A stretch of 29,041 nt of DNA from Deferribacterales bacterium (lineage in GTDB: Bacteria > Chrysiogenota > Deferribacteres > Deferribacterales > Geovibrionaceae): positions 1 to 29,041 of the forward strand of contig JBFWJG010000034.1 in NCBI GenBank assembly GCA_050253335.1, read 5' to 3'. Shown here piece after piece: positions 1 through 29,041 of the stretch. Position numbers and translations under genes: made by a program. The notes beneath the pieces are model-generated. The model saw only the letters and a list, made by a program, of their open reading frames with translations, had not been told where the DNA came from and did no database searches. The stretch's first letter is position 1; each line of letters starts with the position of its first letter.

Positions 1-120
1 TTCCGCACACAATGAATACAGCTCGGAAGCCTTTCTGTTGAAACCCAGAACAGTTCCCTCACTGTCAAGCAGAAAAAGCGGTTTTTCGGAGATATCCGCA
101 ATCAACCTAAAGCTTTTCAT
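1..120 (-). CDS. PAS-domain protein, N-terminal part only (runs off window start)
   Basis: Manual translation from ATG at 120: MKSFRLIADISEKPLFLLDSEGTVLGFNRKASELYSLCAE, open to the edge. The pattern LFLLDxxGxVxxFNxxAxxL is typical of a PAS N-terminus. Purine-rich AAGGCGGG lies just upstream. Confidence 0.7.
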   Translation of the reverse strand, partial: MKSFRLIADISEKPLFLLDSEGTVLGFNRKASELYSLCAE

Positions 121-300
121 AGCCCGCCTTCGGGAATAATCATATTGATTTTTCACGAAAACACAATACACGTAAATCACATAAGGTTAAAATCATCATA
201 TATAGTGACCCGAAAAATGTAAACAGATGTTTAACCTTGATCTATATTTTGCCGTTCTATATATTATTTTGAACCGCAAATACATAGCACGGAATGCTTC

Positions 301-2790
301 ATGGGCTACATTTATTTCAGGCTGAAAGAGTTCAGAACCGCGCTGCTCCTCGCAGCAATTCTTTTAGGCGGTGTATCCGCCGCTTACATAACAAAACAGA
401 ACCACACCAGGATGGCGGATGCAAACCTGAGGGCTGAACTGACAAGCAGACTGGGCTATGTGCGGGCAAGGGCGGAAAGCGTTGTCACCTCTGATCTGCT
501 GCTGGTACACGGTGTCGCCGCATATATAGCCTCAAACCCCGGACTCACTCAGGAGGAGTTCTCCCTCTTCGCTTCAGAGATACTGAAGCAGCCTAATAAT
601 CTGGTCAACATAACCGCATCGCCGGACTATGTAATCAGATTTGTCCACCCACTTAAAACAAACGAACGCCTTCTCGGGATAGATTACAGAAACCTGCCCG
701 ACCAGTGGGAAAAAGCTCAGGAGGTCCGCAGAGCGAAAAGCCTCGTGGTGGCAGGCCCCATTGAGCTAATTCAGGGCGGTCAGGGGCTTCTGGGCAGGGC
801 ACCTGTATTTGTTGCCGGAAAAGGGGAGGAACGTTTCTGGGGGATGGTTTCATCAGTAATTTCCGTTAACAGGGTTATCGCACAGATTCTGGATGAATCA
901 GAGAAGCTTTCCCTCCGCATCGCCCTCAGGGGAGTGGACGGCAAAGGAGCGCAGGGGGATATCTTTTACGGCGATTATGACCTCTTCACTGCGAAAAACA
1001 GCATAAAAATGGACATCAAGCTCCCCAACGGCGCATGGCAGCTCGCAGCAGTTTCCTCGGAACCGCCAAAAACCATCGGAATCCTGTCCGATCCGCTGAG
1101 CAGCGCGATACTGGTCTTCACTTTTTTCATATTTATCTTCACCTACTACAAAATAAAAAAAGACATCGCCCTCATGAGTCTGAAAAACGCTCTGGCGTTC
1201 TCACAGTCCATGGCGCACACAGGCAACTTTGACTGGGATCTCCGCTCCGGAAGGATCAGCGGCTCGGATGAAACCTTTAATATTCTGGAAACGGAAAAAA
1301 ACGCTTCTCTGAGCCTTCAGGAGTTCATCGCCCTTGCACATCCGGATGACAGAAACGAGATAGAGAACATAGTGCTCATGAAGAAATCCTCCGAGGGTGC
1401 GCTGATTGAGCACTCCTTCCGTATAATACCTAAAAAGGGCGTGTTGAAATACATAAGCATGAGAGCGCGGTACACAGAAGATGAGGGGTTCAGAAGAGTA
1501 AACGGCGCCATAACAGACATAACCCCGTTCAAGGAAATTGAGATCTCCCTTCAGAAAAGCGAAGCCCGTTTCAGGGACTTTGCCCACAGCTCTTCCGACT
1601 GGATATGGGAAACAGACACAAAAGGCAGGTTCATGTTCGCATCGGAAGGGATAACAAGAATCCTCGGCTACACCCCCGAGGAGGTAATCGGGAAAACGCC
1701 TTTTGATCTCATGCTGCCGGAGGAAGCGGAAAAACTCAGCCGCCTCTTCAGAGAAAAGTCAAACGCCCGTCTGCCCATTAAAGATCTGGAAAACTGGAAC
1801 CTTACCAAAAAAGGCGGGGCGGTCTGCCTGCTCACAAACGGGGTTCCGTTCAATGACGATGCGGGCAGGCACGCAGGCTACAGAGGCGTGGACAAGGACA
1901 TAACAGAAAGAAAACTCGCAGAGAGAGAACTTCAGAAATATATAGAGATAGTTGATGACAACGTGATTATCTCCCAGACCGACCTTAACGGTACAATAAC
2001 CTATGTCAGCAAGGCATTATGCCGAATTTCCGGTTATTCTCCGGAAGAGCTTCTCGGCAAGAACCACAACAAGGTGAGGCATCCGGACAATCCGCCGGAG
2101 CTTTTCAAGGACATGTGGGAAAAGCTCGAAAAAAACGAACCTTGGCACGGCGAGATAAAAAACCTCCGCAGCAACGGCTCATACTACTGGGTTTCCACAT
2201 CAATCTACCCTGTTTACGACCTCAAGGGGATCAAGCAGGGATACATGGCTGTGAGGCAGGACATAACAGACAGGAAACGCATCGAGGAGATCTCTGTCAG
2301 GGACAGGCTTACCGGAGTATTCAACAGGATTAAGCTGGACGAGATACTGGACCGTGAGATGAAAACAGCGCTCCGATACGGAACGGTCTTTGCGGCGGTT
2401 ATCTTTGACATAGACCGCTTTAAGTCCATAAACGACCGCTTCGGCCACCTTGTCGGGGATTCGGTGCTCAGGGAGCTTGCCTGCCTTGTTCAAGGCAGCA
2501 TAAGAGCCGCTGATATCTTCGGGCGCTGGGGCGGAGAGGAGTTTCTCATAATCTGCACCGCCACGGACAAGGAAAATGCGGCGATTCTGGCTGAAAACCT
2601 CAGAAAAATTGTGGAAAGCAAAAACTTTGAATCCGTCGGAACTGTCACATGCAGCTTCGGCGTAGCCGACTCTTTCGGGGAGGAATCCTTCGAATCAGTT
2701 CTCAAAAAAGCGGACAAGGCTCTCTATTCCGCCAAGGAGGGCGGCAGAAACAGAGTCGTCACTGACGGCCGTGAGGCTTCAGATGTGTAA
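301..2790 (+). CDS. Membrane diguanylate cyclase: CHASE sensor, three PAS domains, GGDEF domain
   Basis: Two TM segments flank a CHASE-like region (GPIELIQGGQGLLGRAPVF...FWG). PAS/PAC repeats end in DIT motifs. C-terminal DIDRFKSINDRFGHLVGD...GRWGGEEF with an RxxD I-site (RAAD). Confidence 0.93.
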   Translation: MGYIYFRLKEFRTALLLAAILLGGVSAAYITKQNHTRMADANLRAELTSRLGYVRARAESVVTSDLLLVHGVAAYIASNPGLTQEEFSLFASEILKQPNNLVNITASPDYVIRFVHPLKTNERLLGIDYRNLPDQWEKAQEVRRAKSLVVAGPIELIQGGQGLLGRAPVFVAGKGEERFWGMVSSVISVNRVIAQILDESEKLSLRIALRGVDGKGAQGDIFYGDYDLFTAKNSIKMDIKLPNGAWQLAAVSSEPPKTIGILSDPLSSAILVFTFFIFIFTYYKIKKDIALMSLKNALAFSQSMAHTGNFDWDLRSGRISGSDETFNILETEKNASLSLQEFIALAHPDDRNEIENIVLMKKSSEGALIEHSFRIIPKKGVLKYISMRARYTEDEGFRRVNGAITDITPFKEIEISLQKSEARFRDFAHSSSDWIWETDTKGRFMFASEGITRILGYTPEEVIGKTPFDLMLPEEAEKLSRLFREKSNARLPIKDLENWNLTKKGGAVCLLTNGVPFNDDAGRHAGYRGVDKDITERKLAERELQKYIEIVDDNVIISQTDLNGTITYVSKALCRISGYSPEELLGKNHNKVRHPDNPPELFKDMWEKLEKNEPWHGEIKNLRSNGSYYWVSTSIYPVYDLKGIKQGYMAVRQDITDRKRIEEISVRDRLTGVFNRIKLDEILDREMKTALRYGTVFAAVIFDIDRFKSINDRFGHLVGDSVLRELACLVQGSIRAADIFGRWGGEEFLIICTATDKENAAILAENLRKIVESKNFESVGTVTCSFGVADSFGEESFESVLKKADKALYSAKEGGRNRVVTDGREASDV

Positions 2791-3691
2791 ATCCGGTTCC
2801 GCCCCACGCCTGCTGAGCTGTGCCTATAACAAGGAAAGCCTTAGGATCGATCGCAGCCACGAGAAACTTCAGGTCTGAAACCTGCGAGCGCCTCACCGTG
2901 CAGTAAAGCATGGTGCGCTCCGTGTCCGAGTAAGCGCCCGTCATCTGCCACATGCTCACGCCCCGCTGAAGCTCCGCCATAAGGGTACGGCTCATCACTT
3001 TGGGGTTGTCTGTGATTATCCAAGCTATCCTAACCTGACTTACCCCCTCAAGCACAAAGTCCGAAGCCATGCCGCCGAGCAGAAGAGTAACCAGAGCAAG
3101 CATCGCCTTTTCCCAGCTGAAAACAAATCCGGCAAGAACAATAACAATCATGTCCGTATAAAGATAAGATTGGCTGAGAGGAAAGCCCATGCGTTTCTGG
3201 AGGATTCTGGCGGGGATGCTTGTCCCGCCCATGCTCCCTCCGGCACGGTAAATTATTCCCGCGCCGAGCCCCACTGAAACACCCGCGTATATGCAGTTGA
3301 GAAGCAGATCCTGAGAAATGGGAAAAACCTTCATGTAAACGGGCAGAATGCGCACAAAAATATCCGATGCGGCGGAAAAGGTGATTACGGAGTTTATGGT
3401 TGAAAAGATGAATTTAAGCCCGCCAAGCTGATAATACCCCACAACAAGCAGAGGAATGTTAAAAAGAAAATAAAGCATTCCCACCGTGAGTCCGGTGTAT
3501 TCGTTTATAATGATCGCAAGCCCGCTCACCCCTCCGGCGGCTATCTGAAAAGGAACCTGAAACACCACATAGCCGAAAGCGGCAAGCACGCTGCCCAGAA
3601 TTATCAGAAACTGATTGTAGGCAAACCTTAAAACTAAACTTTTCTTGGGAACCACATAACGCTGCGCCCCCTTGAGCTGACTCTGCTGCAT
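2759..3691 (-). CDS. YitT family membrane protein (DUF161/DUF2179)
   Basis: Motifs GGVSGLAII, NIPLLVVGY, GGSMGGT and C-terminal GAYS...IDPKAF. Start moved to ATG 3691, which has a GGGAG SD. Confidence 0.88.
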   Translation of the reverse strand: MQQSQLKGAQRYVVPKKSLVLRFAYNQFLIILGSVLAAFGYVVFQVPFQIAAGGVSGLAIIINEYTGLTVGMLYFLFNIPLLVVGYYQLGGLKFIFSTINSVITFSAASDIFVRILPVYMKVFPISQDLLLNCIYAGVSVGLGAGIIYRAGGSMGGTSIPARILQKRMGFPLSQSYLYTDMIVIVLAGFVFSWEKAMLALVTLLLGGMASDFVLEGVSQVRIAWIITDNPKVMSRTLMAELQRGVSMWQMTGAYSDTERTMLYCTVRRSQVSDLKFLVAAIDPKAFLVIGTAQQAWGGTGFTHLKPHGRQ

Positions 3692-3936
3692 ACTGCTCCC
3701 TTGCGGAAAAATAGTTAATATATGAAACAATGCCACTAATACCCCCTATACACAATTATTGCAAGCCAAAGAGGAGAATCCCTCCGGGGGCAGATCCGTA
3801 TATTTCGTTTTTTCAGCCGTCAGTCAGGTGTTTTTCCCGCCTGTTTTAAGATTTTCCGCCGATTTCGATGGACACGCACACTGCCGTTCTGTATGATTTA
3901 TTAAAAAATTATCTCAGGAGTTGCAGAAGCACCTGT

Positions 3937-5001
3937 ATGCTAACCCTTTTCGTTTACATTTTCATTGCCCTCGGGCTCTCCTTCATCTGCTCCGTCATGG
4001 AAGCTGTTCTTTTAAGCATGACCCCGGTTTACGCTATCCAGCTTGAACAGAAAAACCCGAAAGCCGGCAAAATATACACCGAGCTGAAAAAAGACATTGA
4101 AAACCCTCTGGCCGCAATCCTCAGCCTCAACACAATAGCCCACACCATAGGCGCCGCCGGCGCGGGCGCACAGGCGACCAAACTCTTCGGCGATGCCTAT
4201 CTGGGCGTAATCTCCGTAATACTGACCCTGCTTATCCTTATTCTCTCCGAGATTCTGCCCAAGACCCTCGGCGCGGTTTTCTGGAAGCAGACAGCGGTTC
4301 CTATGCTTCCCTTGCTGAGGTTCACCATGTTCAGCATGAAGCCTCTGGTTGTGCTCTCAAAGCTGATGACAAAAATCCTGCCCAAAAGCAAGGAATCCGG
4401 AGTAATCAACCATGACGAGTTCCTTATCCTCACCCAGCAGGGGATAAAAGGCGGCGTTTTCAGCGAGCAGGAATCACTAATCCTCACAAACCTTTTCATG
4501 CTGAGAAAGCTCACGGTGAAGCATATAATGACCCCCAGAACAGTTATGTTCGCCCTCAGGGAGGACACAACTGTCGGGGAGGTTCTCACGAGACATCCGG
4601 AAATGATCTTTTCACGAATCCCCATTTATAAAAGCAACCTTGACGACATAACAGGCTTCGTGCTCAGAAGCGATATCCTGCTTTATGCCGTCAGGGATAT
4701 GAAAAGCACCCCTCTCTCAGAGTTCAGACGCCCCATAAGCGCTGTGCCGGAATCAATATCCATCAGCAGGCACTTCACAGGGCTCATAAAGGACAGGGCG
4801 CACATATCCCTCGTCATTGACGAATACGGAGGCGCGGCGGGCATAGTGACCCTTGAGGATGTCATCGAAACCCTCATCGGAATCGAGATAGTCGATGAAC
4901 ACGACAAAGTGAAGGACCTCCAGAACCTTGCCAGACAGCAGTGGAGCAACCGAATCCGCAAAATGGGGCTGAACCCCGCCGACTATGACTTTGACAGATA
5001 G
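3937..5001 (+). CDS. CNNM/DUF21 + CBS-pair protein (hemolysin/CorC-like Mg2+/Co2+ transport family)
   Basis: SFICSVMEAVLLS, SEILPKT, IMTPR, FSRIPIY, VIDEYGGAAGIVTLEDVIETLIGIEIVDEHD. Start placed at MLTLF (3937); 3868 is the alternative. Confidence 0.9.
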   Translation: MLTLFVYIFIALGLSFICSVMEAVLLSMTPVYAIQLEQKNPKAGKIYTELKKDIENPLAAILSLNTIAHTIGAAGAGAQATKLFGDAYLGVISVILTLLILILSEILPKTLGAVFWKQTAVPMLPLLRFTMFSMKPLVVLSKLMTKILPKSKESGVINHDEFLILTQQGIKGGVFSEQESLILTNLFMLRKLTVKHIMTPRTVMFALREDTTVGEVLTRHPEMIFSRIPIYKSNLDDITGFVLRSDILLYAVRDMKSTPLSEFRRPISAVPESISISRHFTGLIKDRAHISLVIDEYGGAAGIVTLEDVIETLIGIEIVDEHDKVKDLQNLARQQWSNRIRKMGLNPADYDFDR

Positions 5002-5008
5002 TCTCTTC

Positions 5009-5030
5009 AGGGGCAGTCCCTGCCCTTTTT
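5009..5030 (+). terminator. Intrinsic terminator after CNNM gene
   Basis: GGGCAG-TCC-CTGCCC hairpin followed by a T run. Confidence 0.7.
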
Positions 5031-5065
5031 GCATGTAAATCTTTGTAAGCTTCGTAACATTTCCA

Positions 5066-5126
5066 TTGCCTTAAACTCTCCGACGGATATAATGACTATA
5101 TAGTCACACAAATGACCAATGGGTCA
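5066..5126 (+). promoter_or_regulatory. Sigma70 promoter of tetR with two tandem TGAC-N6-GTCA operators
   Basis: TTGCCT (5066-5071), N16, TATAAT (5088-5093). Palindromes TGACTATATAGTCA (5093-5106) and TGACCAATGGGTCA (5113-5126). Confidence 0.75.
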
Positions 5127-5143
5127 ATAAACCGGAGTTCGTC

Positions 5144-5737
5144 ATGCACAGAATAGACAGACGGCAAATTGTTAATAAACTGATTAAAGACACTGTCTAC
5201 GACAGCGTTATGGAGATACTGCACGAATCCGGCAGCGAAAAGCTGACGATGGAGGAGGTTGCGGCAAAAGCCGGTGTTTCCAAGGGCACGCTCTACAACT
5301 ACTTCAAAAACAAGGAAGACCTCATGGACTTTGTGGAACAGCAGACCATAGAGCCTGTTATAGAAGGACTCAGGGAGATACGATCCGCCAAAAAAAGCGC
5401 GCCGGAAAAACTGAAGGACACCGCAAGGTTTGTCTTTGAAATATACAGAACGCGCAAAGATTATGTCAAATATCAGAAAGAGATCACAACCTATAAGCAC
5501 AACGCCGAGATTTCACGCCGAATAGGCGAGGAACACTTCAGCTCCATATGGGCACAGGGCACCCTTGAAGGTGATTTCAAAAGAATAGACCATGTGGTTT
5601 TCCGCGCCGTGACAGGCGGAGCACTGGCCGCCATTATGGACACATGGGTCTTTGACGATGCGGACTGCCCCGATATAGAAAAAACAATTCAGGAACTGCT
5701 GAAAGTTTTCACCGAAGGCTTCATCGAAAATAAATAA
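5144..5737 (+). CDS. TetR/AcrR family transcriptional regulator
   Basis: HTH motif LTMEEVAAKAGVSKGTLYNYFKNKEDL; GGAG SD. Confidence 0.95.
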   Translation: MHRIDRRQIVNKLIKDTVYDSVMEILHESGSEKLTMEEVAAKAGVSKGTLYNYFKNKEDLMDFVEQQTIEPVIEGLREIRSAKKSAPEKLKDTARFVFEIYRTRKDYVKYQKEITTYKHNAEISRRIGEEHFSSIWAQGTLEGDFKRIDHVVFRAVTGGALAAIMDTWVFDDADCPDIEKTIQELLKVFTEGFIENK

Positions 5738-5822
5738 AATATAAATAAACTTTTTCAACTATCAGTTATCATATAACTACGGGCTCAAAAGCTCCTTTCA
5801 ATAATCGGCCCGCAGGAGGTTT

Positions 5823-5909
5823 ATGACCAGTTTTCCTTCTGCGGGCGTTGAATCCTCATACGCAGCAACCTCCCTTCCTTTTCGAACAAACAACGATCTT
5901 TTTTTCTGA
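5823..5909 (+). CDS. Putative 28-aa small ORF / leader peptide
   Basis: AGGAGG SD just before ATG 5823; MTSFPSAGVESSYAATSLPFRTNNDLFF then TGA. No recognisable homology. Confidence 0.3.
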   Translation: MTSFPSAGVESSYAATSLPFRTNNDLFF

Positions 5910-6013
5910 TACGGACGATCATTTTCACTTTTTTGGTGGTAGGCTTTAATAACGGAACGGATGCCGGACGGACTTTCCGGACACCCTGTTCCCAAATACT
6001 TCGGGAGAAAAAG

Positions 6014-6835
6014 ATGAAAAAGCTTATTCCTTTTTTCACTCTGTTATTAATGATTCCATCCTTATTATCCGCCGCGGACTCCCCCTTCACCCCTAAGCTG
6101 CCTTTTAAAAACGCAGTGATAACCTATGATGTTACCGGAACGGAAGCAGGAAGCGAAGTCCTCTATATCAGAGACAGCGGAGCCTACGAGGCAAAGCACC
6201 GCAGAACGGCCATGAAAATGTTCGGAATTACAAAAAAAAGCGAAACAATCGACATAACAACGCCGGAATGGGTCTACAGCATCAATGTCACCGAGAAGGA
6301 AGGCACAAAGAACGTCAACCCTCTCATATACATGACAGAGGAATACAATAAGCTTTCCAAAAGCGACCAGAAAAAAGTAATCAAAAACGCGGAGAAGTTC
6401 GGCACTGCCTATCTCAGAAACTTTAACGGAGAGGTGGTGAAAAACGCGGAAACAATCATGGGATACAAGTGCGACCTTGTGACCATGGCGGGAATGAAGG
6501 TTTACTCCATTAGCGGAACAGGGATAACCCTTAAATCATCCTCGGACATGATGGGGATAAAAATGGAGCAGACCGCCAGAGCAATCGAAAAGATAGCCCC
6601 TCCCGGCAAAGTCTTCGAGGTTCCGGCGGGAATTAAGATAACCCATGACCCAAGGGCGGATGAAGTCGCCCGCGAGTTCGCCAGAACGACTGTCAAAAGC
6701 CTTGCGGAGGGTAAAGACCCCGTACAGGCAAACACTCAGGACGCTATGCGCAAAGCCGCTGAGGAAAACGGAGAGGAGATGCCCTCGGAAGAGGAGATGA
6801 AGCAGATGATGAAAATGTTCGGCGGACAAAAATAA
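6014..6835 (+). CDS. Secreted hypothetical protein (possible DUF4412-like)
   Basis: Signal peptide MKKLIPFFTLLLMIPSLLSA after a GGGAG SD. ETIMGYKC and FEVPAG motifs resemble DUF4412-type proteins. Met/Glu-rich tail. Confidence 0.75.
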   Translation: MKKLIPFFTLLLMIPSLLSAADSPFTPKLPFKNAVITYDVTGTEAGSEVLYIRDSGAYEAKHRRTAMKMFGITKKSETIDITTPEWVYSINVTEKEGTKNVNPLIYMTEEYNKLSKSDQKKVIKNAEKFGTAYLRNFNGEVVKNAETIMGYKCDLVTMAGMKVYSISGTGITLKSSSDMMGIKMEQTARAIEKIAPPGKVFEVPAGIKITHDPRADEVAREFARTTVKSLAEGKDPVQANTQDAMRKAAEENGEEMPSEEEMKQMMKMFGGQK

Positions 6836-6845
6836 AGTATATGCC

Positions 6846-6869
6846 CGGGGCTCATGGGAGCCCCGTTTT
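6846..6869 (+). terminator. Intrinsic terminator
   Basis: CGGGGCTC-ATGG-GAGCCCCG followed by TTTT. Confidence 0.75.
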
Positions 6870-7238
6870 AAGCAAACTGGTTTTTTCTGTCAATAAACAC
6901 GTTTTTTATATATATTATCAGGCACTAAGCGGGAGAATTGATTCCCGAAGCTTTCCGGAGGCCGAACATAGCAATAAAAATAAAAAAACATAAAAAAATA
7001 GCCATGCTTCACGGGTTTTTTCGGGGAAAAATGACAGAAACCGTTCAAACATATTTACAGCACACCCGCCCCATAGAAAACAATTCATCATTTTTATTAA
7101 ATCTGACTTTTTTCTGAAACTTTTTAAGCCCATGCCGGATAAGCGTTTTCGAAGGTTTTGCATATAATTTTATTGACACTCTCCGCTTTTTTTCGTAAAT
7201 AGACCTGTTTTTACCATTTTAAGGAGGCCTTAGGTTAG

Positions 7239-9164
7239 ATGTGGCGAAATCCTGAGCTGATCAAGAACTGGACTATTTCAAATGCCGAGGAACTGTACGG
7301 CATAAACAAATGGGGTGCGGACTACTTCTCCATTAACAAAAAAGGTCATGTGGTTGTAACCCCCTTCGGCAAGGACAACGGGCCGCAGATAAGCCTGCAT
7401 GAGGTAGTGAAAGAGGTCGAGGACAGGGGTCTGGCTATGCCTGTCATCCTCCGCATTGAAAATATTCTCGGTTCGCAGATCAAGCTTCTGCACAACACTT
7501 TCAGGGATGTTATAAAAGCCACGGGCTATAAAAACGAATACAAAGGGGTTTTTCCCATCAAGGTGAACCAGCAGGAGCAGGTGATTGAAGCCATCGCCGA
7601 ATTCGGCAAAGATTTCAACCACGGCCTTGAGGCGGGCAGCAAGCCTGAGCTCATCGCCGCCATTTCCATGCTCCAGAACAGAGACGCATGTCTTATCTGC
7701 AACGGCTACAAGGATGAGGAGTTCATAGACCTCGGCCTGTATGCCGTGAAAATGGGTTTTAAATGTTTCTTCGTTATAGAAGTTCCCGGAGAGCTCGAAC
7801 TGATCCTCGAAAGAGCCAAAAAGCTCAAGGTTCGCCCTTATCTCGGCGTGCGCATAAAACTCTCCACACACGCGGAAGGCCAGTGGAGCGAATCCAGCGG
7901 GGACGCAAGCGTTTTCGGGCTGAACATCAGTCAGGTCATAGATGTTATAGACAGGCTCAAGCAGTCCGACATGCTGGACTGCCTCCAGCTCCTCCACTAT
8001 CACATCGGCTCCCAGATCCCCAACATCCGAGACATACGCGCGGGCGCGTTTGAGGCATGCCGAATATATCAGGAGCTGGTCAACGAAGGCGCGAAGATGG
8101 GTTATATCGACTTCGGCGGGGGTCTCGCCGTTGATTATGACGGCTCAAACACAAACTACCACTCAAGCCGCAACTACTCCGTTGAGGAATACTGCTACGA
8201 CATAGTGGAATCCATCATAGCTGTGCTGGACAAGCAGAACATCCCCCACCCTGTGATCATCACCGAATCCGGCAGGGTGACAGTGGCCTACTACTCCGTT
8301 CTGCTGTTTAACGTACTGGATGTGTCATCCTTCCACCCCAGCCCTCTGCCTAAGGACATTAAGGAGAACCAGAGCGAGCTGATCCAGAACCTGCTCAGCA
8401 CATACGACATGATCTCTCCCAAGGCGATACAGGAATGCTGCAACGATGCGCTGTACTACCGAAATCAGGCTCGCCAGCTTTTCAAGCACGGGCAGACAAA
8501 CCTGCGTGACCGCGCACTGGCGGAGAACCTTGTGCGTCATATACTGATAAAAATCTCCAAGGTCGGCTCGGAGCTCAAGCATGTCCCGAAAGATGTGCAG
8601 GACATTGACCGCCTGCTTTACGATGTATATTACGGAAACTTCAGCCTGTTCCAGTCGCTGCCGGATGTCTGGGCGATAAACCAGATTTTCCCAGTTATGC
8701 CCATACACAGGCTTAACGAAGCACCGACGCATCCGGCAATTATCTCCGACATAACCTGCGACTGCGACGGAAAGATAGACAACTTCCCCGACTATTCGCA
8801 CGATAAAAACGCGCTGATGCTCCACGAGCTCAAGGACGGCGAGGAATACTACCTCGGCGTGTTCCTTGTGGGTGCTTATCAGGAGACGCTGGGCGACCTG
8901 CACAACCTCTTCGGCGATACCAACGTGGCTACGATTCATGTGAACGATGACGGCAGCTATCAGGTCATTAAAGAACTGGAGGGTGATTCTGTCGCGGATG
9001 TGCTCTCATACGTTGAGTATGACGTGAAGGCTATTAAGAAAAGCCTCAAACAGCTTGCGGAGGACTCCATAAACAAAGGCTTCATAACCCCCAAGGAACG
9101 CAAGCAGATCCTCGAAGGCTTTGAAGAAGGCTTAAGAGGGTATACTTACTTTGAACGGGAATAA
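7239..9164 (+). CDS. speA: Biosynthetic arginine decarboxylase (PLP, fold type III)
   Basis: FPIKVNQ (PLP lysine), GLEAGSKPEL, CNGYKD, HYHIGSQI, DFGGGLAVDYDG, ESGR, GAYQETLGDLHNLFGD; AGGAGG SD. Confidence 0.96.
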   Translation: MWRNPELIKNWTISNAEELYGINKWGADYFSINKKGHVVVTPFGKDNGPQISLHEVVKEVEDRGLAMPVILRIENILGSQIKLLHNTFRDVIKATGYKNEYKGVFPIKVNQQEQVIEAIAEFGKDFNHGLEAGSKPELIAAISMLQNRDACLICNGYKDEEFIDLGLYAVKMGFKCFFVIEVPGELELILERAKKLKVRPYLGVRIKLSTHAEGQWSESSGDASVFGLNISQVIDVIDRLKQSDMLDCLQLLHYHIGSQIPNIRDIRAGAFEACRIYQELVNEGAKMGYIDFGGGLAVDYDGSNTNYHSSRNYSVEEYCYDIVESIIAVLDKQNIPHPVIITESGRVTVAYYSVLLFNVLDVSSFHPSPLPKDIKENQSELIQNLLSTYDMISPKAIQECCNDALYYRNQARQLFKHGQTNLRDRALAENLVRHILIKISKVGSELKHVPKDVQDIDRLLYDVYYGNFSLFQSLPDVWAINQIFPVMPIHRLNEAPTHPAIISDITCDCDGKIDNFPDYSHDKNALMLHELKDGEEYYLGVFLVGAYQETLGDLHNLFGDTNVATIHVNDDGSYQVIKELEGDSVADVLSYVEYDVKAIKKSLKQLAEDSINKGFITPKERKQILEGFEEGLRGYTYFERE

Positions 9165-9249
9165 CAGGCTGCGAAGCAAGTTAAAAGTTTCCCCGAAAAG
9201 TAACCAAAAAATAAAATATGAATAATAAGAAAATATAAGGAGTTTGCGA

Positions 9250-10467
9250 ATGTCAAAAGTGCTCATAATCGGTGCGGGCGGCGTAGGAAATGTTGTTGTG
9301 AAGAAGTGTGCTCAGCATCCTGACGTTTTTAAGGAAATTTTTCTTGCCAGCAGGACTAAGGAAAAATGCGACGCCATAGCCGCAGAGGTTAAGAAGATGT
9401 ACGGCGTTGATGTGAAAACCTATGCCGTGGACGCTGATATTGTCAGCGACATAGTGCGTGTCATCAACGACTGCAAGCCTGAGCTTGTGCTTAACGTTGC
9501 CCTCCCCTATCAGGATCTGGCTATCATGGACGCGTGCCTTGAGACAGGGGTGAACTACCTTGACACGGCAAATTACGAGCCTAAGGACGAAGCGAAGTTC
9601 GAATACTCATGGCAGTGGGCATATCAGGACAAGTTCAAAGAGAAAGGACTCATGGCTGTTCTCGGCTGCGGGTTTGACCCCGGTGTGACAAACATCTTCT
9701 GCGCCTATGCCCAGAAGCACCTGTACGACAGCATCCGGACAATAGACATTCTCGACTGCAACGCCGGTGACCACGGACACCCGTTTGCCACCAACTTCAA
9801 CCCTGAGATAAACATCCGCGAGGTGACTCAGGTTGTGCGCCACTGGAAGGACGGAGAATGGATCGAAACTCCCGCGATACTTGACGACAGCTGCGTTCAC
9901 TTTACCTTCGATTACCCTGAGGCAGGGCCGAAGGAGAGCTACCTTCTCTTCCATGAGGAGATGGAATCGCTGGTTAAGAACATAAAAGGGCTTGAGAGAA
10001 TCCGCTTCTGGATGACATTCTCACAGAACTACATCACACACCTTAAAGTGCTTGAGAACGTAGGCATGACCCGCATAGACGAGGTGGATTTCAACGGCTG
10101 CAAGATAATCCCTCTGCAGTTCCTCAAGGCGCTTCTCCCCGATCCGGGCAGCCTCGGCACAAACTACAAGGGGCTTGCCGTTATCGGCTGCGTTTTTGAC
10201 GGCGAAAAAGACGGCAAAAAAATAAAGAAATACATATACAACGTCTGCGATCACGCAGAAGCCTACAGAGAGGTTCAGGCGCAGGCTGTTTCATACACCA
10301 CCGGCGTTCCCGCCATGATCGGCGCAATGATGATGCTGAAAGGCGTATGGAAGGACACAGGCGTTTTCAACGTGGAGCAGCTTGACCCCGACATGTTCAT
10401 GGACGAGCTTAACAAATGCGGCCTGCCGTGGCAGGTTGTCGACTTTGAAGGTCAGCTTCCCGAATGA
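9250..10467 (+). CDS. Carboxy(nor)spermidine dehydrogenase, saccharopine dehydrogenase family
   Basis: IIGAGGVG Rossmann motif, NVALPYQDL, YLDTANYE, GCGFDPG, ATNFNPEINIRE, QAVSYTTGVP; adjacent to nspC. ATG 9250 is preferred over TTG 9244 on SD spacing. Confidence 0.93.
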   Translation: MSKVLIIGAGGVGNVVVKKCAQHPDVFKEIFLASRTKEKCDAIAAEVKKMYGVDVKTYAVDADIVSDIVRVINDCKPELVLNVALPYQDLAIMDACLETGVNYLDTANYEPKDEAKFEYSWQWAYQDKFKEKGLMAVLGCGFDPGVTNIFCAYAQKHLYDSIRTIDILDCNAGDHGHPFATNFNPEINIREVTQVVRHWKDGEWIETPAILDDSCVHFTFDYPEAGPKESYLLFHEEMESLVKNIKGLERIRFWMTFSQNYITHLKVLENVGMTRIDEVDFNGCKIIPLQFLKALLPDPGSLGTNYKGLAVIGCVFDGEKDGKKIKKYIYNVCDHAEAYREVQAQAVSYTTGVPAMIGAMMMLKGVWKDTGVFNVEQLDPDMFMDELNKCGLPWQVVDFEGQLPE

Positions 10468-11636
10468 AAAATATCTACGCTCAGGCGCTGAAAGATTTTC
10501 CGAAGGAAATAACGGACAGGGCGGAAACGCCCTGCTACCTTATCAGCGAGGACGTTATCAGACGCAACTGCGAAACCCTCGACTCGGTGCAGAAACGCAC
10601 AGGGGCAAAGATTATGCTCGCCCTCAAGGCCTTTGCCCTGCCGAAGGTGTTTCCCCTCATATCCTCATACCTGCACGGAGTGTGCGCCAGCGGGCCCATT
10701 GAGGCTCAGCTTGGGTCTGAGGAATTCAAAAGAGAGACGCATACCTACTCCCCCGCATTCACTGACGCTCAGATGGAGCGGACAATAAAATACTCCGACC
10801 ACATAGTCTTCAACTCCGTGAGCCAGTGGCATCTGCACAGGGACAGGATAAAGAACAGCGGCAAACACATAGAGATCGGTCTGCGGGTTAACCCCGGCCA
10901 TGCCGAGGTAGAGGTGGATTTATATAACCCCTGCCTCCCCGGTTCCCGCTTCGGCGTGAGCCCGCAGGATCTGGAAGGCGTTGACCTCACAGGGATAGAC
11001 GGCCTGCACTTTCACGCCATGTGCGAACAGAATTCGGATGTTCTGGAAAGGGTGCTGGCATCCTTTGAAAAACGTTTCGCCCGCCTCATCCCGCAGATGA
11101 AATGGATAAACTTCGGCGGCGGACATCACATAACAAGGGATGACTACGACATTGAGCTTCTCTGCCGCCTGATCACAGATTTCAGGAAGAGATACAATAA
11201 TATACAGGTTTATCTGGAGCCCGGTGAGGCTGTGGTGCTGAATGCGGGCGTGTTCATAACCTCGGTTCTGGACACCATATACAACGGGATGGACATAGCC
11301 GTGTGCGACTGCTCGGCGGAAACCCACATGCCCGATGTTCTGGCCATGCCGTACAGACCTAAGCTCATAGGCGAGCCTGAAAACGGAAAATACACCTACC
11401 GCCTCGGCGGAATATCATGCCTTTCGGGGGATTTCATAGGGGACTACCGCTTTGATGCGCCGCTGAAAAGGGGCGACAGGCTGGTTTTCACAGATATGGC
11501 TCTTTATTCCTTCGTGAAGAACACAAATTTCAACGGGGTGGAGCTCCCTTCAATCATCACATTCAGCCTTGAAAAGGGAACCTTTGAAGTAGTCCGAAAA
11601 TTCGGTTACGAGGACTATAAGAACAGAATAAGCTGA
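10464..11636 (+). CDS. nspC: Carboxy(nor)spermidine decarboxylase
   Basis: LALKAF, LRVNP...YNPC..GSRFG, GLHFH, NFGGGHHITR, EPGEA, HMPDVLAMPYRP, SCLSGD, VKNTNFNGV; ATGA overlap with the upstream gene. Confidence 0.94.
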   Translation: MKNIYAQALKDFPKEITDRAETPCYLISEDVIRRNCETLDSVQKRTGAKIMLALKAFALPKVFPLISSYLHGVCASGPIEAQLGSEEFKRETHTYSPAFTDAQMERTIKYSDHIVFNSVSQWHLHRDRIKNSGKHIEIGLRVNPGHAEVEVDLYNPCLPGSRFGVSPQDLEGVDLTGIDGLHFHAMCEQNSDVLERVLASFEKRFARLIPQMKWINFGGGHHITRDDYDIELLCRLITDFRKRYNNIQVYLEPGEAVVLNAGVFITSVLDTIYNGMDIAVCDCSAETHMPDVLAMPYRPKLIGEPENGKYTYRLGGISCLSGDFIGDYRFDAPLKRGDRLVFTDMALYSFVKNTNFNGVELPSIITFSLEKGTFEVVRKFGYEDYKNRIS

Positions 11637-11637
11637 T

Positions 11638-11672
11638 AAAAAAGGGCTCCTTCAATCTGAAGAAGCCCTTCT
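11638..11672. terminator. Probable bidirectional terminator between nspC and receptor gene
   Basis: AAAAAAGGGCT...AGCCCTT hairpin between convergent genes; the A run reads as a U tail on the minus strand. Confidence 0.7.
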
Positions 11673-11680
11673 GATTTTCT

Positions 11681-13924
11681 CTAAAAATCCATTGTCATCG
11701 AAAGCCAGTACGATCTGCCCGGCTCATTGTAGGTGTATGCGTTTGCCTTTTCCGCGCCTGCGGCTGTGGCGGAGGCGGAAGCGGAGTTCCCTTTGCGGTG
11801 AATCTGCTTATCGAAAATGTTGTTTACACCCGCTCTCATAGAGAGGTTTTCAAACACTTTGTACTGTGCGCTGAGCCCCACAAGGGCGTAAGGTTCGATC
11901 TCGTCCTTTTCGATCTCTCTTTCCGTTCTTATCTCTATGGAGGGAGTTTCCTGCTTTCCGTAGAAGGTGGCGTTAGCACCAAGAGAGAGTTTTTCTGTCG
12001 CTCTCCAGTCGATAAAAGTGTTCACGGTATATTCCGGGACTATGCTGAGAGGCTGGCCTGTTCTTTTCAGCTCTGACTCTATCATGTAGGTAACGTTGGT
12101 GTTAAAGTCCACATCTTTGCCGAGAGCGACAAACACGTTCCCCTCTACACCCTGAATAACCGCATCCCCTGCGTTTTCCCATTTGTAGACATCCCTGTTG
12201 CCGTTTACCGTGTCAACGGATGTTTTGCCTGCGAATACTTTATTGTCATAATCGTTATGGAAGTAGCTTGCGCTCGCCCTGAAAGAGTCCGAGTCATAAG
12301 CAAGACCGATTTCCTTGTTTATGCTTGTTTCAGGATCAAGATCCTCGTTCCCCTGAAGGTAGCATCCGCCGCCCAGTGAGCTGGCGCCGCCGTAGCACCC
12401 TGTCCCTCTGCTGTAAAGCAGGTAATTGGGGTTGCTCTGGTAAAGGTTCGGCGCTTTATAAGCCCTTGCGACGCCGCCTTTCACCGCCCAGTTGGAATTG
12501 ATTTCGTAATATGCGTTAAGGCTGGGGCTTACGTTGCTGCCGAAGACTTCGTGCTCGTCAACACGCACACCGGGAGTCAGAGTCAGACCGCCGCCGAGGT
12601 ATATGTTGTCCTCCAGATAAAAGGCAGCGTTATAAGCCTCGGTATCAGTTTTGCCCGCATCGAACCCTTCAAGGTCTATATTAAGCCATGACATGGCGGG
12701 CGAGTTCCTCAGCGAGCCTTTATCATCCAGGGATTCGTCACGGTATTCCGCACCGACGGTGAGTGTCTGGGCAAACCCGAAAAGATTAAGAGGAATGTCC
12801 GCCTTCACGGATGTGAGGAAACTGTCGTACTGAGATTCGGCCATGCCGGGCTCATAGGTCGGGGTATCTGTTATTTCGCCTTCCAGACCGCCGGCAAGCC
12901 CCTCGTTAAGGCGGGTGTTAACTGTGCGGTCGTAGCTGACATCCAGACGGGTTTTACCCCAGTTCCAGTCTCCTGTGTGGGTTGCGGCGATATTCCTGCG
13001 GCGTATTACGTTTGTTTCCTCGCCGTAGAGAGATTCGGTGTATGCGTTGCCGAAGTTCTGCATTGAGTCTCCGGCGTATATGTTGCCCTGACGGCTGTAT
13101 CCGCCTGTGAGCTCAACAGACTGCTGTCTGTTTACATCCCAAGAAAGAAGAGCGTTAAGATCCCTGTTGCGGTAGCCTTCACGTCCGGCAACGTTTTCAG
13201 CGCCGCCGTAAACCGCTTCGCCTTCGTTAATGCTTTTTGCGTCCGCATCGCGGTAGTTCATGCCGCCGTATATGCGGAATGAAACCGAATCGCCCGCAGG
13301 CCCGCTGACCGATATATTTGTGCGGTAGGAGTCCCCTTCCTGAGCGTCCTCCTGAATATTGCCCATTACTGTCATGGAGCCGGAAAATTCTTTGTCCGCC
13401 TTTTTGGTGATTATATTCACCACACCGCCCATTGCGCCGGAGCCGTATCTGGCCGCCGCAGGCCCTCTGAGCACTTCCACACGCTCAACCATCTCCGCCG
13501 GAATCCAGTTTGAATCGCCTCTGGTGTCTCTTTCCTCCGTCCAGCCGTAGCGTACGGAGTTGCGTGACTGAACAGGGCGGCCGTCAATGAGTATCAGTGT
13601 GTTTTCGGGGCCCATGCCGCGCAGGTCTATCTGGCGGTTGTTCCCTCTGGAACCGGAGGCTGAGTTCCCTGTAAGGTTAACGCCAGGCTGGCGGCGTATA
13701 ATTTCCGAAAGGTCGTTGATGGGAGGATTTTTTTCTATATCCTCCTTTGTGATGATTGACGAACCGAGTGACTGCTTAACCTGCTCCGCCGCTGTGCCTA
13801 CCACTTCCACCGTGTCGAGGGTGATCGTCTCATCCGCCGCGTATGCGCCCGCAGCACCGAAAGTTACCGAGAGTGCGAGCCCGAGCGCAAAGATATGCCC
13901 AAAGCCGTATCTGCTTTTTTTCAT
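11681..13924 (-). CDS. fepA: TonB-dependent ferric catecholate siderophore receptor, FepA/PfeA/IroN-like
   Basis: Signal peptide and TonB box (DTVEVVG). Plug PGVNLTGNSASGSRGNNRQIDLRGMGPENTLILIDG...RDTRGD and loop LYSRGTGC...GGCYLQGN...ETSINKEIG are close to the FepA sequence as I recall it. C-terminal Phe. Confidence 0.9.
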   Translation of the reverse strand: MKKSRYGFGHIFALGLALSVTFGAAGAYAADETITLDTVEVVGTAAEQVKQSLGSSIITKEDIEKNPPINDLSEIIRRQPGVNLTGNSASGSRGNNRQIDLRGMGPENTLILIDGRPVQSRNSVRYGWTEERDTRGDSNWIPAEMVERVEVLRGPAAARYGSGAMGGVVNIITKKADKEFSGSMTVMGNIQEDAQEGDSYRTNISVSGPAGDSVSFRIYGGMNYRDADAKSINEGEAVYGGAENVAGREGYRNRDLNALLSWDVNRQQSVELTGGYSRQGNIYAGDSMQNFGNAYTESLYGEETNVIRRRNIAATHTGDWNWGKTRLDVSYDRTVNTRLNEGLAGGLEGEITDTPTYEPGMAESQYDSFLTSVKADIPLNLFGFAQTLTVGAEYRDESLDDKGSLRNSPAMSWLNIDLEGFDAGKTDTEAYNAAFYLEDNIYLGGGLTLTPGVRVDEHEVFGSNVSPSLNAYYEINSNWAVKGGVARAYKAPNLYQSNPNYLLYSRGTGCYGGASSLGGGCYLQGNEDLDPETSINKEIGLAYDSDSFRASASYFHNDYDNKVFAGKTSVDTVNGNRDVYKWENAGDAVIQGVEGNVFVALGKDVDFNTNVTYMIESELKRTGQPLSIVPEYTVNTFIDWRATEKLSLGANATFYGKQETPSIEIRTEREIEKDEIEPYALVGLSAQYKVFENLSMRAGVNNIFDKQIHRKGNSASASATAAGAEKANAYTYNEPGRSYWLSMTMDF

Positions 13925-13981
13925 GTTCTCCCCTTTTGTTTCGGAATTCAGAAGATTCTCACGGATATTATTTGAAAAGAT

Positions 13982-14071
13982 GCCGGTGCCTGTTCAGTTT
14001 CCGCTCCAGTGCGGAAACATAAAACGGGTTCATCCCTTTGAAAAACTAAAAGGCGAAGACCCTGCACAAGC
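13982..14071 (-). ncRNA. Candidate structured cis-regulatory RNA in the receptor 5' leader
   Basis: Three-stem junction folded by eye, with G-U wobbles that favour the minus strand, and an alternative anti-SD pairing. See findings. Confidence 0.45.
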
Positions 14072-14078
14072 CACAAAA

Positions 14079-14107
14079 ATACTAGCCTCCGGAAACTTCG
14101 ATGTCAA
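14079..14107 (-). promoter_or_regulatory. Sigma70 promoter for the receptor gene
   Basis: TTGACA (14107-14102), N17, TAGTAT (14084-14079) on the minus strand; predicted TSS near 14072. Confidence 0.75.
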
Positions 14108-14208
14108 TAGATTTATTTTTCATATCAAACTTTATTAGTCAGTTGTAACGACCGCTGAAATGAAGCTGAAAACCTTGCTTTTTTTTGCGTTTCTCAAATC
14201 CTCACAGC

Positions 14209-14237
14209 TTGTAACATCCGGTATTAAACCTTATAAT
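14209..14237 (+). promoter_or_regulatory. Sigma70 promoter of the pqiA-pqiA-MCE operon
   Basis: TTGTAA (14209-14214), N17, TATAAT (14232-14237). Confidence 0.7.
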
Positions 14238-14243
14238 ATGATT

Positions 14244-14864
14244 ATGAAAACTTCAGAACGGGATGAAGAGACACTCACCGCCTGCGCCCTTTGCGGTTCG
14301 GTGACATCTTTCAGCAAAAACACTTACGGCAAGGTAACATGCCCCCGCTGCGGCAGCACTGTCAGAAAACAGCGGAGGAACGCTGCCGCCTATACGGCGG
14401 CGTTCAGCATATCCGCGTTCATGCTGTTCGTACCCGCTCTTCTTTACCCTGTGCTGGATATTTCAGTAAGCAGTCTCAGCAACTCCGCCACAGTTCCAGC
14501 GAGCATTAAGGCTCTTTATGATGAAGGGCTCGGCGCCGTGGGGCTTCTTGTGCTTCTGACCTCTGTGGTGATCCCCATGAGTTTCCTTATCACTTGCTTT
14601 TATGTCTCCGTTTCCGCGCTTGCCAAACGCCGGTTCCCTTTTTTCTTCCCCGCCCTGCGCCTATCCGGTTTTTTTCAGAAATGGCACATGGCGGATGTTT
14701 TTCTCGTCGGCATACTGGTGTCCGTGGTTAAGCTTGTTGATATGTCGGAACTCAGTTTCGATTACGGAATATACCTTCTCATGGCTGTCTGCGCCTTCAC
14801 CGCCATTGCCGAGGTATACTACGACCCGCTTCTTTTCCGTCAGGAGGCCGCCGGACATGACTGA
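14244..14864 (+). CDS. pqiA: PqiA/LetA family half-protein 1 (Zn ribbon + TM domain)
   Basis: CALC...CPRCG Zn ribbon, TM helices, WHMADVFLVGILVSVVKL motif. Start uncertain (14244, 14238 or 14160). Confidence 0.88.
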   Translation: MKTSERDEETLTACALCGSVTSFSKNTYGKVTCPRCGSTVRKQRRNAAAYTAAFSISAFMLFVPALLYPVLDISVSSLSNSATVPASIKALYDEGLGAVGLLVLLTSVVIPMSFLITCFYVSVSALAKRRFPFFFPALRLSGFFQKWHMADVFLVGILVSVVKLVDMSELSFDYGIYLLMAVCAFTAIAEVYYDPLLFRQEAAGHD

Positions 14865-15471
14865 CAAGAGCATAAACGCCGCCCTCTGCCTCTCCTGCGG
14901 ACAGCTTACAGCTCTGTCCGGTCTGGAGGAAGAAGGGCACAGATGTCCCCTCTGCGGCAGCACGGTTTATCAGCGCAGGAAAAACAGCCTCGAAAAGACA
15001 TGGGCACTGACCATCACCGCCCTCCTTTTTTATATTCCGGCGAACTTGCTCCCCGTGATGTCTGTTGAAACCTTCGCCGGTTCAAGCGCAAGCACAATTC
15101 TGGGCGGTGTGTCGGAGCTCTTCGCAAACAGGATGTATTTCATTGCGGCGGTTGTGTTTGTGGCAAGTTTTGTCGTGCCGCTGTTCAAAATAGGCAGTCT
15201 TCTGTATCTACTCGTCACGGTGCAGGCAAAGGGCGGGCTGTCCGGCTCCGCCAGAACAAATCTTTTTCATATGATAGAGATAGTAGGCAAATGGTCTATG
15301 CTTGATATATATGTCATAACCATAATGGCAGGTCTGGTTAACATGGGTTTTATCATCCAGATTAAAGGAGGCACCGGAGCCGCCTTCTTCGCTGCGACGG
15401 TAATAGCCACAATGCTGGCCTCAAGATCCTTTGACACACGCCTGATATGGGACAAAAAGGGGGAAATATGA
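14857..15471 (+). CDS. pqiA: PqiA/LetA family half-protein 2
   Basis: MTDKSINAALCLSCG...CPLCG, YIPANLLPVM, STILGGV, ASFVVPLFK, GKWSMLDIYV, FDTRLIWD. AGGAGG SD before ATG 14857; overlaps the previous stop. Confidence 0.9.
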   Translation: MTDKSINAALCLSCGQLTALSGLEEEGHRCPLCGSTVYQRRKNSLEKTWALTITALLFYIPANLLPVMSVETFAGSSASTILGGVSELFANRMYFIAAVVFVASFVVPLFKIGSLLYLLVTVQAKGGLSGSARTNLFHMIEIVGKWSMLDIYVITIMAGLVNMGFIIQIKGGTGAAFFAATVIATMLASRSFDTRLIWDKKGEI

Positions 15472-18400
15472 ACGCAGGTCTGCCTCAGGGGCTTAAAATA
15501 AAACGGGGACTTCTCTCCCCTGTGTGGCTCACTCCGCTTCTGGCTCTGTGCATAACCCTGTGGCTTCTCTACAACGGCTATGTGAACAGAGGCAAAGAGA
15601 TCGTAATCCAGTTTGAATCCGGCTCGGAACTGGTGCCGGAGAAAACCCCCGTGAAATACAGAGGCATAACCGTTGGAAAGGTTAAGGATGTACGCATAGC
15701 CGAAAGCCCGGATAAAGTTGAAGCGGTTGTCATCCTCGCTAAAGAGGCGGAAATCCTCGCTAAAGAAGGGATGATGTTCTGGATTGTCAAGCCGCGGCTG
15801 GGCTTCAACAAGATAACCGGACTTGAAACCCTCATCTCCGGCTCGTATATCGAAGTTCTCCCTCCGACATTTGACGAGGAAAAAATAAGCGCACTGTCAG
15901 AGGAAACCTATTTCATCGGGCTGAGCGAGCCTCCGGACGCTGAAATCAGCGAGGATGCTCTGACCCTCCGCCTCCAGACCAGAACAAACCAGTACCTGAT
16001 AAAAGGCGTTCCCGTATTCTTCAAGGGGATGAACGCCGGACAGGTCACCGGGGTGAGGTTCGACCCGAAAACAGGAATATACGACATAAACATATCAGTT
16101 AATAAAGAATACAGGCAGTATGTCACCTCTGAAACATCCTTCTGGGATGTGGGCGGGCTTGAAGTTAAGTTTGACTCCGCGGGGCTGAGCATCGAATCAG
16201 CCCCTCTGGGCAGTCTGATCAGCGGCGGCATATCTTTTGACAACAGCCCCTACTCCGAAGGGCAACCGGTTGAAAACGGCCATCTTTTTGAGCTCTTCGG
16301 CTCGGAGGAAAAAAGCAGGCTGTCTGAAAAAAGCCTGACGATTCACATGGAGAATGCGGGGGGCATAAAAGCAGGACGCACTCCGGTGATGTTCATGGGG
16401 CTTCCTGCGGGGCTGGTTACGGAGGTTGAACCCTCCGCGGATTTCAGAAAGATAAAAGCACAGGTGCGCCTGAACAGGGAATATGAAAAACTGGCCGCGG
16501 AAGAAACCCGTTTTGTTCTTGTCAGGCCGTCATTCTCACTGAACGGAATCACAGGGCTTTCAACCGTTCTCAGCGGGGTATATCTGGAGATCCACCCCGG
16601 AGGCGGCAGGGAGGCATCAGAATTCACCCTCTCGGAACACACCCCGGCAAAAGGGGAAACGGACGGACGCAGACTCACCCTGAGCGCTTCCGCCAAAGGT
16701 TCTCTGGACGTTATGAGCGGAATATACTTCAAAAATATACAGATAGGGCATATCACAGACGTCAGGCTCACTGGAAACCGCTCCGTTGAGCTTGACGCGG
16801 TTATATATTCCGATTACTCGGCACTGGCGGATGAAGGACTTTACTTCAGCAGAGACGAGGGGCTCAGTATGCGGCTTGATTCGGGAGGGCTGAGCATTGA
16901 CACCGAATCACTCACCGCGCTTATGCGGGGCGGGATAAGAGCGGAACACTTCGGGCGGGGAATGTCCTCCGCCTCACTCCATGAAAGCTCCGCGGAAGCC
17001 CGAAAGACATACTACAAGGACACAGGCATCAAAACAGTTAAACTGGCCTCAGCAGATGCAGAAGACTTCGCCGAGGGGGATTCGGTTTTCTTCAAAGGAA
17101 TAAAGGTCGGGGAAATAGGCAGTTTTTCCCTGAACAGCACAGGAAGCGGTGTCCTTACGGAACTGTTGATATATCCCGGATACACAGATCTGGTAACCCC
17201 TCACTCGGTTTTCCACAAATCGGGCGGAATAAGCCTTGAGGCTGACGCAGCGGGGTTAAGAATTCAGGCTCCAGCTCTGAAAGCCGCCATAGGAGGCGGC
17301 ATAGCCTTCTTTAACCCCGAAAAGAAACTGCTTGGGTGCGATAACGGAATATACGCCTTTTATGAAAGCAGAAGCGATGCCGAAAAAGCACTAATGCTCG
17401 CAGGCAGCGGCAGAAGGATAACACTCACTGCGGCGGATGCTGTTCCTCCTTCGGCAGGGGCGGATGTTTACTACCGCAACATGAACGCCGGAACCGTCAC
17501 GGAAGTGAAGCCCGGCAAAGACGGGAACGCGGAACTGACGCTTTTCATAAAACCTGAGTTCGCAGGATTCATCGGGGATAAAACCCGCTTCTGGCTTGAA
17601 GGGGGAATGGAGATGCGTGCCGATTCCTCAGGATTCACCTTTAAATCAAAGCCCGTGAAGGCATATATCGAAAACGCCGTGTACTTTGACAGCTTCAGCA
17701 AAGCAAAAGACACAGGCATCCTTTACCCTGACTCACAGTCCGCACATGAAGCCGACATGACAAAGATTTTCGTCACGTTCCCCTACCCTGTGGGGATAAA
17801 AAGAGGCGCACCGCTAATGAACGGCTCGGCTGAGGCCGGATACGCGGCGGAATCCGTGATAAAGGACGGCACAACCCGCACAGCGGTTCTGGTGAGGGAT
17901 GAATTCGCAGACGGACTGGCGGAGAGCGCGCTCTTCTGGACTGAAAATTTCAGAATCTCCCCTGAGGGGATAGAGAATCCGGATTCTGTTATACTGGGAA
18001 CAAAAATAGCCATGAAAAGCGGAAAAGGCAAAGCTCTCAGCGAGTTCACCGCCCTTGCGGAAGCCCCGTCACCCTTTGAGGGGAAAGAGGGACTGAGAAT
18101 CAGGCTAATCTCCCCCGCCCGCCATTCCCTTGAGAAGGGTTCACCTGTCTATTACAGGCAGATTGAGACAGGAGGGGTGGAGAAAATAAGCCTCAGTGAA
18201 GACGGACGCAGCGTGGAAATATCTGTGTTTATTGATGAAAAATACAGACATCTCGTGAGGGAAAACTCAGTGTTCTGGAACTCCGGCGGCGTGGGAACGA
18301 AGATAAATCTCTTCGGAGTGAAGGTCAGAACCGAGTCTGTGAAAACCCTCCTCATGGGCGGAATCTCCTTTGCCACGCCAGATGACGCGGACAATCAGGC

Positions 18401-18488
18401 AAAAGAAGGAGACAGCTTCAGCCTGCATTCCGATCCGAAGCAGTCTTGGCTCGGGTGGGCGCCGGATCTGAGCATTAAACGCCCCTGA
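15468..18488 (+). CDS. Multi-MCE lipid-transport tunnel protein, LetB/YebT (PqiB)-like, 8 MCE domains
   Basis: N-terminal TM (SPVWLTPLLAL), eight MCE repeats, GLETLISGSYIE and GGISFATP motifs; ATGA overlap with pqiA. Confidence 0.9.
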   Translation: MNAGLPQGLKIKRGLLSPVWLTPLLALCITLWLLYNGYVNRGKEIVIQFESGSELVPEKTPVKYRGITVGKVKDVRIAESPDKVEAVVILAKEAEILAKEGMMFWIVKPRLGFNKITGLETLISGSYIEVLPPTFDEEKISALSEETYFIGLSEPPDAEISEDALTLRLQTRTNQYLIKGVPVFFKGMNAGQVTGVRFDPKTGIYDINISVNKEYRQYVTSETSFWDVGGLEVKFDSAGLSIESAPLGSLISGGISFDNSPYSEGQPVENGHLFELFGSEEKSRLSEKSLTIHMENAGGIKAGRTPVMFMGLPAGLVTEVEPSADFRKIKAQVRLNREYEKLAAEETRFVLVRPSFSLNGITGLSTVLSGVYLEIHPGGGREASEFTLSEHTPAKGETDGRRLTLSASAKGSLDVMSGIYFKNIQIGHITDVRLTGNRSVELDAVIYSDYSALADEGLYFSRDEGLSMRLDSGGLSIDTESLTALMRGGIRAEHFGRGMSSASLHESSAEARKTYYKDTGIKTVKLASADAEDFAEGDSVFFKGIKVGEIGSFSLNSTGSGVLTELLIYPGYTDLVTPHSVFHKSGGISLEADAAGLRIQAPALKAAIGGGIAFFNPEKKLLGCDNGIYAFYESRSDAEKALMLAGSGRRITLTAADAVPPSAGADVYYRNMNAGTVTEVKPGKDGNAELTLFIKPEFAGFIGDKTRFWLEGGMEMRADSSGFTFKSKPVKAYIENAVYFDSFSKAKDTGILYPDSQSAHEADMTKIFVTFPYPVGIKRGAPLMNGSAEAGYAAESVIKDGTTRTAVLVRDEFADGLAESALFWTENFRISPEGIENPDSVILGTKIAMKSGKGKALSEFTALAEAPSPFEGKEGLRIRLISPARHSLEKGSPVYYRQIETGGVEKISLSEDGRSVEISVFIDEKYRHLVRENSVFWNSGGVGTKINLFGVKVRTESVKTLLMGGISFATPDDADNQAKEGDSFSLHSDPKQSWLGWAPDLSIKRP

Positions 18489-18516
18489 GTTCGCATACAG
18501 TTAACATTTCAGAACA

Positions 18517-18541
18517 AAAGCCCCGTATTGTGGGGCTTTAT
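18517..18541 (+). terminator. Intrinsic terminator after MCE operon
   Basis: AAAGCCCC-GTATTGT-GGGGCTTT. Confidence 0.7.
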
Positions 18542-18755
18542 CTTAAACTCATATCACCGAACATTAATTTTTTATGAACATTCTCAGAAAAAGCTTGACT
18601 TGTTACATATGATGCACATTTTATAGCCCTATATAAACATAAAAGTTATTCCAAGGGTATATGTCACACAAATTATAACCCAATGCCTTTTCTTTTATTA
18701 TCCTTAATATTCAGGCACATAGCTTTTTTGAATTTTTTATGAACCGGTGGTAAAA

Positions 18756-20786
18756 ATGAAAATCAGAAGTATTCGAGTCAAGTACTCACTTTTCTTCGGC
18801 GGCCCGCTGCTTGTTATCTTTTTTATACTCGCAGCCATGACATCAGGCGGAGTAAAAAAAGAGATGCTTGAGGAAACCAGAAATCAGCTCGCAGCGACAT
18901 CAGTCCTCCTTAACGAAACAATCTCCCTGTTTTATGACCAGTCACTCAAGGTTGTGCAGTCAAACTTCAGCGAATTCAAAACCGTTCTCTACAGCGGCGG
19001 AAGTTTCACTCTTGACCCCGAAGCGGCACTGGAAGTCGAGGCTGTAAACCAGACCACATCAGAAAGGGAACAGATCCGAATCCCCGTTATGCTCTACAGT
19101 GGCAGCAGGGTTTACACCAACTTTGAACTGGTGGACGGCATTGCTGAAAAAGCAAATATAGAAGGCCTCACGGCAACTGTTTTTCAGGCGTTTGACAAAG
19201 GCCTGCTGCGCATAACCACCAATGTCCACAAAGCGGACGGAGAAAGGGCTGTCGGCACATATATCCCCAAAGACTCGGAAGTTTACCGAACCGTGGCATC
19301 CGGAAAAACATACAAAGGCAGAGCATTTGTGGTCAGCGGATGGTACTGGACGGTTTATGAGCCCATAATGGAGAACGGCAGGCTTATCGGCGTTCTTTAT
19401 GTGGGCATATCCGAGAAAGTTCTCCTCAACGACCTCAGAAAAGCCTTCAGCAGCGTCAGAATAGGCGAGACCGGATTCCCTTTCATCATCAACTCTGACG
19501 GAACCTACATTCTCCACAAAACCCTTGAGGGGCAGAACGGCCTGACGGAAAAGGATGATGACGGCATTGAATACATAAAAACAATGACCGAAACAAAAAA
19601 CGGCGAAATAATATACTCCAAAGACGGCGAAAACATGATGTACAGCTACCGCACCTTCGAAGCCACCGACTGGGTGATCGCAGCAGGTTCAAAGGAATAT
19701 GAATTCCTCTCGCACCAGAGAGCTGTCATGAAAAACCTCGCGTGGATACACGTCACGGCGCTGGTTCTGCTCTGTCTGGTTGTCATAGTTGTAACGGGTG
19801 TTCTCTCCAAAGACATCATTTTCCTGAAAGAAAAAATGACCGATGAGAAAGACCTCACGAAGAAAATCTCACTTAAAAGGGAGGACGAGCTCGGCACGCT
19901 GGCCAGATTCATGAATGCATTCATAGAAAATCTGCGCGGCATAATCTATCAGGTTAAAACCAGCACCATAGAGCTTTCCAGCATCAATAACGAACTGGCC
20001 TCCACCACGGAGGAATTCTCAAGCACATTCACCCAGCAGACCACGGAGCTGAAGGAGATCAACGGAGAAATAATAACCGTGCGGGAGAACACCGACCAGG
20101 TTGAGCACAATCTGGAAAAAGTCGCGGAACAGACTGACAGCACTGTCTCCAAAACCAGAGACGGCGCACGCAAGCTGGATGAATCCATGCATATCATCAA
20201 TGATATAAGACAGAAGGTCGCCGAACTCGGCGGAACAGTGCGGAATCTGTCGGAATCATCAATGGAGATAGGCAACATAGTGAGTGTCATAAACGACATA
20301 GCGGATCAGACAAACCTTCTCGCCCTCAACGCGGCAATAGAAGCGGCAAGGGCGGGGAACGCCGGAAGAGGTTTTGCCGTTGTTGCGGACGAGGTTCGCA
20401 AGCTCGCGGAAAAAACCCAGAACGCCACACAGCAGATCGGCGGAATTATCAGCTCTCTCCAGAGTGAAACAAAAACAGTGACTGGGACAATGAACAAGGC
20501 TTCAGAAACTGTTGAAAAAGGGGTGAGCATAATAGGCGAGGCAAAAGAGAGCTTTGACGGCATTGTAAAATCCATGGATCAGATAAAATCGGTTAATGAT
20601 GTGATGGCTCAGTCCGTAACATCGCAGACAAACGCGCTGGTGAACATAAGCCACAGGCTGGACAGCGTAACCACAGGGGTGGAGCAGAGCGTTTACGCCG
20701 TGCAGACAGTGAGCGAAACCGTGGCTCACCTCCAGAAACAGGCAAACGACCTGATGCAGATCACCTCCGGTTTCAGGACGGAATAA
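18756..20786 (+). CDS. Methyl-accepting chemotaxis protein with Cache (Cache_3-Cache_2-like) sensor
   Basis: ATVFQ...RITTNV...GERAVGT...YKGRAFVV...YEPI Cache motif, two TMs, [20 protein letters not shown] signalling tip. GTG 18747 is the alternative start. Confidence 0.93.
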
Positions 20787-20803
20787 TCAAAAAAATAGAA
20801 CAT

Positions 20804-20835
20804 AAAGGCCTGAGCGGTTTACTCAGGCCTTTTTT
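20804..20835 (+). terminator. Intrinsic terminator after first MCP
   Basis: AAAGGCCTGAG-loop-CTCAGGCCTTTTTT. Confidence 0.85.
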
Positions 20836-20940
20836 AATCTTTACATCTCCCCTTAATTGAATATTATGAACACAGACAGTTCATCATTATAAATTATTAT
20901 TTTCCGTAACAGTCAGAGAATCTGGCTAAAAGAGGGGATC

Positions 20941-23229
20941 ATGTTCGCAAATACATCCGTTAAGCTGCGGCTGATCGGGGCTGTTTTTTTCTGCCTTGTT
21001 CTGCTGAGCTCAGTCATAACATTCGTCACAGTAAGCAAAAGCTTTCACTCAGCCTCGGAAATGAAGCTCGCCCAGATGGATTCCGTGAGGGAAGCCAAAA
21101 AGAATCATGTGGAAGACTATTTTTCCCAGCTTTCCTCACTGATAATAACCACGGCCGCAGGCACTCAGGTTAAAGAGGCGTTCGAGGGCTTCAGCGGAAC
21201 CTTCTACTCCATTGAGGAAGAGACAGGCATCATATACGACTACATCAGTGAAGATACGCAGGAGCATTACGAGAAGCAGTATCTGGACATGGTCAGCTAT
21301 GATGTTCCGGGCAGTTCCCCCAGAAGAGCCGCGGAGGAATACATCCCCGCCGATCCCAACGCCCGCGCCGCACAATATCTCTACATTATAAACAATCCCG
21401 AAGAGGCAGGTGAAAAAAACAACCTTCTCAGACCGCTGGGATTTTACTGCGGATATGTGGAAGTACACGACAGGTTCCACCCCGAATTCAACATGATGCT
21501 GAAGAAATTTTCCCTATTCGATATATTTCTTATTAACCCGAAAGGGGATCTGGTCTACTCGGTGTTCAAGAAAAAGGACTACGCAACGAATCTTTTCAGC
21601 GGCCCCTATGCAGGCACAGGTCTGGGCGATGCTTTTCAGAAAGGGATAAAGCTTAATGAAGGCGAGATGTACATCAATGATTTCAGGCCTTATGAACCAA
21701 GCTACAACCTTCCCGCAGCCTTCATATCATCCCCTGTGTACAAAAACGGCGTGCTTTTAGGCGTGCTGATATTCCAGATGCCCGTAACGAAAATTGACGA
21801 TGTAATGAGCTTCGGCGGGAAATACGAAGAGGCGGGGCTGGGCAGCACCGGCGACAGCTACATAGTGGGGGGCGACTTCACAATGCGCAGCAACAACCGC
21901 TTCGTGAAGGACAATGAAGATCCTCTGGTGAAAAAACTCGGCACTGTCATCGGCTTTTTCAAGGCGGAAAGCGATTCCGCGAAGCGTGCGCTCAGCGGGG
22001 AATCAGGCTCCCGCATAACAGAAAACTACTCAGGAAAAAAAGTTCTCAGTTCATACGCAAAGCTTAATATTCCCGGGCTTGACTGGGGCATAATAGTCGA
22101 GATGGACGAGAGCGAGGCTCTGCGTGATGCGAGAAGCCTCAGAATCACACTGATAATCACAGGATGCGCCATAACCGCCGGTGTTGTCCTCATTATGCTT
22201 TTCTTCATAAACAGCATTGTTCTCAGACCGCTGAAACTTGTTACGGAGCGCATTCAGGAGCTTGTTTCAGGCGATGCGGATCTGACCAAACGAATAGATA
22301 TAGGAGCCGGAGACGGCGGGAAATCGGACAATGAGATAATAACCCTCACTGGATATATAAACACATTCGTGGGGATGGTTCAGGAGATAGTCGCAGATGT
22401 TAAAGGAAAATCTGAGGAGCTTAATTCCGGCTCAAGCGATATAACAGGTCTCGCTGAAAACCTCTCCGCCTCTCTCGGCAGACAGTCCGGCAGGATAGGG
22501 GAAATAGCATCCGCCATGGAAGAAATGTCCGCCACTTCGGAAATTGTGCTGGATAATGTCAAGGAAGCCCTGACTCGGGCTGATTCCGCGGCAGGCATAA
22601 CCCGCGAGGGAATGAGCGCACTGAAAGAGGTTGTCTCCAGCATCGGACAGATCAGAAGCAGGGTCAACGAACTTTCGGAAATCATAGGCGGACTCGGCGA
22701 GTCCTCTTCAAGGATAGGCGAGATCCTCAATGTCATAAGCGATATAGCAGATCAGACAAACCTTCTGGCACTCAATGCCGCAATAGAAGCGGCAAGAGCG
22801 GGCGAAGCGGGAAGAGGCTTTGCCGTTGTCGCAGACGAGGTGCGCAAGCTGGCGGAACGGACTCAGACAGCCACAACGGAAATCGGCGGAATAATCTCCC
22901 TTCTTCAGAAGGAATCGGGCAATGCGGCAAAACAGATGCTGAACGCTGAAAAAACTGTGGGCGAAGGGGAAAAGGTGATCGAAAAAGCAAACGGGCTCTT
23001 TGTGGAGATTGTCTCTTCCGTGGAGGATATACATAAGTCAAACTCCAACATCGAATCCACTGTGAACGAACAGAACAGCGCCGTTCAGTCCGTAACAGAG
23101 AGCATTAACCGCATATCCGCCGATGTGGAAAACAGCAGCGCGGACACAGTCTCAGTCTCTGAAAGCCTCCGCGGACTCAGCAGGCTGGCAGAAGAGATGG
23201 ATGACTCTGTGAACAGATTCAGAACATAA
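20941..23229 (+). CDS. Methyl-accepting chemotaxis protein with dCache-like sensor and HAMP domain
   Basis: [55 protein letters not shown] region, [38 protein letters not shown]. Confidence 0.93.
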
Positions 23230-23288
23230 GATGATTTGCAGGATGCTTTTCATAGGGTAAAATTACTCAGAAGCCTCCGGAGGTTTAT

Positions 23289-23426
23289 ATGAGGATTGTT
23301 ATTACAGCAGTTATTCTCTCACTGCTTGTTTTATCTGTTTCGGCATGTGCAGGCAAACAAACAGCACCCGGGCAGATACAGAAAGAAACAGGGTACAACC
23401 CTAAATCAGGCAAAGTAAAAAAGTAA
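23289..23426 (+). CDS. Small lipoprotein (45 aa), not in ORF track
   Basis: GGAGG SD; MRIVITAVILSLLVLSVSA-CAGKQTAPGQIQKETGYNPKSGKVKK with lipobox VSA-C. Promoter-like TTGCAG-N16-TAAAAT at 23236-23263 and a hairpin downstream. Confidence 0.8.
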   Translation: MRIVITAVILSLLVLSVSACAGKQTAPGQIQKETGYNPKSGKVKK

Positions 23427-23434
23427 TCCCCAAA

Positions 23435-23454
23435 GGCGGGGAGTTCTCCCCGCC
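23435..23454. terminator. GC hairpin between convergent lipoprotein and ADH genes
   Basis: GGCGGGGAG-TT-CTCCCCGCC. Confidence 0.65.
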
Positions 23455-23466
23455 GGAGCATTTTCG

Positions 23467-24507
23467 CTATTCAGCTTCTATAATCACTTTAAGAGCCTTG
23501 GTGTCCGCGGCTTTTCCGAACACCTCATAGGCCTTCATAATATCCGTCAGTCTGAATCTGTGAGTTATCAGAAGCTTAGGGTCTATCTTCTCTGCCTGAA
23601 CCGTTTTGAGGAGCATGGGCGTGCTCACCGTGTCCACCAGTCTGGTGGTGATTGTGATATTGTGCGACCAGAGATCCTCAAGGTGCAGATCAGCCTTCAC
23701 TCCGTGAACGCCGATATTGGCGATTGTTCCTCCCGCCGCCACTATCCTCTGGCAGAGAACAAATGTAGCCGGAACCCCCACGGCTTCTATGGATGTGTCC
23801 ACCCCTTTGCCGCCTGTTATTTCCATAACTTTTTCAATCGCTTTGCCGTCTCCGCTGTTTATGGTGTGAGTTGCGCCGAAGTGCTTAGCAACGGAGAGGC
23901 GGTTGTCGTCAAGGTCTATCATTATGATTTCCGCTGGTGAGTAGAACTTCGCTGTAAGCAGAGCCGCAAGCCCTATGGGACCTGCGCCGACTATGGCGAC
24001 AGAGCTTCCGGGAGCAACACGGCCGTTGAGAACTCCGCACTCAAACCCTGTGGGCAGAATATCGCTGAGCATGACCAGAGCCTCCTCGTCTGCACCCTTA
24101 GGTATGTGGTAGAGGCTGGTCTCCGCATGGGGTATGCGCACATACTCCGCCTGAGTTCCGTCTATGGTGTTGCCGAGAATCCATCCGCCCGTTGTGCAGT
24201 GGGAGAACATGCCCTTACGGCAGAATTCGCATCTGCCGCATGCGGATATGCATGAGATAAGCACACGGTCGCCTTTCTTGAAAGAGGCTACTCCGCTGCC
24301 GGCCTTTTCCACAATTCCCACACCTTCATGACCCAGAACACGCCCGGGTGTGCATGAGGGTACATCGCCTTTGAGAATATGCAGATCGGTTCCGCATATG
24401 GTTGTTTTGGTGATTTTGACTACCGCATCCCCCGCGGACTGAATGTCCGGCACGGGGCGGTCTTCCAGAGCCTTTTGTCCGGGACCTTTGTAAATAAGAG
24501 CTTTCAT
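23467..24507 (-). CDS. Zinc-dependent alcohol dehydrogenase (MDR superfamily)
   Basis: ICGTDLH, GHEGVG, CGRCEFCRKGMFSHC structural Zn site, LSDILPTG, GAGPIG. Start at MKALIY with GGAGG SD. Confidence 0.93.
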   Translation of the reverse strand: MKALIYKGPGQKALEDRPVPDIQSAGDAVVKITKTTICGTDLHILKGDVPSCTPGRVLGHEGVGIVEKAGSGVASFKKGDRVLISCISACGRCEFCRKGMFSHCTTGGWILGNTIDGTQAEYVRIPHAETSLYHIPKGADEEALVMLSDILPTGFECGVLNGRVAPGSSVAIVGAGPIGLAALLTAKFYSPAEIIMIDLDDNRLSVAKHFGATHTINSGDGKAIEKVMEITGGKGVDTSIEAVGVPATFVLCQRIVAAGGTIANIGVHGVKADLHLEDLWSHNITITTRLVDTVSTPMLLKTVQAEKIDPKLLITHRFRLTDIMKAYEVFGKAADTKALKVIIEAE

Positions 24508-24716
24508 GCTGTTCCTCCGTACAGATGTTGAAACGCGCCTCAAGCTTTCTTTCAGAATCATTACTCCTGACACCGCCTGTGTCAGCAGCCTATATTAATA
24601 ATAATTGGTTTCATGAAGAGATGTGTCAAGGGGGAGGGGCAGAATGCGCATCTATGTAAATCATACTTTACAAAAGATGACAAAAGATGTAAGTTACATT
24701 TTACATAGGTGATGTA

Positions 24717-25943
24717 ATGTTCGATTTTGAGATATGGTTTGCAGAGCAGACTCTTCTGCTTAAAAAAATACCTGAGAAAAATGCCCGTTATCTTTACGGA
24801 AAAATCAACTGGAACAACCCCTGCATCGGCATACTCGGCGCGCGGGGAACGGGCAAGACAACACTTATGATGCAGTTCCTCAAATCCGCTGATAAAGGAA
24901 ACGGAAATGCGCTTTATGTATCCGTTGACAACCCGCGTTTTCAGGGGATGCCGCTGAATGAGTTTGCTTCTGAATTTGCTAAAAGCGGAGGCGAGCTTCT
25001 TTGTCTGGACGAAGTGCATAAATATCCTGACTGGTCAAAGCACATCAAAGCCATACACGATTCAAGACCGGATCTGAAGGTTGTTTTCTCAGGTTCCAGC
25101 CTCCTTCAGATGAATATGCAGGATGCCGACCTAAGCCGCAGAGCCGTGTTTTACCATCTGGACGGGCTGTCGTTCAGGGAGTATCTGAACCTCGCCCACA
25201 ACTGCGGTTATGCACCCTGTGATATTGAAGACATAATCACAGATCACGCAGGCATAGCGGGCGGAATATACGAAAAAACGCCGAAGATACTGAAATATTT
25301 CACTGAATACCTGTCGCACGGCTGTTATCCGTTTTTTCTTTCGGACAAAGCCACATTCCATATGCGCCTCGCAAATGCCATCAAGGAGGTTCTGGAAACA
25401 GATATGGGATTTGTGTGCGATATAAAATATGCCAAGATTCATCAGATTAAAAAACTGCTGTATATGCTCGCCGTAACTCCTCCGTATGAAATGAAAAAAA
25501 CCGGACTGGCACAAGCAACAGGCATAGACAGGGTCACAATGAACGAGTACCTGATCTATCTCCGTGAAGCAGGGCTGGTAAACCTTATCAAGCCGGAAGG
25601 GAGAGGTGACGGAGCCGTGCGGAAAACAGAGAAACTGCTGATAGCCAACCCGAATATTCTCTATGCAATCAGCTCCAAACCGGACATAGGAACAGTCAGG
25701 GAGGTTTTCTTCATCAACCAGATCGGAAACTTCTACCGCATGCAGGATAATTTTCTGCCTGTTTCAGTGGAATATGCCAAAAACGGAGACTATTCAGCAG
25801 GCGGGCGGGTGTTTGAAATCGGCGGGAAAAGTAAAAACTCCCGCCAGATTAAAGACATTGATAATGCGTTCGTTGTGTCCGACGGCATTGAAATAGGCTA
25901 CAGAAACAGAATCCCGCTCTGGCTGTTCGGAATGATGTACTGA
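24717..25943 (+). CDS. AAA_14-type ATP-binding protein (DUF4143-like C-terminus)
   Basis: Walker A GARGTGKT, Walker B LCLDEVHK, SGSS, DLSRR, LSFREYL, GCYP, C-terminal IPLWLFG. Confidence 0.88.
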   Translation: MFDFEIWFAEQTLLLKKIPEKNARYLYGKINWNNPCIGILGARGTGKTTLMMQFLKSADKGNGNALYVSVDNPRFQGMPLNEFASEFAKSGGELLCLDEVHKYPDWSKHIKAIHDSRPDLKVVFSGSSLLQMNMQDADLSRRAVFYHLDGLSFREYLNLAHNCGYAPCDIEDIITDHAGIAGGIYEKTPKILKYFTEYLSHGCYPFFLSDKATFHMRLANAIKEVLETDMGFVCDIKYAKIHQIKKLLYMLAVTPPYEMKKTGLAQATGIDRVTMNEYLIYLREAGLVNLIKPEGRGDGAVRKTEKLLIANPNILYAISSKPDIGTVREVFFINQIGNFYRMQDNFLPVSVEYAKNGDYSAGGRVFEIGGKSKNSRQIKDIDNAFVVSDGIEIGYRNRIPLWLFGMMY

Positions 25944-25977
25944 AAACCTTATGGGAGAGTATGCTGTTCATAACAAC

Positions 25978-26277
25978 TTACTCATCTGTAAGTTTTTCAT
26001 TTAATGAGTGCATTCTGAAATGTCTTATTGTCAGGATATGAACAGTACTGCTCTTTATCTCATAAACAATACCGTAATTATCAAAGACAAGCTCCCTGAC
26101 ATTATCCGAATCGATCTCCGGCAGTTTTCTGCCCATTGAAGGAAAAACATGCAGATTTTCGATCTTTTCTTTAAGTTTATCAAACCATAAGGCAGCATTT
26201 TCAGGGCTGTCCTCTGAAATATAATCAATGATTTCGGACGCACGCTTCAAGGCATTCGGAGACCATAAAATGTTCAT
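25978..26277 (-). CDS. Type II toxin, RelE/ParE superfamily
   Basis: WSPNA...IIDYISEDSPENA...FPSMGR..PE...RELVFDNYGIVYEI; ATGA overlap with the antitoxin. Confidence 0.88.
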   Translation of the reverse strand: MNILWSPNALKRASEIIDYISEDSPENAALWFDKLKEKIENLHVFPSMGRKLPEIDSDNVRELVFDNYGIVYEIKSSTVHILTIRHFRMHSLNEKLTDE

Positions 26278-26555
26278 CTGTTCAGAAGACCTTCAAGTCT
26301 GGCGAGGGCATCATCATTGGAAATACCCTTTCCTTCTGCAAGTTCCTGCCGTGCCGTATAAATTTCCTTCAATAATTCGAGTTCATTCATAAGCTTGTCA
26401 TATTCTGCGGCTTCAATAACCACGGCAGAGCATTTACCGTGCTGAGTCAGGGCAAGAGGGCGCTTTGTTTCCCTTAACCTGTTAAGATAATGCGTTATAT
26501 TTGCTCTGAAATCCGTAACAGACTGAATATCTTCATCTAAGAGCATTCTTTTCAT
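26274..26555 (-). CDS. Type II antitoxin, Phd/YefM family
   Basis: SVTDFRAN...RPLALTQHGKCSAVVI..AEYD; GGAGG SD before ATG 26555. Confidence 0.9.
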   Translation of the reverse strand: MKRMLLDEDIQSVTDFRANITHYLNRLRETKRPLALTQHGKCSAVVIEAAEYDKLMNELELLKEIYTARQELAEGKGISNDDALARLEGLLNR

Positions 26556-26573
26556 AAATGCCTCCGCCTTATA

Positions 26574-26589
26574 GTACATTATAATGTAC
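26574..26589. promoter_or_regulatory. Putative TA operator palindrome containing TATAAT
   Basis: Perfect 16-bp palindrome GTACATTATAATGTAC just upstream of the antitoxin SD. Confidence 0.7.
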
Positions 26590-26624
26590 GTTAAAAAATA
26601 CAGATTTCAATACAAAAACCGTTC

Positions 26625-26966
26625 TCACCCCTTCTTCACAAACTCCGATTTCAGCTTCATGGCGCCGATTCCGTCTATTTTGCAGTCGATGTTGTGGTCG
26701 CCATCCACAAGGCGGATGTTCTTCACCTTCGTGCCGACCTTCACCACCTGGGATGAGCCCTTGATTTTCAGGTCTTTTATAACAGTGATGCTGTCGCCTT
26801 CGTTAAGCTCGTTTCCGTAGGCATCGCGCACGGCAGTTTCCGCAGACGGAGCTTCCGCATCTGCTTCGGCGTTCCATTCATGGGCGCATTCGGGACAGAT
26901 AAAAAGTGCCCCGTCCTCGTAAGTGTATTCCGATCCGCATTGCGGACAGTTCGGCAGTTTTGACAT
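26625..26966 (-). CDS. yjdM: YjdM/PhnA Zn-ribbon protein
   Basis: [16 protein letters not shown]...CPECAHEW...DA.GN.L..GDS...[47 protein letters not shown]. Confidence 0.93.
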
Positions 26967-26990
26967 TTTGTTTCCCTTTGAGCTTATTTA

Positions 26991-28157
26991 CTATCTTATT
27001 GGTTCTGTACCTTCGTTAAGTATATTTATATAGTCCATATAAGTATATACCCTGCGGCGCTCCTTTCCTGTTATCTCTTTGACAATGCCCATGGATTCCA
27101 GAACAGCCAAATTTCTCAGCACCGTAGGCAGTGACATTCCGCAGGCATCCTTAAGTTTCGCTGTACTCACAATAGGATGGCTCTGCATATATTTATGTAT
27201 AGTCAACACAGAAGCGTTTGATTTTTCTGAACTTTCAATCTTTTTTCTATCCGCATCAAAGAGAGATATAATTTTTCTGGCTGTTTCCGTTGCCTGCCCT
27301 GCTGTGGCCTCAACACCCTCCAGAAAAAACTTTACCCACTCCTCCCATTCGCCCTTCTCCCTGACACTCTGCAAATGGCTGTAATATTCATCTCTGCGGT
27401 TTTTAAAATAGAGGCTGAGATAAAGCAGCGGTTCCTTCAGCAGACCATCGACGCATAAAAGAAAAGTAATCAGAAGCCTCCCCAAACGCCCGTTGCCATC
27501 AAGAAAAGGGTGGATTGTTTCAAACTGAACATGCGCCACAGCAGCCTTTATCAATGCCGGCATTTTAACTCTTTCGTCATGGAGAAATTTCTCAAAGTTA
27601 TCCAGACACTCCATCACATATTCAGGCGGTGGTGGAACAAACAGAGCATTTCCCGGTCTGCTTCCTCCTATCCAGTTCTGCGTTGTACGAAATTCACCGG
27701 GCTGTTTTGTTCCGCCGCGCGCATTAGTCATGAGTATAGTGTGTATCTCTTTTATAAGCCGGAGCGAAAGCGGAAAATCCCTGAGCCGTTCCAGTCCGTG
27801 GTTCATGGCAACAACATAGCTTGAAACCTCTGCCACATCATCAACAGGCACTCCCGGAACCTCATCGTTTTCATAAATAAGCAGATCGGAAAATGATGAT
27901 TGCGTCCCTTCTATCTGAGAAGAAAGAAGAGCCTCTTTTCTTACATACATATAAAGAAAAAGCTGCGGATCAGGCAGAACGACACTGAGACCGTCAAGCC
28001 TACCCACTGCAACTGATGCTCTGTCAAGCAGCGGGTATATTTCAGCCATATTTATGGGAGGATCCGGCGGCAGAGGTTTGGGCAAATAAGCACTGTAATA
28101 CTCGCCTCCGACAACGGAGCTTTTAATATACCGCCCTATTCTTTTACCATTATCCAC
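26991..28157 (-). CDS. Fic family protein (N-terminal inhibitory motif, C-terminal HTH)
   Basis: Catalytic HPFLDGNGRLGR, inhibitory SSQIEG, C-terminal HTH (MSLPTVLRNLAVLESMGIVKEITG). GTG 28157 preferred; 28184 is the alternative. Confidence 0.92.
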   Translation of the reverse strand: MDNGKRIGRYIKSSVVGGEYYSAYLPKPLPPDPPINMAEIYPLLDRASVAVGRLDGLSVVLPDPQLFLYMYVRKEALLSSQIEGTQSSFSDLLIYENDEVPGVPVDDVAEVSSYVVAMNHGLERLRDFPLSLRLIKEIHTILMTNARGGTKQPGEFRTTQNWIGGSRPGNALFVPPPPEYVMECLDNFEKFLHDERVKMPALIKAAVAHVQFETIHPFLDGNGRLGRLLITFLLCVDGLLKEPLLYLSLYFKNRRDEYYSHLQSVREKGEWEEWVKFFLEGVEATAGQATETARKIISLFDADRKKIESSEKSNASVLTIHKYMQSHPIVSTAKLKDACGMSLPTVLRNLAVLESMGIVKEITGKERRRVYTYMDYINILNEGTEPIR

Positions 28158-28165
28158 AATCCACC

Positions 28166-28277
28166 TAACTAACGAAAAACGCATTTTAAGTTATTTAAAA
28201 TATACTAACTAACACGCGTGTTACTTACAACAGAAAAACTGAAATTAACTAACGAAAACGCACAAAAACGTTACTTA
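28166..28277. repeat. Three phased inverted-repeat units TAACTAAC-Nx-GTTAyTTA
   Basis: TAACTAAC at 28166, 28206, 28246; GTTATTTA at 28190 and GTTACTTA at 28220, 28270. Confidence 0.75.
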
Positions 28278-28684
28278 ATTTCCTCTGTGATCTTCGCGGC
28301 GAACTCCTGCATGGCGGCGGGATTTTCGTAGCTTACGTGTCTGGCGGAAAAGCGCACCTCATCCCCCTCATATCTGGGAACAATGTGCAGATGCGCATGA
28401 AAGACCTCCTGTCCGGCGGCGGCTCCGTTATTCTGATAAATATTCACACCGTCGCAGTTCAGCGCTTTTTTCATGCCGTTTGCTATTTTTGTGAGAACAG
28501 GATAAATCTTCGCCGCCACATCAAGAGGAGCATCAAATACATTCACAAAATATTTTTTGGGGATAAGCAGAGTATGCCCGAAACTGACCGGACGGATGTC
28601 CAGAATCGCCAGAAAATCATCATCCTCATAAACCTTCGCGCTGGGGATTTCGCCGTTTATAATCTTGGTAAAAATTGTTTCCAT
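28271..28684 (-). CDS. HIT family nucleotide hydrolase
   Basis: IFTKIINGEIP, GHTLLIPK, NG..AGQEVFHAHLHIVPR histidine triad; GGAGG SD before ATG 28684. Confidence 0.94.
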   Translation of the reverse strand: METIFTKIINGEIPSAKVYEDDDFLAILDIRPVSFGHTLLIPKKYFVNVFDAPLDVAAKIYPVLTKIANGMKKALNCDGVNIYQNNGAAAGQEVFHAHLHIVPRYEGDEVRFSARHVSYENPAAMQEFAAKITEEIK

Positions 28685-28761
28685 CAAGCCCTCCGTCACT
28701 GCTCTTTACTGCTGAAATCATATTAAAGCAAACGCCTGATACCCGCAACCCTGTAAATTCA

Positions 28762-28789
28762 TTGAAAATACGGACGAATAAATTATAAT
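28762..28789 (+). promoter_or_regulatory. Sigma70-like promoter for the last gene
   Basis: TTGAAA (28762-28767), N16, TATAAT (28784-28789). Confidence 0.55.
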
Positions 28790-28822
28790 CAGAGTATCTC
28801 TCTTGAAAAAAGGAGTCCGGCA

Positions 28823-29041
28823 ATGAGCGAAGAATCCAAGGGACGCAACGAGGAACTGCTTACCGTTTATAAATATTTTTCTCACAACATACGCACGTCC
28901 ACCTCAACCATTGTGGCCATGATGGAAGCTGTGAAGGACGGTTTTGACGATGACACGGGAGAGATGATGGAGCTTGTTGCGCAGTCCGGCTTCCTGCTTG
29001 ACCTTTTTGACCGTGGAATGAGCGCTACTTTCAGATACATA
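28823..29041 (+). CDS. Partial protein with HisKA-like H-box (runs off window end)
   Basis: AAGGAG SD; MSEESKGRNEELLTVYKYFSHNIRTSTSTIVAMMEAVKDGFDDDTGEMMELVAQSGFLLDLFDRGMSATFRYI. SHNIRT resembles the SHELRT H-box. Confidence 0.7.
   Translation, partial: MSEESKGRNEELLTVYKYFSHNIRTSTSTIVAMMEAVKDGFDDDTGEMMELVAQSGFLLDLFDRGMSATFRYI

What the first reader, a model, noticed from the sequence alone, without database searches (positions are those of the whole stretch)
13925..14107. Candidate novel riboswitch-like leader with an anti-SD switch on the TonB-dependent receptor
Seen on the minus strand: a near-consensus promoter (TTGACA-N17-TAGTAT) puts the TSS near 14072, exactly where a three-stem junction begins. 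P1 is GCUUGUGC (14071-14064) with GCACCGGC (13989-13982). P2 is the imperfect stem GGGUCUUCGCCUUU...AAAGGGAUGAACCC (14062-14026). P3 is GUUUCCGC-ACUGGA-GCGGAAAC (14018-13997), extendable by GUUU/GAAC. The 5' arm and loop of P2, UCUUCGCCUUUUAGUUUU (14059-14042), can instead pair over 16 bp with GAAACAAAAGGGGAGA (13942-13927), which contains the SD; this needs two single-nt bulges and two G-U pairs. The wobbles work only on the mRNA strand. Established: mutually exclusive anti-SD pairing is the standard translational expression platform, and TonB receptors are frequent riboswitch targets. I cannot match cobalamin, TPP, FMN, Moco, NiCo or yybP-ykoY consensus motifs. Inference: an undescribed metal-, siderophore- or protein-responsive RNA switch, possibly acting in place of Fur control.
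Basis: partly seen in the sequence, partly recalled or inferred. Interest (0 to 1): 0.75.

Follow-up and report, generated by a model that had tools for sequence, protein, structure and literature searches.

The report
Com-type protein site before siderophore receptor
The RNA leader of an iron-siderophore receptor gene is probably not a riboswitch; its conserved part is a small hairpin of the kind bound by the phage Mu translation activator Com, and a Com-like gene elsewhere on the chromosome probably uses it to control uptake genes from a distance.

Summary
The promoter, the three stems and the 16-bp anti-SD duplex are all in the sequence; Rfam has no match. The riboswitch reading fails in orthologs. 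The stem domain (14072-13982) keeps its shape weakly but only 36-49% of its sequence. The long-range anti-SD reaches 26-28% of the predicted ensemble here and 0-0.3% in 3 of 3 orthologs.
It resembles the published Com-binding motif. The same hairpin type follows Com-family genes in 26 of 71 unrelated loci (0 of 71 antisense). In this family it occurs in the same 10 of 16 genomes that encode Com. Here the single com gene is unlinked, and a second site heads the genome's other TonB-receptor locus, where it clearly masks the SD.
Best reading (0.62): trans-acting Com-type translational control of TonB uptake genes. Binding, direction and signal are inferred; for fepA itself folding predicts no SD release. 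This scan noted com genes with an adjacent RNA element on other DNA; the unlinked two-target arrangement is what this locus adds.

The parts
14127..14138 (-). Conserved upstream element CTAATAAAGTT(T), with a second AATAAA at 14117-14112; UP element or regulator site, unresolved
   Evidence: kept in 4 of 4 orthologs; similar stretch before a csoR-like gene on contig C24; motif search inconclusive
14079..14107 (-). Sigma-70-type promoter TTGACA-N17-TAGTAT; start site predicted near 14072
   Evidence: -35, 17-nt spacer and -10 kept in 4 of 4 orthologs
13982..14072 (-). 5' three-stem domain (P1 14071-14064/13989-13982, P2 14062-14026, P3 14018-13997): shape weakly conserved, sequence not; probably a 5' stabilising or insulating structure, not an aptamer
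   Evidence: z -2.85, -1.72, -3.62, -2.08 in the four orthologs, three-way junction in 3 of 4; identity 36-49%; RNAalifold 0 pairs; 72.9% of cells paired against 65.4% shuffled
14042..14059 (-).
   Evidence: 26-28% of ensemble here, 0, 0.3 and 0% in the three orthologs
13943..13960 (-). Com-type hairpin GA-[GAAU]-CUUCUGA-[AUUC]-C (stem 13958-13955 with 13947-13944); candidate binding site of a Com-family zinc-ribbon protein; its loop and 3' arm also pair with the SD
   Evidence: in 4 of 4 orthologs and a paralog; behind com genes in sister genera; covariation; site:SD pairing 44-61% in 4 of 4; best model hit in the window, by construction
13928..13933 (-). Shine-Dalgarno GGGGAG, 3 nt before the ATG
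   Evidence: sequence; mostly paired in the ensemble
11681..13924 (-). FepA-family TonB-dependent siderophore receptor, 747 aa
   Evidence: NCBIfam NF010048 967 bits against cut-off 493, NF010051 938 against 583
11638..11670 (-). Terminator-like hairpin with T run after the receptor gene
   Evidence: seen by eye; the terminator scan did not list it
14209..14237 (+). Divergent promoter TTGTAA-N17-TATAAT of the pqiA-pqiA-pqiB cluster

Best explanation
The leader has two modules. (1) Shown as sequence conservation: an 18-nt hairpin GA-[4-bp stem]-C..GA loop-[stem]-C at 13960-13943, next to the SD. Inferred: it is the RNA site of the genome's single Com-family zinc-ribbon protein, encoded unlinked on contig C78. 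Unbound, the loop and 3' arm pair weakly with the SD; the bound protein holds the hairpin and changes ribosome access, most likely activating translation as phage Mu Com does for mom (direction inferred by analogy and from the second target). The same protein would control the genome's other TonB-receptor locus (lipoprotein-receptor cluster on C14), giving a small trans-acting translational regulon for outer-membrane uptake. (2) The 5' three-stem domain is a fast-evolving structure kept for shape, most likely protecting the 5' end of a translationally silent mRNA (inferred); its pairing with the SD is peculiar to this genome.
For: Site in 4 of 4 orthologs plus a paralog while the flanking domain diverges. 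Same motif directly behind a com gene and before a different TonB receptor in 6 genomes of two sister genera. PF10122 in 13 of 68 genomes of the phylum; within the family the same 10 of 16 genomes have com and motif. The protein passes the Pfam cut-off, hits the PHROG 'gpCom' family and is 16 of 32 identical to Mu Com; its 36-residue core is 89-100% identical across the genus although no site lies behind it. Independent set: hairpin within 200 nt behind the zinc ribbon in 26 of 71 loci, against 0 of 71 antisense, 0 of 69 far downstream, 6 of 71 upstream; 30 of 45 GAG..A..CC words there have all three free stem positions paired against 9 of 225 controls. Published SELEX motif NGAGNNCC(N)2-3GAGNNCCNN (PMC6483171): the G002 site differs at one base. 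Second target: site in 4 of 5 com-positive and 0 of 14 com-negative genomes, where holding the hairpin lowers the cost of opening the SD by 3.8-9.6 kcal/mol in 4 of 4.
Against: No binding or expression data. For fepA, holding the hairpin does not ease SD opening (ddG +0.1, -0.4, +1.2, +0.9); the Mu control also gave only -0.4 to -0.8, so the test is blunt. In this genome the long-range arm then takes the SD (82%). The hairpin is weak alone (-0.7 kcal/mol; 6-19% of ensembles). This site differs from the SELEX motif in three ways (UC for CC, 4-nt linker, GAA for GAG). The model of 26 sites did not detect the native Mu site. Such hairpins are common by chance: 167 in this genome, 2 near a start, control patterns 0-4. 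Co-occurrence is confounded by kinship and, in 6 of 10 genomes, by physical linkage. 45 of 71 independent com loci and G061 have no site. This com belongs to a sub-type distinct from the linked ones. Only 5 of 30 TonB-receptor loci in the genus have the site directly upstream.
Confidence: 0.62

Rival explanations
1. One reading: P1-P3 is a new metal- or siderophore-binding aptamer and the P2 5' arm is the anti-SD switch.
For: Stems and duplex exist, duplex about 2 kcal/mol above the ensemble; junction starts at the predicted 5' end and forms in 3 of 4 orthologs; 10 of 32 pairs change on both sides, 2 of 500 shuffles as high; no Rfam or Fur match.
Against: 36-49% identity within one genus, no conserved junction or loop residues evident; RNAalifold finds no consensus; anti-SD absent in 3 of 3 orthologs; the paralog keeps the proximal site and lacks the domain; no copy outside the genus in 41 genomes. 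The structure came from one of the four rows.
Confidence: 0.07
2. Composite switch with opposite sign in this genome: the Com-like protein holds the proximal hairpin, which hands the SD to the long-range P2 arm, so binding represses or leaves translation off.
For: With the hairpin held, the P2 arm pairs the SD in 82% of sampled structures; no predicted SD opening for fepA.
Against: P2 is transcribed first and is a local hairpin, so the long-range pairing may be kinetically out of reach (inference); absent in orthologs; the second target looks like an activator switch.
Confidence: 0.1
3. The motif is read as DNA (a quasi-palindromic operator downstream of the promoter) by the Com-like protein or another regulator.
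For: GAGAAT-N6/7-ATTCC is a near-inverted repeat; the isolated RNA hairpin is weak.
Against: Stem letters vary with compensation and G-U pairs, spacer varies, orientation is strictly sense (0 of 71 antisense), about 110 nt from the promoter but 14-41 nt from start codons; Mu Com binds RNA (PMC6483171).
Confidence: 0.08
4. The site is a relic of an ancestral com operon leader, conserved only by closeness to the ribosome-binding site or by recent exchange of the fepA allele, with no present Com control.
For: G000 and G002 share a sharp identity break at 13989; no predicted effect on SD access; com is unlinked.
Against: Site also kept in G001 and in the 60%-identical paralog, whose surrounding leaders have diverged; two independent targets; com is highly conserved without a linked site.
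Confidence: 0.13

Closest known systems
Phage Mu Com-mom translational activation (Pfam PF10122; PHROG 13819, 6417)
   Same: Small CxxC..CxxC zinc-ribbon protein (16 of 32 identical); short hairpin with 5' GA, 4-bp stem, loop starting in C and ending in GA, 3' CC, beside the SD; close to the SELEX motif and RNA I of PMC6483171.
   Different: Chromosomal, no mom or prophage seen at the com locus; com is unlinked from its putative targets; targets are TonB uptake genes; stem register differs and the native Mu site is not found by the model; no strong inhibitory hairpin at fepA.
com-like genes before lectin-like bacteriocin, tailocin cargo and levansucrase genes of Pseudomonas (PMC6240691, passage read)
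   Same: Com homologs outside Mu tied to non-phage genes; the paper says their general regulatory role remains to be explored.
   Different: Those are adjacent genes; no RNA site or TonB target is described in the passage read.
Translational riboswitches on TonB receptors
   Same: Structured 5' leader with an occluded SD before a TonB receptor.
   Different: No Rfam match, no conserved aptamer sequence, no conserved expression platform.
Fur-repressed fepA/pfeA promoters (recalled)
   Same: Same receptor family.
   Different: No canonical Fur box here (4.8 against 17-26 for training boxes); Fur boxes do precede a linked com gene (G005) and the G008 lipoprotein target.

Membership tests
Known riboswitch classes (Rfam 15) | Match to a family covariance model | tested here: not met
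   0 hits at gathering score in the window; at E<=10 only two irrelevant sub-threshold hits in 13800-14300; none in the ortholog loci
New metabolite or metal riboswitch | Conserved ligand-pocket nucleotides among homologs | tested here: not met
   36-49% identity within one genus; 4 sequences only
New metabolite or metal riboswitch | Covarying multi-stem architecture | tested here: inconclusive
   RNAalifold 0 pairs; named structure 72.9% paired, 2 of 500 shuffles; junction in 3 of 4 folds
New metabolite or metal riboswitch | Conserved mutually exclusive expression platform | tested here: not met
   long-range anti-SD in 1 of 4
New metabolite or metal riboswitch | Direct ligand binding | not testable with these tools
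   needs in-line probing or SHAPE
Mu Com-type translational control | Com-family zinc ribbon encoded in the genome | tested here: met
   C78:6346-6435, PF10122 over cut-off; single copy
Mu Com-type translational control | Hairpin bearing the bipartite GAG-NN-CC motif with accessible GA | tested here: met
   three departures here, one in G002, from the motif in PMC6483171; same hairpin type enriched behind com genes. The native Mu site itself was not found by the model
Mu Com-type translational control | Site overlaps an inhibitory structure that masks the SD | tested here: inconclusive
   fepA: site:SD pairing 44-61% but no predicted opening; lipoprotein target: met in 4 of 4
Mu Com-type translational control | com adjacent to its target in one operon, in a prophage with mom | tested here: not met
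   com on another contig, between tetrapyrrole/cobalamin-type genes (named from recall of the sequences) and a radical SAM gene
Mu Com-type translational control | Protein binds the RNA and activates translation | not testable with these tools
   needs EMSA and reporter
Fur-repressed siderophore receptor promoter | Canonical 19-bp Fur box at the promoter | tested here: not met
   best score 4.8 against 17.4-26.3; genome has 4 Fur-family genes over cut-off, so a variant box is not excluded

The most novel reading that the evidence does not exclude
Probability: 0.3. Interest if true: 0.8.

Novelty: new variant of a known kind. Interest (0 to 1): 0.55.

Why it matters
Com is characterised only as a phage translational activator (PMC6483171), and the role of com-like genes elsewhere is stated to be open (PMC6240691). 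An unlinked com with two defined target leaders gives a small, directly testable system: a 47-residue protein and an 18-nt site. If right, it adds a post-transcriptional layer to bacterial iron or metal uptake control and a searchable motif for such regulons. It also shows that a convincing riboswitch-like fold in one genome can be lineage-specific.

Tried and rejected
Rfam: nothing. Repeat or mobile element: one copy in the genome, partial matches in 2 of 40 relatives, both to the proximal part. Leader peptide: short frames differ among orthologs. Second weak promoter match at 13996-13967: its -35 region is not conserved. Canonical Fur box: none. De novo promoter motif: a TCTAAC-N3-GTTAGA-like palindrome scored no better than spurious motifs in 20 promoters. 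More orthologs: protein scan of metagenomes found none; the pattern scan gave 1 true ortholog in 40 hits, the rest without a receptor or com gene. Expression: no RNA holder listed. Contigs of 4 of 24 listed runs were laid; the differences of two near-identical alleles inside the stem domain were among rows not shown. More regulon members: 12 new model hits in 5 genomes, none convincingly before a start; a second stem-type pattern gave 7 extra hits, all in coding frames; the G047 hit is in a coding frame. Literature: searches listed no paper on a chromosomal Com regulon (listings only, open-licence library). Main text of PMC5737381 had none of five terms; its supplement could not be read and might hold such a motif.

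Full report
Observation. The minus strand carries TTGACA-17-TAGTAT at 14107-14079, the stems P1-P3 as described, and a 16-pair duplex between 14059-14042 and 13942-13927 with two G-U pairs, -13.4 kcal/mol. The stem domain folds at z -2.8; 7 of 130 upstream control windows do as well. The antisense strand folds at z -3.96, so strand asymmetry is no argument. The duplex is borderline against shuffles (p 0.051) and holds 26-28% of the ensemble. The gene is a FepA-family TonB-dependent siderophore receptor. Rfam has no match.

Ortholog test. Among 61 genomes, close receptors were found only in the three congeners (85-95% identical) plus a 60% paralog in G003. All keep the promoter and a proximal motif; the stem domain does not align well. 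Identity to this genome is 62-73% in the promoter, 36-49% in the stem domain, 67-91% in the proximal 57 nt and 47-59% in upstream intergenic DNA. Each ortholog still folds there (z -1.7 to -3.6; junction in 3 of 4). RNAalifold finds no consensus. The long-range anti-SD is 0, 0.3 and 0% in the orthologs, whereas pairing of 13960-13943 with the SD is 44-61% in all four. The paralog lacks the domain and has a single 5' hairpin. Contigs from two runs switch to the G002-type allele at 13989, so the two modules have separate histories.

The conserved element. A pattern for the proximal motif hit 8 of 68 genomes of the phylum, with 0 control hits. The four hits outside the genus lie behind a short CxxC..CxxC frame and before a different TonB receptor. 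That frame is Pfam PF10122, Mu-like Com. PF10122 occurs in 13 of 68 genomes, once in this genome on contig C78. A wider pattern hit 11 of 68: the 10 com-positive genomes among the 16 of the family, and one coding-region hit. Ten of the 15 com genes examined have one or two such hairpins behind them; the four of this genus and that of G061 have none. The lineage is Deferribacterota by inference from titles of related records.

Structure of the site. In 26 sites (23 distinct) the four pairs are 100% kept, with 26 double-sided changes, 0 of 500 shuffles as high. These sites were picked by patterns that partly enforce pairing, so an independent test was run. Of the best 80 of 203 com loci from the genome collection, 3 of the training lineage, 5 duplicates and 1 short locus were dropped. 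The hairpin lies within 200 nt behind the ribbon in 26 of 71, against 0 of 71 antisense, 0 of 69 far downstream and 6 of 71 upstream. Without demanding pairing, 30 of 45 candidate words there are fully paired against 9 of 225 controls. PMC6483171 (passages; section 18) reports the selected motif NGAGNNCC(N)2-3GAGNNCCNN in a hairpin, with an accessible GA as key. The G002 site differs from it at one base; this genome's site in three respects. The C78 protein is 16 of 32 identical to Mu Com. The model built from the 26 sites did not detect the native Mu site.

A second target. A genome-wide scan found 167 generic hairpins, 2 near a start codon: fepA and a 1068-aa lipoprotein on C14 that precedes a TonB receptor and further transport genes. 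Control patterns gave 0-4, so the count alone means nothing. These are, however, the only two receptor-plug loci found in this genome, and the C14 site recurs in 4 of 5 com-positive and 0 of 14 com-negative genomes with that gene (one had only 23 nt upstream), a comparison confounded by family. There the site pairs directly with the SD, and holding the hairpin lowers the opening cost by 3.8-9.6 kcal/mol in 4 of 4. Across the genus 5 of 30 receptor loci have the site directly upstream, all fepA-type.

Against. For fepA the same calculation gives +0.1, -0.4, +1.2 and +0.9 (paralog -2.1); the Mu control gives -0.4 to -0.8, so it cannot decide. No expression data exist here. There is no canonical Fur box at fepA or at this com, so the signal is unknown.

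Mechanism. Shown: promoter consensus, conserved hairpin, its association with com genes, an unlinked conserved com, two targets. Inferred: binding, activation, a stabilising role for the 5' domain, and iron or metal as the signal.

Prior work. PMC6240691 (passage) notes com-like genes before several Pseudomonas genes with the role unexplored. Eight searches of the open library listed no paper on a chromosomal Com regulon; the supplement of PMC5737381 could not be read, and subscription papers are not covered. Two earlier notes of this scan describe com genes with an adjacent RNA element at iron-uptake operons in other genomes; the Com reading here was recorded before that look-up.

Verdict. 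Not a supported new riboswitch. It works like Mu Com control but fails the adjacent-gene, prophage feature, so it is filed as a new variant. Interest 0.55.

Noticed in passing
G000:C14:9062-9120 (L107): Second Com-type hairpin 41 nt before a 1068-aa lipoprotein with no Pfam or PHROG family, heading a TonB receptor and transport cluster; strong SD-masking hairpin in 4 of 4 family members. Probably the better test case.
   Followed up: yes
G000:C78:6300-6560 (L028, L105): Lone com gene with its own promoter-like sequence, conserved in 4 of 4 congeners, before a radical SAM gene; a weak Com-like hairpin lies inside that gene's coding region. In G001-G003 another TonB receptor without a site lies about 9 kb upstream.
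   Followed up: partly
window 14209-14246 (+): The pqiA -10 box ends 6-7 nt before an in-frame ATG (14244) in all four congeners, suggesting a leaderless mRNA; PqiA is split into two genes.
   Followed up: no
G000:C24:16670-16600 (-) (L106): Promoter of a csoR-like gene and heavy-metal ATPase (named from recall of the sequences) shares an almost identical AATAAA-N13-AATAAA..TTGACA upstream block with the fepA promoter.
   Followed up: partly
window 13989 and 14223: Sharp identity break against G002 and contigs of runs X3 and X6: 92% on the fepA side, 76% on the pqiA side, pointing to recombination within the leader.
   Followed up: partly
L050 (G008), L025, L027, L037, L038: Tandem Com-type hairpins of two stem types 8-12 nt apart; L050 is unlinked from com and has a canonical Fur box upstream.
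   Followed up: partly
G000 whole genome: Few canonical Fur boxes (15 above score 12, best 20.1 between divergent feoA genes) despite four Fur-family genes; only 2 receptor-plug loci against 9-11 in congeners.
   Followed up: partly
L135, L146, L148, L182, L201: In these loci Com-type hairpins also lie about 220-250 nt upstream of the zinc ribbon, which may mean autoregulation.
   Followed up: no
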